The position numbers were made by a program, and so were the translations under genes. A DNA stretch of 64,000 nt from positions 47,223 to 111,222 of the IMG/VR virus record IMGVR_UViG_3300000976_000008. One strand, 5' to 3'. The notes beneath the pieces are model-generated. The model did not search any database, was not told the DNA's origin, and saw nothing but the letters and a program-made list of their open reading frames with translations. This DNA is from a virus. Lineage: Duplodnaviria; Heunggongvirae; Uroviricota; Caudoviricetes. This document shows positions 1 through 64,000 of the stretch, piece after piece (position 1 is the stretch's first letter; each line of letters starts with the position of its first letter).

Positions 1-2456
1 GTAATCCCATCTTGGGGGAATTTCACAATTGGGTTCACTGAATTACCAGAACCATAAAGCAAATCGCGTTCACCTTGAGTAGGAGAATATTCAACATCAA
101 GTGCTGTTGTCAGGCGTCCACGTCGGATACCTGCTGGAGCAAACCACATTTCCGCGTCACGTGCTGTTCGTGAGAACACACTAGTAACATGGCCAGATGG
201 TGGAATCCAAATCTCATCGGAACTGAATTGGTCAAACGTTCTCAGCCAGCCCCAGTAAAGAGCACCGTAACTACTGTTGATTGCAGCTCTCAAGTCAGAA
301 AGCAACATTCCGTTGTGCCAATCGACAACCTGTTGAGGTCGAAGACCAAATGGTGGATCAACGATGTAAAGCACGTCACCACGGCTCTCACAAACCTGAA
401 GAGCAGTACCGATCACAGCACCAGTCGAAAACCCAGGTGTAGCAAGCAAATTAATGTCAATTGCTTCTGGGTTCTGGAAGGCATAAAGACCAGTCGATGT
501 TGATGGGTTACCAATCACAGCAGCATCAAGCTCACTTGAGAATGCTGGATCTGTTGGGATACCGTTAGCCTGACCAACGAAAGTTCGGCTTGAGAATTGA
601 GAAGGTTGTCGGACTTCGAAGCTCGACAAGTTCACATTGTTATTCAAGAACGCAGGACGTTCTTCCCAGTTCATGTAGGTATTTCCACTCGTGCCACCAA
701 GTGATGTTCCGGGATTAACAACATTTCCAATGTATCGGTCTTCGCGTTTATCAAAGCTGACATCTTCAACAACGTCCAGTGCCTCACCTTGAGGACCTGA
801 AACAACGATTCGATATCGACCAGCCGCGTCACCCAAAGCTTCAGTGTAAACTTCTACGTCAACACTGATACCATCGACCCAAGTACCGGGAGTAGGAGCA
901 ACGAGCCATCCAACGATATTGCTGAAGTAAGCGGAATCGACAGTACATTCGTTACTGAATGGGTCCATCTCACAAGCAAGTGGAGAAGACGCTGTTGTCT
1001 CACCAGATGACGGCAGCAATGATCTGTTATCTTCAAACCCTCTGTAAGCACGCTTATAAGGGAAAGAAATTTCAAGTTCTTCTGAGAACCGAAGACTTCG
1101 AAGATTAGACCAAGATGCCAATAGATGTAGAGTATCAAACTGGTGTTCAGGAGATGCAACAATAACAACGTGTGTTCTACCACCCGGAACAGTCAATTCT
1201 ATCGCATCAAACAGAACTTCACCAGCCACAATACCAGCAGCATCGATAGCTGCAGCAATTGAGGCAGTGCTCTGATCGATACCAATCGGAATATTGAAAC
1301 TAATGTCCAGAGTTTCGTTATCACCAATCAGGTTGATCCGAACTCTGTTGTTCGAGCTTGTGATGTCATATGGCCCTGGGTCTAGACCAACCAAGTACGA
1401 TCTCGGAATATCCCAAGCGTACTGTTGTGTTCCAAGCTCAAGTGCCCATGATTGAGTACCCATAATCTGAATTCGCTCACCAGCAACAGATGATCGAATT
1501 TGTGGGATTACAGTCACACCATCTTCAAGAATGAACTCAACAACTGAGTAATCTTCACCAATCAAGAGCGTGTTAATCGCATTCGAGAAGTCAGCAGAAG
1601 TGGTGTACGTAGCAACTGGCATCATGTAAGTTGCAGGAATCGCACCATCAACAGATACTTGGAATGATCTGTTATCTGGATTCACTGCAAATGAGAAAGT
1701 GTCATTCTCATCAAGAACACCAGCAGTAACTGAAACTTGAATTGACAAGCCGCTACCGATGGGGATGACATCCGACATTCCGTTATCGCCAGGGTCGCTC
1801 AAAGTTCCTTCGGCAACAACCAAACCATCGCCATTTCGAACCATTTGGAAACCGGCACCTGCTAAAGGTGCGGCAGCTGAAACATCTGGTGCATTCGTAA
1901 TGATCATCACGAATGAATCATCAACTGGACCAGTATAGGTTCCTGTTACGTTGAGCGTAGCAGCAGTTGGGCCATTTGTTGATGAAACATCAACATCTCG
2001 ATATTCCACAGCTCCAACAGATGAAGCATGGAAATCTAGCGGTCCAGCATTCCCATTTGTTCCATCGCCGACTTCTCGGAGGTTGATTCGACCAAAGTCG
2101 ATTCCTTGGAAAAGGGGAATTCTACCCCAACCTCTTCCACGACCACCTGTAGTGTCGATGCAAATCGATTCCAATTCAGGACTCTGACCTTCAGAGCATT
2201 CCACACCAACTCGCATGATGTAGCACTGATTGCCCTCTTCAAGATACGCCATGACGGCGTACATGAGATAGCTTTCTGGGAATGGTTCGCCAAAAGTGTT
2301 AATCGCCTGTTGCGAATTCGTAATTAGCGTAGCTTCGTTTACGGGTCCTTTATTGGCAGTTCCAATGAAGGCTGGACGAAGCGGCCCGATGGCTGTCGGA
2401 ATAACGCTAAGGTCGATTTCGCGTGGGAAAACACCCGGACTTAAAAATACTGCCAT
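1..2456 (-). CDS. Phage tail sheath protein (T4 gp18-like). Partial: the start codon is at 2456 and the C-terminus lies beyond the window start.
   Basis: I translated the minus strand from the ATG at 2456 to position 1 and found no in-frame stop. The ORF track omits it because it runs off the edge. The N-terminus MAVFLSPGVFPREIDLS...TFGEPFPESY...YLEEGNQCYIMRV matches T4 gp18 MTLLSPGIELKETTV...TFGQP...FLQYGNDLRVVRA. The C-terminal region ALYWGWLRTFDQ...SGHVTSVFSRTARDAEMWFAPAGIRRGRL is the conserved sheath C-terminal domain. Confidence 0.85.
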   Translation of the reverse strand, partial: MAVFLSPGVFPREIDLSVIPTAIGPLRPAFIGTANKGPVNEATLITNSQQAINTFGEPFPESYLMYAVMAYLEEGNQCYIMRVGVECSEGQSPELESICIDTTGGRGRGWGRIPLFQGIDFGRINLREVGDGTNGNAGPLDFHASSVGAVEYRDVDVSSTNGPTAATLNVTGTYTGPVDDSFVMIITNAPDVSAAAPLAGAGFQMVRNGDGLVVAEGTLSDPGDNGMSDVIPIGSGLSIQVSVTAGVLDENDTFSFAVNPDNRSFQVSVDGAIPATYMMPVATYTTSADFSNAINTLLIGEDYSVVEFILEDGVTVIPQIRSSVAGERIQIMGTQSWALELGTQQYAWDIPRSYLVGLDPGPYDITSSNNRVRINLIGDNETLDISFNIPIGIDQSTASIAAAIDAAGIVAGEVLFDAIELTVPGGRTHVVIVASPEHQFDTLHLLASWSNLRSLRFSEELEISFPYKRAYRGFEDNRSLLPSSGETTASSPLACEMDPFSNECTVDSAYFSNIVGWLVAPTPGTWVDGISVDVEVYTEALGDAAGRYRIVVSGPQGEALDVVEDVSFDKREDRYIGNVVNPGTSLGGTSGNTYMNWEERPAFLNNNVNLSSFEVRQPSQFSSRTFVGQANGIPTDPAFSSELDAAVIGNPSTSTGLYAFQNPEAIDINLLATPGFSTGAVIGTALQVCESRGDVLYIVDPPFGLRPQQVVDWHNGMLLSDLRAAINSSYGALYWGWLRTFDQFSSDEIWIPPSGHVTSVFSRTARDAEMWFAPAGIRRGRLTTALDVEYSPTQGERDLLYGSGNSVNPIVKFPQDGI

Positions 2457-2535
2457 TGGTGCCAGCTCCTACGTCAATTCTTGACTTCTGAGGTATTTTT
2501 GACAAGATGAGTAACTAAAACTTATTGTTTGCAAT

Positions 2536-2763
2536 CTACTCTTCATGCTCAGAGTCAAAAACAACCTTAATCATCTGTCTCTTTTGAAGATTGTCAATTT
2601 GATCAGCTCTTAGATGCGACTTAGGCAACGTCACATCAGTGCCAGGCAGCAATCGAACTTGTTGTTCATTCCGGTAGAAATCACCACCAGGAGGACGGAC
2701 TTGCAAAGGCAACATCTGATTTGAGCAATTATAAATTCTTTGGACTGCAGCTTTCTTAGCCAT
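2536..2763 (-). CDS. Hypothetical protein immediately upstream of the sheath gene
   Basis: 75-aa ORF that abuts the next ORF (shared base at 2763). I recognise no motif. Confidence 0.3.
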   Translation of the reverse strand: MAKKAAVQRIYNCSNQMLPLQVRPPGGDFYRNEQQVRLLPGTDVTLPKSHLRADQIDNLQKRQMIKVVFDSEHEE

Positions 2764-3641
2764 TAGTCAATAAGCTCCTTAGCTTTCACTACATTCTGTA
2801 TAGGTTCGTTCCAAGTATTACCACCAAGCCCAGAGACGGCTAGAATATCTCCAGCTCTCTCCTGTAAGGTTACAGCTCTTCCCAGAACAGTTTTCACAAT
2901 CTTCTCTGGAAGAGGTAACCAAGCTTCAGCAGTAATCGTTACTTCATATCGTACGTTTGCATGGGTATCATATCCTGATTCTTTATCGCTCGCATCGGTC
3001 GAGCCACCATACTTAATTTGTATATTTCCCTCTAATTTCCCATCAAACATTCTAAATTCTGCTAATGGGTTAAAGCGAATCAGAATTTGATATAAGATAT
3101 ATTCTATGTCACGTTTATGTTCTGCCCATATAGTTAATTGATAATCAACTAACCAAGGAGTAGGTCTGTAAACCTTAGCAACTTGATCACCACGGCTGCT
3201 CAGAAATCGAGCAGTCATAGCATGGAAATTCGGACTAAATTTCTCTTGATTAAATTGATGGCCATCTCTACTAATAGAGGCAACAGGTAATCTTGCTCTA
3301 CCTTGGACAATATCATCATTCCAAATCAAGACACTCTTGTCACCACCAGCAATTTTCACCCTCATGAATCGATAAGAATCTTTGGTTGGAACCCTAATCC
3401 CAGACCAATATTGCTTCATCGCATCATCAAGAGATCTAAATCCGGGCTGTAAGAATTCTTCAAGATGATATGGATACTGAGGAATACCAGCATCAGCCTG
3501 AATTCTATCTCTACCACCCTCTACATGGCTTAATTGTTTCATACCAGGAACAGAACGTAATCCATTCGGCACCTGTTGAGGACCTACCTGATATGCTCCC
3601 TGTTTCGCTGTAAAGTCAGCACCAAATTCATAAACTGGCAT
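2763..3641 (-). CDS. Hypothetical protein, probably virion-associated (tail or neck module)
   Basis: 292-aa ORF in a tight minus-strand array ending at the sheath gene. No family recognised. Confidence 0.35.
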   Translation of the reverse strand: MPVYEFGADFTAKQGAYQVGPQQVPNGLRSVPGMKQLSHVEGGRDRIQADAGIPQYPYHLEEFLQPGFRSLDDAMKQYWSGIRVPTKDSYRFMRVKIAGGDKSVLIWNDDIVQGRARLPVASISRDGHQFNQEKFSPNFHAMTARFLSSRGDQVAKVYRPTPWLVDYQLTIWAEHKRDIEYILYQILIRFNPLAEFRMFDGKLEGNIQIKYGGSTDASDKESGYDTHANVRYEVTITAEAWLPLPEKIVKTVLGRAVTLQERAGDILAVSGLGGNTWNEPIQNVVKAKELID

Positions 3642-3651
3642 TATTGACCAA

Positions 3652-3954
3652 CTATTCTAGCGTCGACAATAGGTCACTCTTGTTATTCAACCCATCAATC
3701 GCTTCACGCACATCTTTTTCAATTTGTTCTCTTTCCTCAGTAGTCTGAATTACTAAAGAACCAGTTATAGCTAATGATCCACCATTAGCAGTAACCCCAC
3801 CAGCAGTAATTTTCAATTCCAAATTAGGAACTTTTTCTGCTAAATGTCGCATTACTCCTTCAGAAATCTTATTCAGAAATCTGTGATTAGAGACAGCGTG
3901 GTGAGATCTGATATTTTTAACCTGATCAGAGACTTTCACGGTAAGCTCCTCCAC
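3652..3954 (-). CDS. Hypothetical protein
   Basis: 100-aa ORF in the structural array. Confidence 0.3.
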   Translation of the reverse strand: MEELTVKVSDQVKNIRSHHAVSNHRFLNKISEGVMRHLAEKVPNLELKITAGGVTANGGSLAITGSLVIQTTEEREQIEKDVREAIDGLNNKSDLLSTLE

Positions 3955-4552
3955 TCTTTATATGTTCTTCAACTGGCATATCCTTTTCAGTTCTGACAGT
4001 GATATCAGCAGTAAGTGCTTCAACCTGACAAGTGTAGTACAACCAGATATACCTGAAATTACCACTTGGAGTAGCATTAGTAATTCTGAATTGACTCGGA
4101 TTCACAGCAACAGCATTATATGGCAAATGCAAGACATCACCAGGTCTCAACATTCTTTCATTAAATCGGCTGTATAATTGTGCATGGCTGAATATTACTT
4201 CATTCTTATGAGATGCCATATCAACACCCCATTTGGTCAATTCTATTTCAATCGGAGCAGGCTTGAAAAAAGCCTTCATACCAATTGGCTGCCAATAAGT
4301 TGGATCAGGATCTTCGTCCCAAACTTCATCAACATCGGCATTCTCAGTCCTTTGATAGACTTGAATATTCGCTCCAGATACATTAATCATCTCATCGGCC
4401 AGTTTTTTGGCCGTAGCAATATCCGCTGAATCTGGATTATCCAGAGCCAGAGCAGTGTTGACTTGCTGGACATCAGTCCTGTTCGAAACAACAGAATCGA
4501 ACACTGACGCATTGACTTGCCCAGTTGTGCTTCCAAAGTTATGAATTGGCAT
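3926..4552 (-). CDS. Hypothetical protein (structural module)
   Basis: 208-aa ORF. It overlaps its neighbour by 29 nt, as expected in an operon. Confidence 0.35.
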   Translation of the reverse strand: MPIHNFGSTTGQVNASVFDSVVSNRTDVQQVNTALALDNPDSADIATAKKLADEMINVSGANIQVYQRTENADVDEVWDEDPDPTYWQPIGMKAFFKPAPIEIELTKWGVDMASHKNEVIFSHAQLYSRFNERMLRPGDVLHLPYNAVAVNPSQFRITNATPSGNFRYIWLYYTCQVEALTADITVRTEKDMPVEEHIKSGGAYRESL

Positions 4553-5263
4553 ACTTTATCTTTGTATTTGAAGGTAATGAGCAAAGAACGATCACAGATT
4601 GACTCCCTATGGGGTAACACTATTCCAATAGACACATGGATATTGGAAAATATTTCCTTCAATAAGAATAATTGGCACCAAAAAGTACCAATTGGCTCCA
4701 AATTCAAAGCATTTCATAATTCTACCAGAAATTGTGACATAATCCACTATTTCAGAGGTCCCGGATGCAAAGACAAGCCAATTTTTGGGATTCTATATTA
4801 TGAAACAGCTTGTGTTTGCACAGCAGAAACACCAGAAATCAATAATGGCTATAGACCAGCACTCGAAAATGCTGAAATTACAATGGAGTATACAGACCCC
4901 GGCTTCTTTGATCGATTAGAGAGCTGGATATGGAATGTGAGAACAATAGATTACATCATTGCAGATTTACACGCTGTGGCTCACAACATTAAAGAGATAG
5001 AGCACAAAATTTTACGTAGCAAAGAATCTACGGCAAAACAATTCAGTTTTATCAAACGTCTCTATGAGAAAACAGGTGAATTAGATCTCACGGTCAGAGA
5101 ATTAGCATTCACCAATGGAGATCCCGACAATGTTGCATTTCCAACAGTTGATGGGATAGTTATAAAAGACACTTTGAATGGAAAATCGATGCCCATGCGT
5201 ATGCATGGGACCTACGAAAAACCAAGACCAGAGAGCCATTATGATGATGACGTGCCGTTTTAA
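4517..5263 (+). CDS. Hypothetical protein encoded on the opposite strand
   Basis: 248-aa plus-strand ORF filling the gap between two minus-strand genes. The start is probably the internal Met (MSKERSQ, about 4577). Confidence 0.35.
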   Translation: MPSCASKVMNWHTLSLYLKVMSKERSQIDSLWGNTIPIDTWILENISFNKNNWHQKVPIGSKFKAFHNSTRNCDIIHYFRGPGCKDKPIFGILYYETACVCTAETPEINNGYRPALENAEITMEYTDPGFFDRLESWIWNVRTIDYIIADLHAVAHNIKEIEHKILRSKESTAKQFSFIKRLYEKTGELDLTVRELAFTNGDPDNVAFPTVDGIVIKDTLNGKSMPMRMHGTYEKPRPESHYDDDVPF

Positions 5264-5775
5264 GGACCAATAGCCCAAGGTGGAACCGGTGGCAAAACAC
5301 CAACATCGCCGGGAAAAGTGCCCTCTTCAATATATGGGCATTTAGGAGCAGGCTCATGTAGCCGCTCATCGAAATCAGGTGATGGGCAATATCCCATCCC
5401 TATAGTATCGCAAGCATCATAGCTTTCTTCGACTGGCAATTCTTCGTTAGCCAGACCCCTGAGAATAGAATAGTAATCAGGATATGAATTTGGCGGGCAA
5501 CCCGCACTAATACCAGGCAATACAAACCATTTCTGCCTAGTGTTCCCTCTATTGAAATTATTACCAAGTTTCACATATGATCCTGGTATAGCATTCAGTG
5601 CAGTAACCAGGTCGATAATAGCACTCCCACATCCAGATTCAGCTAAGTAACTGGATAATGCAGTAGAAGACAATGCGGAAGTAGGTTCACATCCTGGAAC
5701 CAATACTTTACCACCCGCCAAAACTTCTAATTGATGTTGCACGTAGATCTGAGCGTGAGACATTACCAGTTCCAA
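5260..5775 (-). CDS. Hypothetical Cys/Pro-rich protein
   Basis: 171-aa ORF with no recognised motif. Confidence 0.35.
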   Translation of the reverse strand: MELVMSHAQIYVQHQLEVLAGGKVLVPGCEPTSALSSTALSSYLAESGCGSAIIDLVTALNAIPGSYVKLGNNFNRGNTRQKWFVLPGISAGCPPNSYPDYYSILRGLANEELPVEESYDACDTIGMGYCPSPDFDERLHEPAPKCPYIEEGTFPGDVGVLPPVPPWAIGP

Positions 5776-6548
5776 ACGCCTAATGGTTCACCTAATTTAA
5801 TTGCCTTATCGATTATTTCTTCTCTATCTTTAGTCCCTTCTTGGACCAAGTCAGAACCTCCATAATCGATAGTGCTACCATCCGGTGTTGGCATCCCGTG
5901 AATCTTTCTACGAGCATTACCAACGGCAATTCTCGCCTCGGCGAACATCATGTCGTAAGTTAGTTGTCTGGCTTGAGGACTGCGGAAGTGGTTCACAACT
6001 GGCGTGTACAAGACGACTACGGGAAAAGCCCCCTTAGGGGTCGGATATAATCGGATCAATTGGTCCTTAGCAGACAATGAATCACCATACCCACTACCTT
6101 CACCCTCGCCAATTACTTCCCAATGTCCTTCAGTGCCAAGAATCTTCTGAGAGAATTTTCTGTAAGCTTGTAATAAATGATAATCGGTCAGGACATTCTG
6201 AATACCTGAAATATTACCAATATTGAACAAGAAAGACTCAGCACCAAAGACGTCGTCAATTCTCGTTGTTACAGGGTCCCAATTTACCTCTTGAATCCAA
6301 TAGGCATCCTTAGGCAAAGGATAAGTCGATTGGAGAGGCACAGTATAGAAAGTGGCGAGTTTCTGTTCTCGTGGAAAGTATCCAGCTATAAAATCGCCAG
6401 CTACTCTGAACATCACCTCCCATTGATCTTCAGTGATTTCTATTTCTGTATTAGGATGTCCCAACTTAGATAAGACATATTTTTTCATCGGGTCACTGCG
6501 GACCTTTAGAACAGAAGGTAAATCTGCAGGTGCTAATATAGCCATCAA
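5763..6548 (-). CDS. Hypothetical protein (structural module)
   Basis: 261-aa ORF that overlaps both neighbours in an operon-like way. Confidence 0.4.
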   Translation of the reverse strand: MMAILAPADLPSVLKVRSDPMKKYVLSKLGHPNTEIEITEDQWEVMFRVAGDFIAGYFPREQKLATFYTVPLQSTYPLPKDAYWIQEVNWDPVTTRIDDVFGAESFLFNIGNISGIQNVLTDYHLLQAYRKFSQKILGTEGHWEVIGEGEGSGYGDSLSAKDQLIRLYPTPKGAFPVVVLYTPVVNHFRSPQARQLTYDMMFAEARIAVGNARRKIHGMPTPDGSTIDYGGSDLVQEGTKDREEIIDKAIKLGEPLGVWNW

Positions 6549-6554
6549 TCACCA

Positions 6555-7094
6555 CTAAGAACCGAAGGAATGGCCTCTATTGCCGAAAATTATACCAGCA
6601 TAATCTATCCTATAGATAGTATACTCAACACCACCTGGTAGATCAGCATCCAATTCTAATTCTATCAAAGCTTTCATTGCCAACATAGCTGTTTGAATAC
6701 CAATTGGTGGCAGCTCTTCGTGGAATGCGTGACCAACGCCAGTAACAACTTCTCCAGCGTGGATCAATGTTCTTTGATTAGCTTGAAGATTTTCGCTAGT
6801 AGCATGAAAACCAGAAATCATGGCTTGAGCTGGGAATTTTTCATCTCCCAATTCTGGTTTCACTGCCGTACCACGTGTCAAACCACCAATTCCACCACGA
6901 CCAGCACCACTACGTGATGAGAATTGTCCACCACCTGGTTCTGTGATATTCAGGTCCGTAGTATTTTCAAGTGCTGAATAGATATGATTACCTATTCTTT
7001 GCATATCCCGCCAAGTCTCAAATCTCTTGACTTCGTCGCCAGCATCTGTGACTGGTGAAATTCTAATATGTGCAGTGAAAGGTGCCCATTTCAT
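6555..7094 (-). CDS. Hypothetical protein with a Gly-rich segment
   Basis: 179-aa ORF containing SGAGRGGIGGLTRG. No family assigned. Confidence 0.4.
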   Translation of the reverse strand: MKWAPFTAHIRISPVTDAGDEVKRFETWRDMQRIGNHIYSALENTTDLNITEPGGGQFSSRSGAGRGGIGGLTRGTAVKPELGDEKFPAQAMISGFHATSENLQANQRTLIHAGEVVTGVGHAFHEELPPIGIQTAMLAMKALIELELDADLPGGVEYTIYRIDYAGIIFGNRGHSFGS

Positions 7095-7273
7095 GTCGCA
7101 TCTCCTTACCTATATATTTGGTCGATTAGGTAATATTACAGACACCTACGGCTGAAGCCGCCAAAAATTGACGGCTTCGTTACTCACTCTACACATGGCA
7201 GATGAGTTATACGACAATGGCCCGGCATATGTCGCTACCGAGCCATGTCGAGGTTTTCACCACCGCTTGCTTC

Positions 7274-7759
7274 TTAGACCATCACGTCCGGTGTCAGAGC
7301 ACGAGCACCTTCATGGAGGTCAGTCGGAAGTCCAGCGACTGTGTTCTCCAGGAACTGATCGTGACCAATTTGGAACGCAAAGTCAACATCTGGGATGTTG
7401 GTCTGAGCATTTGCAAATGAAACTTGATCCTTAAGACCGATGACAATCGGAAAGCCTCGGCCTGCGTTATGACGAGCTTCACCCATGTACGGACTGAAAT
7501 CAGCCGTAGTAGTGTCGCGAGTCTTAACCTCGACCAAGATTTCGTCCGCAGGAATGCTCATGACCAGCGGACGGAGTCGTTTGATCAACGCAGCTACGGA
7601 CTCATGCCGATGCATCTGCCGGAAAGATCGAATCCTTCGGAACACCTGAATATCGGTGTTGGCAGGTTGTGCAGCCATGAGTAATTCTCCAAACTCGTTT
7701 AATTCGAAATCAGCAGTAGTTCTTCCGAACCTGTTACGAATTATATTTGAGTGGAGCAC
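7274..7759 (-). CDS. Putative PD-(D/E)xK-fold nuclease
   Basis: The spacing of HRHESVAALIKRL...IPADEILVEVKTRD looks like an E..D-x-EVK nuclease core. The GC content here is visibly higher than in flanking DNA. Confidence 0.35.
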   Translation of the reverse strand: MLHSNIIRNRFGRTTADFELNEFGELLMAAQPANTDIQVFRRIRSFRQMHRHESVAALIKRLRPLVMSIPADEILVEVKTRDTTTADFSPYMGEARHNAGRGFPIVIGLKDQVSFANAQTNIPDVDFAFQIGHDQFLENTVAGLPTDLHEGARALTPDVMV

Positions 7760-7771
7760 TCAATGTGAAAA

Positions 7772-8242
7772 CTAATTACATCTACGCATACACGTAACGA
7801 AACCATAACCATTCCATTGGTAATAATTCTGTGGCAAGTAATTATACGTCACTTGCCGAGTCTGAACAGGCTGCACCACTTGGACATATTGTGGTTGCTG
7901 GACTTGGATCGGTTGTTGCTGAACAGGGTACACTGTCGGAGTAATTGGATTCATCGAGTTAGGCTGAAAATTCACCGTTCTCGCTTGACCATTCTCTATA
8001 TAGCTCATCCGATGCGGATAAACAGTAACCTTATTCGGCTTCGAAATCGACGTTGACGTTGGTGCTGGCATACCGCACACACCATCAGCACAAACGGCTT
8101 TTTCTTGCACTGCATTAGCGACAGGTGCAGAGGTAGGAATAACTACTGGAGTTGCTGGCTTCGACTCGACCAATTCCCATTGTTGAGCTTGAACATTGGC
8201 ACAGCAAAAAACGACACACACGACGGCTAGAACAAATTTCAT
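7772..8242 (-). CDS. Secreted Gln/Pro/Val-rich protein
   Basis: The N-terminal signal peptide MKFVLAVVCVVFCCANVQA is followed by low-complexity Q/P/V-rich sequence. Confidence 0.45.
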   Translation of the reverse strand: MKFVLAVVCVVFCCANVQAQQWELVESKPATPVVIPTSAPVANAVQEKAVCADGVCGMPAPTSTSISKPNKVTVYPHRMSYIENGQARTVNFQPNSMNPITPTVYPVQQQPIQVQQPQYVQVVQPVQTRQVTYNYLPQNYYQWNGYGFVTCMRRCN

Positions 8243-8252
8243 TGCGATTCCT

Positions 8253-9230
8253 TTACGGTTGGGAATCGGTGACGGCTTTCAAATCCGAATCAACCATCAT
8301 CCCAACTAGATCCTTGAAAGTGACCCGTGGCTCCCACCCTAAACCTTCTTTGGCCTTTGATGGATCTCCACAAAGCAGATTAACTTCAGCTGGCCTCATG
8401 AATCTTTCATCAGTCACAACAAATTCTTCAGGATCAAGATCAACTCTGGAAAATGCTTCTTGAACAAAATCAGCGACACTGTGAGTTTCACCGGTTGCGA
8501 TCACATAGTCTACTGGTTTATCTTGTTGGAGCATCATCCACATGGCACGAACATAGTCGCCAGCGAATCCCCAATCCCTCTTTGAACCTTGGTAACCAAG
8601 AGCCAGAGAATCTTGAAGCCCCATTTTAATCCTAGCAACAGCATTTGTGATTTTTCGAGTCACAAATTCTAAACCGCGTCTAGGACTCTCATGGTTGAAC
8701 AAGATTCCAGAAACACAAAACATTCCGTGACTCTCTCGATAATTCACCGTCATCCAATGACCATAAAGCTTGGCAACACCATAAGGGCTTCGAGGGTAGA
8801 ATTTAGTGCTCTCCTTCTGAGGAGTTTCTTGCACTTTCCCATACATCTCGCTAGAGCTTGCTTGGTAAAACTTGATCTTATCATTCACCTGCCGAACAGC
8901 TTCAAGTAACCTGGTTACTCCCAATCCAGTCATATCAGAAGTCGATACCGGATGATCCCAACTCGCATGCACAAATGATTGTGCTGCCAGATTATAAACT
9001 TCATCTGGCTCGACATTTTCAACCAATCTCGTCAATGAACCTTGATCAGTAATATCAGATTGGTGGAGAGTTATGAAATCAGAAATATGGTCGATCCTCT
9101 GAGTGTTCGAAGAGCTTGACCTTCGAGTCACACCATGGACTTCATAACCTTTCTCTAATAAGAACTCAGCAAGATAACTGCCATCCTGACCAGTACAACC
9201 GGTTATAAGAGCTTTACGTTGAAGTGTCAT
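8253..9230 (-). CDS. gmd: GDP-mannose 4,6-dehydratase
   Basis: [27 protein letters not shown]...RRSS..NT.RIDH is the canonical GMD N-terminus. The rest aligns along the full length to short-chain dehydratases. Confidence 0.9.
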
Positions 9231-10008
9231 TCACTTTTTCCGATTGCTTGCAATGATCACCCCATTTATAATCATATTGAGATGAAATTTTCACGTTTGA
9301 AGAAATCCAGTTCAAAAAGTTTGGAGCAGATTTGCCGCAAATTCTCATTCTATTATTAGAAGGAGTTATTCTTGATTCAAATCCCAAGTCCCTCAATTTG
9401 ACCACTAAAACCTCTTGTGACTTGAAAGATTCAGTACAGAGTTGAAGTCCATAATCAACTTGATAACCATCACCAACAAACCACCAATATGCAGACAAAG
9501 GCGTTATTCTAACATCATTCGGAATAATCTTTTCGCCTTTAGAATCAACATACCATCTTTCTTTTTGTTTTTTCAAATCCAAGCAAAAAGAAGATTTAAA
9601 ATGCCAATAACCATTTTTAGATCTCCACGGATTTGAAAAATGAACTTGTTCAAAACATAATTCTATATCTTGCAAAGTTTCCAAATATTTGCAACCATAT
9701 GTCAAACGTGCAGACACAGAAGATCCATCCAAATGACCATCGCCAAGCATTATACCATCTAATATCTCTAATTGTCTTTCTTCTAAATTAGCTATCTTAG
9801 ATTCGTGAAGCACGTTAGCTTCTGACAAAGATCTTGTTGGTATATTATACTTACTAAAATGATTCTCTATAGTAGTGATATGAACTTGAAGTTTGGTTGC
9901 AATTTGTTGTTGCGATAACAAATCAACCCAGTACAAATCATGTAAATGAGAAACATACTGAGCTAAACTTAATCCAAGTTTTTTGTATGTTGGTTGCCAA
10001 GAACCCAT
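9214..10008 (-). CDS. LAGLIDADG homing endonuclease (double-motif, free-standing)
   Basis: There are two LAGLIDADG-type motifs, [11 protein letters not shown] and WWFVGDGY. Its 3' end overlaps the gmd start by 17 nt. Confidence 0.8.
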
Positions 10009-10052
10009 ATTTACGACTCAAACCAGTCATTCCCGTTATCTTTGAACGTGAA

Positions 10053-10928
10053 TCATTCTGCAAAGACATTAGTTATCCAATCACCATCAACCATCTTCTC
10101 ACCTTTGTAATAAACAACATCGGCAAATCCAGGCATGGATCGAAGATCAAAAGGACTCCACCCAGAACGAGTGTATAAAGCCCGACCATGATCTCCAGTC
10201 TTACCAAGATTCAAAACAGTCAATGATGCTTCATACCCAGGAAGAAGTCTACCTACTTTTCTACCAGTAAGTTTTTCAAAAATCACACCAGGATTTTTGC
10301 AGGCCAATTCAAAAACAGTCAATTTTGAAGTAATTCTCTCGACAATAAGCCAAGATATGAACATACTATATGTATCAAGAGCAGGCACACCCGGAATATC
10401 TAAATTGATTTTGTCAATAGCGGTATATGGAATATGCCCACTAATCAGTATATCAACCATATCTAAGTATTCAAACAATGAATCCCTCTCGCTTTTACTC
10501 GGCAAAGGTGGTTCAACGTTTAAATAATTATTGTTATATTCATCAGAAGTGAAAAACAAATGATGTGGAGTAACAGCAGTAAAAGGATTCTCCATTAAAT
10601 CATTAGAGTTGTTGATCACAACATATTCAGGCTCATAATCAACAATTTGGATTGCAGATGCTCCAGCAACCTCTAAACAAGAAATATCAGCAAGAGCAGT
10701 AATCCCACCACTCAAAGCCGCGATAGAAGATGAAATAGGAGTCTCTTCCCCAAAAGAGACGGTAGCACCCAAATCAATAAACCCTGGAAATATTAAGTGA
10801 TCGTCCGAAAAGATACGATCAGCAGAAGTATCCACACCCCTGTGAATACTCAATATCTCGCCATCAGCAATATTAATTGTTGCTTTACCTATATAATCCT
10901 CTTCAACAATCGTCCCACACAGTTTCAT
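10053..10928 (-). CDS. Dihydroorotase-like amidohydrolase with a degenerate metal-binding motif
   Basis: FPGFIDLGATVSFGEETPISSSIAALSGGITAL aligns to the DHOase signature PGxID-HVH..PG...E...S...AA..GG.T. The HxH pair is replaced here by L-G. A later ISGHIPYT aligns to SDHAPH. Confidence 0.5.
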   Translation of the reverse strand: MKLCGTIVEEDYIGKATINIADGEILSIHRGVDTSADRIFSDDHLIFPGFIDLGATVSFGEETPISSSIAALSGGITALADISCLEVAGASAIQIVDYEPEYVVINNSNDLMENPFTAVTPHHLFFTSDEYNNNYLNVEPPLPSKSERDSLFEYLDMVDILISGHIPYTAIDKINLDIPGVPALDTYSMFISWLIVERITSKLTVFELACKNPGVIFEKLTGRKVGRLLPGYEASLTVLNLGKTGDHGRALYTRSGWSPFDLRSMPGFADVVYYKGEKMVDGDWITNVFAE

Positions 10929-11622
10929 GCTTAAACCTCCTTGGAGTATCGCACTTTAAACGCTCAAAGATGATCCTGCCAACTGCTATGCAAAGATCAT
11001 CACCCACATCTAATATCGTCTCATCTTCACCAATCACAAAATACCATTCCTTGATAATCGATCTAAGATCGACATCAGATCTTTCTTTGCGATATTCGAT
11101 AACAAGACGATGGAAAATTTCAACATGATAATTGGTCTCCCCCAAGAGACCAATAACATTATCGTTAGAAAATTCCAACCCAGCTTTTTCTAATTTGTGA
11201 GCAATCAAAATCGCTCTACAAGACTCAGCGAAAATCTTCACAGATTCCGTTTTATTTTCTATTTCAGGATTACTATCTGAAAGCTCTAAAAGAGAAATCA
11301 AAATCCTGAATAATATATAATATGATTCTGGTTGTGAATCAGAAGAAATATCAGAAATTTCAAAATTGTCTTTGAATAAATCCAGATGTCGCAATGCATC
11401 GTCATAATCTACACATAAGTATGGCTTTGTTAAGACAACGCAAGAACCATCATCGTAATGGAGAATTCCCAAGATTGATAGAACAATATCAAGACTCTCA
11501 ATCTTGACGAAATCTCCCAAGGTCGGTCTATCAAAATACTGAATCGGAGAGGCAGTAAATTTACATAGAGGATCAGAGCTATGTGCTACTTGCAATTCAA
11601 CTCTGGTAGGCAATTCGATCAT
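10903..11622 (-). CDS. Hypothetical protein
   Basis: 239-aa ORF. Confidence 0.35.
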   Translation of the reverse strand: MIELPTRVELQVAHSSDPLCKFTASPIQYFDRPTLGDFVKIESLDIVLSILGILHYDDGSCVVLTKPYLCVDYDDALRHLDLFKDNFEISDISSDSQPESYYILFRILISLLELSDSNPEIENKTESVKIFAESCRAILIAHKLEKAGLEFSNDNVIGLLGETNYHVEIFHRLVIEYRKERSDVDLRSIIKEWYFVIGEDETILDVGDDLCIAVGRIIFERLKCDTPRRFKHETVWDDC

Positions 11623-11844
11623 ATTACACCTTCAGGTTAAATACCCAACCAGAAGGCTCGTCTTTGAATCGGATCGTTCTTATAAGAAAAGGGGGCCTCT
11701 GCTATTGATCATAGGTAGAAAGATCAAGAGAAACCAAAGGAGAAACTGAAAGATAGCGGCCAGTGGCTAGGATTTGCACCCGCGACATCCGACCCGGTAG
11801 GTCGTTACTCTGGACTGCCTCTAATGGGTAATACCCAAAAGCTG

Positions 11845-11860
11845 GCTCCCCGAAGGGCTG
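11845..11860 (-). terminator. Candidate intrinsic terminator hairpin (CCC-UUCG-GGG)
   Basis: The minus-strand sequence cccttcgggg (a UUCG tetraloop) is followed by a T-rich run. It sits in the 3' flank of the 11929..12300 gene. Confidence 0.25.
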
Positions 11861-11928
11861 AGTTACACTGGATGAATTACCATTTAAGCTAATTCATACT
11901 TCCGCCATGATTCGATTGACTCAAGAAC

Positions 11929-12300
11929 TTAGATGTTGTTCTTAATCTTCACCGAAGCTTGTGCTGGTGCGGTAACCTTCTTCTCTTCCTTGGCAACGCC
12001 CCTCTCGACGAGTAATTCCTTCAACCCAGGCGATTCAGCAACTCGATTCTCGTCAATGACGAAAACAATTCTCTCACTACCTTGACGTGGAGAAGAGACA
12101 TCAATACGACCCTTGCCAGGGACTTCAATGTTGAGTTTGCTTCCATTCGCAAGTTCTCGAAGTTCCAACTTCTTCGTCTCAAGTTTGTCTTGCAAAGCAG
12201 TCAGTTCAGCATTGATGTCCAATGCCTCCTCAGCAAGAGTTTGGGCGACGTCAGTAATTGTTCCAGCACTCATGACAACCTCGTAGATACAGCATGGCAA
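11929..12300 (-). CDS. Hypothetical coiled-coil protein
   Basis: 123-aa ORF. Confidence 0.35.
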   Translation of the reverse strand: MPCCIYEVVMSAGTITDVAQTLAEEALDINAELTALQDKLETKKLELRELANGSKLNIEVPGKGRIDVSSPRQGSERIVFVIDENRVAESPGLKELLVERGVAKEEKKVTAPAQASVKIKNNI

Positions 12301-12599
12301 TAAAAAAGATATCGCGTGTCACGACACCATTTCTCCAATCAATCCCTAAACAGATTGAAAGGTTTGACGCTTATATATACGCAGTGGTGGATAGAAAATC
12401 AGGAAATCAATTCCCCGATCAAGAGTATGGCACAAAAGCGATTATAGAACCATGCACTTTCGATTGGGACCACATGTCAATTCATATGACAATGATGGAG
12501 AAAGTGAACTATGGGATTAAGAGTTTTGATGACCTAGACCCACAATTCTTCGAAGCAATCGAAGCAGCTTTCTTATCGCTAATGTACAGCAGCCTTTAG
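12294..12599 (+). CDS. Hypothetical protein (opposite-strand island)
   Basis: 101-aa plus-strand ORF. Confidence 0.25.
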   Translation: MAIKKISRVTTPFLQSIPKQIERFDAYIYAVVDRKSGNQFPDQEYGTKAIIEPCTFDWDHMSIHMTMMEKVNYGIKSFDDLDPQFFEAIEAAFLSLMYSSL

Positions 12600-13429
12600 G
12601 TTATCGAAGAAAATAATAAAGAATAATCTTCGCTGGCCAAAGTAATTGACACATTGGGCAATGAATCAAAAGTTCTTGTAGCCCAATCATTAGGCCCAGG
12701 ATGATGTCTAATTGTCGCAATCGCTACAAAATTTACATTAGTACCATCATAAGTAGCTTGAAAATGGACACCATTCACAGTTCCGTTATGTGCAAGCCCA
12801 GGACCACCTGGCCCGTCAGTAGAAGCTCCAACAAGATAGAGATCCTTAGGCACACCCGTTTCCAAAGAAACCCCTTGGCCATATAAAGTACCAACAACTG
12901 AAGAATCTTCAGATAAGTGGAATGCAGAAGTTGCAATCCCAAATCCTGTGGCTGATGAATTACTAACAGTAATCAATTGTCTGTTAGCAACAGAATCCAA
13001 ATTGATTACTGTTGCAGTAACACCAGGGCCTTGGAAAGCAGCACCAGGCCAAATCTTGTCGATGAAAACAGTAATCTCAGAAGAATACAAAGAATCGAAA
13101 TGTTCCCATGAGCCGTTTCCATTGACTATTAAGATACCATCATCATCTCTGAAGGCAGAGAATTCATAAGTCTCTTCACCCTCAGTATATCGGCATGACA
13201 TTCTAGGAATAATTCGGCGAATCTCTAAACCAGAACCCGGTAGGTTAGGGATAGTAATTGTCGCTCCAATATCAGCGAATAGAGCAATAAATGCTGGGAT
13301 GCTATCATTATGAGCATCCATATCCTGATTATTCACCTCAAACTTGATGTCGTCAAGAGCGAGTGATGATTTAACTTCACTACCATCGATGTACGAAATC
13401 ACTGTTGATAGATTGAAAACATATGCCAT
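12596..13429 (-). CDS. Hypothetical protein
   Basis: 277-aa ORF rich in Gly and Thr. Confidence 0.4.
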   Translation of the reverse strand: MAYVFNLSTVISYIDGSEVKSSLALDDIKFEVNNQDMDAHNDSIPAFIALFADIGATITIPNLPGSGLEIRRIIPRMSCRYTEGEETYEFSAFRDDDGILIVNGNGSWEHFDSLYSSEITVFIDKIWPGAAFQGPGVTATVINLDSVANRQLITVSNSSATGFGIATSAFHLSEDSSVVGTLYGQGVSLETGVPKDLYLVGASTDGPGGPGLAHNGTVNGVHFQATYDGTNVNFVAIATIRHHPGPNDWATRTFDSLPNVSITLASEDYSLLFSSIT

Positions 13430-13835
13430 TATATTCTACCCAGCCAGAAATTCAACAACCGTGTTTACAAGTATTTTTACTTCCATGAGCCTAAACGCAA
13501 TCGAAGCAGTCAAAGATGATTATTCTGATAAGAATATCTTAGTGATGTTGATGTCAGAATTAGAGTATACAGTTGAAAGAGGTTTTGGGGGAATATATAG
13601 CGGCCAATTCATCGTTAAAAAAGAAAAGCCAGGTGGAAAAACGGCTTACTTTTCAGCCAGAACCCAAAATGGCAAAGTCTCTTTCACAATGAGAAATAGG
13701 TTGTCTTACAGCTTTGATTTATCAGATCCAAACGTTATAGAAGAAATCAAAGACGTCTTGTCAAATCCACTCCTTTGGTTATCATCTGATAAAAGCTTTT
13801 ACGAACCAATAGTCTACAAAGGTGTGGATAGATAG
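13344..13835 (+). CDS. Hypothetical protein (opposite-strand island)
   Basis: Plus-strand ORF. A likely real start is near 13486 (MSLNAIEAV), which would remove the overlap with the minus-strand gene. Confidence 0.3.
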   Translation: MMSSRASDDLTSLPSMYEITVDRLKTYAIIFYPARNSTTVFTSIFTSMSLNAIEAVKDDYSDKNILVMLMSELEYTVERGFGGIYSGQFIVKKEKPGGKTAYFSARTQNGKVSFTMRNRLSYSFDLSDPNVIEEIKDVLSNPLLWLSSDKSFYEPIVYKGVDR

Positions 13836-14298
13836 CATTCAGACATTTGTCGTATCTAGATGTTTTCATAAGCAAAGCTTATATGGGGCTTTACTTATGT
13901 CAGACTTCTGTGAATTCGGATTTGGCGAAGAACAAGCTGTCGTCGAATATGAATACACAGAGGAAGAGGAATTGACACTAACTCTAGAAGCAATGCTAGA
14001 GTACCTTCTGCGATCAAATCTGCAAGTCGCGGTCAATAAAACCAACAACACAAGAATGGTTGTTGAATATAATACCCAATGGTATCAAGATTTTTGTGGA
14101 TCTTATAAAAGTGTCTGCTACGTTTATAGAAATAGCAAGAAGACCAAGAGGATGAAAAGACCTCGAACCTTCATCAAAAGATGCTGCACGATAGCAGCTT
14201 TGAAAAGAATGATAAAGGGAAATCTTAAAGGCGAATATGCAGCAAGAATATTAGAATTCGCCGAAGTATTCTGGGAAAAATACGCCCCAGGATATTAA
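13822..14298 (+). CDS. Hypothetical acidic/basic protein (opposite-strand island)
   Basis: 158-aa plus-strand ORF. The start is probably the internal Met (MSDFCEF). Confidence 0.3.
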   Translation: MWIDSIQTFVVSRCFHKQSLYGALLMSDFCEFGFGEEQAVVEYEYTEEEELTLTLEAMLEYLLRSNLQVAVNKTNNTRMVVEYNTQWYQDFCGSYKSVCYVYRNSKKTKRMKRPRTFIKRCCTIAALKRMIKGNLKGEYAARILEFAEVFWEKYAPGY

Positions 14299-14374
14299 AA
14301 GAAGGCCGCGAGAACCAACACACGGCCTTCCCCCAACGCGACTCGGCCAAAGATAACCGAGCCACAGGCAATGA

Positions 14375-14848
14375 TCAATTGACAAATCTTGCCGTGCAGT
14401 GCCATCCCGATCCAGATGGATGGCATGCCTTAGCAATCATTCGCTTCTGCCCATAGTAGCAGACATTTCTCAGTGCATCGGCTGCAGATCTCGTCGAAAA
14501 ACCAACACCTTCGAATTGACCAGGTGGTGGAGATCCAATGTGGCCAGTTCGTCGATTCATAGCTTGAATTCGTGCTGATTCATGCACCGAAACCGTAGAT
14601 GTTGTTCGAGTCGTCACAGTATGTCGCACATGTCGCACATGTCGCACATGTCGCTGTTGACGAACTTGACGAAACTGACGGCATTGTGGCTGTCGAACTT
14701 GACGAAACTGCGGCTGACGAAAACGTGGCTGTCGGAATTGGCGTGTTTGACACGGATTACACATACCGCGTTGCCCGCCTCTTCGACCAGCTTCTACCTC
14801 AACACTCATACAACAGAGTACCAAAGCAATCATCAAAACAAAACGCAT
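14375..14848 (-). CDS. Secreted Arg/Gln-rich tandem-repeat protein
   Basis: Signal peptide MRFVLMIALVLCCMSVEVEA, then FRQPRFRQPQFRQVRQPQCRQFRQVRQQRHVRHVRHVRH. The underlying DNA carries tandem repeats gtcgcacat x3 and ttgacgaa-type units. Confidence 0.4.
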   Translation of the reverse strand: MRFVLMIALVLCCMSVEVEAGRRGGQRGMCNPCQTRQFRQPRFRQPQFRQVRQPQCRQFRQVRQQRHVRHVRHVRHTVTTRTTSTVSVHESARIQAMNRRTGHIGSPPPGQFEGVGFSTRSAADALRNVCYYGQKRMIAKACHPSGSGWHCTARFVN

Positions 14849-14903
14849 CCTCTACTCCTTCTCTCAAATTGGTTCGGAAGCTCAGCTTCCACATAAGGTT
14901 TAT

Positions 14904-14977
14904 TAGGCCGGGCGAGACTCGAACTCGCAACCTACGAATTATGAGTTCGGTGCTCTAACCGATTGAGCTACCGGCCC
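14904..14977 (-). tRNA. tRNA-Met (anticodon CAU)
   Basis: Manually folded cloverleaf. Acceptor GGGCCGG, D-arm GCTC..GAGC, anticodon loop CTCATAA, T-arm GCGAG-TTCGAGT-CTCGC. Confidence 0.8.
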
Positions 14978-15206
14978 TACCCCCGCAAGTTCTCAGTTTT
15001 GCATGATTTCCAAAATTTGGGTAACCACAGCTTGAGAGCTATATGGGACATAATGTGTTTTCACGGCATCAGTTGGTCGCCTATGATCAGCAATCAAATA
15101 AGCTTCTGGTTGCCTATGAACAACAAAAATCCGATTCCTACTTTGATCCTTGGCATCCTTATCAAATACATCTAAGCGATCGGGAAATTTAGTGACGAAA
15201 AGACCA

Positions 15207-15725
15207 TTATTTTCGATTTTTTCTGCGAGGTTTTGCAATTAACTTCTCGTATTCGATGTCACTGATACGCTCAATATAATCAGTAGGCTTATAGGGTGTT
15301 TTCTTAGGGGTTTCAAATACGAAGAGTTGCTTCTTCTTAAGCAGGGTATATCCAACTCTCTCTAGAAATGATGGCTTGAACCCAATTATCTTATGTAAGT
15401 CAGACGACGATGGAATCCGAAATTCATGCATTTCGGCTATTATCAATTTCCCATTCTTAGTACGACGAGGACGCCACCAAGTTGGTTCGTGCCTCCTATT
15501 GCTCTTCGGGACGCAATGGCACCAATCTAAACCGGGGCATTCTTCAGCAATAATACCAGAATATCGGAAATCTTGAATAGACGATGTAAGAAGATCAGTG
15601 CCGCCGTACTGTTTGGCCCACTTCAATGCTTTCCTTCGCACTTTCTTTCTTATGTCGAAATGTTCAACAATTTGAAGGTATTTTCCACCAGTCACTTTGT
15701 AGAAAGGCATATCAGTTTCCGGCAA
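15207..15725 (-). CDS. Hypothetical basic protein
   Basis: 172-aa ORF. Confidence 0.35.
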   Translation of the reverse strand: MPETDMPFYKVTGGKYLQIVEHFDIRKKVRRKALKWAKQYGGTDLLTSSIQDFRYSGIIAEECPGLDWCHCVPKSNRRHEPTWWRPRRTKNGKLIIAEMHEFRIPSSSDLHKIIGFKPSFLERVGYTLLKKKQLFVFETPKKTPYKPTDYIERISDIEYEKLIAKPRRKNRK

Positions 15726-16152
15726 GAATATGAGAATTGACTAAGGAAGTAGCTTGTTCCTCTGAAAATCCTTCTTCGACACATCCCTTGAAAAGATGCC
15801 ACCATTTTTTCGGAAGCGAAGTTCTAGGAGTTTTTTCGACCTTGAAAGTTTCAGAAGACGGGAGGGTAAAGCTTCGAAAATTGACTTTCAAGAATAAAAA
15901 GTCATCAGCATCGAATTTATCTTCAACAGATTCAAATATTTTCTTTTTAGCTCTAGAAAGTCTCACCCTAGCAGAATTGGGAGTCGTATTATCTAGAAGC
16001 ATCGCCAGATAATCTTCAGTCCAACGGTATTGATCACTTGACCAATAAACTAGCAGCACAGTGCGAAGTTTTTCAGGCAAGCTATAATAGGCTTCAAGAA
16101 CAAAATTTCTCTGTTTGCTAGTGAAATAATCAAATGGATCACTCATCTTCAA
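15712..16152 (-). CDS. Sigma-70 region-4-like HTH protein (putative transcription factor)
   Basis: SLPEKLRTVLLVYW...TEDYLAMLLDNTTPNSARVRLSRAKKKI matches the region-4 pattern LPeR.R.V..L........EIA..LG.S...V...LsRAr..L. Confidence 0.4.
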   Translation of the reverse strand: MKMSDPFDYFTSKQRNFVLEAYYSLPEKLRTVLLVYWSSDQYRWTEDYLAMLLDNTTPNSARVRLSRAKKKIFESVEDKFDADDFLFLKVNFRSFTLPSSETFKVEKTPRTSLPKKWWHLFKGCVEEGFSEEQATSLVNSHILAGN

Positions 16153-16681
16153 ACCCTACGACACTCTTCTTTCTCTTCACAAACCACTCTGCAGCGGAGG
16201 ATGCGAACGAACGAAGAAACTCACCAAACAGGAAATTAGGAACAGCAATTGGCCAGAAGAACAATCGTTCAAAGAAACCTTCCCAACTCGGCTCGCCGTG
16301 GTAACGATTGTACAATTCACTCGGAATTTTGCTATTGTACTTGCCCTCTTTAAGCTCTTCGCCGATTTGTTTCTTGGACATATGGTTCTTTTTGGCGAAT
16401 GCGAGCAAATCTTTCCTCACCAGCCTAATGCTGATCGAATAAAGAGCAACGAATGAAGCAAGACCAATGCCCAAGTAGATGCCGATGTTCGTAAATGTCT
16501 CAGCATTCAATCCCAAACTGAGAACATCTATGAAATTGGTGAAAGCTCCAAAAACAAAGACAGATACGCAGGAGACACCAATCCTCACTCCGTTGTCTTT
16601 GGTCCCGACGAGGAATAATCCATCGAGAAGCATTATGATGTAAAGAATTGTGTCGCCAAGCTCTAGAATCTCGTAAATCAT
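16139..16681 (-). CDS. Membrane protein
   Basis: Multiple hydrophobic helices in the N-terminal 100 aa. Confidence 0.4.
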   Translation of the reverse strand: MIYEILELGDTILYIIMLLDGLFLVGTKDNGVRIGVSCVSVFVFGAFTNFIDVLSLGLNAETFTNIGIYLGIGLASFVALYSISIRLVRKDLLAFAKKNHMSKKQIGEELKEGKYNSKIPSELYNRYHGEPSWEGFFERLFFWPIAVPNFLFGEFLRSFASSAAEWFVKRKKSVVGFEDE

Positions 16682-17319
16682 GAAGAAGCCTCTTGCAATA
16701 CAGGAATCAACTCACTAACTTCAGAGATACTAGTGAATTCGTTACCGCTGTGAAATTTTGAAAAATCGAATGAAGATTGCACCAGAATAACTGGCACACC
16801 AACACTATGAGCGAGATGACTCATCCCGCTATCGATACCAATAAAGAACTTAGAAGCGGCCATTTCGGAAATACACTGTTCCAAAGTCAAATGGCCACCA
16901 ACAGGAACTGATTCAACATTAAAATCGGTAGTACACGACTCAAAAGTATCAAGCCATTCTTGACTAACACACTTCTGATCGTTAAAAAGACGACCACCAA
17001 CTAGTTGGTGCGTGAATTTATTAGACGTACCAACATGCTGAATTTTAGTAGGAAGGTACTTTGTATTCCAAGCCTCCCATTGATCAACAAAATCAGTAGT
17101 GATCTCATCGGTAACATCCAGAGTAAAGTCGCTCTCTATAAGCGGTCTTATCTCCGAAATTTTGCCCGAAATAGAAACACCATCAGCAGCAATTGAAGAG
17201 ATACTGGAGATCTCATTGATTAGGCAATAATTGATGAAAGCCCAAACATCTCCAAGGTGGCTCCCCCAACAACCCTTCACCGACTGTCTAACCATTGTTT
17301 GATCACATCCCCATGACAT
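16678..17319 (-). CDS. Glycosyltransferase family 9-like (heptosyltransferase fold)
   Basis: The C-terminal motif FFIGIDSGMSHLAHSVGVPVILV resembles the GT9 signature lig.DSGpmHLAaAlg.P.v.l. Confidence 0.5.
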   Translation of the reverse strand: MSWGCDQTMVRQSVKGCWGSHLGDVWAFINYCLINEISSISSIAADGVSISGKISEIRPLIESDFTLDVTDEITTDFVDQWEAWNTKYLPTKIQHVGTSNKFTHQLVGGRLFNDQKCVSQEWLDTFESCTTDFNVESVPVGGHLTLEQCISEMAASKFFIGIDSGMSHLAHSVGVPVILVQSSFDFSKFHSGNEFTSISEVSELIPVLQEASS

Positions 17320-17573
17320 TCGAGAGGTTTACAAAAGCAACCCAATTTCAAGTCTTTTAGAGCAAGAACAGCATCTCTAAATTCTGAATCACTCTCAACT
17401 CTATCATAGAAATACACTACGAATCTCTCAACAGAATTCTTCCGACCATAACGCCTTACAGAGAAAGGATTACCAAAACAACCAGCATTGGGAGGGTCTG
17501 GGATATTACCATTCTTCCCTCTACCAATATAAACATCACATTTCTTTTTCGAAATGTTTACTATCGTTGTCAT
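17277..17573 (-). CDS. DUF4326-family protein
   Basis: CDVYIGRGKNG...GCFGNPF...LGCFCKPLECHGDVI matches the DUF4326 pattern as I remember it. Confidence 0.5.
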   Translation of the reverse strand: MTTIVNISKKKCDVYIGRGKNGNIPDPPNAGCFGNPFSVRRYGRKNSVERFVVYFYDRVESDSEFRDAVLALKDLKLGCFCKPLECHGDVIKQWLDSR

Positions 17574-17620
17574 AAGTCCTCCACAAAGCTAAAGAAATCA
17601 GCATTCAAATCGGACACACA

Positions 17621-18241
17621 ATGAACCAAGAAGAAATAGAACAAAAACTCCAAGAAGAATTGAAATTATATGATAACCTGTGGAAAGGTGGTTATACTGA
17701 AGTAGAATGTGCAGCCACGCTCAGAATAAAAGAATACCTCACCAAAGCAATAAAGAAAAATCACTTAGTTTTTGAGATAGGTTGTGGAGGCGGATTTTGG
17801 ACTCCAATCTTGGCAAAAGCTGCTAAATCTGTCCATGCCAACGACATTCAAACAGCCGAATACAATCGATTTTGGGAAAGATGCCCAAACATCAATAATA
17901 TTACATACCACCACGTGAGCAATTTTAAAGTCGACTATTTAGAGGATAATTCAATCGACGTAGTCTTCAGTTATGGAGTATTGTGCCACGTTTCTAGAAC
18001 AGGAACACGTGAATATCTGAAAAATCTACGCCGCAAAATAACCAAGACTGGAAAATTGATTCTAATGTACGCAGATGCTGCCAAGTATGCAAAAGCTGGC
18101 GGCACAGTAAAAGAAGGGCCTAGATGGGATTGGCTAGGAATAGAAAACTTTTGCAAAATGGCAAAAGACTTAGGCTATAAAATCGTAACAGAGGATTTAC
18201 AAATAGATCCAAGATTCCCAATTACTGTTTTAGAGGTTTAG
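17621..18241 (+). CDS. Class I SAM-dependent methyltransferase
   Basis: Motif I VFEIGCGGGFWT is present. Post-I acidic residue D at ANDIQ. Confidence 0.7.
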   Translation: MNQEEIEQKLQEELKLYDNLWKGGYTEVECAATLRIKEYLTKAIKKNHLVFEIGCGGGFWTPILAKAAKSVHANDIQTAEYNRFWERCPNINNITYHHVSNFKVDYLEDNSIDVVFSYGVLCHVSRTGTREYLKNLRRKITKTGKLILMYADAAKYAKAGGTVKEGPRWDWLGIENFCKMAKDLGYKIVTEDLQIDPRFPITVLEV

Positions 18242-18287
18242 CCTCTGGTGGTATGCTTCATAGGTTCAACGATGTCAACACCACATA

Positions 18288-18650
18288 CTACCCTACTAAT
18301 TTGAGTTCCTCAAGCTTTCGATAAACGTTGTCAATAGACTTTGGATCTTTAAGATCGAAAGCTATGCTTTCACTCTTGCCGACCATCGCATCAAGCACCA
18401 CACCAGGCAGATTTGTAATGGGGCCAGCATATCGTCTATCAGCGGTAGTGCTAGGATGTAAAGTAATCCTGCCTGCCATGACAGATATTGTGAAGCCATT
18501 CGCCTTTATCGACCATGAATTGACCTCTGGCTTATCATGCTGTTCTTGTGGATCATGCAAAATGAAAGTCATACCAGGTGTCATGGTCGGTTCGAGACCA
18601 TACTTTTCTCTCAGTTCTTCAACGATTCCTGTAGCAACTTCGCCAATCAT
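18288..18650 (-). CDS. Hypothetical protein
   Basis: 120-aa ORF. Confidence 0.3.
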   Translation of the reverse strand: MIGEVATGIVEELREKYGLEPTMTPGMTFILHDPQEQHDKPEVNSWSIKANGFTISVMAGRITLHPSTTADRRYAGPITNLPGVVLDAMVGKSESIAFDLKDPKSIDNVYRKLEELKLVG

Positions 18651-18674
18651 TCCACTTTTCCCAATCTTTCGAAA

Positions 18675-18866
18675 TCAATCTTCTAATTCCCTCTGACGTC
18701 TCCTAGATTCAAGCGTCCTTCGGACAGCCATCACACCATTGCCTTTATGTGGACCTCTGATGTAAACCATGTCACGAGGATGATATACACCATTAGCATC
18801 TTGCTTATATCCTGGGAATAACTTCGGATCTGGAAGAAGATTATCCAATTCGACGTCTTTTGCCAC
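18675..18866 (-). CDS. Hypothetical small protein
   Basis: 63-aa ORF. Confidence 0.25.
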   Translation of the reverse strand: MAKDVELDNLLPDPKLFPGYKQDANGVYHPRDMVYIRGPHKGNGVMAVRRTLESRRRQRELED

Positions 18867-18875
18867 GTGCCCCTC

Positions 18876-19172
18876 CTATTGAGCAGAGATGAAAAGTCCA
18901 AAGATTGATTTTCTAGAAGTCCAACCATTGATACCACCACGATTGTTTCCGATTTGATATCGGTTACCATTGATGGCTTTAATAAGATGAAGGTATTGTC
19001 TACCCTTCACTTTACATAGCACAATATCTCCGACTTTCAATTCGTCTTTAATCGGGATTATGGTACAAAGCTGGCCAGACTCGATTATTCCTGACATCGA
19101 GTTGCCGCCAGGGCGGCATTGAATAATTTCACCGTTTGCTAATTGTTCAATATAGTGAGAAGCCCAACCCAT
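18876..19172 (-). CDS. S24 (LexA/UmuD-like) peptidase-domain protein
   Basis: GNSMSGIIESGQLCTI...VGDIVLCKV...HLIKAI resembles UmuD' GDSMIDGGISDGDLLIVD...GDIVIA...VKKL with the Ser-Lys dyad context. The protein is only 98 aa and has no DNA-binding domain. Confidence 0.5.
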   Translation of the reverse strand: MGWASHYIEQLANGEIIQCRPGGNSMSGIIESGQLCTIIPIKDELKVGDIVLCKVKGRQYLHLIKAINGNRYQIGNNRGGINGWTSRKSIFGLFISAQ

Positions 19173-19202
19173 TTATTATTTTCCTATACGGGTCTAGTTG
19201 AT

Positions 19203-19276
19203 TGCATCAGGCTGGATTCGAACCAGCAATCTCCGCCTTATCAGGACGGTGCATTAACCAATTATGCTACTGACGC
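19203..19276 (-). tRNA. tRNA-Ile (anticodon GAU)
   Basis: Manual cloverleaf. Acceptor GCGTCAG/CTGATGC, anticodon loop CTGATAA, T-loop TTCGAAT. Confidence 0.8.
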
Positions 19277-19315
19277 TAAACGTGACAAACACTGCATCCC
19301 TGTTTGCCACGCAAG

Positions 19316-19367
19316 AGAGTTGGGTGGATTCGAACCATATAGTGCCTCCATCTAGGCGACCAACTCT
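19316..19367 (-). pseudogene. Truncated tRNA-like element with acceptor, D-arm and T-arm but no anticodon arm
   Basis: The minus strand reads AGAGTTGG..GCCT-AGATGG-AGGC..TTCGAAT..CCAACTCT. An 8-bp terminal helix and a T-loop are present, but only about 52 nt lie between them. Confidence 0.3.
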
Positions 19368-19605
19368 ATATCCACCGCTAAAGCGGAAATCACATAATAG
19401 AAACACATTCGCTAGAGTACCTCAAATTCTGCATAGAGATACGCTGTAATCTGATGGAAATTACCAATCGGCATCACTGGTTCACCATCGCACAGTAACT
19501 CAAATACGCTATCGCAATGTCGGTAAATAGAAACGCGACCTTTACGCCACATCTCACCAGGTCCAACATTTCCCATCTCAGGTGATGTCAAACTCATGAT
19601 TTCCC

Positions 19606-19770
19606 TTAAATCTTGGTATCCTTATTCCCAAGGTCTTTGGCAGTGATCTCACAACCACACCAACCGCATTTCAATTCAAACTCGTCAACCACCTTCTTAC
19701 AAGAGGCACAAAAGTCCCATCTTACAGAAGTGACGAATTTGATCATTTCTTGTTTTGCTTTTTTAGGCAT
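19606..19770 (-). CDS. Small zinc-ribbon protein (54 aa, not in the ORF track)
   Basis: I translated MPKKAKQEMIKFVTSVRWDFCASCKKVVDEFELKCGWCGC..., which has two CxxC pairs. Confidence 0.3.
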   Translation of the reverse strand: MPKKAKQEMIKFVTSVRWDFCASCKKVVDEFELKCGWCGCEITAKDLGNKDTKI

Positions 19771-19895
19771 GGATCTTCTTCAACCTTGAATTCGGAGAGA
19801 CCAGCTTCGATAGCTACTGGTTCCATATGATCCAAGTTCTTTTCAAACCAATCTCTAGGAAGTTCAAGTTTCATTTTTCATCTCTCAAATTGGAC

Positions 19896-19977
19896 TGGCT
19901 AAGGCGGGACTCGAACCCGCAATCCGCTAGGCGTCGGTTCTTAAAACCGATGTGTATACCAATTCCACCACTTAGCC
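19896..19977 (-). tRNA. tRNA-Leu (anticodon UAA), type II with a long variable arm
   Basis: Anticodon stem-loop TCGGT-TTTAAGA-ACCGA, variable arm CGCCTAGCGGATT, T-arm GCGGG-TTCGAGT-CCCGC. Confidence 0.75.
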
Positions 19978-20085
19978 TTTAGCCTACTAATTCACAGCAG
20001 CACTGGCTATCACGACACAGCCTGGTTGATCACTTTCGGCAAGGAATCGAGATCTTCAACTGATTAAGAATCAATCGCGAAACCT

Positions 20086-20700
20086 TTATTCTTCGAGAGG
20101 CACGTTCCAGTACATCTCGCTAACAAACTTCTCCCAAGAATCCAACGCAATACCTGAATGGAAAGTTGGTCTCCATTTAGGTCGAATTGGCTCTTTCCTC
20201 AATCTCATTCCGCTCTCTTTGAGAGTTTTTGCAGCTTTGCGATGATTACACTTAATGCACGCAGCGGCACAATTATCCCAAGAAGTAAGACCACCACGTG
20301 ATCGTGGCAGAATATGGTCAATCGTCAAATTGCGAAGACCAGGCTTGATCCCACAATACTGACAAGTTTCTTCATCTCTCTGAAACAAATTCCGTCTACT
20401 AAACGAAAGCGTAGTCTGAGGGAATTTGCTGTAATTAGCCAGTGTAATGACTTCAGGAACACGAAGTTTGAAACCGACACATTGAATGAATAATTCATCC
20501 TCATCGGGCTTCAATTTGGACCAATCATCCCATGCATACTGGCAATAATCATTAGGATCAACAACTTTCGCGTTGTCTGCCCATACTTTCTTCAAAGCGT
20601 CGGCAACTGGAGCTACATCAATAGCCTGCCAGTTCTTGTTCAGGATCAAAGTCGGCCTAGTAAGTGTTGCAGTCATCATTACCTCCATAGTCGAAATCAT
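20086..20700 (-). CDS. HNH homing endonuclease
   Basis: CQYCG...LTIDHILPRSRGG...WDNCAAACIKCNHRK is an HNH core. It sits next to tRNA-Leu. Confidence 0.8.
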   Translation of the reverse strand: MISTMEVMMTATLTRPTLILNKNWQAIDVAPVADALKKVWADNAKVVDPNDYCQYAWDDWSKLKPDEDELFIQCVGFKLRVPEVITLANYSKFPQTTLSFSRRNLFQRDEETCQYCGIKPGLRNLTIDHILPRSRGGLTSWDNCAAACIKCNHRKAAKTLKESGMRLRKEPIRPKWRPTFHSGIALDSWEKFVSEMYWNVPLEE

Positions 20701-20715
20701 CCACTTTAGATTCGA

Positions 20716-21360
20716 CTAAACACTCTCTTTCCAGCAATTGATCCAAGTAATGAGACGCCAATAAAGACGCCAATCACTGATTTTTAATTGAAATCTTCCA
20801 TTCTGACATCTCCCAGACCATTCAATTTTGGATCTGATGTCAGTATTCTCACGCATAGAGATGCTAACATATGGTAACAAATCTTGCCAAAATTTTTTGC
20901 ACTTCACAGGATTGTGATTGCGATAAAATATCACATCCGCTTTCAAATTCTTGATAGTCATTGTTCTCAGTTGATCACAAACTTTTAAAACCAATTGATG
21001 ATCATTATTTGTGATACCAACAACACCTGTGCCTATCTCGCTACTGCCAGAAGCCTTATTCCCTTCACCCCAATAGATTCCCAAGAATCCCATAAAAACA
21101 GGATCAGATTTTAACTCATCCCATCTCGCCCTAGCATCGGCACACACATCTTGAATCCGATTTTCCCAGATTTCTTTAGCTTTTTTGGAACCTGGTAAAT
21201 TGTTGGTTTTCCTAGTATTATTCGTAGTTCCTTTGCAGTGATAAGAAACACTAGATTTAGAACAATTAAGTTCTTTAGCTATTTCTCTAACACTCATCCC
21301 ATTTGCCCGCAATTCTTTAATTCGAGCATTTCTATCTTTGTTCTTTTTCCATTCAGCCAT
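20716..21360 (-). CDS. HTH-domain protein with a possible single LAGLIDADG-like motif
   Basis: The N-terminal HTH is MSVREIAKELNCSKSSVSYH. MGFLGIYWGEGN resembles one LAGLIDADG motif. Confidence 0.35.
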   Translation of the reverse strand: MAEWKKNKDRNARIKELRANGMSVREIAKELNCSKSSVSYHCKGTTNNTRKTNNLPGSKKAKEIWENRIQDVCADARARWDELKSDPVFMGFLGIYWGEGNKASGSSEIGTGVVGITNNDHQLVLKVCDQLRTMTIKNLKADVIFYRNHNPVKCKKFWQDLLPYVSISMRENTDIRSKIEWSGRCQNGRFQLKISDWRLYWRLITWINCWKESV

Positions 21361-21407
21361 TTGAACCCATGATCTATATCTAGATAAAATATAGATTTGA
21401 TCAGGGC

Positions 21408-21791
21408 CTAAAATTTCTTAATTCGTCGTGTTTGTCCAAACATTCGTCTGTTGATTTTACAGTCAGATTCGATAAATCTATCTAATCCGATCATACATTC
21501 AGGATCATTTATTTGGCAGTTATAACTAGTTCTATTGTGAGAATACCCAGCAATAATACCATCAACTACCAAAACATCCATAAACATGATGGCTCTATCG
21601 TTAATAATTTCACCATCATTAGATGCTAATTCAAAAACAACCCTAAAACCGCTATCTTGTCCATCCCAAACAGATGCAACATCAGATCTGGTTCTAAATT
21701 CAGATACCAAGACATCAAGAATAAACGCATCAGATTTGTGGTCATCTCCTATCAAGAGATCTGTATCCAAGTTGAACTGATTAATCGTCAT
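21408..21791 (-). CDS. Hypothetical protein
   Basis: 127-aa ORF. Confidence 0.3.
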   Translation of the reverse strand: MTINQFNLDTDLLIGDDHKSDAFILDVLVSEFRTRSDVASVWDGQDSGFRVVFELASNDGEIINDRAIMFMDVLVVDGIIAGYSHNRTSYNCQINDPECMIGLDRFIESDCKINRRMFGQTRRIKKF

Positions 21792-21792
21792 A

Positions 21793-21820
21793 ATGGAACC
21801 GACGGGATTCGAACCCGCCC
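21793..21820 (-). pseudogene. tRNA 3'-half remnant (T-arm plus 3' acceptor strand)
   Basis: The minus strand reads GGGGCGGGTTCGAATCCCGTCGGTTCCA. No complementary 5' acceptor sequence lies upstream. Confidence 0.3.
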
Positions 21821-21827
21821 CAATCTT

Positions 21828-22088
21828 CTACCTCCAGAAAGCCAGCCTAGCCAAACCTGTTTTCTTCGTCTTCATCATCTCTTTCCGTCGATCGGCGATA
21901 TCTTGGAAGATCTTCATCTCTTCCCGACGATCACGTAGAGAGAGACCAAGCATGTCTTTACGATAATCCGCTCTCTTCGAACTATTCATTCGATACTTAC
22001 ACCAAGCACCGATGCGATTGATGAAATCATGGAGCCACAAGTAGCCCTTCTCATCTTCACGAATCTTATCATCAACTGACGACATCAT
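21828..22088 (-). CDS. Hypothetical protein
   Basis: 86-aa ORF. Confidence 0.3.
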   Translation of the reverse strand: MMSSVDDKIREDEKGYLWLHDFINRIGAWCKYRMNSSKRADYRKDMLGLSLRDRREEMKIFQDIADRRKEMMKTKKTGLARLAFWR

Positions 22089-22115
22089 CTACCTCCTAAA
22101 GACAATTGACAGAAA

Positions 22116-22190
22116 TAGGCGTGGTGAGACTCGAACTCACGTACTCTTCCTTGTAAGGGAAGCTCCATTGCCGCTAGGAACCACACGCCT
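22116..22190 (-). tRNA. tRNA-Val (anticodon UAC)
   Basis: Acceptor AGGCGTG/CACGCCT, anticodon loop CTTACAA, T-arm GTGAG-TTCGAGT-CTCAC. The D-arm register is slightly ambiguous. Confidence 0.7.
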
Positions 22191-22549
22191 CAACTTGGCA
22201 TTCTTTCCAAGATTCTTTGAGCAACCAAAGATCTCGCTTCATCTGTTGGGACCCAATCACCCATCAAATGGGCTGGAATATTATCCCAAGCCTCGACATA
22301 ATCTGTAACTTTATATCCACGATCGTAGCACTCATTTCTGATTTGAATATAACGATCTTTCAGATAACCAAGTTTATCATAGAAAAATTTCACATGACCA
22401 GGACCCAATCGAAATGTCTTTGGCAGATTTTTTACAACCGCCTTCCCAGAATTAATACTGTTAGGCACTCTCTTGATCTCTCTATGTTCAGCAATGAGAT
22501 GCTGCCTACAAAGATCTGAAGGTTTAATACCAGCATTAATTCTTGTCAT
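22190..22549 (-). CDS. denV: Pyrimidine-dimer DNA glycosylase (T4 endonuclease V homolog)
   Basis: MTRINAGIKPSDLCRQHLIAEHREIKRV...GPGHVKFFYDKLGYLKDRYIQIRNEC aligns to T4 DenV [26 protein letters not shown]...[26 protein letters not shown]. Confidence 0.9.
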   Translation of the reverse strand: MTRINAGIKPSDLCRQHLIAEHREIKRVPNSINSGKAVVKNLPKTFRLGPGHVKFFYDKLGYLKDRYIQIRNECYDRGYKVTDYVEAWDNIPAHLMGDWVPTDEARSLVAQRILERMPS

Positions 22550-22575
22550 TAAACTATCTCAAATAATCTTTCAAA

Positions 22576-22652
22576 TCACCCAGCCAGGAATTGAACCTGA
22601 ATCTAGCTCCCCATTCGCGGTGAGGATCTCGTGTTACATTACACCACCGGGT
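22576..22652 (-). tRNA. Atypical tRNA with an unassigned anticodon
   Basis: The acceptor CACCCGG/CTGGGTG and the T-arm TCAGG-TTCAATT-CCTGG are clear. The best anticodon hairpin is TCCTCA-CCGCGAA-TGGGGA, which implies GCG (Arg), but C33 and the spacer lengths are non-canonical. Confidence 0.4.
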
Positions 22653-22656
22653 GCGA

Positions 22657-22727
22657 ATACGGGTAGGGAGAGTCGAACTCCCGCTTCCAGGTTGGAAACC
22701 TGGTGTGCTACCATAACACTTCACCCG
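22657..22727 (-). tRNA. tRNA-Gly (anticodon UCC)
   Basis: Acceptor GCGGGTG/TACCCGT, anticodon stem-loop CCAGG-TTTCCAA-CCTGG, T-arm GGGAG-TTCGACT-CTCCC. Confidence 0.75.
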
Positions 22728-22736
22728 CACAATGAC

Positions 22737-23300
22737 TCACCTAATACGAATCTTGAATTTGTTCAAATGTTCTTGCAATTCACTGGACGTCATCTTATCC
22801 AGATCTTTACCCTTAGTTGTTGGTGCATTTTCATGCTGATTCTCAAACGGAACCCCATTCACCATAATCGAATAACACTCTGTCAATGGTTGAACCGAAT
22901 GCCAAGTGAGAGGATTCGTAATAACGTAAACAGAACCAACACCTAGTTCGGTTGTGATTACGTTAGAAGGTTCTCCAGATGCTTGAGACGACATGCCAAC
23001 ATGCATGAGGTAACGACCATCCAAAACAGTAAAAGCTCCAGGCCATGGATGAGGATGCGGAAAAGCATCGGACGCCTCACATGTTGTAAATCTGTGAAGG
23101 CAAATCCTCACTCCACTTTCCAGAAAATGAAAAGCACGATAAGTGTGTGGCTTCCTCTTGTTGACAATCAAAGAATCCCAATTGCTTATATCATCCAACA
23201 ATCCGGATTGCAAAGAATCAATTGCCGACGCCAATTGGCTTCGCCAAAACATGTCTTTTTCGTTCGCCGCCATCCACTTATCGTAATCGTACTTCATCAA
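22737..23300 (-). CDS. Hypothetical protein, possibly cupin-like
   Basis: 187-aa ORF with an HPHPW segment. Confidence 0.35.
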   Translation of the reverse strand: MMKYDYDKWMAANEKDMFWRSQLASAIDSLQSGLLDDISNWDSLIVNKRKPHTYRAFHFLESGVRICLHRFTTCEASDAFPHPHPWPGAFTVLDGRYLMHVGMSSQASGEPSNVITTELGVGSVYVITNPLTWHSVQPLTECYSIMVNGVPFENQHENAPTTKGKDLDKMTSSELQEHLNKFKIRIR

Positions 23301-23302
23301 AT

Positions 23303-23372
23303 TGCTCCACCAAGAATCGAACTCGGGCCTGAAGGACCAAAACCTTCCGTGCTACCATTACACCACAGAGCA
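23303..23372 (-). tRNA. tRNA-Gln (anticodon UUG)
   Basis: Anticodon stem-loop GAAGG-TTTTGGT-CCTTC. T-arm CCGAG-TTCGATT-CTTGG. Confidence 0.75.
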
Positions 23373-23373
23373 G

Positions 23374-23448
23374 TGGCAGGTGTGAGAATCGAACTCACAG
23401 GGGGAATATCTTCCAAACGGCTCATGAGACCGTCCCTACCAGCCTGCC
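23374..23448 (-). ncRNA. Atypical tRNA-like RNA with a CAU anticodon hairpin, no recognisable D-arm and an extra GGAA-GATA-TTCC hairpin
   Basis: Acceptor GGCAGGC/ACCTGCC, hairpin ACGGT-CTCATGA-GCCGT, T-arm GTGAG-TTCGATT-CTCAC. Confidence 0.4.
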
Positions 23449-23727
23449 TTATTTCACCTTCAACTTGATCAGGACCTTGTCAATGACTTCATTGAATGTT
23501 TCAGGATTACCAATCTCAACAGAGCCAAGATCAATCTTCTTCACATTCGCAACATCATGGTCAACAGATTCATAAAGAGTAGTCTGCAAACGATCATTTT
23601 GCACTGAAAAACAAACTGCATTTCTCCCACCGGAGATAGCAAGCTTATCACCATCAATCCTACAAATGAAGCCATTATCGCAAAAATCAGCTTCAATTGC
23701 GTGAAGTGTATCTGTTGTAACTGTCAT
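23449..23727 (-). CDS. Hypothetical protein
   Basis: 92-aa ORF. Confidence 0.3.
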   Translation of the reverse strand: MTVTTDTLHAIEADFCDNGFICRIDGDKLAISGGRNAVCFSVQNDRLQTTLYESVDHDVANVKKIDLGSVEIGNPETFNEVIDKVLIKLKVK

Positions 23728-23733
23728 GTCTAC

Positions 23734-24327
23734 CTAGCAACTGCAAGTGAAAAAATTGCCGCGATTGTGATTGTCAATCTTGGTGCCAGTAATGACTTCA
23801 TAGTGGTTCCAAAATTCATCTGGAGTGCTGTGACCTTCCCACTTTCCCCCATCGCATTGATAATCACCATGCTGCATCCAAGATCGAGCAGCATCCATCA
23901 ATTCATCGTAATGCATATCAGATTTATTGGCGAAATCATCAAGCCAATTCCTCGATATGACATAGCCAACATCGATCTGGAAATATCCACCCTTTGGTGG
24001 CGTCGAAAATGCCGGGTGAGTCCAATGGTGAGCCAGAGAAGTGACACTGTTCTGGTAAAGAAACAACCAAAACCTGTCACCTTTCTTAACTCTTTCGGTT
24101 AAGAATGGGTCAACAATACCGAAGCAGACCGCAGATGGACCAGCCACAGAATCACCATCAACCAAACCAACATGTTCGCCAGGATCAAGGTCACAAGCTG
24201 CAGTCACTGGAGCAATAGCTGAGTGAATTGCATCTCTTGTAGCATTTGATGGCGGAGTTTTTCCAACTTCAACAGCAGACATAACTGTCTCCCTAAGTAG
24301 TACCCCCAGCAGGGTTCGAACCTGCAA
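23734..24327 (-). CDS. Hypothetical protein
   Basis: 197-aa ORF. The annotated start overlaps tRNA-Arg, so the true start is probably the Met near 24282. Confidence 0.4.
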   Translation of the reverse strand: MQVRTLLGVLLRETVMSAVEVGKTPPSNATRDAIHSAIAPVTAACDLDPGEHVGLVDGDSVAGPSAVCFGIVDPFLTERVKKGDRFWLFLYQNSVTSLAHHWTHPAFSTPPKGGYFQIDVGYVISRNWLDDFANKSDMHYDELMDAARSWMQHGDYQCDGGKWEGHSTPDEFWNHYEVITGTKIDNHNRGNFFTCSC

Positions 24328-24374
24328 CCTACGCTTTAGAAGAGCGTTGCTCTATCCAATTGAGCTATGGAGGC
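24301..24374 (-). tRNA. tRNA-Arg (anticodon UCU)
   Basis: Acceptor GCCTCCA/TGGGGGT, anticodon stem-loop ACGCT-CTTCTAA-AGCGT, T-arm GCAGG-TTCGAAC-CCTGC. Confidence 0.75.
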
Positions 24375-24473
24375 ATGATCAAAATAAAAAGATGATTGCT
24401 GCAATCACCCAACCGTAACCAATAGTGATCGATTGTTCATCTTTTGTCCAAGTGAACTTCAATGTGAACATGC

Positions 24474-24869
24474 TCATTTGCGGACTCGTTTACGCGATTT
24501 CTTCCTAATTCTTTTCTTCTTTTTGCAATTTCTCTTGCAGTTGTTAATTTTCTTTTTTGGTTCATCCCAATGAAATTTTAAATGACAATTGGAACAAAGC
24601 ACATCACATTTTGCTATCTCTTCCTTCAATTTCTTCAGAGACCAATTCCTAACAGCAAAAGAAATATTTGCTAATTTTTGTTCTGGATCTCTGTGATGGA
24701 ATTGCAAACAAGCCGGGTGGTTTTCTCCACATTTTGAGCATTTACAAGAACTTTTATAACGTCTGAACCAAGCCTTGACTTTATTACGCTGTTCTGAGAC
24801 TCTAAAAACAAAGCCATCATCAGCTTTTAGATTGTGGACTTTCTTATACTTCCGTTGACCTTTGGCCAT
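24474..24869 (-). CDS. HNH endonuclease
   Basis: CKCSKCGENHPACLQFHHRDP...NISFAVRN...LCSNCH is an HNH motif with paired zinc-binding CxxC. Confidence 0.75.
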   Translation of the reverse strand: MAKGQRKYKKVHNLKADDGFVFRVSEQRNKVKAWFRRYKSSCKCSKCGENHPACLQFHHRDPEQKLANISFAVRNWSLKKLKEEIAKCDVLCSNCHLKFHWDEPKKKINNCKRNCKKKKRIRKKSRKRVRK

Positions 24870-25308
24870 TTGTTATTCCTTGGTTCAAAACTCCTACTTT
24901 AGCTTTGAACCAAAGAATAACAAATATCCTATTCAAGGACTGAAAAGCATGTCATTTAATTATACCCCATACCATTACAGAGCAACCGTTGTCAGAATTT
25001 ATGATGCGGACACCATGACTCTCAAAATTGATTTAGGATTCAAAATCAATTTTGAAGAAAATTTCAGAATTCGTGGAATCAATGCACCAGAAGTAAGAGG
25101 ACCAGAAAAGCAAGAAGGAATAATTGCTAGAGACTGGCTCAGAAACAAATGCCAAAATGGATCTCAAGTCTTCATTGAGACCTTCAAAGATAAAAAGGGA
25201 AAGTACGGTAGATACTTAGCCGATGTCTACTTCAAAGAAAATGATGAATTCTTCAGTGTTGCTGATGAACTCGTGAAACTTGGTTACGCAGTTTACAAGA
25301 ATTACTAA
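24862..25308 (+). CDS. Staphylococcal-nuclease-fold (thermonuclease) protein
   Basis: RIRGINAPE is the SNase catalytic-site motif (RLLGIDTPE-like). The start is probably the internal Met at about 24949. Confidence 0.75.
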   Translation: MAICYSLVQNSYFSFEPKNNKYPIQGLKSMSFNYTPYHYRATVVRIYDADTMTLKIDLGFKINFEENFRIRGINAPEVRGPEKQEGIIARDWLRNKCQNGSQVFIETFKDKKGKYGRYLADVYFKENDEFFSVADELVKLGYAVYKNY

Positions 25309-25730
25309 TGAAATTACAAGCAATCAACGAATCCAATGATCCATTACAATCAGTCGGTGAGTTCGATGTCGTTCTACCATTAGATCCAATGATTCAAAGC
25401 AGAGATGAAGCACTTAAGCATCTCACTGCTCAATTCACAACGGAGCCAGCTCCAGGTGTCACACCAATCAAGGGAATTGTGACTTCATTTGAACCGCCAG
25501 ATGAAAATGGCCTAGTAAACGCCAAAGTCAGAACAACTGTTGAAAGCTACATCAGAAATTCAATCGAGTTCGACATTGGTCCTTACGAAATCCTAAAAGT
25601 TATCAAAGATGCGACAACACCAGAAATTACTGCAGCAGCAATGGAATTCATGAAAACTGGTGATTTTAAAGTCGTCAAACTTGGAGCACCAGGAACAGAC
25701 GCTGATACCACCGCCAAATTAAAATGGTAA
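25308..25730 (+). CDS. Hypothetical protein
   Basis: 140-aa plus-strand ORF, apparently translationally coupled to the nuclease gene. Confidence 0.4.
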   Translation: MKLQAINESNDPLQSVGEFDVVLPLDPMIQSRDEALKHLTAQFTTEPAPGVTPIKGIVTSFEPPDENGLVNAKVRTTVESYIRNSIEFDIGPYEILKVIKDATTPEITAAAMEFMKTGDFKVVKLGAPGTDADTTAKLKW

Positions 25731-25970
25731 TCAGAAAACTGTCTTCAAAGCTTCCCAAACAGTTTTCCATGCAGAAACAGCAGATGAATTCCACTCACTG
25801 AGAAAACCAGATCTCAATAATCTGGGTTTATCTCCTCTTGAGTAGAGATCAACTTTATAATTCTGTTTTTTACCAATTCCTTTACCATCGTTGGTGATGG
25901 TTGCTAAACCAAGTGATTTCGCTTTGCTACCATCACCACCAGGCCAAAGTTCAACTCTCACAACTATCAT
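25731..25970 (-). CDS. Hypothetical small protein
   Basis: 79-aa ORF. Confidence 0.25.
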   Translation of the reverse strand: MIVVRVELWPGGDGSKAKSLGLATITNDGKGIGKKQNYKVDLYSRGDKPRLLRSGFLSEWNSSAVSAWKTVWEALKTVF

Positions 25971-26160
25971 GCGATCTTCCTAAGGAGTATTGACGGTCTG
26001 GCGGGTCTCAGCCAGGTCTTCAATCGTCCAATTATGTCGTTGTTCGACTCAAACAACTTTCAGACTTTCTTAGAATGTCCTTTCGAGTCTCGGCCTCATA
26101 CAACCCACCAGTCTAGTAGGTCTGGTCCGCCCACCCGTCAATACTCTCGTAAATACTCAC

Positions 26161-26472
26161 ATGAATGGCTATGATATAGACGGCGTCCTCAGTTCAGGTC
26201 TAGAACCAAAAGGTGATTTTGTCATCATCTCTGGAAGAACATTTGCAGAATATGACCAACTGTGCCAAGATCTCGCTAAGAAGGCACCGCTCTACATAAG
26301 AGGAAGCGGCAAATTCGGAGACAGAGAAGACGCGGGACGATTCAAGGCAATGATGATCAAGCATCTTGGAGTAAGTCACTACTACGAAGATGATCAAGTT
26401 CAAGCCAGAATCATCATGGAGTTATGCCCAAAGACACAAGTCCACATTCACAGAGCCACCGACAGGATTTGA
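26161..26472 (+). CDS. Small HAD-like (DxDG motif) protein
   Basis: YDIDGVL resembles HAD motif I. The ORF is only 103 aa. Confidence 0.3.
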   Translation: MNGYDIDGVLSSGLEPKGDFVIISGRTFAEYDQLCQDLAKKAPLYIRGSGKFGDREDAGRFKAMMIKHLGVSHYYEDDQVQARIIMELCPKTQVHIHRATDRI

Positions 26473-26525
26473 ACCTGCAACCCGCTCATTACAAATGAGC
26501 CGCACTCCCATTGTGCTACGGTGGC
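26454..26525 (-). tRNA. tRNA-Thr (anticodon UGU)
   Basis: Acceptor GCCACCG/CGGTGGC, anticodon stem-loop GCTCA-TTTGTAA-TGAGC, T-loop TTCAAAT. Confidence 0.8.
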
Positions 26526-26818
26526 TTAACTTTTCAAATTATCAAGGATCAGTGCGATACTGAGTTTTTCTGTATCGCTTCCAGCATCTATTACAACGCC
26601 AAAATTGTCTTTCGAGAATACCCCAAGGATCTAATTGCGATTTTGATCTCGATGGTCTGTAAACTCTGACCATAATCTCGTCAAAATACTGAATCGAATT
26701 CCCTTGGTTCGCTCTTCGTTCTTGTTGTACACGCATAGTAGCACCTTTCAGTTAATTGATAACTAAAAGACGCACCTTCTGCTTTTCATCAAGATCTCCT
26801 GATTAATAGTCATTCGGG

Positions 26819-26940
26819 CGGGACTCGAACCCGCATCAAATGGTGGATTCGAACCACCTTTCCAGCCTTCCGGCCAGCTTGGAACCCAGCCCAAGCCCCG
26901 GCCTTCGCCAGGGGAGTCTCCCAATTCCTCAACCAAACAA
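26819..26940 (-). ncRNA. GC-rich structured element with two consecutive T-arm-like hairpins (tRNA-derived or novel RNA)
   Basis: The minus strand contains GGTGG-TTCGAAT-CCACC followed by GCGGG-TTCGAGT-CCCGC. Neither hairpin has a matching 5' acceptor strand. Local GC is far above the genome background. Confidence 0.35.
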
Positions 26941-26945
26941 CTAAA

Positions 26946-27019
26946 TCGGGATGACATGACTTGAACATGCGACTTCCGCGTCCCAAACGCGACGCTCTAC
27001 CAAACTGAGCTACATCCCG
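26946..27019 (-). tRNA. tRNA-Pro (anticodon UGG)
   Basis: Acceptor CGGGATG/CATCCCG, anticodon stem-loop TCGCG-TTTGGGA-CGCGG, T-arm GCATG-TTCAAGT-CATGT. Confidence 0.8.
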
Positions 27020-27030
27020 TCAAATTAAAG

Positions 27031-27104
27031 CTCCTCAGGTAGGATTCGAACCTACGACATAACGCTTAACAGGCGTCCGCTCTGACCAACTGAGCTACTG
27101 AGGA
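27031..27104 (-). tRNA. tRNA-Asn (anticodon GUU)
   Basis: Acceptor TCCTCAG/CTGAGGA, anticodon stem-loop GACGC-CTGTTAA-GCGTT, T-arm GTAGG-TTCGAAT-CCTAC. Confidence 0.8.
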
Positions 27105-27110
27105 AAATTG

Positions 27111-27296
27111 TTACATTCTTGCGAGACCGTATCCGATTATAAACGCTGCCATTGAATTGTAAATCGCTAAATTACCATTCTGTGGCCATGATACTGAGAA
27201 AGTGAGCATCCCAGCACCAATTAATAACGCAATAACTGCGGCATAATTGGCTCTTTTTGGAGTTTGCTCTTGTTCTGTTTTTTCTTCAGTCATCAT
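27111..27296 (-). CDS. Small membrane protein
   Basis: 61-aa ORF with one hydrophobic helix. Confidence 0.3.
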   Translation of the reverse strand: MMTEEKTEQEQTPKRANYAAVIALLIGAGMLTFSVSWPQNGNLAIYNSMAAFIIGYGLARM

Positions 27297-27306
27297 TAAC
27301 CTTTGT

Positions 27307-27459
27307 TTGGATAGCGGTGCGGAATCGAACCGCAGTCTCTAGTCATCGGCAGGCAATGTCCTCAGAGTTAGCTAACATCCCTAACCTCGTAGTGTTCTTT
27401 CCAGTTGAACTACCGCATGAGCTGACGGAGTGACTTCGAAGCCACTATCCTGATCATCA
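27307..27459 (-). ncRNA. tRNA-like stable RNA of about 153 nt with a 9-bp terminal helix, a canonical T-arm and a large internal insertion
   Basis: 5' GGATAGTGG pairs with 3' CCGCTATCC, just after TGCGG-TTCGATT-CCGCA. An internal hairpin AGTTC-AACTGGAAA-GAACT looks like a D-arm. Confidence 0.4.
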
Positions 27460-27525
27460 ATCTCGTCCTGATGTGTCACCAATCCGAAATTTCACAGTGT
27501 TTTGCCTTAAACTACCGCCCTTAAG

Positions 27526-27597
27526 TGGAAGCGACCGGATTCGAACCGGCAACCACCTGCGTGCAAAGCAGGCACTCTCCCATTGAGTTACGCCCCC
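27526..27597 (-). tRNA. tRNA-Ala (anticodon UGC)
   Basis: Acceptor GGGGGCG/CGCTTCC (with GU pairs), anticodon stem-loop CCTGC-TTTGCAC-GCAGG, T-loop TTCGAAT. Confidence 0.75.
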
Positions 27598-27736
27598 CTA
27601 ATTTATCTCTTTTTGATTCTTTCTGAAGGGTTAGCAGACCGGGGTTTCACCGGCATCTTTCTGATCTTCAACGAGGGGTTTGCAATCCCCAATTTCACAA
27701 ACTGTTTTAATTAAACTACCGCTTTCGCCTTCGAAG

Positions 27737-27851
27737 ATGTGCGGGACGGATTTGAACCGGCGACCTCCTGGTCATGGGAAGTTCATTTTCCACCATCTTA
27801 GTTTCCAAATTCTCCCTCATCAAGTGCTCTGCCTGACTGAGCTACCGCACA
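27737..27851 (-). tRNA. tRNA gene with an insertion of about 41 nt in the anticodon-arm region (intron-like or disrupted)
   Basis: Acceptor TGTGCGG/CCGCACA, D-arm GCTC-AGTCAGGCA-GAGC, variable AGGTC and T-arm GCCGG-TTCAAAT-CCGTC are all canonical. However, 64 nt sit between the D-arm and the variable loop where about 18 are expected. The T-arm is almost identical to that of the adjacent tRNA-Phe. Confidence 0.5.
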
Positions 27852-27856
27852 ATGAG

Positions 27857-27930
27857 TGGTACAGGCCGGATTTGAACCGGCGACCACCTGATTTTCAGTC
27901 AGGCACTCTACCGAGCTGAGTTACTGTACC
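27857..27930 (-). tRNA. tRNA-Phe (anticodon GAA)
   Basis: Acceptor GGTACAG/CTGTACC, anticodon stem-loop CCTGA-CTGAAAA-TCAGG, T-arm GCCGG-TTCAAAT-CCGGC. Confidence 0.8.
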
Positions 27931-28229
27931 AAAATAGCTTGATAAATGGTAAAAGTGGTATGCTTTTCGACTTTAATAATCCGATAAGCATCTTCCATTT
28001 TACACACTATGATATCACCAATTTCAAAACCTTCCATTACAATGATTTCTTCCATACCCGAACAAACGAAATTCGGATCATCTAGAAATGTCTGCCTATC
28101 ATGATGAACATAAAACGCTGATGTGAAACTGGCATTGTAATAGATGGTTTTTGAAATTTTTGGGATACCATTAATTTCATCTGCCCCATCATTTTGTTTC
28201 GTCTGTGGCCATTTTGTTTGATTCTGCAA
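27921..28229 (-). CDS. Hypothetical protein
   Basis: 102-aa ORF lying between tRNA genes. Confidence 0.3.
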   Translation of the reverse strand: MQNQTKWPQTKQNDGADEINGIPKISKTIYYNASFTSAFYVHHDRQTFLDDPNFVCSGMEEIIVMEGFEIGDIIVCKMEDAYRIIKVEKHTTFTIYQAILVQ

Positions 28230-28443
28230 TCAAGGCCAAAGTCTGTGTTGTTTGTTCTGCGAGTCTCGCGGCAAATCCTTCGGGCCACCAGATATCGTGA
28301 GTAACACTCTTTTCCGTAATTTCTTGGCAAGCGGCATCCAAGTGTTTTGCGAGAATTTGCTTAACCGCAAGTTCTTGATCTTTATCCATTATCTTCATCA
28401 ATCTTGAATAAACACACTGGAAGACGAGCATGAAAAATACCAA
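28189..28443 (-). CDS. Hypothetical protein
   Basis: 84-aa ORF. Confidence 0.3.
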   Translation of the reverse strand: MVFFMLVFQCVYSRLMKIMDKDQELAVKQILAKHLDAACQEITEKSVTHDIWWPEGFAARLAEQTTQTLALIAESNKMATDETK

Positions 28444-28588
28444 ATGTCGAACCAGCGAATAGTGAGCCAGACAATACTAAAAATGCAACTAGTGGGTAGT
28501 CTAAGATAGTAGATGTGGCGAAAAATCCTGCTCCAACAAAGGCTCCTATTGCCCCATAAAAAGCAAAAGCTAATAATCGTTCTACCAT
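28382..28588 (-). CDS. Small membrane protein
   Basis: 68-aa ORF, Gly/Ala-rich and hydrophobic. Confidence 0.3.
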   Translation of the reverse strand: MVERLLAFAFYGAIGAFVGAGFFATSTILDYPLVAFLVLSGSLFAGSTFGIFHARLPVCLFKIDEDNG

Positions 28589-28604
28589 CTAAAGTCTCCT
28601 TCAA

Positions 28605-28675
28605 TGACCCATATCGGATTCGAACCGATGTCAGCAGATAGAAAGTCTGCCATGCTACCACTGCACCAATGGGCC
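28605..28675 (-). tRNA. tRNA-Glu (anticodon UUC)
   Basis: Acceptor GGCCCAT/ATGGGTC, anticodon stem-loop GCAGA-CTTTCTA-TCTGC, T-arm ATCGG-TTCGAAT-CCGAT. Confidence 0.75.
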
Positions 28676-28699
28676 TAATTTAAGAATACATATGGAATC

Positions 28700-28885
28700 T
28701 CCGCAACTGGGTCGCCGGGTCTCATCGGCTGTCTCAATGGGAAGGAAAGAGTTGCTTAAGCTTTCCTGGCCCTCAACAGCCACCCGGCACGAGGTTCCGG
28801 GTTCTCCGGATCACTCTGAAAGGGGACTGTGGCCGGAAAGGTTTGTAAATTGCCCCCAATGGCGATGTTAGCACACGCCACCTGA
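28700..28885. ncRNA. GC-rich structured segment next to the tRNA island, a candidate small stable RNA
   Basis: The segment has a sharp GC excess over the AT-rich flanks. It contains several local hairpins, e.g. CCCGG-AACCTCGTG-CCGGG. It shares the motif CCTT(T)CCGGCCA with the element at 26819 in inverted orientation. Confidence 0.3.
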
Positions 28886-29042
28886 ATATTATCGTTATAT
28901 CTCAAAGAGAATAACATGGGCAATACAATTTCCTGTAGAAGAATCTTATCTTTGATTCAAATACATCAGATGAAAAGTGAAAAACTTCTCTACAAAAGAG
29001 ACCCAAAAAGAAGAACCAAGGTTCGTTTTTCGAAGGCAATTT

Positions 29043-30866
29043 TCAAGTATAGCTATTTATGGTACCACCATTGGTAGCATTTGTTGTTACACCATTAAGA
29101 GATGTATGAACATTAACAGTTCCACCACTCAGTACAGTAGAGCCCGCTTGCACATCAACAACTGTATTACCACTAAATGTGGAATTTTGACCAATCCAAA
29201 TCTCGGTATTATTGCCAGTTGCTAACACTCCAATACCTGTATCTACACCATTAGTCTCTGCATCGCGAATAGTGCAACCTGCAATCCAGCATTTGGATGA
29301 ACCAATATTATGTATGGTTCTTTTCCCACCTATAAAATCGACACAGCATAAAATCGAATTGCCCTTATGGATAGTAAATGCATTGTGATTATCACCAGGA
29401 CCAACAGATTGGATTTGACCACCATAGACCAAAACCATTCCACCATCAGAACTAACACTTATCGCATCTGTATTAGAGGAACCACTACAATTACAAAATA
29501 CAGTGAAACCAGATCCTTCTAAGTCACCACCAATACCACAGTTCAGAAAAAATGTATCCGCTTTAGCATCTGAACCACTTGTCGAATAATTGCTGTTTAT
29601 CAAAATATTAAAAAAACTGGTTTCATGCCCTGGCGTGTTATATGTAGGCCGTGCTGTACCCGACAAATTAGCGATAGTGGCCATATCACCACCATCAGGC
29701 GAGTACAAAATAAGCGATCTATTTCTGCTACGTTCATCGCCATATTGGCCAGAAAAGTCTTGCCCATTGGCAAGTTGAATATAGTGCCATGTGCCATCAT
29801 CAAGGCCAGTTGTTAATGATGTATATGGATTCAATTCTGAACCATCGCCTCCAAGAGCTGCCGTTTGATCTACATACAAAACTTTATTGGTTGGATTAGG
29901 ACGCAAAACTGACCAATCATTCAGCTTTACAGTATTATCGATGGATGTGCCATCAAACGTCTTGACACCAAATGGTGAAATCCAATCAAAACCGGCTGGG
30001 CGTGGTAGAGCATTTTGAACAGGAAAACAATAATTAGAATCAGCCCATGTGATCAATTCATCCTGTTGATTTGTCGATAGTGCTTGATCAAGTCGAATCA
30101 ATTCACATAAATTAACACGACCTAATCGTGATACAGTAGTACCAATAATTTGACCATTTACAACAGATTTATCAAAAGCCCATGTTGCATTCGTAGACTT
30201 ACTTCGTATCGCAGATTGCATGAACGAACGAAATTGGAACTCAGAACCATCCCATGTGACCATACACCAAGTTGGATGATCAACTAGATTGTAATCAACA
30301 TTATCAACAAAATTCACGATTGTGGAACCACCAACACGCAATTGACAATTCCAAGAACCGTTGTAGTTTCCAAGCAAAAAATAATCCGTTGAATTTGAAC
30401 TATCACTAGCCCCAAATGTCGAACGGTTCGGTCGCAGACCACCATATCCTATAAATAGCAAGGTAAATGGTGAGATAGAACTAAGACCTGGTGCTAAACC
30501 ATCGCATTCCGCTTGCAATTCGCCAGCAATGGATAGAATATGTGTTCCATTTGATGCACGTCGCACACCAATTGGTGCATCATCGGGACGTACCAACACA
30601 TTATTATCTGTGCCAATATCTGGGATCGTTACAAGCGAACCATGGTTATAAGAACCATAAGCACTCAAACGTGTCGTTGGTGCAGGCAAAGAAGAAGGAA
30701 ATTCAGGTGGTGGAGTCATGCCATCATTTGGAGGCGGAGGATCACCACCAGATTGAGAAGAACCACCACCGGCTACCACAGCAAGTCTAGACACTAGCAA
30801 GATCTCCAAACAAAGTCCAAACGTTTGCAGCTTTTTTCTTAAGACCAATAACAGAGAATTGACCAT
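29043..30866 (-). CDS. Secreted or structural beta-helix protein (pectate-lyase-like fold); candidate tail fibre or depolymerase
   Basis: The N-terminus is hydrophobic. The C-terminal third carries repeated GNNTEIWIGQNSTFSGNTVVD / NIGSSKCWIAGCTIRD beta-helix-type repeats. The start may instead be at 30719. Confidence 0.45.
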   Translation of the reverse strand: MVNSLLLVLRKKLQTFGLCLEILLVSRLAVVAGGGSSQSGGDPPPPNDGMTPPPEFPSSLPAPTTRLSAYGSYNHGSLVTIPDIGTDNNVLVRPDDAPIGVRRASNGTHILSIAGELQAECDGLAPGLSSISPFTLLFIGYGGLRPNRSTFGASDSSNSTDYFLLGNYNGSWNCQLRVGGSTIVNFVDNVDYNLVDHPTWCMVTWDGSEFQFRSFMQSAIRSKSTNATWAFDKSVVNGQIIGTTVSRLGRVNLCELIRLDQALSTNQQDELITWADSNYCFPVQNALPRPAGFDWISPFGVKTFDGTSIDNTVKLNDWSVLRPNPTNKVLYVDQTAALGGDGSELNPYTSLTTGLDDGTWHYIQLANGQDFSGQYGDERSRNRSLILYSPDGGDMATIANLSGTARPTYNTPGHETSFFNILINSNYSTSGSDAKADTFFLNCGIGGDLEGSGFTVFCNCSGSSNTDAISVSSDGGMVLVYGGQIQSVGPGDNHNAFTIHKGNSILCCVDFIGGKRTIHNIGSSKCWIAGCTIRDAETNGVDTGIGVLATGNNTEIWIGQNSTFSGNTVVDVQAGSTVLSGGTVNVHTSLNGVTTNATNGGTINSYT

Positions 30867-31107
30867 TGGTTGACATCAACCGTGCTGCATTCACATTTAC
30901 AGTTACACCAGGGGCGGCAGAAATAGTAACCAAGCCAGTTCCAGCTTGTTCAATCGTAATTTCTGAACCGATGGGCAATTCTTCTGTTGCATTATCGGGA
31001 ACAGTGATTATGATATCGGAATCCGACGTAGATTCTAGGTATCGAGAACCATCTTTCAAAGCCAATGTTCTAGATGCTGTGACCTGAAGTGGTTGTGGAT
31101 TGCTCAA
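30787..31107 (-). CDS. Hypothetical protein
   Basis: 106-aa ORF. Confidence 0.3.
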   Translation of the reverse strand: MSNPQPLQVTASRTLALKDGSRYLESTSDSDIIITVPDNATEELPIGSEITIEQAGTGLVTISAAPGVTVNVNAARLMSTNGQFSVIGLKKKAANVWTLFGDLASV

Positions 31108-31240
31108 TTTAATTTCTCCAGTATATTGAATTAATCATTGCTTGCAGATGTTTTTATGTACGTCTCTATGTACGTCTCTAAAGAATCCCAACATACTGAT
31201 TCATCCTGGTCATCTCCATCGTAGTCTCTGGCATCTGAAA

Positions 31241-31669
31241 TCATCTAACATCTCCAGCATCGATGATTTCAATTTCAACGCCACAATTGGGAAATATAAC
31301 TATCATCTCACTATCAGAAATCGTCTGCAAGGCTTGATATCCTTTTGCTTTCAATTTCTCGATATATAACGGTAATGCTTTATAATCTCTATCCATTAAA
31401 ATATCAAAAATTGAATAATCAAATTGATCATTATAATCAACTTTGTAAAGTCTTTCAATTTCGATTTGTACCGCTATAATGGTTGAGCCGTAATTTTTAG
31501 CCCATTCAATATGTGGAGTAAAGAACACACCGTAAGAAGGGATTTCAAAATTTTCTATCGGTTGATTAGTACCATGATACACAATACCAGAAAATTTCTC
31601 TGATATCTGATTTAGTTTCATTTCTATATCCAGCAAAATGGTTAGGATTGCCGTGCCGATCGACACCAA
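31241..31669 (-). CDS. Hypothetical protein
   Basis: 142-aa ORF. Confidence 0.35.
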   Translation of the reverse strand: MVSIGTAILTILLDIEMKLNQISEKFSGIVYHGTNQPIENFEIPSYGVFFTPHIEWAKNYGSTIIAVQIEIERLYKVDYNDQFDYSIFDILMDRDYKALPLYIEKLKAKGYQALQTISDSEMIVIFPNCGVEIEIIDAGDVR

Positions 31670-31693
31670 GGAATGCCTCTAGATTATTTACCA

Positions 31694-32290
31694 TTATTCC
31701 ATCACTGTATCGCCGCCAACACCCCAAAGTCCTAGGACTTTACACTGGCTGAAATCACTTAGAGTGACTCTTATAGTTTTGACGCCGAACCTTTTCAACT
31801 GTTCGCGGAGTTTCTTGGTCAACTCTTTATCTATCGTTTGACCCTCTTCTTGCAGATATTTGAAGTCATACTTGATTATAACTTCTTTTACAGCGGCCAG
31901 TGCCAAATCTCTGATCGTGTCTTCATAGTCGTATGTTTCGACCAATAATTTCACAACGTCGGCTATCTCATATACTAATATACCACTTACACCAATAGTC
32001 TTATTATCAGCGGTACACAGATATTGAGCTTCTAGATTTGTCGTCTGCCTCTTGATGGGGACGACTTCGCATTCGGTAACCAAAGGCCAGTAGAAGTGGA
32101 TGCCGGTCTTGGTGAATCTAAATGGGCTAAATCGTGGAAATCTAATCCCATTTAAATGGGTAATCATTATTATATCAGTTCCGCACGCAAATTTGACTCC
32201 TGCGTGTGTAGCTCTAACCAAGATGATATGGGGGAACACTCGAATGAATGTCCTTATTATATCACCTAACCACCCTAATGCAGCTTCCAC
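31694..32290 (-). CDS. SPFH/band-7 (stomatin/prohibitin-like) domain protein
   Basis: VPIKRQTTNLEAQYLCTADNKTIGVSGILVYEIADV is the typical SPFH core. Confidence 0.5.
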   Translation of the reverse strand: MEAALGWLGDIIRTFIRVFPHIILVRATHAGVKFACGTDIIMITHLNGIRFPRFSPFRFTKTGIHFYWPLVTECEVVPIKRQTTNLEAQYLCTADNKTIGVSGILVYEIADVVKLLVETYDYEDTIRDLALAAVKEVIIKYDFKYLQEEGQTIDKELTKKLREQLKRFGVKTIRVTLSDFSQCKVLGLWGVGGDTVME

Positions 32291-32310
32291 AATTGATCCG
32301 TTATTTTAGG

Positions 32311-32646
32311 TCAATCTCCAGAAGCACCAACTTTCCGGCTTCCTGTTTCCTTCTTCAACAGGATTTTCATCATTAAGACGCTGCCTTCTGTTGTTGCTAT
32401 CACGTAGATGACGCTCATTGGAACGAGCCAGAAATAGCTTCCAGATTCGAATGCACCCCAAATCTGTTTCCAAACAATCATATGACAGACGAGCCAAACG
32501 CTATTTGAACACCAAGCTGCTTTCCGGTGGTAAGAGGGATCTCCTGAATTTCTCGATCTGCTTGTCCAGGTGAAAGCCATATTTTGGCCAAAAGCTACTA
32601 GGGCTAGTAAAGCTAACCAGCCTATTTGCTGAAGAATTTCTGTCAT
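32311..32646 (-). CDS. Membrane protein, possibly NfeD-like partner of the SPFH protein
   Basis: Two hydrophobic helices, placed immediately upstream of the SPFH gene. Confidence 0.35.
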   Translation of the reverse strand: MTEILQQIGWLALLALVAFGQNMAFTWTSRSRNSGDPSYHRKAAWCSNSVWLVCHMIVWKQIWGAFESGSYFWLVPMSVIYVIATTEGSVLMMKILLKKETGSRKVGASGD

Positions 32647-33977
32647 TGTGGAGGCCGTTTCGATCCTGTTGGTTTCCCAGTATAACTATTAAGATTAACT
32701 TGAAGACGAGCCATTGGTCCAGTGTCATAATCCCAAACGTAAGCCATCGCTCCTCGTTTTTGCCAGTTGAATGACTTCGTCCTATGCCATTGATTTGGCG
32801 GAGTCAATGCCGGAAGATATTCGACACTAACACCTTGTTCTTCCATAGTGTGAGGCTTCGATGATCCCTTTCGGTGTTGATCACCTAAATGCCATTCCCT
32901 ATAAGAAGTCTCAGCCCAATCCTGGGGCCGTTCATTCGCCATAAGTGCTGCCAATCGTATAGGGGCAACACTATGACCATGCTCGTAGCCAATCAAATTG
33001 GTTCCGAATCTGTGGAATTTGTAAGGAGAGGCGGATGCATCAACTTCAACATTCGCATCATTCCGATAATAAGCCTTCAGAACTCTAGCCAAAGTGAAAG
33101 CTGCTTGAGTATCGTGATTACCAGGTACCTCAATAATCTTGGTATTACCATATTTCTTGATAGCATCAATCATCTGGATCGCTAGCATTTCTGCACGTTC
33201 ATAGACATGATGCCAAGAAACAGCTTCTGGTTGTAATGTCCCTGCAGTTGTGGCATGATTGATGCCATCATGATGCATATAATCATTACCAAATGGGAAT
33301 ATTACCTCTTCAAATGGACCATACTTACTTGCCAGTTTAAGCAAGCCGTCTACCGCCCACATGCAAATCGATTCACAATCGTCTAAGCTCCATGCTTGGT
33401 CAGATGACGGTTTAAAGCACTGGAGACCAAGGTGGGGGTCCATTATTGAGATTTCAAGACATCGACGAGTGCTTTTTACAGCCTTTGGTCTTTTAATCTT
33501 AGAGACTATCGGAGAAGACTTTGAAATCCGATCAATTAATGACTCTAACGCGAGAGCCTCGTTTATTTTTCTCTTCAGCCTTATCTTAATTTGGCGAAGA
33601 GGAGTCTTCCAAAGTTCTTGAGATCCATCTCTTTTTATCTTTCCGGCAACCTCCCAGTTATTGACAGTCACTTCAGAAACTTCCCAGATTTCAAGATCGA
33701 TATCAGAATCTGCTAGGAGGTCTTCTGGAGTAGAGATTTTCGTACCAACATAGTCTATGCTGATACTATTTGCAGTTTGAGTTTTCTTGTTTTTCTCTTT
33801 TGGCTTTCCGTCTTTTCCTGTCAAATTAAGTTCAATCGCTTTGTTGTAGCGACCAAACAATGTCGATCGTGGTATACCCAAAGTCCTTGCGGCCTCTGAA
33901 ATATTACCATTGTGTTCGTCGACGGTTTCCTTAGCTTGAAGTAGTAGTACAGTGTCTACCTGTCTCGGCATAACCAA
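32643..33977 (-). CDS. HTH-domain plus calcineurin-like metallophosphoesterase
   Basis: The N-terminal Fis-type HTH is NISEAARTLGIPRSTLFGRYNK. GNDYMHHD and GNHD are phosphoesterase motifs. Confidence 0.5.
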   Translation of the reverse strand: MVMPRQVDTVLLLQAKETVDEHNGNISEAARTLGIPRSTLFGRYNKAIELNLTGKDGKPKEKNKKTQTANSISIDYVGTKISTPEDLLADSDIDLEIWEVSEVTVNNWEVAGKIKRDGSQELWKTPLRQIKIRLKRKINEALALESLIDRISKSSPIVSKIKRPKAVKSTRRCLEISIMDPHLGLQCFKPSSDQAWSLDDCESICMWAVDGLLKLASKYGPFEEVIFPFGNDYMHHDGINHATTAGTLQPEAVSWHHVYERAEMLAIQMIDAIKKYGNTKIIEVPGNHDTQAAFTLARVLKAYYRNDANVEVDASASPYKFHRFGTNLIGYEHGHSVAPIRLAALMANERPQDWAETSYREWHLGDQHRKGSSKPHTMEEQGVSVEYLPALTPPNQWHRTKSFNWQKRGAMAYVWDYDTGPMARLQVNLNSYTGKPTGSKRPPQ

Positions 33978-34159
33978 ATCCTCTATCCGTACTGTCCTTG
34001 GATAAGAAAGAGCTATTTGGGATACATGTCATCTGCATCAAACAGACCAGAGCTTAAATTTATATCAAAACTTGATAAATGGTGGGGTTGTTCAATCTAA
34101 ACAACACCCGATCTTTAATATATGTTTTAAAGAATAGCAGAAAGGTAAAGATATAAGTC

Positions 34160-34699
34160 TTAGACGTTTTCTTCCGGGTTTTCCAACCGCAAGAGATTCC
34201 TCTTAATATCTTGGCCCCAATGATATCCTCCAAGGCCCTTCTTGGGTACCACCCTATGACAAGGGATGATGAAAGCAACTGGGTTTGCACCACATGCTTG
34301 AGCAACTGCTCTATAGGATCTAGGAGACCCAATCATTTTAGCTATTTCACCATATTGAATGGTCTGACCCGGTGAGGTATTATCTATAGCCTTCCAAACC
34401 TTCATTTGAAAATCGGTGCCAGAAAGACCAACAGCCATATGTTGGAACAATCTACCTCTGCGTTTATTTGGATCAGCTATAGCCGCCGCAATAGCATCAC
34501 CCCAACTATCAAGCATGCGAGATTTTTCATGCGGAGCATTCGGAAACCGCTTCTCAGCTTCTTCCAAAAGAGAGGCTTCATCAGACCCAAAAAACAGATA
34601 TCGAACACCCATAATCATACCAATATGGACACCAAGCAGAGCTGGTCCAACAGCAGTATCAAAAAAGTTATACGTCATCAATGGTTTTGGAGTTAGCAC
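34160..34699 (-). CDS. Methylated-DNA-protein-cysteine methyltransferase (O6-methylguanine-DNA methyltransferase, MGMT/Ogt)
   Basis: The IPCHRVV active site and TDFQMKVWKAI...YGEIA...RAVAQACGANP helix-turn-helix are present. Confidence 0.85.
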   Translation of the reverse strand: MLTPKPLMTYNFFDTAVGPALLGVHIGMIMGVRYLFFGSDEASLLEEAEKRFPNAPHEKSRMLDSWGDAIAAAIADPNKRRGRLFQHMAVGLSGTDFQMKVWKAIDNTSPGQTIQYGEIAKMIGSPRSYRAVAQACGANPVAFIIPCHRVVPKKGLGGYHWGQDIKRNLLRLENPEENV

Positions 34700-35501
34700 G
34701 AGTAGAAACCTTGTAATACTTCAAAGGTCTTGGCCCATAGAGACTCAATTCACCAGGACCAGCAACAGCAGATGAAGCATGATGCCAAAAAGCTGTTGAA
34801 AGAATAGGGTCTCCACCATACTTAGTCAGAATGAGAGAAATCAACCTCTCAAACATATGGGGTGTCCAAAACCCAATATCACCAAGACGTAATCGACTCG
34901 CTATCTTATATAGTTCATTACCCAAATGATCGAACGTCAATCTAGAGCAAGCAAATTGGTGCGAGTAAATCATGCTAGGTTTGACATCCATAGCATAATG
35001 CCACAAATCCAAGCTATAGTCCTTAATAAAATCCCAAACATGCACATCATTATCAAATTGATGACGCATGAAAGGATCTTGATCCACAGTTACAGGATAA
35101 TCGTCTGGAATAGTCCAATCATCCCACAACCCTATAGCATTCGCTGGTGCAATTAGCCCAATCGACCTCTTATTATTTTCCTTGATCCATTTGGAAATCT
35201 TCTTCCAAATATCTGTCGGTTTGAAATGAGGTTCTATATCGGTATGCATGATGGCGACATCATTATCACCAATCAATTGATCTGCATGTTCCCAAACAGT
35301 CAAAATAACAGATGTCTCGAATAGACATGAATTCCAAGATGCATAAGTTGGAAAGAAATCACTGGATTCAAAAAGATCAGCACCTTTTGGTTTAGTAGTA
35401 CCACAAGCAATCCGGTATTTCTCTACCAGTTTCGATCTAAATACAGAATCTCGCAACAAATTGATCGATTGCGGATGTGATAATACTATTGAGGTAATCA
35501 A
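34668..35501 (-). CDS. Hypothetical protein (in the glycan-modification cluster)
   Basis: 277-aa ORF, operon-linked to glycosyltransferases. Confidence 0.35.
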   Translation of the reverse strand: MITSIVLSHPQSINLLRDSVFRSKLVEKYRIACGTTKPKGADLFESSDFFPTYASWNSCLFETSVILTVWEHADQLIGDNDVAIMHTDIEPHFKPTDIWKKISKWIKENNKRSIGLIAPANAIGLWDDWTIPDDYPVTVDQDPFMRHQFDNDVHVWDFIKDYSLDLWHYAMDVKPSMIYSHQFACSRLTFDHLGNELYKIASRLRLGDIGFWTPHMFERLISLILTKYGGDPILSTAFWHHASSAVAGPGELSLYGPRPLKYYKVSTRANSKTIDDV

Positions 35502-35698
35502 CTTCTATCGCCATACTTCTTAATGAAATTCTTAAGGGGACCACGACAAACAAAAACCACGATTGTTATCGATATCCCAATCATAAACAAGCTCGAAATA
35601 GTTGTGAACACTACAACACGAATCTTATTCAGTAGAACCAAAGCAATAATTATCCCAGCGATCCAAAGAAGGCTGTTCAACGATCCTTTACCCATCAC
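35498..35698 (-). CDS. Small membrane protein
   Basis: 66-aa hydrophobic ORF. Confidence 0.3.
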   Translation of the reverse strand: MMGKGSLNSLLWIAGIIIALVLLNKIRVVVFTTISSLFMIGISITIVVFVCRGPLKNFIKKYGDRS

Positions 35699-36512
35699 GA
35701 ACTTTCATTTTTGAGATACCCATCGATTTCAATTGTAACTCGAAACCATCTTCGGATACTATCTCGACGGGGATGTAACTTGTCATTTCGTCATCTGCCC
35801 AATGCATGTGGGTTCCAAACAATTGAGGAAACATCAAATCCCATTTAGCCTTCAATTTTCTAAAGAAAGACCAATATCTGGAATCGTCGGTAAAACTAGC
35901 AGAGTATTTCCCATAATGAACTATGGGTAAATCGGCACAGTATACCCCATAACCAGCAGCTCTTGCCTGAAGGCAGATATCGACACCGTAGAAATGGAAT
36001 CCATTGAAAGATGGATCAAATCGGAGACCGGTGCTCTTTCTCAATACAAAAAGACATTCGTCTACACAATGTACTTTAGTAATCTCCTTTATCCCATTCC
36101 AATATGGTAATTCCCCCAGTTTGCTATCATCATCCCAGACAGAACCAACTATAAATTCTTCATCACCCTTGGTTCCACCCCAGAATCCAACATCTCTCCT
36201 GGAGCATTCCAAAGAGATGCCAGCAGAACCTAGAATAGCCCAATCGTCTGGCAATTTGGCGATCGTCTTCTCAAGAATCTCGAACCAATTTCCAACCAAA
36301 GAAACATCTTGATGACAAATAATTATAATATCAGATCTTGACGAGTCAAGACCAACATTCAAAGCAAGAGAGGCAGAGTATAGTCCCTCAGAATTTAATA
36401 TGGGCACAAATTCTATATCGAAACCGTGGCGACATGAATTAGCAGATGTCAAGACACATCTATCATACACGTCAGGCTTAGAGATGCAAGAAACTATCGA
36501 ATAATCTGGCAC
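35688..36512 (-). CDS. GT-A-fold glycosyltransferase
   Basis: The N-terminal nucleotide-sugar-binding region and DECLFV...GFHFYGVDICLQARAAGY are typical of GT2/GT-A enzymes. Confidence 0.5.
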   Translation of the reverse strand: MPDYSIVSCISKPDVYDRCVLTSANSCRHGFDIEFVPILNSEGLYSASLALNVGLDSSRSDIIIICHQDVSLVGNWFEILEKTIAKLPDDWAILGSAGISLECSRRDVGFWGGTKGDEEFIVGSVWDDDSKLGELPYWNGIKEITKVHCVDECLFVLRKSTGLRFDPSFNGFHFYGVDICLQARAAGYGVYCADLPIVHYGKYSASFTDDSRYWSFFRKLKAKWDLMFPQLFGTHMHWADDEMTSYIPVEIVSEDGFELQLKSMGISKMKVRDG

Positions 36513-36762
36513 TTATCAAAACTACCGTAGGAGAATAAATCATGTCATTGACAAGTATCACAAACGTTTCGTCACAAACTGTACCAATTCTGCTGCATAA
36601 TATCCCACTCGAAAGTGCGATCGCAGGCTCAAGTTTGCCATCACATTTGGCACAACAATTGTCTATAGCACCTGGTGCCGAAATAGAAGTCGAAAGTTCA
36701 CGAATCGATCTTGCTCAACTTGAGCAATTGCAAAAGCTACGATTACTTACTTTCGTCAGACG

Positions 36763-37254
36763 CTAAGATAGTTCAAACAGGACGAACCTATCGTCCAAGT
36801 ATGTTCTCAGTATAGGCAGAACATCATCGGGATCAAGGTTCCCATTCCCACACCCTGGGAGTGGGAGACCTACCTCTTTTAAATTGAACTCGTCCTCGAT
36901 GTTATCAACAAGTGCGGATAATTGCATGGTTGATCGCTTAATCAATTCTAAGCAAGAATCACTCCGCCAAGAAAGCCAAGGCTTCTCTTCATTAAATGGC
37001 TTGGTCGGAAATAGAAAAAGATTCGAATCAGAATCGTAACATACAGCAGTAGCTGCACATTCCAGCTTACAAATAGTACCATACCACGCTGGTAAATGCG
37101 GATACCTCTTTGCAGCTTCTTTAGCAATACCAGCACCCATCGGATTACAACCATCTTTTTTCCAACCGATATTTGTGGTAATCATCGCAGGATAACCTTC
37201 ATCATGCAAAGACCACAAATCTCCAGCGGCTTCAAGCATAAGGACAATCTCCAA
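36763..37254 (-). CDS. Macro-domain-like protein (ADP-ribose binding/processing)
   Basis: ITTNIGWKKDGCNPMGAGIAKEAAKRYP and LPLPGCGNGNL resemble the two macro-domain Gly-rich motifs. Confidence 0.4.
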   Translation of the reverse strand: MEIVLMLEAAGDLWSLHDEGYPAMITTNIGWKKDGCNPMGAGIAKEAAKRYPHLPAWYGTICKLECAATAVCYDSDSNLFLFPTKPFNEEKPWLSWRSDSCLELIKRSTMQLSALVDNIEDEFNLKEVGLPLPGCGNGNLDPDDVLPILRTYLDDRFVLFELS

Positions 37255-37888
37255 TATACCGATCCAAATCTATTTCTAAATTTGGATAATAATTTCTAAT
37301 GACGTCAGTTTCAACAGACACAACCCTGTTCAAAAGCTCTGGTGTATACTTAGCCCAATAACTTGAGGAGAATCCACCCATAGAAGACGAATTCTGATTT
37401 TCATAACTTCTAAACACATCCTCATCAAATTCTTCACCCGCCAAGTGTAAAGCTTCAACCATATCATCAACAATATTCTCTGTCGTTGCTACATAGTCAG
37501 CTGGGTGAACGCTCGATTTATTATACAAATCATATAGCCAATTTACCCATCCATCTGGTCTAAATTTCAGAACATTATCCACAAATGAGGGGAAGTCGTT
37601 ACTACAACAATTTAGATCGAGTGGGTGCTTGCTATGCCAACCATTCTTGACTCTAAAGCACCATCTAGATTGATACCACGATAATGGATGACGAACTATT
37701 GTAAAAACAAAGCGGTCATCAAACCATTCTTCATCTTTACCTAATTCAACCATCTTATCGATGCCACCATGCTGGTCACCGAATTCGGCCAATTTGACGC
37801 CAGCGGCCAACGCAGCTTGTTTGAACCACGTACCACCAGTCTTTGGTATATGCAGAAATACAGCACCGTTTTCGAGGATAAGTGGCAT
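37232..37888 (-). CDS. Sulfotransferase-family protein
   Basis: FLHIPKTGGTWF is the 5'-PSB (PAPS-binding) motif of the sulfotransferase fold. Confidence 0.6.
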   Translation of the reverse strand: MPLILENGAVFLHIPKTGGTWFKQAALAAGVKLAEFGDQHGGIDKMVELGKDEEWFDDRFVFTIVRHPLSWYQSRWCFRVKNGWHSKHPLDLNCCSNDFPSFVDNVLKFRPDGWVNWLYDLYNKSSVHPADYVATTENIVDDMVEALHLAGEEFDEDVFRSYENQNSSSMGGFSSSYWAKYTPELLNRVVSVETDVIRNYYPNLEIDLDRYIGDCPYA

Positions 37889-38835
37889 TAGGCAACCATC
37901 AACTCTGCTTCAGCATCAAAACCAACAGCCCGCAGTAATGTGCTCATCCTATGGTGATATGTGTGGTCAGCCAATACTTCCGATCGTTGCTGCTGGGCTA
38001 ACTCTATTCGTTCTCTATCAGACACATCCTTCGACCAATGAACACATTTGTCGACGAAATCTTCAGGGCTCGATGAAACCACCGCAGAAGGTATCAAATT
38101 CTTCAAATTTGGAACAGAATCATGAACTATCAAAGCTCCGCATATCGCGAGTTTAAAAGCTCTCTCTGGAATATCGATACCATACATTTGAGTATGTTGT
38201 TCAGAGATACATGGACCAACTTTGCCAGAATTTAAAAATGCGTTTGCACGATCAGTCGCAAGAACACCCTCACAAACACCATCGGGCCAATCGCCCCATC
38301 CATGGGTTTTAGACACAACATCTTCTCTACTCAAGAGAGGGAGAAGATAAGTATCGATAGTCTTAGCTTTATATGGCCATCTGCCTCCTAAGTAGACAAT
38401 ATCATTCGGTTTGTCTTCATATTCCACGATAGAGCTAAAAAATATGCGATCCGCAGCTGTTGGCATTGGAACCCATTTGATTCCTGAATCTTCCCATCCG
38501 GACCAAACAATCCTATCACCCTCATGACCATATCCAAACACAGCATCTGGATTTTGATTCATGACCCACGTAACGGTCTGTTCCTCTTCCATGATGCCAG
38601 GTATAGTAACAGGACCTTTAGGATTAACATGAATAACTATTTTAGCGTCTGATTTCGGAATTGGCTGTTTATGACCAGAGCAACCAATATATAAATCTGG
38701 GCGAAAATCACGCCACGATTTCTCTATCCCATCCCATCTGCGAACTTCATGGCCCTTATCCATGAGAGCAGATGCCCAACCATCGCTTATATAACCGAAT
38801 GCTCCGCCAGGACGATGGCATAATAGAATTTTCAA
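37888..38835 (-). CDS. Hypothetical protein in the glycan cluster
   Basis: 315-aa ORF translationally coupled to its neighbours. Confidence 0.35.
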   Translation of the reverse strand: MKILLCHRPGGAFGYISDGWASALMDKGHEVRRWDGIEKSWRDFRPDLYIGCSGHKQPIPKSDAKIVIHVNPKGPVTIPGIMEEEQTVTWVMNQNPDAVFGYGHEGDRIVWSGWEDSGIKWVPMPTAADRIFFSSIVEYEDKPNDIVYLGGRWPYKAKTIDTYLLPLLSREDVVSKTHGWGDWPDGVCEGVLATDRANAFLNSGKVGPCISEQHTQMYGIDIPERAFKLAICGALIVHDSVPNLKNLIPSAVVSSSPEDFVDKCVHWSKDVSDRERIELAQQQRSEVLADHTYHHRMSTLLRAVGFDAEAELMVA

Positions 38836-40757
38836 GTTTTTCTCCCGAGAAATTCGCTATAACCATTCTTTCTCAATTGGTTATATTGCTTTGAAATTCT
38901 CGTGTTCATATCTAGTGATTTAAGGGATGATTCAATATCTCTATTTATTTTGTGGTGATCATCCCAACCTTCAACACGTCCATGCCACATATGAAGAAAA
39001 TCGAATATACGGTTCTCTTTCCACGACCTAGAAGCCAGCCTAGAATAAAAGTCACAGTCTTCGCAGCCATAGCCCCAAAAATCTTCATTGAAAGCACCAC
39101 ACTGCCAATAGGCACTTACAGTGCAAGCTAATGATCCGCCCTCAAAGTAACCTACAACTCTTTCACATTTGCAGGATTTGTCAATTTCTCCAGTGATATT
39201 AATCTGTTCTGCAGAGCTTTGAGTTGTATAAACAACAGTCCCACCAAGGTGACAAGCCTCTACTTCGTCGAGTGTTTCAAATACCTTGGTTGTATAATCG
39301 CCTTGAACCAACATATCAGCATCGTGTAAGATGACACTCCTGGTTTCGACTTTTGAAACTCCAAGATTAAACGCAAGAGACTTATTGAACAATTTATTAC
39401 TAGAACCATCAGCAAAATGGTAGTCAACTGGATCATAATTCTCAATCTCGATCCTACTTTGAGAATCTTGTTCAACCAAGATTATTTCAATGCTTGGAAA
39501 TCGTTGAGATCGGATATTGGAAACCACAGTTCTAATAGATTCATCCCGACCAATATTTCTCAATGGAATCACATAAGAAATAGCCGGAACTTCAGATTTT
39601 TCGGTTGGAGCAGATGCTTTAGATTCTCGATTTGCGAATAACTTTTTTGAACCTTTGAGAAGATCAGCTCGATCTTCGACAGCAGAAAAATCATCGTGTA
39701 TCTTAAAATAACTCGATGATCCTTCGACATCAAAGAAGCCTTCGCTCTGTAGATCGAATTCCCACGCTCTCATAGACCAATCTACATGTTCCATTCCATA
39801 TAAACCATATGACTCGTCAAAATGACCAGAACGTAAAAGCATCTCATTAGTGAATGCTAATACCGCCCCTTGCGGTTTCTTGTCATTCATCCTTAAAGAG
39901 ATCTCATCATTTTGAACGATCTCTCCAAGGCTGGCACCATAAACACCTGGTTGACGATAAATTAAATGGTGCATACCAGTTTTATACATGACTTCAGGAT
40001 AGAAATATTCCCACGTTGGTTGTAAAACTTCCACATCATCATTCAACAATAGGCAATTTTTAAATCGAGATAAGCATCTCAAAAGCCTATTGGTGTTAAC
40101 AGCTATGCCGCCTCTCTCGGGGTTCCTTAGAATAACAAAATTCTTGTCTTTAGAAAGTGCGTCAAGATAATCGATGGTTTCTTGTTCGGTGCTGCCATCA
40201 TCACTGATGAAAACAGTTGTCTTCTTCAAATTGGTGAATTTGACGATCGAACCGATCAATCGCTTGAGAGAAGAAGCTCTATTGTAAGAGAGGATACCCA
40301 CACCGATATTATTACTGAGTGGGAAAATATTAGAGTCCAAATTCTTCTGCAGAAGCTCATTTGGATCTACTGACAAACGCTTGCCAACTACAAATTTGTT
40401 TGTCTTTGGTGTTTCTAGGCTTTGTTTCCTCTTTATGCGAGAAGCATTTACTATCTTTCTCGCTTTTTGTATATTAATTTGTTTGCGAATATTGTCATTG
40501 CCAAGTTGAGCACTATTTTTCGGCTTCCTTGGTATTTTCTTTTGCCGCACTTGACCTAAAGTAAGTTGCTGCGGCTTTTTCTTCATAGACACTTGCGAAG
40601 GTGTAGAATCTTTTGTTCTTCTGATAAATCCTCTTGAGCAGTATCGATCAAAATATTCGGATAACAAAATCCTCTGCCTAGACTTAATCCGAACAGTTTT
40701 ACCATCTTCGCCAGTCAAATGAACCGTATGAGAATTGTGGTTGATATACTCTGGCAC
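38832..40757 (-). CDS. Two-domain family-2 glycosyltransferase
   Basis: Two GT2-type modules are present: ILSYNRASSL...VFISDDGSTEQ and ISYVIPLRNIGRDE...EIILVEQDS. Confidence 0.6.
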   Translation of the reverse strand: MPEYINHNSHTVHLTGEDGKTVRIKSRQRILLSEYFDRYCSRGFIRRTKDSTPSQVSMKKKPQQLTLGQVRQKKIPRKPKNSAQLGNDNIRKQINIQKARKIVNASRIKRKQSLETPKTNKFVVGKRLSVDPNELLQKNLDSNIFPLSNNIGVGILSYNRASSLKRLIGSIVKFTNLKKTTVFISDDGSTEQETIDYLDALSKDKNFVILRNPERGGIAVNTNRLLRCLSRFKNCLLLNDDVEVLQPTWEYFYPEVMYKTGMHHLIYRQPGVYGASLGEIVQNDEISLRMNDKKPQGAVLAFTNEMLLRSGHFDESYGLYGMEHVDWSMRAWEFDLQSEGFFDVEGSSSYFKIHDDFSAVEDRADLLKGSKKLFANRESKASAPTEKSEVPAISYVIPLRNIGRDESIRTVVSNIRSQRFPSIEIILVEQDSQSRIEIENYDPVDYHFADGSSNKLFNKSLAFNLGVSKVETRSVILHDADMLVQGDYTTKVFETLDEVEACHLGGTVVYTTQSSAEQINITGEIDKSCKCERVVGYFEGGSLACTVSAYWQCGAFNEDFWGYGCEDCDFYSRLASRSWKENRIFDFLHMWHGRVEGWDDHHKINRDIESSLKSLDMNTRISKQYNQLRKNGYSEFLGRKT

Positions 40758-41404
40758 TATCTTCTAACCTCAGAATACAAAGGGCTAAAAACGTTTGCAT
40801 CAGGATCATGATACATCCGAAATTTGCTTGGTTTAATAAGCAAATCGCCTTCATAAGAACCAGTACCCCTTTCGATGTACTCTAGAGATCTTTCATCAAT
40901 TATTTCAATTTTCAAAACTTCTTGAGTACGAATCAACTTCCCAAAAATATCTTGAATCATGCCCGGACCAACGAATTTATTCAGTGAAACCTGAACATCT
41001 ACAAGAAAAAGACCTTCATCGTCGATACCAAAAAAGAATTGGGCTTGCTCTACACCAATCAAGCTCACTGATTTGAACAATTTAAGAGCATCATCACTCT
41101 TCAAAAAATCAGAAGCTAAATCAGCAAGAGGCGATTTGGCCATCAGATCAATTGAATTACCAGACCAATCACCACATATGACAGCAGCTTGATCTTTTTT
41201 GGGTTCTCTATACAAAAGCAACGATAACCCATTATCACCAGGATGCTTCAATATGTAAGAAAACAGATCCTTTGCATTTCTTACATCTAGAAGCTTTGGG
41301 TATTCAAGCAAACTCGGCAGTTCAGAATTTCTAATTGGTACATCAGATATACCAGACTGCTGAGGGGGGATTTTGGTTTTGTCTTTGAATCGCGAATGTA
41401 CCAT
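40757..41404 (-). CDS. Hypothetical protein
   Basis: 215-aa ORF. Confidence 0.35.
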   Translation of the reverse strand: MVHSRFKDKTKIPPQQSGISDVPIRNSELPSLLEYPKLLDVRNAKDLFSYILKHPGDNGLSLLLYREPKKDQAAVICGDWSGNSIDLMAKSPLADLASDFLKSDDALKLFKSVSLIGVEQAQFFFGIDDEGLFLVDVQVSLNKFVGPGMIQDIFGKLIRTQEVLKIEIIDERSLEYIERGTGSYEGDLLIKPSKFRMYHDPDANVFSPLYSEVRR

Positions 41405-41660
41405 TAGAAGAAGTCCGAATCTTACTTAATTTTACTTTTTTCGTTTCTGATTCTTGTTCTTCATCAGTAAAATTAAAGAGAAGATAAGGAACTCCAGAAA
41501 AGACTATAGATATCTCATTAGATTCAGGATCAAAGTTGGTAACCACTCCATGCCAAGTTGTGATCCAGCCGGACCAGACAACATAATCGCCATATTGCGG
41601 CGAATATTTTTTCCTATCAAGATACTGAGCTAGTGGTGGTAGATCTACTTCCATTTTCAA
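41343..41660 (-). CDS. Hypothetical protein
   Basis: 105-aa ORF. Confidence 0.3.
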   Translation of the reverse strand: MKMEVDLPPLAQYLDRKKYSPQYGDYVVWSGWITTWHGVVTNFDPESNEISIVFSGVPYLLFNFTDEEQESETKKVKLSKIRTSSNGTFAIQRQNQNPPSAVWYI

Positions 41661-42144
41661 CTCTCGTCAGTTTGTGCTCGAAAATGTCATACTTATATTT
41701 AAAACCATCGAGATCCCAGCAGATATTAATACCATCCCTGTACCCGCCAGTCCACTGACTAATCAATGGATCGACCCAACTTCTACCACTAGCTCCTCCG
41801 CTACCAACCGGAATATTTCTCATCGCAACACCATTGATTTCAACAGGTTGCCCAATATCTTCGAATTCTTTTTGAGCATCGATCCTATTCTGAATGATAC
41901 TCAAGCCATCTACTAACATATCTCTCTTACTTCGAGATTTAGTATTGGCTCTAACTTCGTAAGTTTTACCTTCGAATTCCAAATTGGTCGCAATTTCGAT
42001 ATTTTCTTGTTGTGGATTTTTCTTAGGGTCTAGTTCTGCTACAACCCTTTTAATATCTTGAACATTCCGCACCACAACAGGATCGAGAATATTCTTACTC
42101 AATCTTTGAGCTTCTCTTGCTTTGGCTCTATCTAGTTGTTCCAT
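41617..42144 (-). CDS. Hypothetical protein
   Basis: 175-aa ORF. Confidence 0.35.
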   Translation of the reverse strand: MEQLDRAKAREAQRLSKNILDPVVVRNVQDIKRVVAELDPKKNPQQENIEIATNLEFEGKTYEVRANTKSRSKRDMLVDGLSIIQNRIDAQKEFEDIGQPVEINGVAMRNIPVGSGGASGRSWVDPLISQWTGGYRDGINICWDLDGFKYKYDIFEHKLTRVENGSRSTTTSSVS

Positions 42145-42145
42145 C

Positions 42146-42592
42146 TCAATCTCCCTTTAACGTCTCAACCAGATCAGATTCAGAATCTGATTCAGAATCC
42201 TTACTCAAGCTTAAAGCAATATCGTACGTCTTGACTCTACCTTTTCTCAACAATTCATAAGAAACATGAATCATATTAGAAAGACGGTGAATCAAGAATG
42301 TGTGGCATACCCAATTTATGAAAGGATTGGGAATTATAATAAATGAGAACAATGCAAAGAACGCAGCGACCCAAACACTAAAACAATAACCACATGAAAT
42401 GAGTCTATGAAAGAAGACAATTGATCTATGCTTTAAATCATTCCTAGGTGTGTCTGGTAATGCGATTCTAGCGACCATTTCTCTGATATCAGAGAACAAT
42501 GGAAATTCAGAATCGACCATTATCTCAGTTACAGCTTCTGTCGCCATAGCCAAAACAATTATTGTGAAAGCAGCTAGGAGGACAATTGTCAT
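42146..42592 (-). CDS. Membrane protein
   Basis: 148-aa ORF with several hydrophobic helices. Confidence 0.35.
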   Translation of the reverse strand: MTIVLLAAFTIIVLAMATEAVTEIMVDSEFPLFSDIREMVARIALPDTPRNDLKHRSIVFFHRLISCGYCFSVWVAAFFALFSFIIIPNPFINWVCHTFLIHRLSNMIHVSYELLRKGRVKTYDIALSLSKDSESDSESDLVETLKGD

Positions 42593-42846
42593 TTGACGAT
42601 ACGCCTACAATTAACATTACTACATTGTTGTCGTTCACGCCCACCAATATTTACGAGCATTGTTGGGTATCCGCATTCAGTGCATCGTGAACGGGGAACA
42701 ACATTTTGTCTAGTAATACTAATTTTGCGATCGTTGCTTGGGGTCCTACTAATTCTTTGGACCTTGACTGTCTTATCGCGAGTAACGGATTTCGGCTTGA
42801 TCTTCTGGGATCTTATATTCTTCTTACCACCGCTACAGCATCCCAT
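42589..42846 (-). CDS. Small basic protein with an N-terminal MGCCSGG motif and a C-terminal zinc ribbon
   Basis: The N-terminus is MGCCSGGKK. The C-terminus has CTECG...CSNVNC. Confidence 0.4.
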   Translation of the reverse strand: MGCCSGGKKNIRSQKIKPKSVTRDKTVKVQRISRTPSNDRKISITRQNVVPRSRCTECGYPTMLVNIGGRERQQCSNVNCRRIVK

Positions 42847-42856
42847 GATTCCGCTT

Positions 42857-43009
42857 TCAAGATTTAGGTCGCAAAGATGCGATCAACTTATTCAACGAGT
42901 TTTTCGATCCAAGATGTTGAACTCGCCTTGTCCTAGCGACTTTTTGCGAAGAAACAGTAGGAACTCTGACAACTTTGATAGCAGAAGGAGTACCACCACA
43001 GCAAGACAT
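42857..43009 (-). CDS. Small basic protein with an N-terminal MSCCGG motif, paralogous to the downstream gene
   Basis: The internal start ATG at 43009 is preceded by GAGGTG. The product begins MSCCGGTPSAIKVVRV. The ORF track's upstream-extended start is probably spurious. Confidence 0.35.
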   Translation of the reverse strand: MSCCGGTPSAIKVVRVPTVSSQKVARTRRVQHLGSKNSLNKLIASLRPKS

Positions 43010-43022
43010 TTCACACCTCATT

Positions 43023-43694
43023 TTAATTTTGTACGAATATCGAATCAGCATCGACATACGCACCAAAATCCTTCCAACGGCAGATATAGCACGGTGAAAG
43101 ATTCATAGAATGCATTACTTTATTTTTACTGGAGTGTGCAATATTCTTCGTGACTTCACCGCAAAAAGAGAAAGCGTTGAACGCTAAATGCGGAAACCAA
43201 ATATCCTTAGATTGATCCCAATTATCTGGAAGTGTAATCCCAGGTTTAGGTTTAATCGTGCCATCTAGAAATGGTTTCTGATCGACCGCAATCCAATCCC
43301 AACTTGGATTAGGTTTAAAAAATAATAATGGGAATTTATCCTTGCCAGTTTTGGTCGTCAACAAATGGGCATCATAACAAGTCTGGTGCCACCATTTTGT
43401 GAATTTCTGATTTCCGGCAGTATTACCTAGTAAACTATCGAAGCTGAAGCCTTTTTCCTTCTTGGCTTCAATAGCAAATATTATTTCTCCCTCAACAGGA
43501 ATGACGTCAGCAACACCTTCAACGACGGACACATCGTCGCCTCTCCCTTCAACTCTTCTCCGACGAAACTCTTTGCCCGACCATTCGCTCAAGAGTTTTT
43601 TCACACGCCTTTCGTGAGCTTTCGCGGTACTCACGTTAGATTTCCCAATCTTGGAAAATTTCTTACGTTGTTCTTCGGTCATTTCAGCCATCAT
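43023..43694 (-). CDS. Putative Hjc/restriction-endonuclease-like (PD-(D/E)xK) nuclease
   Basis: AHERRVKKLLSEWSG...GRGDDVSVV...ADVIPVEGEIIFAIEAKKEKG follows the G.ER...L...G...R.G..DV......E....IEVK pattern. Confidence 0.4.
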   Translation of the reverse strand: MMAEMTEEQRKKFSKIGKSNVSTAKAHERRVKKLLSEWSGKEFRRRRVEGRGDDVSVVEGVADVIPVEGEIIFAIEAKKEKGFSFDSLLGNTAGNQKFTKWWHQTCYDAHLLTTKTGKDKFPLLFFKPNPSWDWIAVDQKPFLDGTIKPKPGITLPDNWDQSKDIWFPHLAFNAFSFCGEVTKNIAHSSKNKVMHSMNLSPCYICRWKDFGAYVDADSIFVQN

Positions 43695-43710
43695 ATTCCC
43701 AATTTTATTA

Positions 43711-44475
43711 CTATATACTCCTTAATTTTGGATCAAATAACCATTGGACAAAACCGAGGCGTTCTCGACCATTGCTAGGTGTAACACTGTGATATGCAGG
43801 ATTATTCTGAAAATTGCATATGAATAATTTATTATATGATGGTATAATTTGATCTATCAGAATTAAATCATGCTCTTTACCATCTGGAAATCCACCACCA
43901 GGAGTCTTTGTGCGGATTCTATCATTCTCATTCAAGAAATCTAGTCTACCAGAAGGTGCCTCAAAAACAGGAGTATCAGGATTTGCATCATCAACTTTCC
44001 ATAACTGGAGTATGCCCCCATCATCCGAAAGCCACCTTTTATTGAAATAACAAATCGCCACAAGGGATCTGATAGTGCTATCCGTATGAATCCAAAATCC
44101 GTCTGCCATGGGTCGATGATAACGTAATTTGATTTCTGTGCCAATCGGTTCTTGTAATTCAGCACTAGTCAAATAACAACAGTATTCTTGCCATTCTTCA
44201 TTGTAGAATAATTCAGAACCAAAATGATTTTCTTGAGCGAATACAACAGACCCATCATATGGCAACAATGTTCCATCCTTGGTAATTCTATCGTTCGCTT
44301 CGCTGAATTTTAGAGTTTTATGCTGTTCAATTAATTGTTCTAGTTTTTCTTCTCGAAAGAAATCATCAAGAACAGCGTATTTGATTATTGGTTTTATGGC
44401 GATCGAATCACGAATCGATTCTACTACATGTGGGTCTAAATATTTAGGATTAACCCACTCATCTATTATCGCCAT
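43711..44475 (-). CDS. 2OG-Fe(II) oxygenase superfamily protein
   Basis: An HxD...H arrangement is present (WIHTDS ... PAYHSV), with surrounding double-stranded beta-helix fold hallmarks. Confidence 0.5.
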   Translation of the reverse strand: MAIIDEWVNPKYLDPHVVESIRDSIAIKPIIKYAVLDDFFREEKLEQLIEQHKTLKFSEANDRITKDGTLLPYDGSVVFAQENHFGSELFYNEEWQEYCCYLTSAELQEPIGTEIKLRYHRPMADGFWIHTDSTIRSLVAICYFNKRWLSDDGGILQLWKVDDANPDTPVFEAPSGRLDFLNENDRIRTKTPGGGFPDGKEHDLILIDQIIPSYNKLFICNFQNNPAYHSVTPSNGRERLGFVQWLFDPKLRSI

Positions 44476-45160
44476 GAAACTTACTCGCTTCTTTCCAATT
44501 ACTTATATGTGTCGGTATCTTAGCACCACCGGGAGTAAGACCTTTGAAATAATCCAGATCTTTTTTGTAATCAGGACGATTCCGTTTACGTCTCCATTCT
44601 TCATGCCCAGCCGGATATCCATCTATAAACTGCATTTCAGCAGCACCAGCAGAACCACGGTATAAGAAAATTTGAGCTATTGGTTGGCCCATGTAAACAG
44701 TAAAATCGCATGGTTGATTTAGAATGAAAACTAAACCAAAATGTCCAACATTCCACCATGCCTCTATCACAGCTTCCATACATGAAAAAGGAGTACACCT
44801 CTCATTGGGAATACCCTTCACATAAACGAAGTCACCGGGATCATCAGTTACTGGTATGAATTTAGCCTGAACAGTGAACCCACCGAAACTCGCATGATCA
44901 TCAACATCGTAGTGACTACTTTTCTCAATATGATGAATCACAGCACGGCGGTGCTTATCTCCATCCCATGTGACTCTGAAAGTTCCTGGTGATCTGATAT
45001 AATATCCTAAGCTATTGGCCATAATGAGCGGCAAACAATGGCGTGCATGGTTCTTGGTTGCTCTATTATCTTCAAACCACTTCTTGTTCCTTGTAGCTTT
45101 AATAGGAACCAGACTCTTGTCAAAATCTGGAGACAAATGGAATTTTATTTGATTACCCAT
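44459..45160 (-). CDS. Hypothetical protein, possibly a second cupin/oxygenase-like
   Basis: 233-aa ORF with HYDVDDH and later His residues. Confidence 0.3.
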   Translation of the reverse strand: MGNQIKFHLSPDFDKSLVPIKATRNKKWFEDNRATKNHARHCLPLIMANSLGYYIRSPGTFRVTWDGDKHRRAVIHHIEKSSHYDVDDHASFGGFTVQAKFIPVTDDPGDFVYVKGIPNERCTPFSCMEAVIEAWWNVGHFGLVFILNQPCDFTVYMGQPIAQIFLYRGSAGAAEMQFIDGYPAGHEEWRRKRNRPDYKKDLDYFKGLTPGGAKIPTHISNWKEASKFHGDNR

Positions 45161-46002
45161 TAAGCAAGCTTTTTGAATGGCGGAACTAGGTTAGGACCTT
45201 CTTGCATCATCCCATTAACCTTATATTTCATCGTAAGATCATTTATTTCTTTCGATGAAAAAGCCACTTCTTCAGCAAATTTCTTTTGAATATACAATCT
45301 ATTCGCTAAAAGTTTGGGACAAAGACTTAAATCAATAAGCAACATATTGAACCCGAAAGTTCTTCTGCCATTAGCCTTCAAGAATTTGTGTAATTCTCCC
45401 AGATCAGCCAACAATTTCGCACTCTTTTTAGGACCGATACCTTTATAACCGACAATCGAGTCCGCTTTATCGCCCACTAAAGATTTCTGCAGAACAGGAC
45501 TTATCGTCGGTGTTTCTACATCCTCTTTGCGATGTGGATGGTAGACTTTCGAACTTGAAAAACGAAAAGGAATCTGCGTCATATCACTATCAGTTGAAAC
45601 AATCACTGACGGATAAGGATGCAATTGCTCAACAGCGGAATAGATCAGATCATCCGCTTCCATCGTATCACGTGAATATTGCCTAACATTCATATGTTCA
45701 AGAAATTTCATTGCTACTTCGGTGGTTGACGATAGCTCTGCAGAAATGTCTTCGATATTAGGGTTATTATCTCTATCCTTATAAGTAGGATGTAACTTTC
45801 GTCTCCAAACAGTCTTTCTGGGTGCATCCCAAAAAACGTGCACAGAAACAGGATCATGAATTCTTATGAAACTTGTCAATTGACGAAGAAAGATCACAAA
45901 ATAGTGATATTTAACATCATATCGCCTATCATTCTTCGTAGCAAAAATAGCACGATACATGATATTTCTGGCATCGATTAACAAAGCTGGTCTAGCACTC
46001 AT
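45160..46002 (-). CDS. rnh: 5'-3' exonuclease / flap endonuclease (T4 RNase H homolog)
   Basis: LLIDARNIMYRA, EADDLIY, STDSDMTQI and the H3TH motif GYKGIGPKKSAKLL align to T4 RNase H ICLIDFSQIA / EADDHIA / SSDGDFTQL. Confidence 0.85.
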   Translation of the reverse strand: MSARPALLIDARNIMYRAIFATKNDRRYDVKYHYFVIFLRQLTSFIRIHDPVSVHVFWDAPRKTVWRRKLHPTYKDRDNNPNIEDISAELSSTTEVAMKFLEHMNVRQYSRDTMEADDLIYSAVEQLHPYPSVIVSTDSDMTQIPFRFSSSKVYHPHRKEDVETPTISPVLQKSLVGDKADSIVGYKGIGPKKSAKLLADLGELHKFLKANGRRTFGFNMLLIDLSLCPKLLANRLYIQKKFAEEVAFSSKEINDLTMKYKVNGMMQEGPNLVPPFKKLA

Positions 46003-46081
46003 AGCAAACCTTACATAGCAGTGGCCCGGTTAACCGGGCCACTGCGTCTCATAATAAGAGAAGTCGCTTCACTCCAATCTC

Positions 46082-47236
46082 TTAATCTTCGTCTTCAAGT
46101 TGCTCAAGCAGCGAAGCAATCTCGTCGGATTCTCCTTCGTCATCATCGCCAGATTCTTCGGCTAACTTCTCAGCGTCAGTTTTACCAGCTTCTTCTGCTT
46201 CTGGCTCTTCTTCAAGAGGAGTTTCATCTGCTAGAGAATCTCCTTCATCATCGGCAGCTGCTTTCTCAAGCTGATCTACCACATCGACGTCATCGTCTTC
46301 TTCAGCTTCGGTTTCTGCCTTCTTCTTTTCTTCAGCCTTCTTCTTTGCAGCTTTAGCCTTTGCTTCAGCCTTAGCTTCAGCTTTAGCCTTCTTCTCAGCA
46401 TCATCCTTCGTAGCAGTTTCATCCTCGTCGAAACCACCACTTTCATCTTCATCATCGCCATCGACCATCACACTGAAGAGTTTCTTAACCTTCACTGGGT
46501 CTGGCGTTTCGAGTTTGCTCCATAGATTGTGACGAAGCTTGAGAAGAGCAGAAAGTGCTTTCTTATTTGCAGCACCTTCGGAATCCTTCACCATTGGTTG
46601 ACCTTCGCCCCCATTAGCCAAGAATTTACTGGTCTTGTAACTGTTTTGTCTGCCTTGGCGGGAAACTTCCAGTTGGAACAAGAATCCATTATTCTCATCG
46701 AAGAAGACACCGTGTGCTTCTGGCTCTTCCGGATCTCCAGCATCTTCACGAAGAAGAGCAGCGGTCCACTTGTCAAAACAAGTCTTTGGTGCGTTATACC
46801 ATTTGACCTTACCTCGCAATTCTTCTGGATTTCCCTTCCAATTAGTGAAGTAGATGTTGGTAGCATAATACGTAGTCGGCATCCATGTTCGAATGATCTT
46901 GCTACGCACATCTTGGTCGCTTTTGTTCTCCTTCAAGAGATCAAAGCCAAATTGGCAAATTGGACATTCTTCACCATTCCACACGCGGGGACATGGGTGA
47001 GGTCTATCGTTTACCCAGTGGTTAGCGTGAGCGATGAAGAACTGATCCATGTCCTTCTCTACTTCACCACTCTTGAGAATATCACCATTCATCAAAGGCG
47101 GAAGAACAAAGAATCGATACTTGATTTCTTTATTGTCGTCTTTAGCCTTCGCTGGTTTGAACTCATCTGGGTCAGTGAATTTACCAGATTGTGATTGTTT
47201 CAGTTTCTTGCGAATTGCTTCTACATCGTAAGCCAT
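46082..47236 (-). CDS. gp32-type single-stranded DNA-binding protein (SSB)
   Basis: YRFFVLPP...FFIAHANHW...PCPRVWNGEECPICQ matches T4 gp32 RFLP...NHGF plus Cys-x-Cys-xx-Cys zinc ligands. KVKWYNAPKTCFDKW matches KVFKYRFGKKIWDKI. The C-terminal tail is long and acidic. Confidence 0.9.
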   Translation of the reverse strand: MAYDVEAIRKKLKQSQSGKFTDPDEFKPAKAKDDNKEIKYRFFVLPPLMNGDILKSGEVEKDMDQFFIAHANHWVNDRPHPCPRVWNGEECPICQFGFDLLKENKSDQDVRSKIIRTWMPTTYYATNIYFTNWKGNPEELRGKVKWYNAPKTCFDKWTAALLREDAGDPEEPEAHGVFFDENNGFLFQLEVSRQGRQNSYKTSKFLANGGEGQPMVKDSEGAANKKALSALLKLRHNLWSKLETPDPVKVKKLFSVMVDGDDEDESGGFDEDETATKDDAEKKAKAEAKAEAKAKAAKKKAEEKKKAETEAEEDDDVDVVDQLEKAAADDEGDSLADETPLEEEPEAEEAGKTDAEKLAEESGDDDEGESDEIASLLEQLEDED

Positions 47237-47253
47237 TGTCGTATGTTCCTAAG

Positions 47254-47310
47254 CGTTGTTGAACGAATTTTGTTTAACGAATTTGTTGAACGAATTTGTT
47301 GAACGAATGT
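47254..47310 (-). promoter_or_regulatory. Tandem 13-nt repeats in the 5' leader of the gp32-like gene, a candidate translational operator
   Basis: The mRNA-sense sequence AUUCGUUCAACAA occurs four times, in a leader almost free of G, immediately upstream of the start codon at 47236. Confidence 0.45.
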
Positions 47311-47313
47311 TGT

Positions 47314-47877
47314 TTAAGTTGTTTTGTCAAATTCTTGTCGTTTACTGGCTGAAAGAGATCTACCTAAATCGGCTTTCATCTCCAATGCCTTGACTAGATG
47401 GTAAACCTTCCCAGTATGCATTTGCACTTTAGCAAGATTTTCTTCCAGTCTGATCAATTGGGAATCTTCTTCGACAACGACTTTGACTTGTTCGCCAGTA
47501 AGATTGACTCCCTCATCTTTCAATTTCTGTTTTATTTCACGTATCGCCTTTCCTTTCCGAATCTTAACAGCTTTTTCAAGAACTGCCACATTCATCCTAA
47601 GTTCAGAGTAAACCGCTGACCAGAACATATATTGAGTAGGAAGCTCTTCTAGCTGATACTCAACCAACTCCCTATCAAGAGCAAGTCCTGGCAACAAATC
47701 AAGTGTGATTGTCTTCGCTTTCTTGGTCTCAGGATCTTTCGTCCGAAGAGTAACTTTGAAAGTGAAAAGATCTGTACCCAAAAGTTCTTCAGGAATATTT
47801 TCCTCAGCCCAAAAGGGGAGGTCTAAATCTTTCTTTGGAACTTTATTCACCAGGTGGCTCCCAAGCATCTTTAACAA
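47314..47877 (-). CDS. Hypothetical protein at the position of T4 gene 59
   Basis: 187-aa ORF directly upstream of the gp32-like gene. I see no recognisable similarity to gp59. Confidence 0.35.
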   Translation of the reverse strand: MLKMLGSHLVNKVPKKDLDLPFWAEENIPEELLGTDLFTFKVTLRTKDPETKKAKTITLDLLPGLALDRELVEYQLEELPTQYMFWSAVYSELRMNVAVLEKAVKIRKGKAIREIKQKLKDEGVNLTGEQVKVVVEEDSQLIRLEENLAKVQMHTGKVYHLVKALEMKADLGRSLSASKRQEFDKTT

Positions 47878-48127
47878 ACCCAGTGGGTTTGGGCTTTTTA
47901 TTCAATACAGGCACTTTTTTAGCACCTGCCATAGCATTATTCGAATCAGGCGACATAGAAAAAGACCCCCGATCAAAAGTTGTTTCTTCAATATGTTCGA
48001 CTGGTTCAGTTTCCTCTGAAAGCATATTTCTCTTACTGGTCCGAAGCTTCAGACGTTTGATTCTCTTCAACTTCTTGGACGCTCGCCTTCTTTCCGCCTT
48101 CAGTTGTTTTTGCCTTTTTGCCGACAT
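47843..48127 (-). CDS. Small highly basic protein
   Basis: 94-aa ORF with a Lys/Arg-rich N-terminus. Confidence 0.3.
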   Translation of the reverse strand: MSAKRQKQLKAERRRASKKLKRIKRLKLRTSKRNMLSEETEPVEHIEETTFDRGSFSMSPDSNNAMAGAKKVPVLNKKPKPTGFVKDAWEPPGE

Positions 48128-49367
48128 GCGTCACGCCACTTTCTCGATAAACTCTAATTGTTTTCCATTTCTTCCATTTTCGACCCATACCCACTTTCAA
48201 CGGAAATGCAGGATTATCATCTAAAACGCCTTCAAAAGGATACAACATTATAGATGAAACTTTGTCAATTACCTTTTCCAGCAATTTCTCATCGGGTGGA
48301 CACGCCATAACAAGCGAGTCATGGATCTCAGCCACAATATATTGTGGATATATATCCCAAATGTGTCTTATACATAATTGCATAGCATGGGCCACAGAAC
48401 CTTGCATAGCACCATTCAACACAGCGAGAGCATTTTTAGCAAAAGCGAGTCGGAATCTGCGGTGCAACAAAGTTTCTAAAAATGCACCATCTTTGTTCAG
48501 TTTCTGCTTACATTGCCTAATCCATTTACCCAAACCAGGGTAGATGAAAGTCAAAGCATCACTGCTGAAGTCCATCGAGTTAATCGATTTCAACAAATAC
48601 GTCTTGCATTCATCTCTATCGATTTTCTCTTCAGATTCACTATTCAACTCTTCCATCATGAGTTGATATGGATCTGAAATTTCAAAAGCTCTCTGGAGTT
48701 GAGTATCACCAGATAGTAAGGATGCAACCCTAATATCAGCACAGATCCAGTCGAAATGGAGAAGTACCGCAGTATCACTCATACCAGTTGGTCGGATATT
48801 TGCTGGTTCAGAATATCCCTGAATGTTAAAACCAGTAGTTTTACTTCTCCCAGAAAAAGTTTTCTGTGACCAAATGGGTTTCCTATGAGAATAATTTATA
48901 AGAAGACCATGTCTCTCTAGATCCGCATAAACAAAAGCTGCACGAGCTAGAATCTTTTGATACTCGCAGAATGGTCTTTTTTCCATCCGCAGTATAGCAC
49001 CTCTAATAAAGGCATGGTCCTCTTGCCTAGATAGTAGAGTTTTGACATCGCCAAGGTGAATATCATAGACATCATAATCATGTTCATCCGGCAGATCAAA
49101 TGCCTTAATATGCGACATGAAGTCATTGATAACAATAGGCTTTGATTTCTTAGCTGCAGAAATCATCAATTTGCGAATAATCTTGATATTTTTAAAGATT
49201 TTCGCTAATGGTTTATTCTCACCAGATCTGTGAAATTCAACCAATATGATATCACCACCATCTTTAACACCAGCACAACGCGGTAATCCCGAATTGCGGT
49301 CAAACAGAGTAAAGATGTAAAGTGTTTCGTCCATGGTCTCGAATAACAAAACACAGCCGAGAACCAA
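48033..49367 (-). CDS. Minimal family-A DNA polymerase-like protein (palm/fingers only)
   Basis: LLHFDWICADIRV resembles motif A. RDECKTYLLKSINSMDFSS resembles motif B. IVAEIHDSLV resembles motif C (HDE). At 444 aa it has no exonuclease domain. Confidence 0.5.
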   Translation of the reverse strand: MVLGCVLLFETMDETLYIFTLFDRNSGLPRCAGVKDGGDIILVEFHRSGENKPLAKIFKNIKIIRKLMISAAKKSKPIVINDFMSHIKAFDLPDEHDYDVYDIHLGDVKTLLSRQEDHAFIRGAILRMEKRPFCEYQKILARAAFVYADLERHGLLINYSHRKPIWSQKTFSGRSKTTGFNIQGYSEPANIRPTGMSDTAVLLHFDWICADIRVASLLSGDTQLQRAFEISDPYQLMMEELNSESEEKIDRDECKTYLLKSINSMDFSSDALTFIYPGLGKWIRQCKQKLNKDGAFLETLLHRRFRLAFAKNALAVLNGAMQGSVAHAMQLCIRHIWDIYPQYIVAEIHDSLVMACPPDEKLLEKVIDKVSSIMLYPFEGVLDDNPAFPLKVGMGRKWKKWKTIRVYRESGVTHVGKKAKTTEGGKKASVQEVEENQTSEASDQ

Positions 49368-49406
49368 GATATATAGTGTTAATTGCTAGACCCAAAAGCC
49401 GAAGAG

Positions 49407-49919
49407 CTAAGTATCAGACTTCGGTGGCGGTTTCGAGACCACTTTATCGACAGCATCCTCAATAGTTTTACCCGTACGCGAACCGTAATGTCTCCTTTTG
49501 GAATTTCCATTACTATCATAACCATGTTGACCAGCTTTTTTCAACTTATTGTCAATATGATCGACTTCGCCAGGGACACGGTATTGGGCATATGGATCAT
49601 CGTTCGCCAATTTATGACGATTCATATCACGTTTCACACCGGCCTTATCAAGCCAGCCATATCCCTTAGTATATCCAGAGACTCTACACCCATACACAGT
49701 CTTAACTGCATTAGTGCTTTTACAGCGTGGGCACTCTGTGGCTTTCAGCAATTCTTCTTCAGTGGGAGACATTGGATGAGAAGTTTGAAAAAGAATCAAA
49801 CTCTCATACATCTCATCTGGTAATTGCCGATCACCAAAAGCATCCTCCGTGACATGCTCTGAATGTTTAGCGAATGCCGTTTCTTTGCAATCTAGGCATT
49901 CATAGTTATAATCGGGCAT
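49407..49919 (-). CDS. Zinc-ribbon protein
   Basis: Paired CxxC motifs: YECLDCKE ... CPRCKS. Confidence 0.35.
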   Translation of the reverse strand: MPDYNYECLDCKETAFAKHSEHVTEDAFGDRQLPDEMYESLILFQTSHPMSPTEEELLKATECPRCKSTNAVKTVYGCRVSGYTKGYGWLDKAGVKRDMNRHKLANDDPYAQYRVPGEVDHIDNKLKKAGQHGYDSNGNSKRRHYGSRTGKTIEDAVDKVVSKPPPKSDT

Positions 49920-49922
49920 CGT

Positions 49923-50369
49923 TTATCCCTTATATGACTCCCACTCAATCTTACGATGTAATTTGCAAAGAGTGTTCTTCTCCGACATCAGAACAACTCT
50001 ATGCCCAGCGTAAGGTGGGCTATCGGAGGCGATTTCCATAATAACGTTCTTACCGAACATCACCACATCGCCAATTTCAAGTTGCGACTTGGTTCGACCA
50101 CCAGCATTATCCGGAAGACCGCATCCAACCCCAACAACAATTCCTTCATTCTTGTATTTAGATTCAGAATCTGGAACAACAATGCTCCCCGAATCATGTT
50201 CGAACACAAGAATAGCAACAAAATCATTCAGACATTCTACTTCGCGAATCTGAACAACTGATCTTGCGTTTGCTTCACCTTCCATTAGAGCAGATGGTGC
50301 GACTGGTGTATCAACTTCTTCCTGAGCATTCAATTTATCAGAGTGATGCTCATTTTGTGGTATAGTCAT
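49923..50369 (-). CDS. GroES-like co-chaperonin with an N-terminal extension
   Basis: GIVVGVGCGLPDNAGGRTKSQLEIGDVVMF...VVLMSEKNTLC resembles the GroES mobile-loop and roof region. This is functionally analogous to T4 gp31. Confidence 0.55.
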   Translation of the reverse strand: MTIPQNEHHSDKLNAQEEVDTPVAPSALMEGEANARSVVQIREVECLNDFVAILVFEHDSGSIVVPDSESKYKNEGIVVGVGCGLPDNAGGRTKSQLEIGDVVMFGKNVIMEIASDSPPYAGHRVVLMSEKNTLCKLHRKIEWESYKG

Positions 50370-50399
50370 ATCGATCCTTTTCCCTTGTGACTCTGATAT

Positions 50400-50636
50400 C
50401 TACTCTTCAGAGTCTGGGGAAAGACTATGCATACCCTGAATCTCATCTATTTCATCCAACTCTACTATTGGATTTTCTATAAACCTAACGTTCGTCTTAC
50501 GTTTCGGCACCGAAGGTGAATTACCAACTTGTACTTGAAATCCGCTTCCATCTTTGGCTAATGTAAACCCAACTCTCTCGATAGTTTTCCGCACAGTTGG
50601 GGATACATCAACATCAATGGCGATTCGTAACTTCAT
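50400..50636 (-). CDS. Hypothetical protein
   Basis: 78-aa ORF. Confidence 0.3.
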   Translation of the reverse strand: MKLRIAIDVDVSPTVRKTIERVGFTLAKDGSGFQVQVGNSPSVPKRKTNVRFIENPIVELDEIDEIQGMHSLSPDSEE

Positions 50637-51973
50637 TACTCTTCTTTCACGTGCATCGTGTTATAATTGATTACACAATCGACTGTTTGATGCTTTGGAC
50701 CATTTCGGTTTTTAGCAATAAACATGCTCAATCGCGGTGGAGTAGCTTTTCTCTGCGAATCGTTCTGATTCAAACTGACAACATAATCAAGAGAGAATTG
50801 CTTTGCAAAACTCTCAGCAGCCTTTGATAAGTCAGCATATCCTTCTTCGGAAGCACCACTACGGTTAGTTTGGGTAGCAGTAAAAACAAGAACATTTTCA
50901 TTTTTGGCTAAACCACGCACTTCGTTAGCAACATGCTTTTGCCGTGTGTAGTCATCCTTATTATAATCAACATTTCTACTGACCATCAAATCCATATAAT
51001 CTAGGATAACAACATCCGGCTTGAAACCTTCTGTTCTTCTCAAATTATCCAGCAAAGCATAGATATGACTAACACTACATTCATCTGGTGGCCACTCAAA
51101 GATGACAAATCTCTTGTTGTACGTCCTCTTCATTTGTTCGACAACCCTATCGACATATGGTTGCCGATCCGCCAAATCGTTCAAAGGTACATCAGTACAT
51201 GCCGCACCAAGGCATCTCATAGCAGTTTTGAGTGTGTCAAGCTCGAAAGTGATTAGTAGAACATCTTGGCCAGGTGTCCCGTCGCGGCCAGTACCCTTCA
51301 ACGAGGATATAGCATTATTACACAACAGAATTGACTTACCAACGTTCGTAGCAGCAAGCCAGCATAAAACCTCTTTGGGAGAAGGACCGCCGTTATTTAG
51401 ATACTTATCAAGTTTGGCAAAACCTGTTGTGCGATGCTCGATAGCATCAGCTTCGAACAATATCTTATAATTATCAAGAAACCAGAAACCTTGTTGACCA
51501 ACATCAGCGATTCTATTCGCCTCATTAACGATAGAATCTAGTTGATCATAATCACCACGTGCATAAGCTTCTTGGGCTTCATCACCGAACAACAAACCAT
51601 AAGCTCTATCTTTCGCCCAGCGTAGGAGAGTTTCCTTAATAATAGGCACTTCTCTTGGATCAGATTGCTTTTCAACAAGCTCTAAGATTCGTTCCCAAGG
51701 GTCATCCTCAGTCATTGAACCAATTAAGCGATCACGTAGCAATGGTCTAGAAGGAACTACGCTGAATTTCTCAAAAGAATTCAGAACTTCAGCTATGATC
51801 CATCGGCATTCCAATGAGCCAAACATTTCCGGCTTCATGAAGCGACCAACAGATGTAAAAAACTCTGGGTGGTCTAAAGCAAGAGATATTATAGATTCTT
51901 CTTCATAAGGACCAAACGGTTTGATTTCGTCATCATCACCCAGTCCCTTTAATCTATCAAGCGTAGTCGCCAT
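50636..51973 (-). CDS. dnaB: Replicative DNA helicase (DnaB / T4 gp41 family)
   Basis: The C-terminal RecA-like domain has Walker A LAATNVGKS and a DnaB-type N-terminal helical domain. Its length of 445 aa fits the family. Confidence 0.85.
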   Translation of the reverse strand: MATTLDRLKGLGDDDEIKPFGPYEEESIISLALDHPEFFTSVGRFMKPEMFGSLECRWIIAEVLNSFEKFSVVPSRPLLRDRLIGSMTEDDPWERILELVEKQSDPREVPIIKETLLRWAKDRAYGLLFGDEAQEAYARGDYDQLDSIVNEANRIADVGQQGFWFLDNYKILFEADAIEHRTTGFAKLDKYLNNGGPSPKEVLCWLAATNVGKSILLCNNAISSLKGTGRDGTPGQDVLLITFELDTLKTAMRCLGAACTDVPLNDLADRQPYVDRVVEQMKRTYNKRFVIFEWPPDECSVSHIYALLDNLRRTEGFKPDVVILDYMDLMVSRNVDYNKDDYTRQKHVANEVRGLAKNENVLVFTATQTNRSGASEEGYADLSKAAESFAKQFSLDYVVSLNQNDSQRKATPPRLSMFIAKNRNGPKHQTVDCVINYNTMHVKEE

Positions 51974-52302
51974 TATCCGTCCAATGTGGGATTCTCACCA
52001 AGAATGCTAATTCTTCTCTGCCTGATGCTATCAAGCTGTCTTTGAGCATTCGCTTCAGCCAAAAGTAAAGCCTCGCCTAAATCGACGAATTCTGCCTCGC
52101 TGAATTGCAAAATAGCACCATTTACGCCAGAACCAAGATGATTCATCGGCCTCTGCATCGAGTTGACGTAAATCGTATAAGTCCAACCATTTAAGCCGCG
52201 AGTAACACCACTAATAGTCACGGCTTCCAGATGTCCTAGAGCTGCTGATTCTTTCAAATACAGAGTGTCTTTGACATCATACAATGGTGGTTCAATCGAC
52301 AT
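51973..52302 (-). CDS. Hypothetical protein
   Basis: 109-aa ORF lying between recA and dnaB. Confidence 0.3.
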   Translation of the reverse strand: MSIEPPLYDVKDTLYLKESAALGHLEAVTISGVTRGLNGWTYTIYVNSMQRPMNHLGSGVNGAILQFSEAEFVDLGEALLLAEANAQRQLDSIRQRRISILGENPTLDG

Positions 52303-53428
52303 CGTCTAAAATCTCCGAAGTATCAAGGGTAGACTCTTGGGGGATCTTTCTCCTATCCCTTGCTCTAGTTTTCTTCTCTTCAATTGCATCAAAAAGACCA
52401 GCGTATATTTGGTTCTTAAGCGTATTCAATGTCTCTTCGTCTTCTCTCAAAGCAGCAGCTGCCTTTGCTATGCCATTCCCCAAACTCTTACCATCAAGAC
52501 TAATAAAATTCCCCTTTCTAGTCAATATGTTGTATTCCAGACCAATATCTATAAATGATTGAACAGTATCAATCCCAGATACAGGATTACCACTATAGAT
52601 AAAGTATTCTGCCTCGGCAAAAGGCTTACCACCCACTTTGGTCTTAATAATCTTAGCCTTAGGACTAAATCCTTGTACCTCTCCGCCATCGTTAATTTTA
52701 GAGCCTTTGTTTACTTGAATCCTAACAGACGCAGCAAATTTCAATGCCTTGCCACCAGGAGTGGTAGTAGGATCACCAAACATCACTCCAATCTTTTCTC
52801 TAGTTTGGTTAATGAAGATCAAAGTGCATTGGTTCTTATTGACTTCTTTATATAATTTACGCATTGCTTGGCTCATCATGCGAGCTTGAGCACCGACATG
52901 ATGATCGCCAATTTCGCCTTCCAATTCAGCTTTGGGGATTAGTGCGGCAACAGAGTCAACCACAATGAGATCAACAAGACCACTAGCTGCCAATTTCTCA
53001 GCAATCTGCAGAGCCTGCTCACCATAATCTGGTTGCGAGAATAACAAATTGTCCCAATCAACACCAATCAACTGTGCCCAAGTAGGATCGACAGCATGTT
53101 CAGCATCAACAAATGCCGCAACCCCATGACGACCCTCTTCCCCTTTTTCTTTGAAGAAATGCTTCTGGCAAGATGCTACAATATGAAGACATAAAGTTGT
53201 TTTTCCACAGCTCTCCGTGCCAAATATTTCCATAATCCTGCCTTGAGGAACTCCACCACATCCCAAAGCTCTATCAAGAGAAGCAATACCAGATGGGAAA
53301 ACATCCACATCAACAATAGCTTCTGCACCCATAATAATAGAATTCTCGCCATACTGAGAATCTATTTGTTGTAATAGACCAGAAATAGATTCTGGTTTAG
53401 GAGCTTTCTTTTTTTGTGCTTTTGCCAT
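52292..53428 (-). CDS. recA: RecA recombinase (bacterial type)
   Basis: The protein is co-linear with E. coli RecA from SLDRALGCGGVPQGRIMEIFGTESCGKTT through AFVDAEHAVDP, SQPDYGEQALQIAEKLAASG, VVDSVAAL, AQARMMSQAMRKL and IFINQTREKIGVMFG. Confidence 0.95.
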   Translation of the reverse strand: MAKAQKKKAPKPESISGLLQQIDSQYGENSIIMGAEAIVDVDVFPSGIASLDRALGCGGVPQGRIMEIFGTESCGKTTLCLHIVASCQKHFFKEKGEEGRHGVAAFVDAEHAVDPTWAQLIGVDWDNLLFSQPDYGEQALQIAEKLAASGLVDLIVVDSVAALIPKAELEGEIGDHHVGAQARMMSQAMRKLYKEVNKNQCTLIFINQTREKIGVMFGDPTTTPGGKALKFAASVRIQVNKGSKINDGGEVQGFSPKAKIIKTKVGGKPFAEAEYFIYSGNPVSGIDTVQSFIDIGLEYNILTRKGNFISLDGKSLGNGIAKAAAALREDEETLNTLKNQIYAGLFDAIEEKKTRARDRRKIPQESTLDTSEILDDVD

Positions 53429-53693
53429 TGGATAAATTCCCTAGATTCTTTATGATCTTTTCAATGCTGTAGTCAGCTATTTTTAACACATCCGCAGCCG
53501 GTATCTTTATGACCACATTGTTCTGTACCACCAACAATTCATCATTGCCAATCGCCGCAGTCACAGACCATATTCCAGAAGGAGTTGGATTACTAGCATT
53601 TTCTCCAGATGGTGGAGCAGATAAATAGGAAACCCGACGAGTTGTGACCAATCGAACTTGATCGAAGATTCCAATTTTCGTTGAATTGTCCAT
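53397..53693 (-). CDS. Hypothetical protein upstream of recA
   Basis: 98-aa ORF that overlaps the recA start. Confidence 0.3.
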   Translation of the reverse strand: MDNSTKIGIFDQVRLVTTRRVSYLSAPPSGENASNPTPSGIWSVTAAIGNDELLVVQNNVVIKIPAADVLKIADYSIEKIIKNLGNLSNGKSTKKESS

Positions 53694-53744
53694 CAGTAAT
53701 CACTCTTCGTTCAAAACTAATTATGAGTCCTATGGAGAAACAAC

Positions 53745-54287
53745 ATGGCATTGAGTAAAACAGAATTATTAATAGCTGAAGCTGTCGGATCGATGCTGAA
53801 GCAAGATGCGATGCTGGGGCTATCAGTACATTCCTCAGATCATGAGGAAATGGGATCTACAGAAAGAGGCTATGAATATCTACATGGCCAAATCGACGAC
53901 ATGTTTCAAGTGAAGGCAGCAGAATTGGTACACGCCGAAAGTGTTTGCCAAGCCTTCAGATCTGTCCATAATTACAAATATGTCGATGATCCAAGCTTTC
54001 TAACCGCTATGGAAAAACAAATGGTCGCCCAAGCGGTACCGGCAGAAGATCGGCAGAAAGCAAGTGGGTTTGTTCCAACAATCATCAAAGAATTGAAAGC
54101 GGAACAGGCAGAATGGGCAGAAAAAGATTTTGGATTCAATCCGAAGCTAAACGAAATCAGAGAGCACAGTAAACCAGATCAGCCACTAGACTTCAACATC
54201 GAAGAGGTAGACGGTTGGCCAACTAAAGCCAATGTCGAGTGGGATAAGGGCAACGCAAGCCCAGGTAGAATCTCTGAAAACGAATGA
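53745..54287 (+). CDS. Hypothetical acidic protein (opposite strand)
   Basis: 180-aa plus-strand ORF. Confidence 0.35.
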   Translation: MALSKTELLIAEAVGSMLKQDAMLGLSVHSSDHEEMGSTERGYEYLHGQIDDMFQVKAAELVHAESVCQAFRSVHNYKYVDDPSFLTAMEKQMVAQAVPAEDRQKASGFVPTIIKELKAEQAEWAEKDFGFNPKLNEIREHSKPDQPLDFNIEEVDGWPTKANVEWDKGNASPGRISENE

Positions 54288-54526
54288 AACTCCGCCAAAT
54301 AACAGAAAATCTGTTAACACAACAGATGCGGGGCCAATTCCTAAAATCAAGCTCTTATGTCTACAGACCATTCCTAAGAGCAGATATGCTATATAATCCC
54401 CAAGGTGGTAGTGACTTTGGGACTAGAATAAATAGTAGCATATCGTCAGCATCTGGAGTCCCAACAAAACCCAGAAATAGGCAATATCTTGGAATGGAAA
54501 ATCGACCAGGGTCCATCAGACTCTAA
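54284..54526 (+). CDS. Hypothetical small protein
   Basis: 80-aa ORF coupled to the previous gene. Confidence 0.25.
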   Translation: MKLRQITENLLTQQMRGQFLKSSSYVYRPFLRADMLYNPQGGSDFGTRINSSISSASGVPTKPRNRQYLGMENRPGSIRL

Positions 54527-55344
54527 TAAGTCGAGATAAGTCCTTGCCCATCACATTTAGGGCAGTCTATCGTTTCACCAGCATTTTTCAGCCGACCGAC
54601 ACCACGGCACATTGGGCAATTAACCGTGGTGTTTGAATATCCATTCCTAGCAAAGTTTGGCACTTTATTTTGATGAATTGAGTCATCTGCCATCTTTTTG
54701 AAACGGTCTTGAAGAGTTCTATCATTTTCTTTATTTGAAACCCTAATGCGGGTTGTGCCGGTCCCATCCACACGCTTTTCTGGAATAGCAATAGGCATAC
54801 CTTCTCGTGCCTCAACCATCGCCATCTTAGCCTTGCCTTGCAATAATTCTGGCGACAAAACATCCTCATTACCTGATACAACATGAGAGCTATGGGAAGA
54901 AACAGCACCCATGGAGGTAGATCCACCCACAGATTGCATTCCAGAATTTCCGTCGATAACAGATGTCGATACTACATCAGGATCAGCAATATCCATGACT
55001 TCGCCTGACGGCGTTTTTGGAACCTCAGTTATAAGAGTTGGCGTAGGCTTTGGCGTTTCCGCTTTTTGCTCCTGAGGAGCCATAGTGACTAAAGAATTAC
55101 CACTAGCTGGTGCCAATTCAAAACCCATCGCTTTTGCTTGGGCTAAAAATTCTTCAACTTTCTTCTGTTTGACTATATATGCTTCTCGCACAGTCTTTAT
55201 AGTAGCATCTTCGGCATGCTCGTCGCAAATATCGACAGAAACTTTAGCATCATCAACAGTGATTATCATCTCATTGTTGAGATTACTTGTGGTCTCGCAA
55301 AATACACATTGTTTCATCATAATCCTCACAAACTCACAGAACAC
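54523..55344 (-). CDS. Zinc-finger protein with DnaJ-type CxxCxGxG repeats
   Basis: The N-terminus has CVFCE...CDEH. The C-terminus has CPMCRGVGRL...CPKCDGQG. Confidence 0.4.
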   Translation of the reverse strand: MFCEFVRIMMKQCVFCETTSNLNNEMIITVDDAKVSVDICDEHAEDATIKTVREAYIVKQKKVEEFLAQAKAMGFELAPASGNSLVTMAPQEQKAETPKPTPTLITEVPKTPSGEVMDIADPDVVSTSVIDGNSGMQSVGGSTSMGAVSSHSSHVVSGNEDVLSPELLQGKAKMAMVEAREGMPIAIPEKRVDGTGTTRIRVSNKENDRTLQDRFKKMADDSIHQNKVPNFARNGYSNTTVNCPMCRGVGRLKNAGETIDCPKCDGQGLISTY

Positions 55345-55394
55345 ATAGACGTGTTAGTAAATATACTAAGCATCCTGGAAATCGAGTAATCCAA

Positions 55395-55826
55395 ATGACT
55401 AAAGTATCTATCATAGAAGTAGATCTCGGCTTACGCATCAGTGACATCATAAAAGATGACGTCATTGCTCTAACGGGTGCCGCACAAGTTCAATTGACTG
55501 AAGCGATTGCTGAAAGAAAACAAATCGAAAAGGTCAAAATAGAAAGATCCAATGCAAAAAAGAAAGCCAGCGACAAAATAGTAAATGCTCTCACAAAGGC
55601 ATATGAAGCATTAGAAGAAGCTGCAAAAAATGGTGATGGTGTAACCGTTGAAACAATTATGGAAATCATAGACGGAGCAGTACCAAATACTTCAGCATTC
55701 ACCTTAAGAATGAAAAAATTCCTGAAGGACAAAGACAACCCATATATGATCACTAGGAAGAAGATCTCAAAAGTGGCACATTATTTCTTTGAGGCTTTCA
55801 ACGAAGATCCTCAAGAATCGCCATAA
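55395..55826 (+). CDS. Hypothetical protein (opposite strand)
   Basis: 143-aa ORF. Confidence 0.35.
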   Translation: MTKVSIIEVDLGLRISDIIKDDVIALTGAAQVQLTEAIAERKQIEKVKIERSNAKKKASDKIVNALTKAYEALEEAAKNGDGVTVETIMEIIDGAVPNTSAFTLRMKKFLKDKDNPYMITRKKISKVAHYFFEAFNEDPQESP

Positions 55827-56167
55827 TAAATATTGTAATCCCAAAGGTCTTTCAAACCAGATTTGACAAGACACTCATAGATCGTACCTACAGCAATCTC
55901 ACCCATATTTCTCTGGCGTTTCACTTCAACGGCTGAAATCTTTAAAAGATCGCCGACATACATTATTCCAAGTTTCTCAAGAGCATTCGCAACTTTTGAC
56001 GGTATACCTATTCCTAGAGTAGATAGATTCTTTCTCTCAATAATTGTCATTCTTCGAATGGTATCATAATCTATAAATTCATTGCCCTGCTCTCGGGAGA
56101 TCTTCATCCCGTAAGTTTTAAATTCTTCAGGAAACAAATTGGAAGAATTATCTATTCGTTTTGACAC
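55811..56167 (-). CDS. RNA polymerase alpha-CTD-like helix-hairpin-helix protein
   Basis: LSTLGIGIPSKVANALEKLGIMYVGDLLKISAVEVKRQRNMGEIAVGTIYECL resembles E. coli alpha-CTD [42 protein letters not shown]. Confidence 0.4.
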   Translation of the reverse strand: MSKRIDNSSNLFPEEFKTYGMKISREQGNEFIDYDTIRRMTIIERKNLSTLGIGIPSKVANALEKLGIMYVGDLLKISAVEVKRQRNMGEIAVGTIYECLVKSGLKDLWDYNIYYGDS

Positions 56168-56921
56168 GTTTCTTGAAACCTTTTATCAGATCACAGATGA
56201 ATGTAATATCATCGAGAAAATCATTCTCAGATGGATCAGATATTGCCGTAACAAGATTTCCATATACAGAACTCACAGCAATTTTCCTGAATCCAGATTC
56301 AAAAGAAAGATCTGGACATAACTCTCCAAATACGGTCCTGCCTAGAGCAATCACTAATTTAGGCTGCAGAACATTCATCTCCATTTGCAAAAAAGGTTGA
56401 CACTGTTTCCTGTGAATGGCCTCCAACTTCTTAGAATAGCATTTAGCGACATTCGTTATATATAAATCATCGTTGCTTAACCCATTTTTCACTATCTCAG
56501 AGTGAAATGAACTATTAGCAAACGGGACACGTTGTTCAACTTCATCCCAACCAGGATTAAGGCCAACAACCATAAATTTAGAAATAGCAACATTACTGAA
56601 GATATGAGGATCTCTAAGATCATCCCCATTTTCAGCCATTTCCAATCCAAGGTCACACATAGAGCATGCGAGACATGTCTTAGACAATTGAAGTAGCATT
56701 CTAGATTTATGATCGTCAGCCGTTTGTTCAGATGGCAATTGCATGATGCTTATGAGTGTTGGTTCGGGAAAATTATATGCCTTATTATCGTGACCAAACC
56801 AATCGAAATTCCTAAGCTCCCTCAAAAGAGCTAAATCTCGCGGCGAAGGAGGTTCAGAAGGTGGCTTATTATCGTGCAAAAACTTCTTCGTCCTTTGCAC
56901 GTGACTAGCATATTTAGTCAT
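56148..56921 (-). CDS. Uracil-DNA glycosylase (UDG), family 4/5
   Basis: CLACSMCDL, VVGLNPGWDEVEQRVPF, SEIVKNGL, LYITNVAKC and LVIALGRTVF follow the family-4 UDG motif order. Confidence 0.75.
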   Translation of the reverse strand: MTKYASHVQRTKKFLHDNKPPSEPPSPRDLALLRELRNFDWFGHDNKAYNFPEPTLISIMQLPSEQTADDHKSRMLLQLSKTCLACSMCDLGLEMAENGDDLRDPHIFSNVAISKFMVVGLNPGWDEVEQRVPFANSSFHSEIVKNGLSNDDLYITNVAKCYSKKLEAIHRKQCQPFLQMEMNVLQPKLVIALGRTVFGELCPDLSFESGFRKIAVSSVYGNLVTAISDPSENDFLDDITFICDLIKGFKKRVKTNR

Positions 56922-57636
56922 CTAGAAACCTAGCGACAAAGGCATCATACTCAGCTCTTGTGTCAATCCCAGATAAATCAGCGTCGAGTTCAACTAACTT
57001 AACTCTAAATCCACTTTGTAACCATTGCAATTGCTCTAAAGACTCGCACTGTAAAGTTGTCTCTTCCATAGCTTTCAGAGCGACAAGAAAATCCATCCTA
57101 TATGCGTAGGCACCAATATGTTTCAATGCTGTGTCGCTACCATGCGGAATCGAGCAACGACTAAAGTACATTGCATTACCACCATGATCAGCAACCACTT
57201 TCACAACATTTGGTGATTCATAATCATCTTTAGATGCGTCCACAACAAAAGTAGAAACATCGCTGGTAGAATCATTTAACAGATTCTGAATCAGATAATC
57301 AATCTGAGCACCAGATAGTTCTGGTTCATCTCCTTGAAGATTGATTATCACATCAACATCTCCAACCAATCTGTTCGCTACCCAAGAAACACGCTCTGTA
57401 CCAGACGCACATTTGGGAGTAAGAAATGTGATCACATCGGGAACATGAAAACTGTTAGAAACAATATCCAAGATCTTTTGATCTTCTGATGCAACAACAA
57501 CAGATTTTGCTAAAGAAGAATCACATGCATTTCTAATAGCATGAAATATCAAAGGTTGCCCAGTATCATCGAGCAACAATTTATTCGGCAATCTAGATGA
57601 ATCTAATCTAGCGGGTATTACTATTATGGGTAGCAT
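56914..57636 (-). CDS. kdsB: 3-deoxy-manno-octulosonate cytidylyltransferase (CMP-Kdo synthetase)
   Basis: IVIPARLDSSRLPNKLL, GTERV, IINLQGDEP, VKVV...ALYFSR, GAYAYR and ESLEQLQWL are the KdsB signature blocks. Confidence 0.85.
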   Translation of the reverse strand: MLPIIVIPARLDSSRLPNKLLLDDTGQPLIFHAIRNACDSSLAKSVVVASEDQKILDIVSNSFHVPDVITFLTPKCASGTERVSWVANRLVGDVDVIINLQGDEPELSGAQIDYLIQNLLNDSTSDVSTFVVDASKDDYESPNVVKVVADHGGNAMYFSRCSIPHGSDTALKHIGAYAYRMDFLVALKAMEETTLQCESLEQLQWLQSGFRVKLVELDADLSGIDTRAEYDAFVARFLDD

Positions 57637-57639
57637 TAT

Positions 57640-58566
57640 CTATGGCTGGCTACCTCTCTGAGCATATTTCAAAAGTCTAATGATACAAGAACCAACATCC
57701 ATGCACCAATCCCATTGTGCAGAACTACCTACACTAAATATACCACGATTCTCTACTGCATCTAATTTAGGAATATCTCCAAGAGGAATAGCACCTTCTA
57801 TAGATGTGCCATCAAGAATCTCGAATTTATCCATAAAGCTCATAAAATAAATCCCAGGATTTGGGATCTCATTGTGGCAATAGAAAAGATATCTATTTGG
57901 TGCAACGTTGGTGACCTTATAAAAATCAAACAATTGATCGGTCACCAAAGTCTGATTTGAGCCTTCAAAATCCAGACTCTCTGTTTCCATATGCAAATAA
58001 TGGATCGTCCTAGCTTTTAGAGAATGCTCAGTATTCATCAACCCAAGAAGAGCATCTAATGGGATGGTGCTCACACACTGATCAAAATCTTCTCTGACAC
58101 CATCTCTAACAAAATGATGATCGCCCACCTCAGTTATTAATCCTTTTCCGGATTCAGCTTTGAGTTCTTCTATAAATGTTTGTTGTAGAGATCCATATAA
58201 ATTATTGGCACGGATATCATAAACCCTCAAATCCATCCTACTCTTCATATATGGGACAGTTTGAGATGGTACATCCATCCCAAACAATTTATGTGCCCAA
58301 TCTTTGCAAAGGCCATCGTCCCATTGGCGGACCAATCCACCCCCAACAGACCATGCCAATTTATATTCGAATTTCTGCAAGCTGCGACTCTTCATTAGAT
58401 CTAGAATAAATTGATCTAATGTTTCGTCGCAGATTATGAAATTATCATCTAAGGCTGGATTAAAGCTGAAAAAACGACTCCTGTAGAATGGAATTACCTT
58501 CCATGAGTCGCCTAGAATAATTCTGGCCAGTAGGGCTACAATCCCCGATCCGAAAATCACATTCAT
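57640..58566 (-). CDS. FAD/NAD(P)-binding Rossmann-fold protein
   Basis: The N-terminal GxGxxA dinucleotide-binding motif is IFGSGIVALLA. Confidence 0.4.
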   Translation of the reverse strand: MNVIFGSGIVALLARIILGDSWKVIPFYRSRFFSFNPALDDNFIICDETLDQFILDLMKSRSLQKFEYKLAWSVGGGLVRQWDDGLCKDWAHKLFGMDVPSQTVPYMKSRMDLRVYDIRANNLYGSLQQTFIEELKAESGKGLITEVGDHHFVRDGVREDFDQCVSTIPLDALLGLMNTEHSLKARTIHYLHMETESLDFEGSNQTLVTDQLFDFYKVTNVAPNRYLFYCHNEIPNPGIYFMSFMDKFEILDGTSIEGAIPLGDIPKLDAVENRGIFSVGSSAQWDWCMDVGSCIIRLLKYAQRGSQP

Positions 58567-59465
58567 TAATCATCGTCTTCTTCGGGAGACATTCCATCCG
58601 CCGCTTCAACATTTGATTTTGGTTTCGTGACCGTCAGAGGACTTTCCTCTGGCTTTTCTGTAACTTCTTCTCCATCATCCGAAGCCTTGGCTTCGTCTTT
58701 CTTAGGAGCTTTCTTGGCGGTTTTCTTTTTCTTCTTCGGCTTCTTTTTAGGCTCGTCCTTGGCCTCTTCGTCCTTGACTACCTCGTCCTTGACTACCTCG
58801 CCCTTGACTTCCTCGTCCTTGACTTCCTCGTCCTTGATTACCTCTTCTTTAGGTTCTTCATTGACTTCCTCGCTCTTGACCTCTTCGACTACTTCGTCCT
58901 TGATTTCCTCGCTCTTAGACTCTTCATTATCAGATTTTTCGCCCTCAGGCTCATCTTTCTTAGGTTCCTTAGGTTCGCCATCTTCGCCAACCTCCTTCTT
59001 CTCTGCATCAGGATCTAGCTCAGAGTCGTCTGTCTTCTTCTCATCTGGGTTTTCTGGGTTTTCATTTGTTCCAGAACCTTTCAACCTGTCTGCGACAGTT
59101 GATCCATCACCCAAATCAATTGATTCATCTGGGTCTTGCAAAAGAGGATCTAATTCATGCTCTTCAATCCGCCCTTCCTCAAGAGGATTCATGAACACAT
59201 CTTGTGGAGGTTCCCATTCTGGATTGCAATTAACGCAAGACCATTCAATCACAGGAAATGGCGGTTCAGGAAGCGATACGATAATATCAACTCCTTGACC
59301 GCAAGATGGGCAAATAGTCGAAAGCTTGGTCGGTCGGACCATGACGCCTTCAGCATTTTGCATAGCAGAATTGACAGGTTCAGAATCAAACTCATATGGT
59401 CTCGCCGTAGTCTCTTGACCATCCATGAGAACATCAACGAGAGAAAATGGGTTGTACTCAGTCAT
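58566..59465 (-). CDS. Zinc-ribbon protein with a long acidic Lys/Glu/Asp/Val tandem-repeat tail
   Basis: CPSCGQG...CVNCNPEWE is followed by EEVKDEEVKGEVVKDEVVKDEE repeats. The DNA carries tandem repeats of about 15 nt at 58770-58860. Confidence 0.45.
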   Translation of the reverse strand: MTEYNPFSLVDVLMDGQETTARPYEFDSEPVNSAMQNAEGVMVRPTKLSTICPSCGQGVDIIVSLPEPPFPVIEWSCVNCNPEWEPPQDVFMNPLEEGRIEEHELDPLLQDPDESIDLGDGSTVADRLKGSGTNENPENPDEKKTDDSELDPDAEKKEVGEDGEPKEPKKDEPEGEKSDNEESKSEEIKDEVVEEVKSEEVNEEPKEEVIKDEEVKDEEVKGEVVKDEVVKDEEAKDEPKKKPKKKKKTAKKAPKKDEAKASDDGEEVTEKPEESPLTVTKPKSNVEAADGMSPEEDDD

Positions 59466-59769
59466 CGCTTGATTCTTCTTTCACTAGTTTGGCGATAGTA
59501 CCATCTGGGTGTAGAATTTCAATATCACCATTATTGTACTCAATAATATAAGTACCTTTTGGTGCATCTTTAACAGGCTTTACAACTCCAGAAAGAACTA
59601 TTTTCAGTTCTTCATCATGTGGATTAGATTCCTCTTTCTCAGAGGAGCTAGATTCCTCTAATATTTGATGAGAGATATCTAATCCTGATTTATCTGTGTA
59701 GACACCAATTATTATACTAAGTAGTATCGCAGTGGCCAATAATCCCAATGCTAACTTGAAGTTGCCCAT
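59458..59769 (-). CDS. Small exported or membrane-anchored protein
   Basis: The N-terminus is hydrophobic: MGNFKLALGLLATAILLSIIIGVY. Confidence 0.3.
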   Translation of the reverse strand: MGNFKLALGLLATAILLSIIIGVYTDKSGLDISHQILEESSSSEKEESNPHDEELKIVLSGVVKPVKDAPKGTYIIEYNNGDIEILHPDGTIAKLVKEESSDD

Positions 59770-60296
59770 TCTCCAGCCATTTTTCTGACTTGCTCAGCTT
59801 TGTCCTTCAGATGATCGAAAGAATCGGAAGAAACATGCACTTCTACAAATCTTTTATCTTGAGTCGTTGCCGCAGCACAAACAAATTGATCGCTGCCACA
59901 TTTACATGGTTTATCTGTATCAAAAGTTCTCTTCTCACATTTGACGCATATACTAGGCTGACCAGTGATTTTAACTTCAACCTTTGTAACCTCTACATAG
60001 TAAAAATTACAATTACCAACAATGCCAGAACCAGACAATTCACAAACCACGGTCCGACTTTTCTTATCCATGGTCTTCTTGTAGTTTTCGACTATCTTGT
60101 TCTTGAATTTGTCGAAGCAAGCAGTACAAATGTCAAGAGAAAAAATTACTCCACTATTCAGCATATGATTTAATGGGGGTTTTTTACCACCATTCATGCT
60201 GACATTTCTGAAGTCCCAAGAGTAGTATGAGAAATCGCTCCTATGTTGCATACCGCAATAATCACAAGCGATACCATCTCTATCCTTAAGTTGCAT
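59751..60296 (-). CDS. Cys-rich putative zinc-binding protein
   Basis: Multiple CxxC pairs: CDYCG, CTAC, CVKC, CKCG. Confidence 0.35.
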   Translation of the reverse strand: MQLKDRDGIACDYCGMQHRSDFSYYSWDFRNVSMNGGKKPPLNHMLNSGVIFSLDICTACFDKFKNKIVENYKKTMDKKSRTVVCELSGSGIVGNCNFYYVEVTKVEVKITGQPSICVKCEKRTFDTDKPCKCGSDQFVCAAATTQDKRFVEVHVSSDSFDHLKDKAEQVRKMAGEWATSS

Positions 60297-60335
60297 TTCA
60301 CACTCCTACACGATTATCTACAACAAACATAAATT

Positions 60336-60698
60336 ATGAAATTGAGCCAGATAACCGAATCATTAGACCAATATTTACCGGAACCACGTCAATTCAAGTA
60401 TGGCGATTGTGGTTACGAAGTATATTTTATGGCGGTGAAAGCGGTCAAATCAGGATTTGACAAATTCATTGTCGTAGACGGCATGGTCGATATTGGCAAC
60501 AATAGACTGATGCCCCATACCTGGATAGAATTACTAGATGGGACAGTAAAAGATCCCACGCAAAACCAATTTAATAGCCAGGACTTATTATATAGCCCAC
60601 CTGATGAATATAGGGAAGAATATTCTCCCACCGAATATATCGAATATTTTATAGAGGAAGTCGATGATGATCCTAAACCTCGTCAACTTCATCAATGA
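60336..60698 (+). CDS. Hypothetical protein (opposite strand)
   Basis: 120-aa ORF. Confidence 0.35.
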   Translation: MKLSQITESLDQYLPEPRQFKYGDCGYEVYFMAVKAVKSGFDKFIVVDGMVDIGNNRLMPHTWIELLDGTVKDPTQNQFNSQDLLYSPPDEYREEYSPTEYIEYFIEEVDDDPKPRQLHQ

Positions 60699-60891
60699 GA
60701 CGATCAGCATAATCACTTGCAAGAGCTGCAAGATGTGGATTAGTAAAGACTCTTTCCGGTTCCAACGAGTCTGCATCCAAGATTGTTTTGGCGATTTCGC
60801 CTGTGGGCACGACATCACGCATCATCAAATAGAGGAAAGTTACTAGCTTACTTTTGCTCTTTATGTCGTTCTTTGTGGAGGAGTTTGACAA
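60673..60891 (-). CDS. Hypothetical small protein
   Basis: 72-aa ORF. Confidence 0.25.
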   Translation of the reverse strand: MSNSSTKNDIKSKSKLVTFLYLMMRDVVPTGEIAKTILDADSLEPERVFTNPHLAALASDYADRLIDEVDEV

Positions 60892-63610
60892 TTGTTTGAT
60901 TCCTTCTCATCGTAAAAGTGCCTCTCATCTCATCATAATCAACCCACATCTCAATCCCTGTACCAACTAATAGAGATTCAGGATTTTGCAAAGCTAATTC
61001 ATTGTTGAAAATGAGAACTAAGGCTGTTTGAACACCGTCACTAACAAATAACCTAGCATACTCTTTGTTATTCTTAGATACGGCGAATTCTAAATCAGTG
61101 ATCACAACTTCAAGTTTAACTCCGTCATACTGACCACCACGCTTCGCAGCATCAATATCACAATTACCCTGTGTGAGATAAAGATCAAGTGGTGAATGCA
61201 AATAGTAACCAAGATATTGCTTCTCAAAAGCCAGAGTCTCTTCTAAAGTGAATTCTTTGTCAGAGTAAAGACTGATCACATTATCTCTACTGTCATTTGG
61301 TTTTGGCTTCCAATTCTTGATCTTCGCAGGGATTTTGCGGCGATTTGGATATTGCTTCTTATACTCTGCCTCTTGCCGCTGCCTCTCCTCTTCAATTGTT
61401 GTTTCGTTCCAACCATCTTTTTCAACCAGTTTGGCCCTGATTTCTCTTCGAAGTTGAGTTATATCCTTGCCACTACAGTATTTATATTCATACCATTTCC
61501 AAGTCGCATAAATGTTCTCATGTCCTTCAAGAACAGTGAATGCACCAAGTTTGATAAACCTTTCAAGAACGGTTTTGCTCTTACCGCCCTTCTTTTCAAT
61601 AAAATCATCAATATCAGTAAAATCGCCACGCCCAGCAAAACTTTCGGCTGCACTTTCACCAATTCCTTTAATGCCGATCATCCCCTGATTCACAACATCA
61701 TTTGTAACAGTAAAGTCTGTCGTCAAATTGAAAATGTTGATAGTTCCAAAGACAACTGTATCAGCTGGCTTTTCAGGATTGTAAGATCCACTATATGTAA
61801 CATGATCAGTCGGTTTCCATTCTTCAGATCTAGCAATGCCCATATATCTTACTAGTTTATCCGAATGACAATCGCTCATGACAGCGGCCCACCACTCTGG
61901 AGCAAAGTGAGCTTTCAACCATAAACATCTCTGAGCAACTAAGCAATAAGAAACAGCGTGAGAACGATTGAACGCATAGCGACCAAATGTTTCCATCTTG
62001 GTCCACCAGTTCTCTGATTCTTTCTGTCCTAAAACTCTAGATGCACCAACAATCCAATGCTCTCTAATGGGTTTCAACTTATGAACCCATTTCTTAGCAA
62101 CAGCTTTCCTAGCCTCTTGTGCTTGTGGTGCGGTAAAACCAGCTACTCGTTGCCAAATTGCCTGCAATTGTTCCTGATAGACAATTACACCATAGGTATC
62201 CTTCAAAACATCCAATATCTTAGGATGTAATCGATTCTTCCAAGAATCCGATCCACCATCACGATTCTCTACAGCTTCCGGTATAGAAGCCATCGGTCCT
62301 GGGTGCCCCATAGCATTGAAAAGCATCAAATCTTCAAAGTTTCTAACCCCATTCGCCAAAATGCTCTTCGCCAGATCAGTATCAAATTGGAAAATACCAT
62401 CTGTTTTCTGTTCATTAGCAAGACGTAATGCATCTTCATCATTGAGACTAATATAATGCTTGTTGCCCTCTGAATCGAAAAAATGACCAGCCCTATTCAA
62501 ATTAGGATTAATATCGTCCCATCCAGTCATAGCTGGTGGTAGTTCCTGACCGTGTTCAGATTCAGATTCTTTTCTCTCACCAAACGTGATACCTCTATTT
62601 TGCTCAATAAGCCTGCAACACTCGAAGATATATTTAAGCGTTTTGAGGCCAAGAATATCCCACTTAATATAACCAAATTTTGAAAGCTGAGTGTTCCTAC
62701 CCTCGGACCACATGCTTACCCAATAACCTTTGTTGTTACTCTTGGCTAAAGGAATATTTCCGAACAAAGTACGATCAGCGATAATGAGGGCACCAGCGTG
62801 CATACCCATGTTTCGCACTCGACCAATGATCTGAACAGCATAATCTATAACATCTGGATATTTAGCAGTAAACGAGGCAAGTTGCTCATATTCAGCTATC
62901 AGCTTACCGATAGTCGGGCCATCTGTAGCTTCTGATTGACAATTTGGACATCTGACTTCATTGTGAGAAGTACCACATTCTTTATCTTCGCCATCGGTTT
63001 TGATGCGACCTTTACAATTTGAATAACCACCATCTTTCAAATCATCAACATCATCCGGCAATTTAGTTGTAAGCTCATAGGCTTCAGCCTTATCAACCAT
63101 ACCAGTGGCAACACAAACATCGATCACAGATGATTTGAATTTATATGTCTGCCACGTTCCGACAGAACAAACAGGCCCATACCCATCAGTTATGCCCATC
63201 CCATACTTCTCAGCAGCATAGGTTTTAATTGGGTCGCGAGCTTCAGGAAGACAGTCGAGATCAATATCCGGCATATCCGGATCTTTTACAAAGTCTGGCG
63301 GAACAACTCCGTTCCTTTCTCGATATTTAACAACTTCAGCAGCTTTGACAGTACAAAGAATCTCATCATCTCTACCACTAATCGGGTCACCTTCGGCCAT
63401 ACCAAGCAACCAAGGCAAGACCAAACTATTGGGATTTGATCCAAATCGCTTCTTATCGTTGTAGAGATTCAGCCAATATGTAGTAGCACCTTGCTTCTCG
63501 ATCTCCTTAAATTCAAACTTCAAGCGTTTTGCGTAAGTTTCATCTAAAGATCGACCGTCAAGCTCACCATTAGCAAGCTCTTTTAATTCTTCCCAAGTGA
63601 CGCTAGCCAT
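60848..63610 (-). CDS. DnaE-family (Pol III alpha-type, C-family) DNA polymerase catalytic core lacking the N-terminal PHP domain
   Basis: Aligned to E. coli DnaE: [25 protein letters not shown] ~ [38 protein letters not shown] ~ [26 protein letters not shown] ~ PDFDVDFC (catalytic Asp pair); [10 protein letters not shown] ~ [20 protein letters not shown] ~ Gx[20 protein letters not shown] ~ KMDFLGLRTLT. The ORF begins at the equivalent of about DnaE residue 290. Confidence 0.8.
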   Translation of the reverse strand: [920 protein letters not shown]

Positions 63611-63987
63611 ACTTTATACTCTTCGTATTTCTCCGGATGCTTACTCTTTACATGCAAAGTCCGACCGGGTGTACTATTAATAGGATGAGTACAATACGGA
63701 CAACATAAAACTTCTTCCGGATTTTGTCTCGGGATTTCTCTCTTCGGCAAAGGTGGTGCATCTTTGAACTGAACTCTCGGTTTCCCGTTTTCATCGTAGA
63801 GAGCATCGACAGATTCCCAATCAATCGCCCAAGGATATGATGATTGGTGATTGCCTTCGCTGTCTTTTTTCACATCAGACAGATAAACATAACAGTGCTT
63901 TTTGAAAGCTTTCGCTAGAACTTCCTGATGACCTTTTCGATTCTTTACTCTATGGTGTGATAACACTCTTTTAGAATATCTTGGCAC
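63583..63987 (-). CDS. Hypothetical basic protein with a C-terminal CxxC
   Basis: 134-aa ORF upstream of the DnaE-like gene. It is not a PHP domain. Confidence 0.3.
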   Translation of the reverse strand: MPRYSKRVLSHHRVKNRKGHQEVLAKAFKKHCYVYLSDVKKDSEGNHQSSYPWAIDWESVDALYDENGKPRVQFKDAPPLPKREIPRQNPEEVLCCPYCTHPINSTPGRTLHVKSKHPEKYEEYKVWLASLGKN

Positions 63988-64000
63988 AATAAGAAGAACG

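Follow-up and report, generated by a model that had tools for sequence, protein, structure and literature searches.

To our knowledge, extra small stable RNAs such as RNA C and RNA D of T4 have been recognised in phage tRNA clusters for 50 years, and their function has never been found. The two T4 RNAs (RNA C, also called species 1 or rnaC, 139 nt; RNA D, also called species 2) lie within the phage tRNA array on the tRNA strand, and both have been experimentally observed, the T4 record annotating each of them as a "small, stable RNA". In rnaC, a short terminal helix frames the molecule, a T-arm (CCGGG-UUCGAAU-CCCGG) stands directly before the 3' strand, and the interior holds long hairpins; it receives no tRNA call and has no Rfam model. 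From another perspective, the tRNA body is an established scaffold. In engineered tRNA scaffolds, in the tRNA-miRNA chimeras of the gammaherpesvirus MHV68 and in archaeal pre-tRNA-Trp introns with a box C/D K-turn RNA, the tRNA body provides processing and stability and the anticodon region bears a foreign structured module; the archaeal case combines tRNA and K-turn elements. The role of T4 RNA C and RNA D is still unknown (PMC3014915).

Here we analyse a tRNA island within a 64,000-nt stretch of viral DNA (the window), where a preliminary description had singled out 153 nt (27307-27459) as a tRNA-like RNA, framed by a perfect 9-bp terminal helix and a canonical T-arm around a large internal insertion. 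Our findings show that the tRNA-derived core of this RNA, unit c3, is instead the last of four paralogous units. We consider it an even call, with a probability of roughly 0.5, that c3 and its three paralogues are stable RNAs built on a tRNA scaffold, unable to decode and comparable in kind to T4 RNA C.

Four tandem units in the tRNA island

All features described for the flagged stretch are present, but on the minus strand, where all 14 tRNA genes are encoded as well. The T-arm (TGCGG-TTCGATT-CCGCA in the DNA) is canonical and directly adjoins the 3' strand of the 9-bp helix, the enclosed D-arm-like hairpin is canonical as well, and both the location inside the tRNA island and the tRNA-derived nature of the stretch are supported. 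The terminal helix does consist of nine pairs, but it falls short of perfect, since position 7 is a U·G pair and the others are Watson-Crick. The extent had been set 9 nt too long at the 5' end and 2 nt too long at the 3' end: the RNA framed by the helix measures 142 nt (27309..27450), and it is made up of unit c3 and the tail of unit c2. About 30 nt of the supposed insertion are the variable region, the T-type hairpin and the acceptor 3' strand of c2. They include the 5' strand of the helix, GGAUAGUGG, which covers the last stem base of c2, the GAUA that forms its variable region and 4 nt at the start of its T-type stem. The 3' strand, CCGCUAUCC, is the acceptor 3' strand of c3 plus 2 nt, and stops 12 nt before the ATG of a 61-aa ORF. 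This ORF (27296..27111) encodes a membrane protein, and its AAAGG ribosome-binding site lies a few nucleotides past the end of the c3 3' strand.

Table 1. Positions of the four units and of the structural elements in and around c3 (window numbering)
Feature	Position	Strand	Length	Sequence or remark
Unit d	27738..27851	-	114 nt	sole copy with full 7-bp acceptor, UGUGCGG/CCGCACA; canonical D- and T-loops
Unit c1	27625..27732; core 27631..27725	-	95 nt (core)	core plus outer helix GAAGG/CCUUC
Unit c2	27422..27521	-	100 nt	paralogue just upstream of c3, 2-nt spacer
Unit c3	27311..27419	-	109 nt	tRNA-derived core of the RNA first described; basis: alignments, coordinates, pair counts
c3 D-arm	27410..27394	-		GTTC-AACTGGAAA-GAAC (RNA: GUUC-AACUGGAAA-GAAC); G18/G19 equivalents present
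c3 remodelled anticodon arm	27339..27392	-		CUA-C-GA-GGU...(hairpin)...GCC-GAU-GA-C-UAG; hairpin about 12 bp
c3 T-arm	27334..27318	-		UGCGG-UUCGAUU-CCGCA; canonical T-loop
9-bp helix, 5' strand	27450..27442	-		GGAUAGUGG (also written GGATAGTGG)
9-bp helix, 3' strand	27317..27309	-		CCGCUAUCC (also written CCGCTATCC)

The units d, c1, c2 and c3 align end to end and fill tRNA slots between tRNA-Phe and the 61-aa ORF. Their spacing is tight and tRNA-like (4, 12, 33, 3, 2 and 14 nt), and no promoter or terminator enrichment was found inside the array. Common to all four are a D-arm, an arm of the T type and the inner pairs of the acceptor. In c3, the order runs from the acceptor 5' strand CAUGCGG through UA, the D-arm, a 3-bp stem top, the GA/GA motif with its hairpin, the variable region AGAC and the T-arm to the acceptor 3' strand CCGCUAU; its own acceptor strands pair at 4 of 7 positions (GCGG/CCGC), compared with 7 of 7 in d. 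Unit c2 has a closing helix GGCGG/CCGUC, a D-arm GUUU-AAGGCA-AAAC and a T-type hairpin, GUGGC-UUCGAA-GUCAC, whose loop has 6 nt. In c1, the D-loop is without GG and the T-loop reads UGAAACC, both elbow partners being gone. Canonical D- and T-loops (GG; UUCRANY) are present in c3 and d, in part in c2 and not in c1. The 5' halves of c1, c2 and c3 are 74-83% identical, above their identity to any canonical tRNA, and the T-stems all differ and are all paired. The 3' half of d, from CAUGA onward, resembles the 3' halves of jumbo-phage tRNA-Met and the phage's own tRNA-Phe. The four units are paralogues with a shared architecture.

In a core alignment of the four units, made by hand and fitted to the model, 91.1% of the cells pair; shuffles give 74% (0/500) and slid controls 36-57%. 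Pairing reaches 95-100% in the D, NC, C and T helices, 12 of the 23 pairs are changed on both sides, and a structural descriptor of the fold matched the four units consecutively over a background of about 0.01-0.02 hits per kb. Because no homologue was found outside this genome in the collections searched, the covariation comes wholly from four hand-aligned paralogues, and part of the variation in the D- and T-stems could reflect different parent tRNAs, the 3' half of d being 82% identical to the phage's own tRNA-Phe. An assembly artefact is ruled out because an independent Logan assembly (L052) is identical over 20,360/20,360 bases; as a second, identical assembly of the same phage, it therefore contributes no variation.

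Might the units simply be decaying tRNA pseudogenes? On this account, a serious rival if on balance an unlikely one, a Met/Ile-like tRNA was damaged by a hairpin, duplicated and left to drift, and the 9-bp helix and the GA/GA dinucleotides are accidental. Three of the four units (c1, c2 and c3) have no pairing at acceptor positions 1-3, which looks like decay, and the same may be said of c1 without its D-loop GG and T-loop UUC, of the 6-nt T-loop of c2, and of C33 in c3 and d and G37 throughout. The absence of relatives from the collections searched and the ordinary MFE z-scores of the units (-0.46 to -0.76, near zero) point the same way, as does the island itself, which is crowded with homing endonucleases and for that reason prone to recombination. 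Drift alone, however, would hardly leave four helices 95-100% paired at about 30% divergence with double changes in half of the pairs, nor would it keep both GA dinucleotides and the 3-nt bulge in 4/4 copies while the flanking stems differ. It would also have to account for the exact tRNA-like spacing kept in a compact array, and for the longer closing helices that c1 and c3 gained exactly where the canonical acceptor top was lost.

The remodelled anticodon arm

Each unit has a hairpin of 25-47 nt placed after the 5' strand of the former anticodon stem and ahead of the old anticodon; the insertion specific to c3 is a hairpin region of 46 nt (about 43 nt inserted plus the GA motifs). The base equivalent to position 37 is G in all four units and that equivalent to position 33 is C in c3 and d, compared with A37 and U33 in the Met, Ile and Phe tRNAs that this phage encodes. 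Together, the hairpin insertion and G37 give rise to apposed GA/GA dinucleotides, a 3-nt bulge that was once the anticodon, and a 31·39 pair that is not Watson-Crick, being mismatched in 4/4 units. At the level of sequence, this combination is the signature of a kink-turn. It reads UUUG-U-GA-AAU / GUU-GAA-GA-U-CAGA in c1, CUG-U-GA-AAUUUCG / CGAGAUU-GAU-GA-U-CAG in c2 and CUUG-AU-GA-GGGAG / CUUCC-CAU-GA-C-CAGG in d. Units c1, c2 and c3 match a strict kink-turn template at the homologous position, and d does so with an additional nucleotide; the fit of c3 comprises tandem G·A pairs, the 3-nt bulge GAU and a C·C non-Watson-Crick pair. The template alone is not rare, as it finds one additional match within the four units. 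The helices on either side of the GA/GA motif are 100% paired, with double changes, and they co-vary.

How closely does this arm resemble a known kink-turn? As in box C/D-type kink-turns, U4 snRNA and Kt-7, one strand has the form stem-N-GA-stem and the other stem-NNN-GA-N-stem, and in c2 and c3 the bulge GAU yields the C-box core GAUGA (UGAUGA and CGAUGA, respectively). The 3b·3n pairs of the units are U·U, U·U, C·C or U·C, and such pairs are common in K-turns. Unlike known kink-turns, the motif derives from an anticodon loop, it occurs in a bacterial-type phage without an evident L7Ae-family partner, and d has its extra nucleotide. With regard to its kinked geometry, the GA/GA arm is a candidate kink-turn, and the likeness could be a coincidence of ancestry, because the bulge and its GA strand are a modified anticodon loop. 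Such an origin is shown by the match of d to tRNA-Met 3' halves. The evolutionary path is one whereby a tRNA gene gained a hairpin 5' of the anticodon together with an A37-to-G change, and then multiplied.

The preliminary description had also considered an intron-containing tRNA. Splicing would in this case turn c1 into a functional tRNA-Phe(GAA), both c2 and c3 into tRNA-Ile(GAU) and d into tRNA-Met(CAU), and the 3' sides of the inserts do look like an anticodon loop with its stem (UU-GAA-GA-UCAGA, UU-GAU-GA-UCAGG, CC-GAU-GA-CUAG and CC-CAU-GA-CCAGG); ARAGORN, when introns are allowed, makes a call over d. The inserts, however, are far under group I size and without an Rfam intron match, no (3-4-3) bulge-helix-bulge motif was seen by inspection, and no excision restores the 5-bp stem and 7-nt loop of a canonical anticodon arm: only 3-4 pairs form, with 31·39 mismatched in every unit. 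The bases at 33 and 37 (C33 in 2/4, G37 in 4/4) and the unpaired acceptor tops of three units also argue against functional spliced products, the island already has canonical Phe, Ile and Met tRNAs, and the ARAGORN intron calls are inconsistent, giving Thr(GGU) for d and chimeras that span other genes. The intron reading is thus disfavoured, and we hold it to be highly improbable.

Known RNA families, relatives and neighbours

That the stretch is abnormal as a tRNA was confirmed by searches of Rfam at gathering and permissive thresholds and by ARAGORN. None of the units matched RF00005, even with E <= 10 allowed, or was called by ARAGORN at its default settings; scores above the gathering threshold were confined to the 14 tRNAs. 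Unit c3 shares with canonical tRNA U8, A9, A14, a 4-bp D-stem and a 5-bp T-stem with a UUCGAUU loop. The units as a group have a tRNA-like variable region (4-6 nt) and array position, and they are without an encoded CCA, as are the 14 real tRNAs of the island. Unlike canonical tRNA, they are without a 7-nt anticodon loop; in its place, a stem top of 3-4 bp leads into an internal loop and then a long hairpin. Calls made by ARAGORN with introns allowed were inconsistent chimeras, such as a "tRNA-Ser" whose 522-nt intron would run across two tRNAs and an ORF; a "tRNA-Leu" that joins the 5' half of c2 to the 3' half of c3 was likewise rejected. A hammerhead ribozyme was dismissed on inspection: c1 and c2 contain GAAA...UGANGA, but C3 is U, c3 and d are without GAAA, and a single hairpin lies between the motifs.

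An acceptor and T-arm that frame an expanded 'anticodon' domain also fit the topology of tmRNA, and weak Rfam matches to YrlA (35.7 and 32.4 bits) occur in the island, so that a small tmRNA-like or Y-RNA-like molecule might be considered. Tests of membership effectively refute this reading. The ARAGORN tmRNA search was negative and the best Rfam tmRNA signal, from the T-arm only, reached 10.8 bits against a gathering threshold of 84. No tag ORF ending in a degradation tag, no pseudoknots and no G3·U70 were found, the third pair being A3-U70 in the 9-bp helix and a U·U mismatch in c3's own stem. The YrlA (RF02553) matches, including one of 17 bits, stay far under the gathering threshold of 69 and lie at junctions of tandem canonical tRNAs (Phe/d and Pro/Asn), not on the candidate, and no TROVE/Ro protein was found among the ORFs scanned. 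Both the YrlA and the tmRNA signals are artefacts that arise from tandem tRNAs or from T-arms.

Relatives of the units were found neither by megablast nor by blastn in 50,697 phage genomes, and exact and degenerate patterns applied to IMG/VR, JGI metagenomes and GTDB genomes returned just chance matches, ordinary tRNAs and tmRNA ends. The four-unit family was seen in one genome only across the phage, IMG/VR, metagenome and genome collections searched. With respect to neighbours, a synteny search showed the adjacent 607-aa protein to be an orphan, and homologues of the SbcD-like exonuclease had no adjacent tRNA islands. Homologues of DenV led to two related islands (L043 and L044), in which the structural descriptor found no family member. 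The combination of an acceptor, a T-arm and a large insert also occurs in element b of this phage, a 159-nt unit in L044 and T4 RNA C. Complementarity of the variable hairpins to window transcripts, taken as a sign of antisense targets, equalled that of shuffles. Among the approximately 50 ORFs scanned, we found no L7Ae or other K-turn-binding protein, no Ro/TROVE protein, no RNA ligase or repair protein and no CCA-adding enzyme.

Could c3 serve the 61-aa ORF rather than act as an RNA in its own right? In plant mitochondria, tRNA-like t-elements are known to define mRNA ends (PMC1920247), and c3 might similarly let tRNA-processing nucleases cut the polycistronic transcript just ahead of the ORF, thereby making or protecting an mRNA 5' end. 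The position of its 3' strand, 12 nt before the ATG and a few nucleotides before AAAGG, would suit such a signal. Yet what comes after d, c1 and c2 is a further unit or a tRNA and no ORF, and the conserved remodelling of the anticodon arm would be left unexplained; we regard this possibility as improbable.

Maturation, possible roles and comparison with known RNAs

How might the units be produced and what might they do, if they are tRNA-scaffolded stable RNAs? Their setting is a tRNA array, taken to be polycistronic, in a huge phage that has not been cultured (source contig 408 kb), and the units are presumably transcribed together with the tRNAs. Host tRNA-processing enzymes would recognise them by acceptor, T-arm and elbow, with RNase P acting at the 5' end, followed by 3' trimming and CCA addition, and the products, about 95-142 nt long and unable to read codons, would build up as stable RNAs. 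We envision that the tRNA body is the scaffold for processing and stability and that function resides in the kinked arm, which would most likely bind a protein or change shape.

The mature form of c3 may differ from this scheme, because the uppermost three pairs of its acceptor are gone and its 3' strand finds its match 31 nt upstream instead. It may be a 142-nt RNA (27450..27309) closed by the 9-bp helix, or a c2-c3 dimer; closure of the 142-nt RNA costs c2 its T-type hairpin. When the 286 nt upstream were dinucleotide-shuffled 20,000 times, a helix of at least 9 bp stacked on the c3 T-arm arose in 1.4% of cases, a chance estimate that is suggestive but not compelling, and the MFE of the 142-mer is ordinary (z = -0.46). 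The fold with the 9-bp helix (Model A) is predicted to be slightly more stable than two tandem cloverleaves (-56.4 versus -53.1 kcal/mol). Alternative folds are separated by about 3.5 kcal/mol, and thermodynamics cannot choose between the helix and the cloverleaves.

A further-reaching proposal, which we put forward as doubtful, is that the units represent an undescribed class of phage RNA: tRNA bodies matured by host machinery, in which a kink-turn arm replaces the anticodon loop and acts as a protein-binding module. Such modules might titrate or recruit a host or phage factor, or serve as decoys for tRNA-directed defence nucleases. As part of the same doubtful reading, the diverging copies, element b, the 159-nt unit of L044 and T4 RNA C would belong to a broader family of tRNA-scaffolded RNAs that has been overlooked in large phages. 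A kink-turn arm on a tRNA scaffold is a specific and testable structural idea. If the units are expressed and processed, they offer a handle on the role of tRNA-derived RNAs, and standard tRNA finders systematically miss a class of phage RNA. If they are not expressed, they are well-documented structured tRNA pseudogenes and a caution against single-RNA readings of long-range helices in tandem tRNA arrays.

Compared with the tRNA-scaffolded systems, which are eukaryotic, viral, archaeal or artificial, the payload in this phage is short and has no recognisable excision signal. The comparison with T4 is closer, and the analogy to its stable RNAs drawn at the outset has proved structurally apt. 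Several differences should nevertheless be kept in mind: sequence likeness between rnaC and the units is limited to the generic T-arm, rnaC has neither a D-arm nor a GA/GA motif at the corresponding place and belongs to no multi-copy paralogue family, and it folds far better than its shuffles (z = -4.6, versus -0.46 for c3). The T4 RNAs have been observed, whereas the units described here are predicted from sequence. Common to both are the place within a phage tRNA cluster, the tRNA strand, the canonical T-arm beside the 3' strand of a terminal helix, the long internal hairpins, the lack of a tRNA call or Rfam model, and the size (139 nt for rnaC and 142 nt here). The locus thus presents a T4-RNA-C-like object in an unrelated huge phage, and one with a clear evolutionary path.

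Four tRNA-derived units in the tRNA island

All 14 tRNA genes called in the window by ARAGORN and Rfam lie on the minus strand, and the tRNA-like feature at 27307-27459 is therefore to be read on that strand. Its described elements are all present: a textbook T-arm directly abuts the 3' strand of a 9-bp terminal helix, with a D-arm-like hairpin upstream. However, the framed RNA measures 142 nt (27309..27450) rather than the 153 nt of the preliminary description, and its supposedly perfect helix contains one U·G pair. Nor is it a single RNA. Both boundaries and singularity were misjudged: it comprises unit c3 plus about 30 nt of c2, among four paralogous units (d, c1, c2 and c3). These emerged when a repeat finder and a search for T-arm hairpins beyond the called tRNAs turned up extra tRNA pieces, four of which align end to end. 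An independent assembly (Logan assembly L052, 155-kb contig) agrees at every one of 20,360 bases, and the sequence is thus no assembly artefact.

tRNA-like features of the window and their motifs (for the four units, the segment fitted to the kink-turn template)
Feature	Position	Strand	Length	Sequence
Unit d	27851..27738	minus	114 nt	CUUG-AU-GA-GGGAG / CUUCC-CAU-GA-C-CAGG
Unit c1	27725..27631	minus	95 nt	UUUG-U-GA-AAU / GUU-GAA-GA-U-CAGA
Unit c2	27521..27422	minus	100 nt	CUG-U-GA-AAUUUCG / CGAGAUU-GAU-GA-U-CAG
Unit c3	27419..27311	minus	109 nt	CUA-C-GA-GGU / GCC-GAU-GA-C-UAG
9-bp helix, 5' strand	27450..27442	minus		GGATAGTGG
9-bp helix, 3' strand	27317..27309	minus		CCGCTATCC
T-arm	27334..27318	minus		TGCGG-TTCGATT-CCGCA
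D-arm-like hairpin	27410..27394	minus		GTTC-AACTGGAAA-GAAC
Element b (terminal helix)	26808-26945	minus	138 nt	AGUUGUUUGG/CCGAAUGACU
Element b, T-arms	26842-26858 and 26818-26834	minus
Uncalled tRNA-like gene (anticodon arm)	23375-23449	minus	75 nt	ACGGU-CUCAUGA-GCCGU
Lone T-arm plus acceptor-like 3' strand (T-arm)	21795-21818	minus		GCGGG-UUCGAAU-CCCGU
T-arm-like hairpin	41066-41082	minus		AATTG-TTCAAAT-CAGTG

The units are placed in the array exactly like tRNA genes, in the order tRNA-Phe, 4 nt, d, 12 nt, c1, 33 nt, tRNA-Ala, 3 nt, c2, 2 nt, c3 and, after 14 nt, the ATG of a membrane-protein ORF (61 aa, two helices). Promoter-like and terminator-like sites show no enrichment within the array. 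The proximity of c3 to that ORF would suit a processing signal for the downstream gene, a reading that we regard as improbable. Each unit opens with an acceptor 5' strand whose last bases are GCGG; UA, a D-stem of 4 bp and its loop, A, a stem of 3-4 bp and N-GA come next, followed by a variable hairpin, (G/C)A(U/A)-GA-N, the 3' strand of the stem, 4-6 nt, a 5-bp T-type hairpin and CCGC, CUGC or CCGU.

How might c3 be closed? Its own acceptor (CAUGCGG versus CCGCUAU) pairs at 4 of 7 positions, and the candidate 9-bp closing helix would take an upstream segment as 5' strand: GGAUAGUGG spans the last stem base of c2, the variable region of c2 (GAUA) and four bases at the start of the c2 T-type stem. 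Among 20,000 dinucleotide shuffles of the 286 upstream nt, 1.4% produce a helix of at least nine pairs stacked on the c3 T-arm, and in minimum free energy the 142-mer does not surpass its shuffles (z = -0.46). When constrained folds were compared over 27524..27305, the predicted energies were too close to choose among the 9-bp helix with the c3 arms (-56.4 kcal/mol), two side-by-side cloverleaf-like units (-53.1 kcal/mol) and a nested arrangement of outer GGAUA/UAUCC, the c2 hairpin and inner GCGG/CCGC (-52.8 kcal/mol); the unconstrained minimum was -61.5 kcal/mol. Longer closing helices are available to both units with decayed acceptor tops, c1 (GAAGG/CCUUC from its immediate flanks, 27732..27728 and 27629..27625) and c3, which makes the 142-nt RNA a plausible mature form, one that would cost c2 its T-type hairpin.

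A common fold

Because MAFFT misplaced the 3' strands of the variable hairpins, core sequences of equal length were built by hand, padded with N so that structurally equivalent segments share columns and stripped of hairpin interiors, and these aligned gap-free. In this alignment, which was fitted to the model and holds four sequences from one genome, standard pairs fill 91.1% of cells versus 74.0% in shuffles (none of 500 attains the real figure) and 36-57% with partners slid by 1-3 columns. Both sides have changed in 12 of 23 pairs, some stem differences possibly being inherited from different parent tRNAs. The D-stem, the T-stem and both helices flanking the GA/GA motif (two apposed GA dinucleotides plus a 3-nt bulge) are 95-100% paired. 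A structural descriptor of the architecture recovers d, c1, c2 and c3 consecutively; none of its further matches, 3 in the rest of the window and 11 in about 1 Mb of fetched loci (both strands), has a T-loop or tRNA context.

The acceptor is only 75% paired across the units, with positions 1-3 paired in d alone, as might be expected of decaying pseudogenes. We consider such decay a serious but less likely reading. As to inheritance from different parent tRNAs, the 5' halves of c1, c2 and c3 (74-83% mutual identity, higher than to any canonical tRNA) are joined to three different T-stem sequences, all fully paired, which argues that structure has been maintained. Unit d is less clear in this respect, its 3' half sharing 82% identity with the neighbouring tRNA-Phe.

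The remodelled anticodon arm and its possible function

The strict kink-turn (K-turn) template (strand 1, stem-N-GA-stem; strand 2, stem-NNN-GA-N-stem) fits at homologous places in c1, c2 and c3; d fits once an extra nucleotide is allowed. In pattern searches, UUGAAGAUCAG corresponded to U33-GAA-G37-A38 plus the 3' stem of tRNA-Phe genes of other phages, and the 3' half of d from CAUGA on matched 3' halves of annotated jumbo-phage tRNA-Met genes (for example CcrColossus tRNA-Met, UUUGG-CU-CAU-AA-CCAAA-AGGUC). Hence the 'bulge' is what was once the anticodon (GAA, GAU, GAU and CAU in c1, c2, c3 and d) and the second GA represents positions 37-38; a hairpin insertion separates the 5' strand of the stem from the anticodon.

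At the equivalent of position 37, all four units have G, as opposed to A in the Met, Ile and Phe tRNAs that the phage itself encodes; c3 and d have C at the equivalent of position 33, and the 31·39 pair is non-Watson-Crick throughout (U·U, U·U, C·C and, in d, U·C). These changes are bad for a decoder but supply precisely the elements that a K-turn requires (G1b, A2b and a 3b·3n pair that is non-canonical), and for this reason we favour a remodelled, putatively kinked arm over a vestigial loop. Given its anticodon-loop ancestry, the signature could still be coincidental. No natural tRNA-like RNA whose anticodon stem carries a K-turn emerged from full-text literature searches. An insertion beside the anticodon would also suit spliced, intron-containing tRNAs, which we hold to be quite improbable in view of the lost decoding features; ARAGORN calls with introns allowed were inconsistent and chimeric, and we discount them.

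What might the units do? The sequence shows paralogy, a conserved fold, a remodelled anticodon arm and the loss of decoding features; processing, stability, the kink and any binding partner are inferred. We envision as most likely, with a probability of about 0.5, that they are transcribed together with the island tRNAs and excised by the tRNA-maturation machinery via acceptor, T-arm and elbow, and that they would persist as stable, non-decoding RNAs whose tRNA body serves as scaffold and whose kinked arm is the working part, presumably for a binding partner. None of L7Ae, Ro, RNA ligase or CCA-adding enzyme occurs among about 50 ORFs scanned, and the variable hairpins show no unusual antisense complementarity to transcripts of the window. 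A known RNA family did not emerge as the preliminary description had proposed to check: on the units, Rfam gave no match at gathering thresholds or E <= 10, bar one tmRNA signal of 10.8 bits on a T-arm. Membership of the tmRNAs or Y RNAs is very improbable. ARAGORN finds no tmRNA, and YrlA matches (up to 35.7 bits versus a gathering score of 69) fall on junctions of tandem canonical tRNAs.

Phage context, related loci and T4

The source is an uncultured huge phage; its 607-aa neighbour protein and DenV-like protein were found on one JGI contig of 408,349 bp. It encodes a T4-like tail-sheath stabiliser (gp15-like), a UvsX-like recombinase and a DnaB-type helicase. Its replicative polymerase (60848-63610, minus) resembles DnaE (Pol III alpha) and not T4 gp43 (best match 28% identity, a 595-kb uncultured phage), and the phage is therefore only partly 'T4-like'. 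Encoded CCA is absent from all 14 tRNAs. Homing-endonuclease-like genes (HNH, HTH/resolvase-like, LAGLIDADG; 20086-21360, 9214-10008) are abundant in and around the island, as in the related island L043, and parallel segB of the T4 cluster; such gene content makes the region recombination-prone. The ORF adjoining tRNA-Met contains four copies of a 9-nt tandem repeat, ATGTCGCAC, and related 15-24-nt repeats (14621-14743, plus-strand coordinates).

No relative was found: megablast and blastn gave nothing matching c2-c3 in 50,697 phage genomes even at E <= 1, and exact and degenerate patterns in IMG/VR, JGI metagenomes and GTDB genomes returned only chance matches, ordinary tRNAs and tmRNA ends. 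Homologues of a nearby SbcD-like exonuclease reach 50-73% identity, and a large clade of related phages therefore exists; tRNA islands are absent from the neighbourhoods of these homologues. DenV homologues led to related islands, namely L043, with 11 tRNAs and HNH genes, and L044, with no member of the d/c1/c2/c3 family.

L044 (ena:ERZ27315649:k141_32486; phage DenV 64% identical) holds, in a 420-nt intergenic gap, a 159-nt unit (12469-12627, +) that has an acceptor of 7 bp (GGGUCUC/GAGGCCC) and a canonical T-arm and, instead of an anticodon arm, a branched domain about 100 nt long (z = -1.69, no Rfam match, sequence unrelated to c3), which suggests that RNAs of acceptor, T-arm and big insert recur in this phage group. 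Beside the DenV gene, L044/L045 carry a CTA-anticodon tRNA (10846-10922, +; ARAGORN label Pyl), a possible amber suppressor and hence a hint of stop-codon recoding in that lineage. Uncalled odd tRNA-likes occur on IMG/VR contigs (L012 8669-8757, -; L025 8947-9027, +; L033 3998-4078, -), one, from a 371-kb phage, with an 11-bp acceptor helix and one, in two contigs, with 12 nt (CUUGAUGAUCAG) replacing the 17-nt anticodon arm.

Within the window, the uncalled 75-nt gene has a 6/7 acceptor, an 8-nt linker (UGGUAGGG) and no D-stem, a good anticodon arm (CAU), a variable arm of 18 nt that includes a GGAA/UUCC hairpin, and a canonical T-arm, and may be a non-canonical Met/Ile2-type tRNA that standard finders miss. 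The lone canonical T-arm, with an acceptor-like 3' strand and no 5' partner, follows directly on the stop of an 86-aa ORF, shortly ahead of the next ATG, and represents a tRNA 3' fragment or else a hairpin signal. The T-arm-like hairpin inside a 215-aa ORF (4/5 pairs, perfect 7-bp 'acceptor' partner 134 nt upstream) is probably due to chance and illustrates how easily such frames arise. Element b, a structured RNA candidate between tRNA-Pro and a 64-aa ORF, combines a 10-bp terminal helix with four hairpins, two of them tandem perfect T-arms, the second of which (26818-26834) abuts the 3' strand (MFE -59.4 kcal/mol, z = -2.24, 16% of the ensemble). It has neither D-arm nor GA/GA motif, and its closest architecture is that of T4 rnaC.

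Two RNAs of the T4 tRNA cluster, rnaC (species 1, 139 nt) and rnaD (species 2, 119 nt), serve for comparison; for neither RNAC nor RNAD is a role known (PMC3014915). T4 rnaC, which has no Rfam family, joins a short terminal helix and long internal hairpins to a canonical T-arm (CCGGG-UUCGAAU-CCCGG) beside the 3' strand (z = -4.6). The suggested analogy thus holds for architecture but not for homology, the T-arm sequence being all that rnaC and the units have in common. The units, from a single genome, are best filed with the tRNA-derived extra RNAs of phage tRNA clusters, like T4 RNA C and RNA D, to which kind of RNA they add an unusual, testable structural twist.

What the first reader, a model, noticed from the sequence alone, without database searches (positions are those of the whole stretch)
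27737..27851. tRNA gene with a roughly 41-nt insertion in the anticodon arm
Acceptor stem, D-arm, variable loop (AGGTC) and T-arm are all canonical, and the T-arm is nearly identical to that of the neighbouring tRNA-Phe. However, 64 nt separate the D-arm from the variable loop. The extra piece contains a GGAA-AATGAAC-TTCC hairpin. It is too short for a group I intron. It could be a small non-canonical intron, a mini insertion element or a recently disrupted paralog of tRNA-Phe.
Basis: seen in the sequence. Interest (0 to 1): 0.6.

Follow-up and report, generated by a model that had tools for sequence, protein, structure and literature searches.

The report
tRNA mimics with kinked extra arm
The flagged gene is real, but it is probably not a broken or intron-bearing tRNA: it is one of four neighbouring tRNA-shaped RNAs in a large phage's tRNA array whose anticodon loop is replaced by a conserved kink-turn-like joint carrying a hairpin, so they most likely do not decode codons; their role is unknown.

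Summary
On the minus strand, 27851..27737 has a perfect 7-bp acceptor stem, a D arm, an AGGTC variable loop and a T arm that matches tRNA-Phe at 23 of 24 bases. It carries 41 extra bases (27819..27779) where the anticodon loop should begin. ARAGORN and Rfam do not call it. An independent assembly reproduces the sequence exactly.

It is not unique. Three more elements of the same design sit in the same tRNA array: E2 27725..27630, E3 27521..27421 and E4 27419..27310. In all four, a 3-4 bp remnant of the anticodon stem leads into an internal loop that fits the kink-turn consensus. A hairpin of unrelated sequence follows.

Across the four copies, 80 of 88 stem positions pair. Of 22 pair columns, 11 changed on both sides. 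No shuffle out of 5000 reached this level of pairing.

The insert is not a bulge-helix-bulge intron or a group I intron, and it is not repeated elsewhere in the window. I found no homologue in any collection searched.

Best reading (about 0.5): a small family of non-decoding tRNA-scaffold RNAs, matured like tRNAs, presenting a protein-binding kink-turn hairpin. Rivals are decaying pseudogenes (0.25) and a new kind of intron (0.1). The function is inferred, not shown.

The parts
27737..27851 (-). E1, the flagged tRNA-like element (115 nt including the discriminator U)
   Evidence: Segment table. Missed by ARAGORN and Rfam.
27845..27851 (-). E1 acceptor stem, 5' strand (UGUGCGG). It pairs 7/7 with 27738-27744 (CCGCACA).
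27826..27842 (-). E1 D arm: GCUC / AGUCAGGCA / GAGC, with G18G19 present
27821..27824 (-). E1 remnant of the anticodon stem, 5' strand (CUUG). It pairs with 27767-27770 (CAGG). This is the non-canonical (NC) helix of the kink-turn-like motif.
   Evidence: It resembles tRNA-Phe CCUGA/UCAGG.
27817..27820 (-). E1 non-bulged strand of the kink-turn-like loop: A-U-G-A. GA is followed directly by the C helix. E1 has one extra base here compared with E2-E4.
27777..27816 (-). E1 C helix (GGGAG/CUUCC) and apical hairpin, 40 nt
   Evidence: Fold. The first 3 bp are paired in all four elements, with different sequences.
27771..27776 (-). E1 bulged strand of the kink-turn-like loop: CAU (3-nt bulge), GA, C. 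Together with 27777-27778 (CC) it forms CCCAUGA, the relic of a 7-nt anticodon loop.
27779..27819 (-). The 41 nt that are surplus relative to a tRNA. Deleting them gives a sequence that ARAGORN calls tRNA-Met(cat).
27745..27766 (-). E1 variable loop AGGUC and T arm GCCGG/UUCAAAU/CCGUC (C50.U64 mismatch)
   Evidence: 23/24 identical to tRNA-Phe.
27630..27725 (-). E2, sister element. The loop relic UUGAAGA keeps the Phe anticodon GAA. The T loop (UGAAACC) and D loop are degenerate. The acceptor has 5 bp and is extended by an outer helix GAAGG/CCUUC.
27421..27521 (-). E3, sister element with the cleanest kink-turn consensus: CUG-U-GA-AAUUUCG on one strand and CGAGAUU-GAU-GA-U-CAG on the other. 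The apical hairpin has z = -4.45.
27310..27419 (-). E4, sister element. It has canonical D and T loops, and its acceptor has 4 bp (6 bp with one bulge).
27856..27930 (-). tRNA-Phe(GAA), 4 nt upstream of E1. It is the closest canonical relative of the E1 T arm and anticodon stem.
27525..27597 (-). tRNA-Ala(UGC), lying between E2 and E3. The array order is Phe-E1-E2-Ala-E3-E4, with spacers of 1-32 nt.

Best explanation
E1 is one of four tandem, tRNA-derived RNAs that no longer decode.

Shown:
- Each keeps the tRNA acceptor, D and T framework.
- In each, the anticodon loop is replaced by an internal loop that fits the kink-turn consensus, followed by a 25-40 nt hairpin whose sequence differs in each copy.
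- The kink-turn fit is: remnant anticodon stem as the NC helix; a non-Watson-Crick 3b.3n position; tandem G.A/A.G; a 3-nt bulge on the 3' strand; then a Watson-Crick C helix.
- All helices are kept by compensatory changes.

Inferred:
- The elements are transcribed with the tRNA array and cut out by RNase P and the 3' processing enzymes, like their neighbours. CCA is added afterwards, because no tRNA here encodes it.
- The tRNA body acts as a processing and stability chassis. The kinked arm is a handle for a protein, from the host or from the part of the phage genome outside this window.

Most likely role (speculative): a non-translating tRNA look-alike that binds or diverts a factor acting on tRNAs or on kink-turn RNAs during infection.
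For: Anatomy of the four elements.

Covariation:
- 80 of 88 stem cells are paired.
- 11 of 22 pair columns changed on both sides. This includes the two helices that flank the GA.AG core: C helix GGG/UCC, AAU/GUU, AAU/AUU, GGU/GCC; NC helix G-C to A-U in E4.
- Partner shuffles average 66.8 +/- 2.7 paired cells, and 0 of 5000 reach 80.

Conservation of the core: both GA dinucleotides and bulge position L2 (A) are invariant, while the neighbouring positions and the apical sequences vary.

E1 keeps the tertiary-core bases of a tRNA.

Packing: spacers of 1-32 nt inside a same-strand tRNA array.

Apical hairpins fold (E3 z = -4.45).

No tRNA or other Rfam family is matched, and no ribozyme or group I model hits.

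The sequence is reproduced by a second assembly.
Against: - All the evidence comes from one genome and four paralogues, which are not independent. The motif scanner was designed from these same elements.
- No homologue was found anywhere.
- Signs of decay: the E1 T stem has a C.U mismatch; E2 and E3 have abnormal T loops; E2 lacks G18G19; the E2-E4 acceptors have only 4-5 bp.
- E1 itself has an extra base at 3n, so its kink-turn is the least canonical.
- The two GA steps could be left over from a duplicated anticodon loop (UGA...UGA) rather than selected.
- No L7Ae-type protein was found in the window (using query sequences recalled from memory).
- There are no expression data.
Confidence: 0.5

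Rival explanations
1. Decaying pseudogenes. An ancestral tRNA (Phe-like) suffered an insertion in its anticodon loop, was duplicated three times, and the copies are drifting without function.
For: Defects in the stems and loops of E1-E4: a C.U mismatch in the E1 T stem, a 6-nt T loop in E3, a non-canonical T loop and no GG in E2, and short acceptors. The deleted forms of E2-E4 are not recognised as tRNAs. The flanking UGA(AA) and UGAWGA look like a duplicated loop. There are no homologues elsewhere.
Against: 91% of stem cells are still paired at 53-79% scaffold identity. Half of the pair columns changed on both sides. The helix on the insert side of the loop is maintained with unrelated sequences. 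The GA bases are invariant while their neighbours vary. The elements keep the exact spacing of processed tRNAs.
Confidence: 0.25
2. Intron-containing tRNA genes. The roughly 26-41 nt insert is removed by an unknown endonuclease and ligase pair, perhaps guided by the kink-turn. This would give tRNAs with anticodons CAU (E1), GAA (E2) and GAU (E3, E4).
For: Deleting 41 nt from E1 gives a sequence that ARAGORN calls tRNA-Met(cat). The 3' side of each insert ends in a 7-nt loop-like sequence. E2 and E3 have U33 and a purine at position 37 there.
Against: There are no opposed 3-nt bulges separated by 4 bp, because here the bulges sit on the wrong strands. The insert is far too short for group I and has no Rfam intron hit. 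The E1 and E4 products would have C33. The 31.39 pair would be broken in all four. The replication genes are of bacterial type (RecA, DnaB, Pol III alpha), so an archaeal splicing enzyme is not expected. The window already has Met, Phe and Ile(GAU) tRNAs.
Confidence: 0.1
3. A small mobile hairpin element, or some other DNA-level signal (for example a promoter), that happens to lie in tRNA-like genes.
For: Short TGA...TGA flanks and imperfect inverted ends GGGAG/CUUCC. A weak TTGATG-17-TAAGAT promoter-like match lies inside the E1 insert. I saw this by eye, and it is below the scanner's threshold.
Against: There is no second copy of the insert in the 64 kb window. The inserts of the four elements share ancestry and position rather than sequence. 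The RNA-level pairing covaries.
Confidence: 0.05

Closest known systems
Phage T4 species 1 and species 2 stable RNAs (rnaC, rnaD)
   Same: They are small non-tRNA RNAs encoded inside a phage tRNA cluster, on the same strand, a few bases from the tRNAs. rnaC carries a canonical T arm (annotation and sequence). From established knowledge, they are cut from the tRNA precursor, and their function remains unknown.
   Different: There is no sequence similarity beyond the T loop. They have a different architecture (139 and 119 nt). I saw no kink-turn-like loop replacing an anticodon loop.
Archaeal pre-tRNA-Trp, whose intron carries a box C/D (kink-turn) guide RNA
   Same: An insertion in the anticodon arm of a tRNA that contains a box C-like (UGAUGA) and box D-like (xUGA) kink-turn. 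This comparison rests on my own knowledge.
   Different: The archaeal case is flanked by a bulge-helix-bulge, is spliced, has a second C'/D' pair and guide sequences, and depends on L7Ae, Nop5 and fibrillarin. None of these was found here, and the host is bacterial.
Engineered 'tRNA scaffold' for recombinant RNA (cargo hairpin inserted in place of the anticodon loop)
   Same: The design principle is the same: a tRNA body gives processing and stability, and a foreign hairpin replaces the anticodon loop. This comparison rests on my own knowledge.
   Different: That is a laboratory construct. Here the design is natural, present in four copies, and has a conserved kink-turn-like joint.
Other tRNA mimics: the tmRNA tRNA-like domain and bacterial Y-RNA-like YrlA
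   Same: They use acceptor/T-arm mimicry without decoding. Weak YrlA and tmRNA hits arise here only from T and D arms.
   Different: Their topologies differ (YrlA is permuted, tmRNA has an mRNA module). The scores are far below the gathering thresholds.
Group I introns in bacterial and phage tRNA anticodon loops
   Same: An interruption in the anticodon region of a tRNA gene.
   Different: Group I introns are about 200 nt or longer and have a P1-P9 core. This insert is 41 nt and has no Rfam hit.

Membership tests
Canonical tRNA (Rfam RF00005 / ARAGORN cloverleaf) | 7-bp acceptor stem, D arm, T arm and the tertiary-core bases | tested here: met
   E1 has acceptor 7/7, D 4/4 and T 4/5, with U8, A14, G15, G18G19, A21, C48 and the T loop UUCAAAU. 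E2-E4 meet this only partly.
Canonical tRNA (Rfam RF00005 / ARAGORN cloverleaf) | 5-bp anticodon stem closing a 7-nt loop with U33, and detection by tRNA models | tested here: not met
   59 nt occupy the place of 18. There is no call from ARAGORN or Rfam. The loop relic CCCAUGA has C33.
Bulge-helix-bulge (archaeal/eukaryal-type) tRNA intron | Two 3-nt bulges on opposite strands separated by a 4-bp helix at the splice sites | tested here: not met
   Tested by inspecting the pairings. The 3-nt bulge lies on the 3' strand next to the outer helix, and the 5' strand has 0-1 unpaired base. This is the mirror image of the required layout, and the central helix has 0-3 bp.
Bulge-helix-bulge (archaeal/eukaryal-type) tRNA intron | Exon joining gives a functional anticodon arm | tested here: inconclusive
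   E1 minus 41 nt is called tRNA-Met(cat), but it has C32, C33 and an A31.C39 mismatch. E2-E4 minus their inserts are not called.
Group I intron in a tRNA | A ribozyme core of about 200 nt or more (P1-P9) | tested here: not met
   The insert is 41 nt. There is no intron or ribozyme hit even at E <= 10.
Kink-turn (k-turn) RNA motif | C helix, 3-nt bulge, tandem G.A/A.G, non-Watson-Crick 3b.3n, NC helix, in the strand order of Kt-7 | tested here: met
   E2, E3 and E4 fit exactly. E1 fits with one extra base at 3n. The -1b.-1n pair is Watson-Crick in all four. The consensus was recalled from the Kt-7 and box C/D literature, not taken from a tool.
Kink-turn (k-turn) RNA motif | A sharply kinked geometry, and binding by an L7Ae-family protein or a tertiary contact | not testable with these tools
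   This needs FRET, gel or crystal data. No L7Ae, YbxF or YlxQ homologue was found among the window ORFs, but about 340 kb of the contig is unseen.
Box C/D guide RNA | Box C (RUGAUGA) and box D (CUGA) forming the kink-turn | tested here: inconclusive
   E3 has UUGAUGA with GUGA, E4 has CGAUGA with ACGA, E2 has UGAAGA with GUGA, and E1 has CCAUGA with AUGA. These are similar to the boxes, not exact.
Box C/D guide RNA | A second C'/D' pair and 10-12 nt guides complementary to a target | not tested
   No second box pair is evident. E3 has an internal GA/GA 2x2 loop. I did not search for guide targets.
T4 rnaC/rnaD-type stable RNAs | Encoded within a phage tRNA array at tRNA-like spacing | tested here: met
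   The order is Phe-E1-E2-Ala-E3-E4 with spacers of 1-32 nt.
T4 rnaC/rnaD-type stable RNAs | Sequence or structure homology to rnaC/rnaD | tested here: not met
   blastn-short finds only 7-nt chance words for E1-E4.
tRNA pseudogene | Loss of structural constraint (unpaired stems, no compensation) | tested here: not met
   80/88 cells are paired, 11/22 columns are compensated, and 0/5000 shuffles reach the observed value. Some local defects exist.
Miniature insertion element | Several dispersed copies with terminal inverted repeats and a target-site duplication | tested here: not met
   There is no other copy in the window. The TGA flanks are ambiguous.

The most novel reading that the evidence does not exclude
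A previously undescribed class of phage RNAs: natural 'tRNA-scaffold' RNAs that ride the tRNA maturation pathway and present a kink-turn hairpin in place of the anticodon. They would serve as a protein-binding decoy or adaptor in the contest over the host's tRNA and translation machinery. An even more unusual sub-case is not strictly excluded: a kink-turn-marked intron at position 31/32 that is removed by a new splicing system.
Probability: 0.3. Interest if true: 0.75.

Novelty: new variant of a known kind. Interest (0 to 1): 0.55.

Why it matters
Phage tRNA clusters have been known for fifty years to hold stable non-tRNA RNAs of unknown role, such as T4 species 1 and 2. A family whose design can be read from the sequence would be a concrete and testable example of a virus reusing the tRNA fold for something other than decoding. 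Here that design is a tRNA chassis, a kink-turn joint and a variable hairpin.

It also matters for annotation. Standard tRNA finders miss these genes, or mislabel them when introns are allowed. Counts of tRNAs, 'introns' and pseudogenes in large phages could therefore be wrong.

If a partner protein exists, it would be a kink-turn RNP in a bacterial virus.

Tried and rejected
Searches that found no relative:
- Megablast and blastn of the region against 50,697 phage records gave no match, or only tRNA-Ala.
- Six DNA-pattern scans of IMG/VR and one of GTDB genomes returned nothing or chance hits in coding DNA.
- The neighbouring 607-aa ORF has no relative in IMG/VR or in 5.8 billion proteins, apart from itself.
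- The exonuclease 4.8 kb away gave 113 related loci at 68% identity or less. None has an E-like element by BLAST, by ARAGORN with introns or by my own motif scanner. In 1.48 Mb the scanner found only window E1-E3 and one probable false hit shared by two identical loci. Reversed sequences gave 5 distinct hits.

Readings considered and rejected:
- A hammerhead: CUGAUGA-like words are present, but no GAAA follows stem II.
- Sarcin-ricin or other GA motifs.
- A class II tRNA with a long variable arm.
- ARAGORN's Thr(ggt) intron solution.
- A micro-ORF or promoter inside the insert.

Other attempts:
- A covariance model was not built, because MAFFT could not place the 3' strand of the motif correctly. 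I computed the pair counts directly instead.
- Literature searches found no earlier description.

Full report
**Context**

The window is phage-like. It has mostly minus-strand small ORFs. It encodes an SbcD-like exonuclease and an HNH endonuclease and a DenV-type glycosylase. It also encodes RecA, DnaB, a gp32-like protein and Pol III alpha- and Pol A-like polymerases. A protein search places it on a 408,349-bp JGI contig with no close relative.

ARAGORN finds 14 tRNAs, all on the minus strand, between 14.9 and 28.7 kb. None of them encodes CCA.

**Checking the observation**

The minus strand 27851..27737 reads:

UGUGCGG-UA-GCUC-AGUCAGGCA-GAGC-A-CUUG-AU-GA-GGG[34 nt]UCC-CAU-GA-C-CAGG-AGGUC-GCCGG-UUCAAAU-CCGUC-CCGCACA-U

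- The acceptor stem pairs 7/7 and the D stem 4/4.
- The T stem pairs 4/5, with a C.U mismatch.
- The bases that build the tRNA elbow are all present.
- The T-arm region matches tRNA-Phe, four bases upstream, at 23 of 24 positions.
- The stem remnant CUUG(A)/(C)CAGG is two transitions away from the Phe stem CCUGA/UCAGG.

Fifty-nine bases lie where a tRNA has 18, a surplus of 41. Default ARAGORN and the Rfam tRNA model do not call the element. With introns allowed, ARAGORN forces an implausible Thr(ggt). Removing 27819..27779 produces a sequence that ARAGORN calls tRNA-Met(cat). A second assembly (Logan, run SRR2835677) is identical over 20,360 bp covering the element.

**The element is not alone**

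The gaps between the annotated tRNAs hold three more elements of the same build:

| Element | Coordinates (minus strand) |
|---|---|
| E1 | 27851..27737 |
| E2 | 27725..27630 |
| E3 | 27521..27421 |
| E4 | 27419..27310 |

The array reads Phe-E1-E2-Ala-E3-E4, with spacers of 4, 11, 32, 3 and 1 nt.

All four share GCGG-UA-G at positions 4-10, a 4-bp D stem and a T arm. All four have an insertion at exactly the same place, between the 5' strand of the anticodon stem and a 7-nt relic of the anticodon loop:

| Sequence | 7-nt loop or loop relic |
|---|---|
| tRNA-Phe | CUGAAAA |
| E2 | UUGAAGA |
| E3 | UUGAUGA |
| E4 | CCGAUGA |
| E1 | CCCAUGA |

The inserts keep residual homology in two pairs (E1 with E4, E2 with E3). 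The insertion therefore predates the duplications.

**The conserved joint**

In every copy, the 5' strand reads [3-4 nt stem][1-2 nt][GA][helix]. The 3' strand reads [helix][3 nt][GA][1 nt][stem].

This is the layout of a kink-turn as I recall it from Kt-7 and box C/D:
- an NC helix;
- a non-Watson-Crick 3b.3n position (here U.U, U.U, C.C and, in E1, C opposite AU);
- tandem G.A/A.G;
- a 3-nt bulge (GAA, GAU, GAU, CAU);
- a Watson-Crick C helix.

E3 is the cleanest example: CUG-U-GA-AAUUUCG on one strand and CGAGAUU-GAU-GA-U-CAG on the other. E1 deviates by one extra base. The hairpins beyond the joint fold (E3 z = -4.45), but they have unrelated sequences and lengths.

**Selection or decay**

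I counted the pairs over the 22 stem columns: acceptor 7, D 4, NC 3, C 3 and T 5.
- 80 of 88 cells are paired.
- 11 columns changed on both sides while keeping a pair.
- This includes the three C-helix pairs (GGG/UCC, AAU/GUU, AAU/AUU, GGU/GCC) and an NC pair.
- Shuffling partners among the copies gives 66.8 +/- 2.7 paired cells, and none of 5000 shuffles reaches 80.

The four GA bases are invariant while their neighbours vary. This argues for maintained structure.

Against that, there are local defects: the E1 T-stem mismatch, a 6-nt T loop in E3, a non-canonical T loop and no G18G19 in E2, and acceptors of 4-5 bp in E2-E4. The four copies are paralogues, so the evidence is not independent.

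**What it is not**

- *Bulge-helix-bulge intron.* The bulges sit on the wrong strands, and the replication genes are of bacterial type.
- *Group I intron or any Rfam ribozyme or family.* No hit, even at permissive thresholds on 591 bases.
- *Dispersed mini-element.* The insert has no other copy in the 64 kb window.
- *Homologue of T4 rnaC/rnaD.* No similarity.

The short UGA...UGA flanks may be the scar of an ancient duplication of the loop. With these data, that origin cannot be separated from present function.

**Search for relatives**

Nothing similar turned up in any of these searches:
- 50,697 phage records;
- IMG/VR pattern scans;
- GTDB genomes (chance hits only);
- 113 loci around the related exonuclease from IMG/VR and metagenomes.

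The nearest relatives share 68% exonuclease identity or less, and their tRNA arrays are unrelated in sequence. No L7Ae-type protein was found in the window. The small ORFs around the array have no informative Pfam hit. Four literature searches found no earlier description.

**Most likely mechanism**

*Shown:* a four-member family of tRNA-framed RNAs with a conserved kink-turn-like joint and a variable hairpin in place of the anticodon loop, embedded in a tRNA array.

*Inferred:* co-transcription with the tRNAs; excision by RNase P and 3' processing; CCA addition; an L-shaped body whose long arm is kinked; and no decoding. Decoding is unlikely because there is no 7-nt loop, and E1 and E4 have no U33.

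From memory, 3b.3n pairs such as U.U fold poorly in Mg2+ alone. That suggests a protein partner.

*Speculative:* a decoy or adaptor role in the conflict over host tRNAs. Phage tRNAs are already thought to counter tRNA-targeting defences (PMC10264068, title and abstract). The design is the natural counterpart of the laboratory 'tRNA scaffold'.

**Verdict**

The finding is real and more interesting than a single broken tRNA, but it rests on one genome.

| Reading | Probability |
|---|---|
| Functional mimic family | about 0.5 |
| Decaying pseudogenes | about 0.25 |
| New kind of intron | about 0.1 |
| DNA-level or mobile element | about 0.05 |
| Unassigned | remainder |

Novelty: a new variant of a known kind (non-tRNA RNAs in phage tRNA clusters, tRNA mimics). 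Interest: 0.55.

Noticed in passing
window 26805-26945 (minus strand): E5: a structured RNA of about 140 nt directly after tRNA-Pro. A long closing stem encloses four hairpins, two of which are perfect T-arm look-alikes (GGUGG-UUCGAAU-CCACC and GCGGG-UUCGAGU-CCCGC). MFE is -65.5 kcal/mol with z = -2.5. ARAGORN with introns mislabels part of it as Pro(ggg). It has no Rfam family.
   Followed up: partly
window 23375-23448 (minus strand); L011 7340-7411; L014 5867-5938: E6: an odd tRNA-like gene next to tRNA-Gln. It has a 6-bp acceptor, a CUCAUGA anticodon loop (CAU), no D stem and an extra GGAA/UUCC arm. Rfam gives only a weak tRNA-Sec hit (25 bits). Its T arm is identical to that of an equally odd 'tRNA-Met(cat), anticodon at position 29-30' in distant relatives. 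A conserved non-canonical CAU tRNA may exist in this phage group.
   Followed up: partly
window 21795-21850 (minus strand): E7: an isolated T-arm-like hairpin (GCGGG-UUCGAAU-CCCGU) at the end of ORF 21828-22088. It has a weak match to the 3' end of tmRNA (12 bits).
   Followed up: no
L011 about 3950-4240 (minus strand); also L014 about 3060-3170, L072, L075: Relatives carry tRNA-like genes, missed by ARAGORN, just 3' of their tRNA arrays. These have a 7-bp acceptor, an encoded CCA, a GNRA-capped long extra arm and, in one case, a 6-bp D stem. They resemble Sec or allo-tRNAs (class II).
   Followed up: no
window 22576-22653 (minus strand): tRNA-Arg(GCG) scores only 37 bits against the Rfam tRNA model, against 52-74 bits for the other 13 tRNAs. 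It is an unusual tRNA.
   Followed up: no
window 27726-27736 and 27620-27629 (minus strand): The E2 acceptor is extended by an outer helix GAAGG/CCUUC, formed by its leader and trailer. The E1-E2 spacer contains the palindrome CUUCGAAG. This may affect how E2 is processed.
   Followed up: no
window 20086-21360, 22190-22549, 24862-25308: The tRNA island also carries an HNH endonuclease, an HTH protein, a DenV-type pyrimidine-dimer glycosylase and, on the plus strand, a staphylococcal-nuclease-like ORF.
   Followed up: partly
window 27780-27822 (minus strand): Inside the E1 insert there is a weak sigma-70-like match (TTGATG, 17 nt, TAAGAT). There is also a 26-codon ORF that starts at AUG 27793 (minus strand) and runs into E2. 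Both are probably chance.
   Followed up: no
window 12190-32549 and 50292-55428: A Logan assembly of run SRR2835677 (contig SRR2835677_168, 155,232 bp) is 100% identical to the window over these stretches. The same phage genome has therefore been assembled twice. The longer 408 kb JGI contig was not retrievable.
   Followed up: yes

Follow-up and report, generated by a model that had tools for sequence, protein, structure and literature searches.

The leader of the gp32-family single-stranded DNA-binding protein (SSB) gene of a huge phage (the source record measures 408 kb) consists for the most part of four tandem 13-nt units, which end at the ribosome-binding site, are predicted to leave the sense RNA open, and have counterparts of unrelated sequence at the same place in the gp32 leaders of other lineages. 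Based on this anatomy and on the layout shared with phage T4, we tentatively interpret the array as an RNA operator, or the bulk of one, for autogenous translational control of the SSB, i.e. as a variant of the T4 gene 32 operator; this interpretation appears quite plausible, though somewhat short of probable. The analysis covered a stretch of 64 kb, referred to below as the window.

The repeat array, its genes and its predicted structure

The 77-nt gap at 47237–47313, whose sense strand is the minus strand, separates a UvsY-like gene from the gp32-family SSB gene. The relevant features are:

46018–46045, no strand assigned: perfect 28-nt palindrome with a 14-bp stem (GCAGTGGCCCGGTT/AACCGGGCCACTGC), 37 nt after the gp32 stop; inverted repeat I3
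46082–47236, minus strand: gp32-family SSB gene, 384 aa (Pfam PF08804, 4e-11; PHROG 224 SSB)
47237–47255, minus strand: ribosome-binding segment CGCTTAGGAACATACGACA, with AGGA at 47250–47247 (−14 to −11) and a 10-nt spacer
47256–47308, minus strand: four tandem 13-nt units ATTCGTTCAACAA, three of them exact copies (TRF score 93)
47296–47308, 47283–47295, 47269–47282 (variant) and 47256–47268, minus strand: the individual units as read from the sequence
47309–47313, minus strand: partial fifth unit ACAAC, directly after the upstream TAA stop (47316–47314); TRF extends the array to 47314
47314–47877, minus strand: UvsY-like recombination-mediator gene (PHROG 231, weak match)

Read on the minus strand after the TAA stop, the gap runs ACAAC-ATTCGTTCAACAA-ATTCGTTCAACAA-ATTCGTTAAACAAA-ATTCGTTCAACAA-CGCTTAGGAACATACGACA-ATG, the variant unit ATTCGTTAAACAAA (47269–47282) carrying one substitution and an extra A. 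Tandem Repeats Finder (TRF) assigns a period of 13, 4.4 copies, 91% matches and a score of 93, the highest of all non-coding arrays in the window. The initial annotation had described four tandem 13-nt units in the leader of a gp32 homolog, which agrees with the TRF result and with the PF08804 match downstream; its statement that the leader consists almost entirely of repeat was slightly generous, as the array including the partial unit occupies 58 of the 77 nt and the final 19 nt are ribosome-binding site and spacer. The array ends 18–19 nt 5′ of the ATG and adjoins the AGGA ribosome-binding site. The three occurrences of the exact 13-mer in the 64 kb all lie in the array, and the unit is thus no generic dispersed repeat there. 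When up to two mismatches are allowed, three other scattered matches are added, and the total of seven compares with a mean of 3.7 and a largest value of 8 in shuffled sequences. A motif search for AAATTCG, CAAAnTTCG and TTCGTTMAAC likewise found no enrichment elsewhere in the window, on which ground a dispersed promoter or regulator motif was rejected. Rejected as well was an upstream open reading frame or N-terminal extension, since the array contains no sense-strand ATG, GTG or TTG and an in-frame TAG is positioned 18 nt 5′ of the ATG. A promoter scan detected no sigma-70-like promoter on the sense strand of the gap, and no intrinsic terminator was called on its minus strand, the sole call being antisense with 3 G-C pairs. 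The interval from the array to the ribosome-binding site is too short for a promoter, so that any gp32 mRNA translatable from that site carries at least part of the array. A Logan contig, which represents a second assembly, is base-for-base identical over 21 kb and therefore supplies no copy-number variation.

The assignment of the SSB is based on a Pfam profile search (PF08804, 43.7 bits versus a cutoff of 26.8) and on the residues His73, Cys82, Cys91 and Cys94, which form a zinc-binding His/Cys3 motif and are invariant in 38 homologs. An hhalign comparison with T4 gp32 (E = 1.4e-4) places Cys82 and the CPxCQ segment onto Cys77, Cys87 and Cys90 of T4. The N-terminus, AIRKKLKQS, is basic (5 K/R in the first 25 residues) and the C-terminal third strongly acidic (55 D/E in 129 residues); both termini are left unaligned by hhalign, so that their likeness to those of T4 gp32 is one of composition only. 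A PDB profile search with the SSB family returned no match at E <= 0.01. Within the C-terminal region, 12- and 18-nt coding repeats at 46348–46408 produce an alternating run of K, A and E (KKAKAEAKAEAKAKAAKKKAEEKKKAE), which is flanked by acidic stretches and, unusually, places a basic island within the acidic tail.

All genes around the array are located on the minus strand and belong to a replication/recombination module that encodes RecA-like, DnaB, Cpn10, PolA, 5′-3′ exonuclease and Pol III alpha proteins. The order uvsY-like, gp32, exonuclease is kept in all relatives, and orthologs of the UvsY-like gene in two of them (L168, L169) weakly match PF11056 (UvsY). A 7-bp hairpin (47875–47893; sense-strand sequence CAAACCC-ACT-GGGTTTG) was noticed where the UvsY-like gene is predicted to begin; an ATG some 9 nt further downstream than the listed TTG may be the true start. 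The palindrome at 46018–46045 is not followed by a U-run and probably marks the 3′ end of the gp32 transcript as a terminator or stabiliser. Further observations in the window concern a PolA-type polymerase fragment (48033–49367, 444 aa), whose match to the PF00476 profile is confined to the C-terminal portion, and a 920-aa Pol III alpha-like protein (60848–63610), which, with Cpn10, DnaB, RecA-like and a T4 gp15-like tail protein also encoded, make up a replication toolkit unusual for a phage. Two coding repeats were recorded in addition: a 15-nt tandem repeat of 6.2 copies at 58752–58844 (TRF score 130–144), which lies in frame inside the open reading frame 58566–59465 (minus strand, without Pfam match) and thus encodes a repeated pentapeptide, and a perfect 9-nt repeat of 3.8 copies (ATGTCGCAC) at 14621–14654 inside the open reading frame 14375–14848 (minus strand), adjoined by degenerate 9- and 15-nt repeats at 14658–14731.

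The initial annotation had also called the leader G-poor and unstructured, and both properties were recovered. Eight of its 77 nt are G (10%, versus about 23% across this strand), 42% are A, eight ACA motifs are present, and the GC content of the array is 29–33% compared to 41% for the window; the UUAAA motif occurs just once, within the variant unit. The predicted minimum free energy (MFE) for 106 nt around the leader is −8.1 kcal/mol (z = +0.37 versus shuffles). The strand-wide mean for 70-nt windows is −13.1 kcal/mol (sd 4.2); those over the leader reach −2.6 to −5.8 kcal/mol and rank 27–400 of 12,786, i.e. among the least structured 0.2–3% on this strand, which makes the leader very open, if not uniquely so. 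Strong structure, which would have spoken against the annotation, is thus not predicted for the sense RNA. Over the 77 nt the predicted folding energy amounts to −5.6 kcal/mol for the sense leader and −21.9 kcal/mol for the antisense. According to these models only the sense strand lacks structure. In the antisense, the unit comes close to self-complementarity by way of G-U pairs, which correspond to C-A mismatches in the sense RNA. A permissive Rfam search (E <= 10) gave only chance-level matches, none relevant to the leader, and MFE folding, a method blind to pseudoknots, predicted no stable element 5′ of the array. On the antisense side, a scan flagged as terminator-like a hairpin of 18 pairs, many of them A-U and G-U (47269–47307, plus strand, −20 kcal/mol). 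This predicted hairpin could matter if antisense transcription occurs there; antisense transcription has been reported for T4 gene 32.

Leaders of relatives and of other gp32 lineages

Neither blastn nor tblastn matched DNA or proteins of the window to cultured phages, which leaves it without an annotated relative, the exact repeat pattern had no match in IMG/VR and is absent from every relative found, and a metagenome scan added no closer relative. Metagenomic homologs are at most 60% identical overall and 66–69% in the core. The four relatives nearest to the window in gene order and protein identity, and some remoter ones as well, possess a common leader of another type, composed of CCAAAG, a 6-bp hairpin, the box CAAACTYCGATGTTA, a (CAA)n tract and TTAGGAAC, followed by the ATG. 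This element was located as follows:

L147: 2930–2960
L148: 2933–2960
L150: 2940–2965
L168: 1438–1465
L149: 1–25
also in L023, L016 and L017

Pairing in the hairpin holds for 100% of cells, all five inner pairs show changes on both sides, and the covariation score is 0.97 versus 0.38 in shuffles, the structure having been drawn from the same sequences, which inflates the scores. In L017 it is followed by a T-run and looks terminator-like. Hairpin and box recall the T4 layout of a structured element plus an open stretch. In the window, the array occupies the place of the hairpin and box. The 3′ end of the window leader, CAACAACGCTTAGGAACA, aligns locally with CAACAACAATTAGGAACA of L150, a score reached by none of 500 shuffles, and on this evidence the ribosome-binding segment and the last CAACAA are judged homologous to the leaders of L148 and L150. 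Only for this 3′ end, CAACAA..TTAGGAACA, is homology between the window and its relatives considered solid from the alignments. The 13-mer may also, with marginal support, be an amplified copy of the relatives' conserved box AAACTYCGATGTTAAC; in the comparison with L149, 22 of 500 shuffles scored as high.

Unrelated short tandem arrays were found at the same place in several lineages, originally among 47 non-redundant IMG/VR loci and again among loci added later:

among the 47 loci: TGAAAM, 6 copies
among the 47 loci: TAGAACCA, 3.2 copies
among the 47 loci: AGCACAG, 3 copies
among the 47 loci: CAAGAAAG, 3.2 copies
among the 47 loci: AAATTCG, 3.4 copies
later loci: TGAATGTY, 5.1 copies filling a 57-nt gap (L171)
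later loci: AAAGTTA, 4 copies, then AAAAAG, 3.8 copies
later loci: a 16-nt unit, 4 copies

Three separately fetched lineages carry arrays (L171 with TGAATGTY in five copies, L163 and L147). For a controlled survey, the set with 10-kb flanks was reduced to 46 lineages, genes were called by a crude greedy open reading frame procedure, and TRF arrays were intersected with every intergenic region of 25 nt or more; the controls represent the ±10 kb replication neighbourhood, capsid and highly expressed structural genes being outside the sample. The surveyed lineages are related to each other, and their arrays are mutually unalignable. Arrays scoring at least 30 are present in 8 of 33 gp32 leaders versus 14 of 290 other intergenic regions (p = 5.8e-4), those with at least three copies in 6 of 33 versus 2 of 290 (Fisher p = 1.8e-5), and those ending at most 25 nt from the start codon in 7 of 33 versus 8 of 266 other leaders (p = 3.6e-4). 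Both control arrays with at least three copies turned out to be artefacts, one being a coding (TSG)n repeat missed by the gene calls and the other the leader of a uvsY-like/gp32 bicistron with genes 2 nt apart. Compared to intergenic regions of the same contigs, the excess in gp32 leaders is 8-fold per nucleotide and up to 30-fold per region. As to conservation in relatives, the exact repeat is absent, but short arrays by the ribosome-binding site are strongly enriched in the gp32 leaders of the clade.

The strong arrays end 4–22 nt before the ATG, almost all abutting the ribosome-binding site; most of them are A-rich, and in each a base required for pairing is absent or almost so. Less structure than in other leaders is predicted for the gp32 initiation regions that carry an array (median −4.65 versus −9.3 kcal/mol, p = 0.012) but not for gp32 leaders without one. 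Among 56 non-redundant leaders, the gap is below 25 nt in 14, and 25 are longer but have no array; the feature is frequent, not universal, in gp32 leaders. In lineages with a tiny uvsY-gp32 gap no array was found upstream of the uvsY-like gene except in L116. The RecA/UvsX-like gene of L116 (3245–5467) encodes 740 aa with an apparent intein-like insertion, and an overlapping or adjacent open reading frame (5392–5802) ends in (TSG)6, encoded by ACATCAGGA in 6.4 copies. In one sub-clade the leader grows from 11 to 55 nt via duplication of AAAGTTA, AAATTCG and AAAAAGG units. A relation between array period and an SSB site size of about 7 nt was dismissed, the periods ranging from 4 to 16 nt and being too loose for such a claim.

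T4 gp32 is known to repress its own translation by binding to an operator that consists of a 5′ pseudoknot and more than 40 nt of unstructured A+U-rich RNA (PMC535899; PMC3014915). This stretch contains UUAAA/UAAA repeats, overlaps the ribosome-binding site and has been footprinted (PMC535899, PMC3014915). Both parts are needed, the pseudoknot being essential for repression (PMC535899); RB69 resembles T4, and RB49 has neither pseudoknot nor A+U-rich stretch (PMC3014915). As a positive control, the T4 leader was read from the genome (...CAACTGTTAATTAAATTAAATTAAAAAGGAAATAAAAATG), and the survey pipeline calls AATTA in 3.4 copies in the operator, with its end 12 nt from the ATG. Of the twelve diverse T4-like phages from culture that were sampled, eight have leaders of at least 25 nt, and in four of these (ST0, AnYang, Vibrio PG216 and Campylobacter F368) arrays end 11–15 nt before the ATG. 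In the KVP40-like Vibrio phage PG216 (L179, OR538032.1), ACAAT/ATACT in 7.8 copies (190–244) takes up a 55-nt gap and ends 13 nt before the ATG, which makes this phage a tractable cultured system for the array-operator idea.

A candidate operator and competing explanations

In the proposed scenario, the leader would be transcribed within a uvsY-like/gp32 mRNA, and its four non-self-complementary, G-poor units would provide about 60–75 nt of open single-stranded RNA up to the AGGA. As long as single-stranded DNA (ssDNA) is available, the SSB would be titrated away and the open leader translated well. Once free SSB exceeds ssDNA, it would cooperatively coat the leader, cover the ribosome-binding site and thereby switch off its own synthesis. 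The binding-site size of T4 gp32 is about 7 nt; with the same size, the leader would hold roughly 8–11 monomers. The specificity for gp32 leaders, the unrelated units and the sense-only openness at a fixed position point to selection on a sequence-independent property of the RNA. Such selection is consistent with a protein that binds single strands cooperatively, without sequence specificity, and acts on the mRNA of its own gene, and the T4-like autogenous operator is for this reason ranked first among the readings, at a confidence just below an even chance. In its favour, the SSB retains the His/Cys3 zinc site and, as judged by composition, a basic N-terminus and an acidic tail, the parts on which cooperative binding of T4 gp32 relies. 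Against it stand several findings. A pseudoknot or other nucleation structure, essential in T4 (PMC535899), was neither predicted nor matched; the exact repeat is in no relative, the closest ones having the covarying hairpin and box instead; and the gap is below 25 nt in 14 of 56 lineages, so that leader-based control is not universal. Moreover, the openness of the leader is not unique in the window, crude gene calls underlie the enrichment statistics, and a pure translation enhancer would be expected to have the same anatomy. As a pseudoknot was not found, we do not file the array as a member of the T4 operator family and call it a variant. The candidate T4-like autoregulatory operator of the initial annotation thus remains an analogy, which is partly supported: it fits the layout, the openness and the arrays of T4 and T4-like phages, and departs from T4 in that no 5′ pseudoknot was found.

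The same anatomy might serve translation only, and this explanation is the main rival, to be taken seriously even if we consider it rather unlikely. In that case the array would enhance translation or serve as a standby site for ribosomes, an open landing pad rich in A and C, containing ACA motifs and possibly S1-dependent, that boosts initiation at a weak 4-nt ribosome-binding site for a protein needed stoichiometrically and in bulk, with no feedback by the SSB. ACA motifs just 5′ of the Shine-Dalgarno sequence raise translation additively, dppA having four (PMC3879156), and cooperation with the Shine-Dalgarno sequence is known for A/U-rich enhancers (PMC2176067). The eight ACA motifs in 77 nt, the 42% A, the open leader and the ribosome-binding site of just AGGA with its long 10-nt spacer are in line with this function. 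However, ACA is absent from most other arrays, such as TGAAAC, AAATTCG, CAAGAAAG and TGAATGTY, and the arrays are specific to gp32 leaders within the same genomes, as judged in the ±10 kb replication neighbourhood with capsid genes outside. Enhancer and operator are mutually compatible, the T4 operator being an efficient initiation region as well. Another role of the RNA, namely RNase E-type processing that frees a stable gp32 mRNA, or a target for a RegA-like repressor, an antisense or a small RNA, is quite improbable. Its precedent is the T4 gene 32 mRNA, which is processed by RNase E at −71 and yields an unusually stable message (PMC3014915); the palindrome after gp32 would fit a stabilised monocistronic mRNA, and a long terminator-like hairpin is predicted for the antisense of the array. 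That hairpin contains 3 G-C pairs only, no cleavage site or partner was identified, and the lack of relation between the units of different lineages speaks against a conserved partner that recognises a specific sequence.

Could the array simply be a functionless product of replication slippage in a tolerant spacer? The fast turnover of leader length and repeat content among relatives (from 11 to 55 nt within the sub-clade), the one unit already diverged and the absence of the array from all relatives are what neutral slippage would leave behind. We nevertheless regard it as improbable in view of the excess in gp32 leaders (8-fold per nucleotide, up to 30-fold per region), the consistent end 4–22 nt before the ATG, the sense-specific openness and the same layout in the functional T4 operator. 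Least credible of all, and in our estimate very improbable, is an element acting at the DNA level, such as direct repeats for a transcription factor, iterons or the unwinding element of an origin, or tandem promoters. Intergenic direct repeats are typical of such sites, the array is AT-rich relative to the window (29–33% versus 41% GC), and T4 has a replication origin at uvsY. The 13-bp period and the 6–8-bp periods of the relatives are, however, out of helical phase; a sense sigma-70-like promoter is missing from the gap, as is room for one between array and ribosome-binding site; the motif is missing from other promoter regions in the 64 kb; folding is strongly strand-asymmetric; and units differ wholly between lineages that share neighbouring proteins. 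A replication origin in particular was rejected as unsupported, the cumulative GC skew having no turn at the array.

Extending the operator interpretation beyond the window, one may speculate that gp32-leader arrays in general are convergently evolved, sequence-independent operators that offer the SSB an open RNA lattice without a nucleating pseudoknot, their copy number being an evolvable dial of the free-SSB set-point. This generalisation, to which we attach a rather low probability, would explain why unrelated arrays precede this gene from T4-like to 400-kb phages. The autoregulation of gp32 is a textbook case, which is experimentally known only for T4 and RB69, and a 2010 review stated the need to study it in diverse phages. 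If the proposal is true, the control logic of free SSB versus ssDNA, with an open leader as its read-out, extends to very distant gp32 homologs of huge uncultured phages, and its essential feature is a repeat-built unstructured lattice by the ribosome-binding site rather than a pseudoknot or a particular sequence. The family-wide enrichment would provide a simple sequence signature for predicting operators, along with natural variants of copy number and unit. In annotation, gp32-leader arrays could be flagged as probable regulatory RNA and not as junk repeats.

Relation to known leader elements

The closest counterpart is the gene 32 operator of T4 (and of T2 and RB69), likewise situated in the leader of a gp32 SSB gene and likewise composed of a long unstructured, repeat-built stretch up to the ribosome-binding site. 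The geometries are similar, AATTA in 3.4 copies ending 12 nt before the ATG in T4 and the 13-mer in 4.4 copies ending 18 nt before it in the window. Unlike in T4, no 5′ pseudoknot was detected in the window by Rfam and MFE folding, the latter blind to pseudoknots. The unit comprises 13 nt and is A/C-rich, whereas that of T4 comprises 5 nt of A and U only; repeated elements are thus present in the window (the 13-mer, four times), with the T4-type UUAAA occurring just once. The SSB itself and T4 gp32 are related by very distant homology (hhalign E = 1.4e-4, no tblastn match in cultured phages), and the upstream neighbour is uvsY-like in the window and gene 59/segG in T4. With Vibrio phage PG216 (KVP40-like) and other T4-like genera the array shares the property of filling most of the gap and stopping before the ribosome-binding site, but the unit sequences differ. 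To our knowledge, autoregulation has not been tested on the array leaders of KVP40-like or other T4-like phages.

Two further systems are comparable in part. ACA-motif and A/U-rich translational enhancers, among them those of yifK and dppA and S1-dependent ones, also present multiple ACA motifs in A-rich open RNA 5′ of the Shine-Dalgarno sequence (PMC3879156, PMC2176067); they are, in contrast, not tandem arrays, are not tied to a single gene family and are silenced by a small RNA instead of their own product. The proposed mode of repression has a parallel in filamentous phages. Their gene V protein, a cooperative ssDNA binder, represses translation of the gene II mRNA, and the unstructured leader there is coated once the ssDNA is saturated, as would be the case for the proposed operator. 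Gene V protein belongs to another protein family, its target is another gene, and no tandem array is involved.
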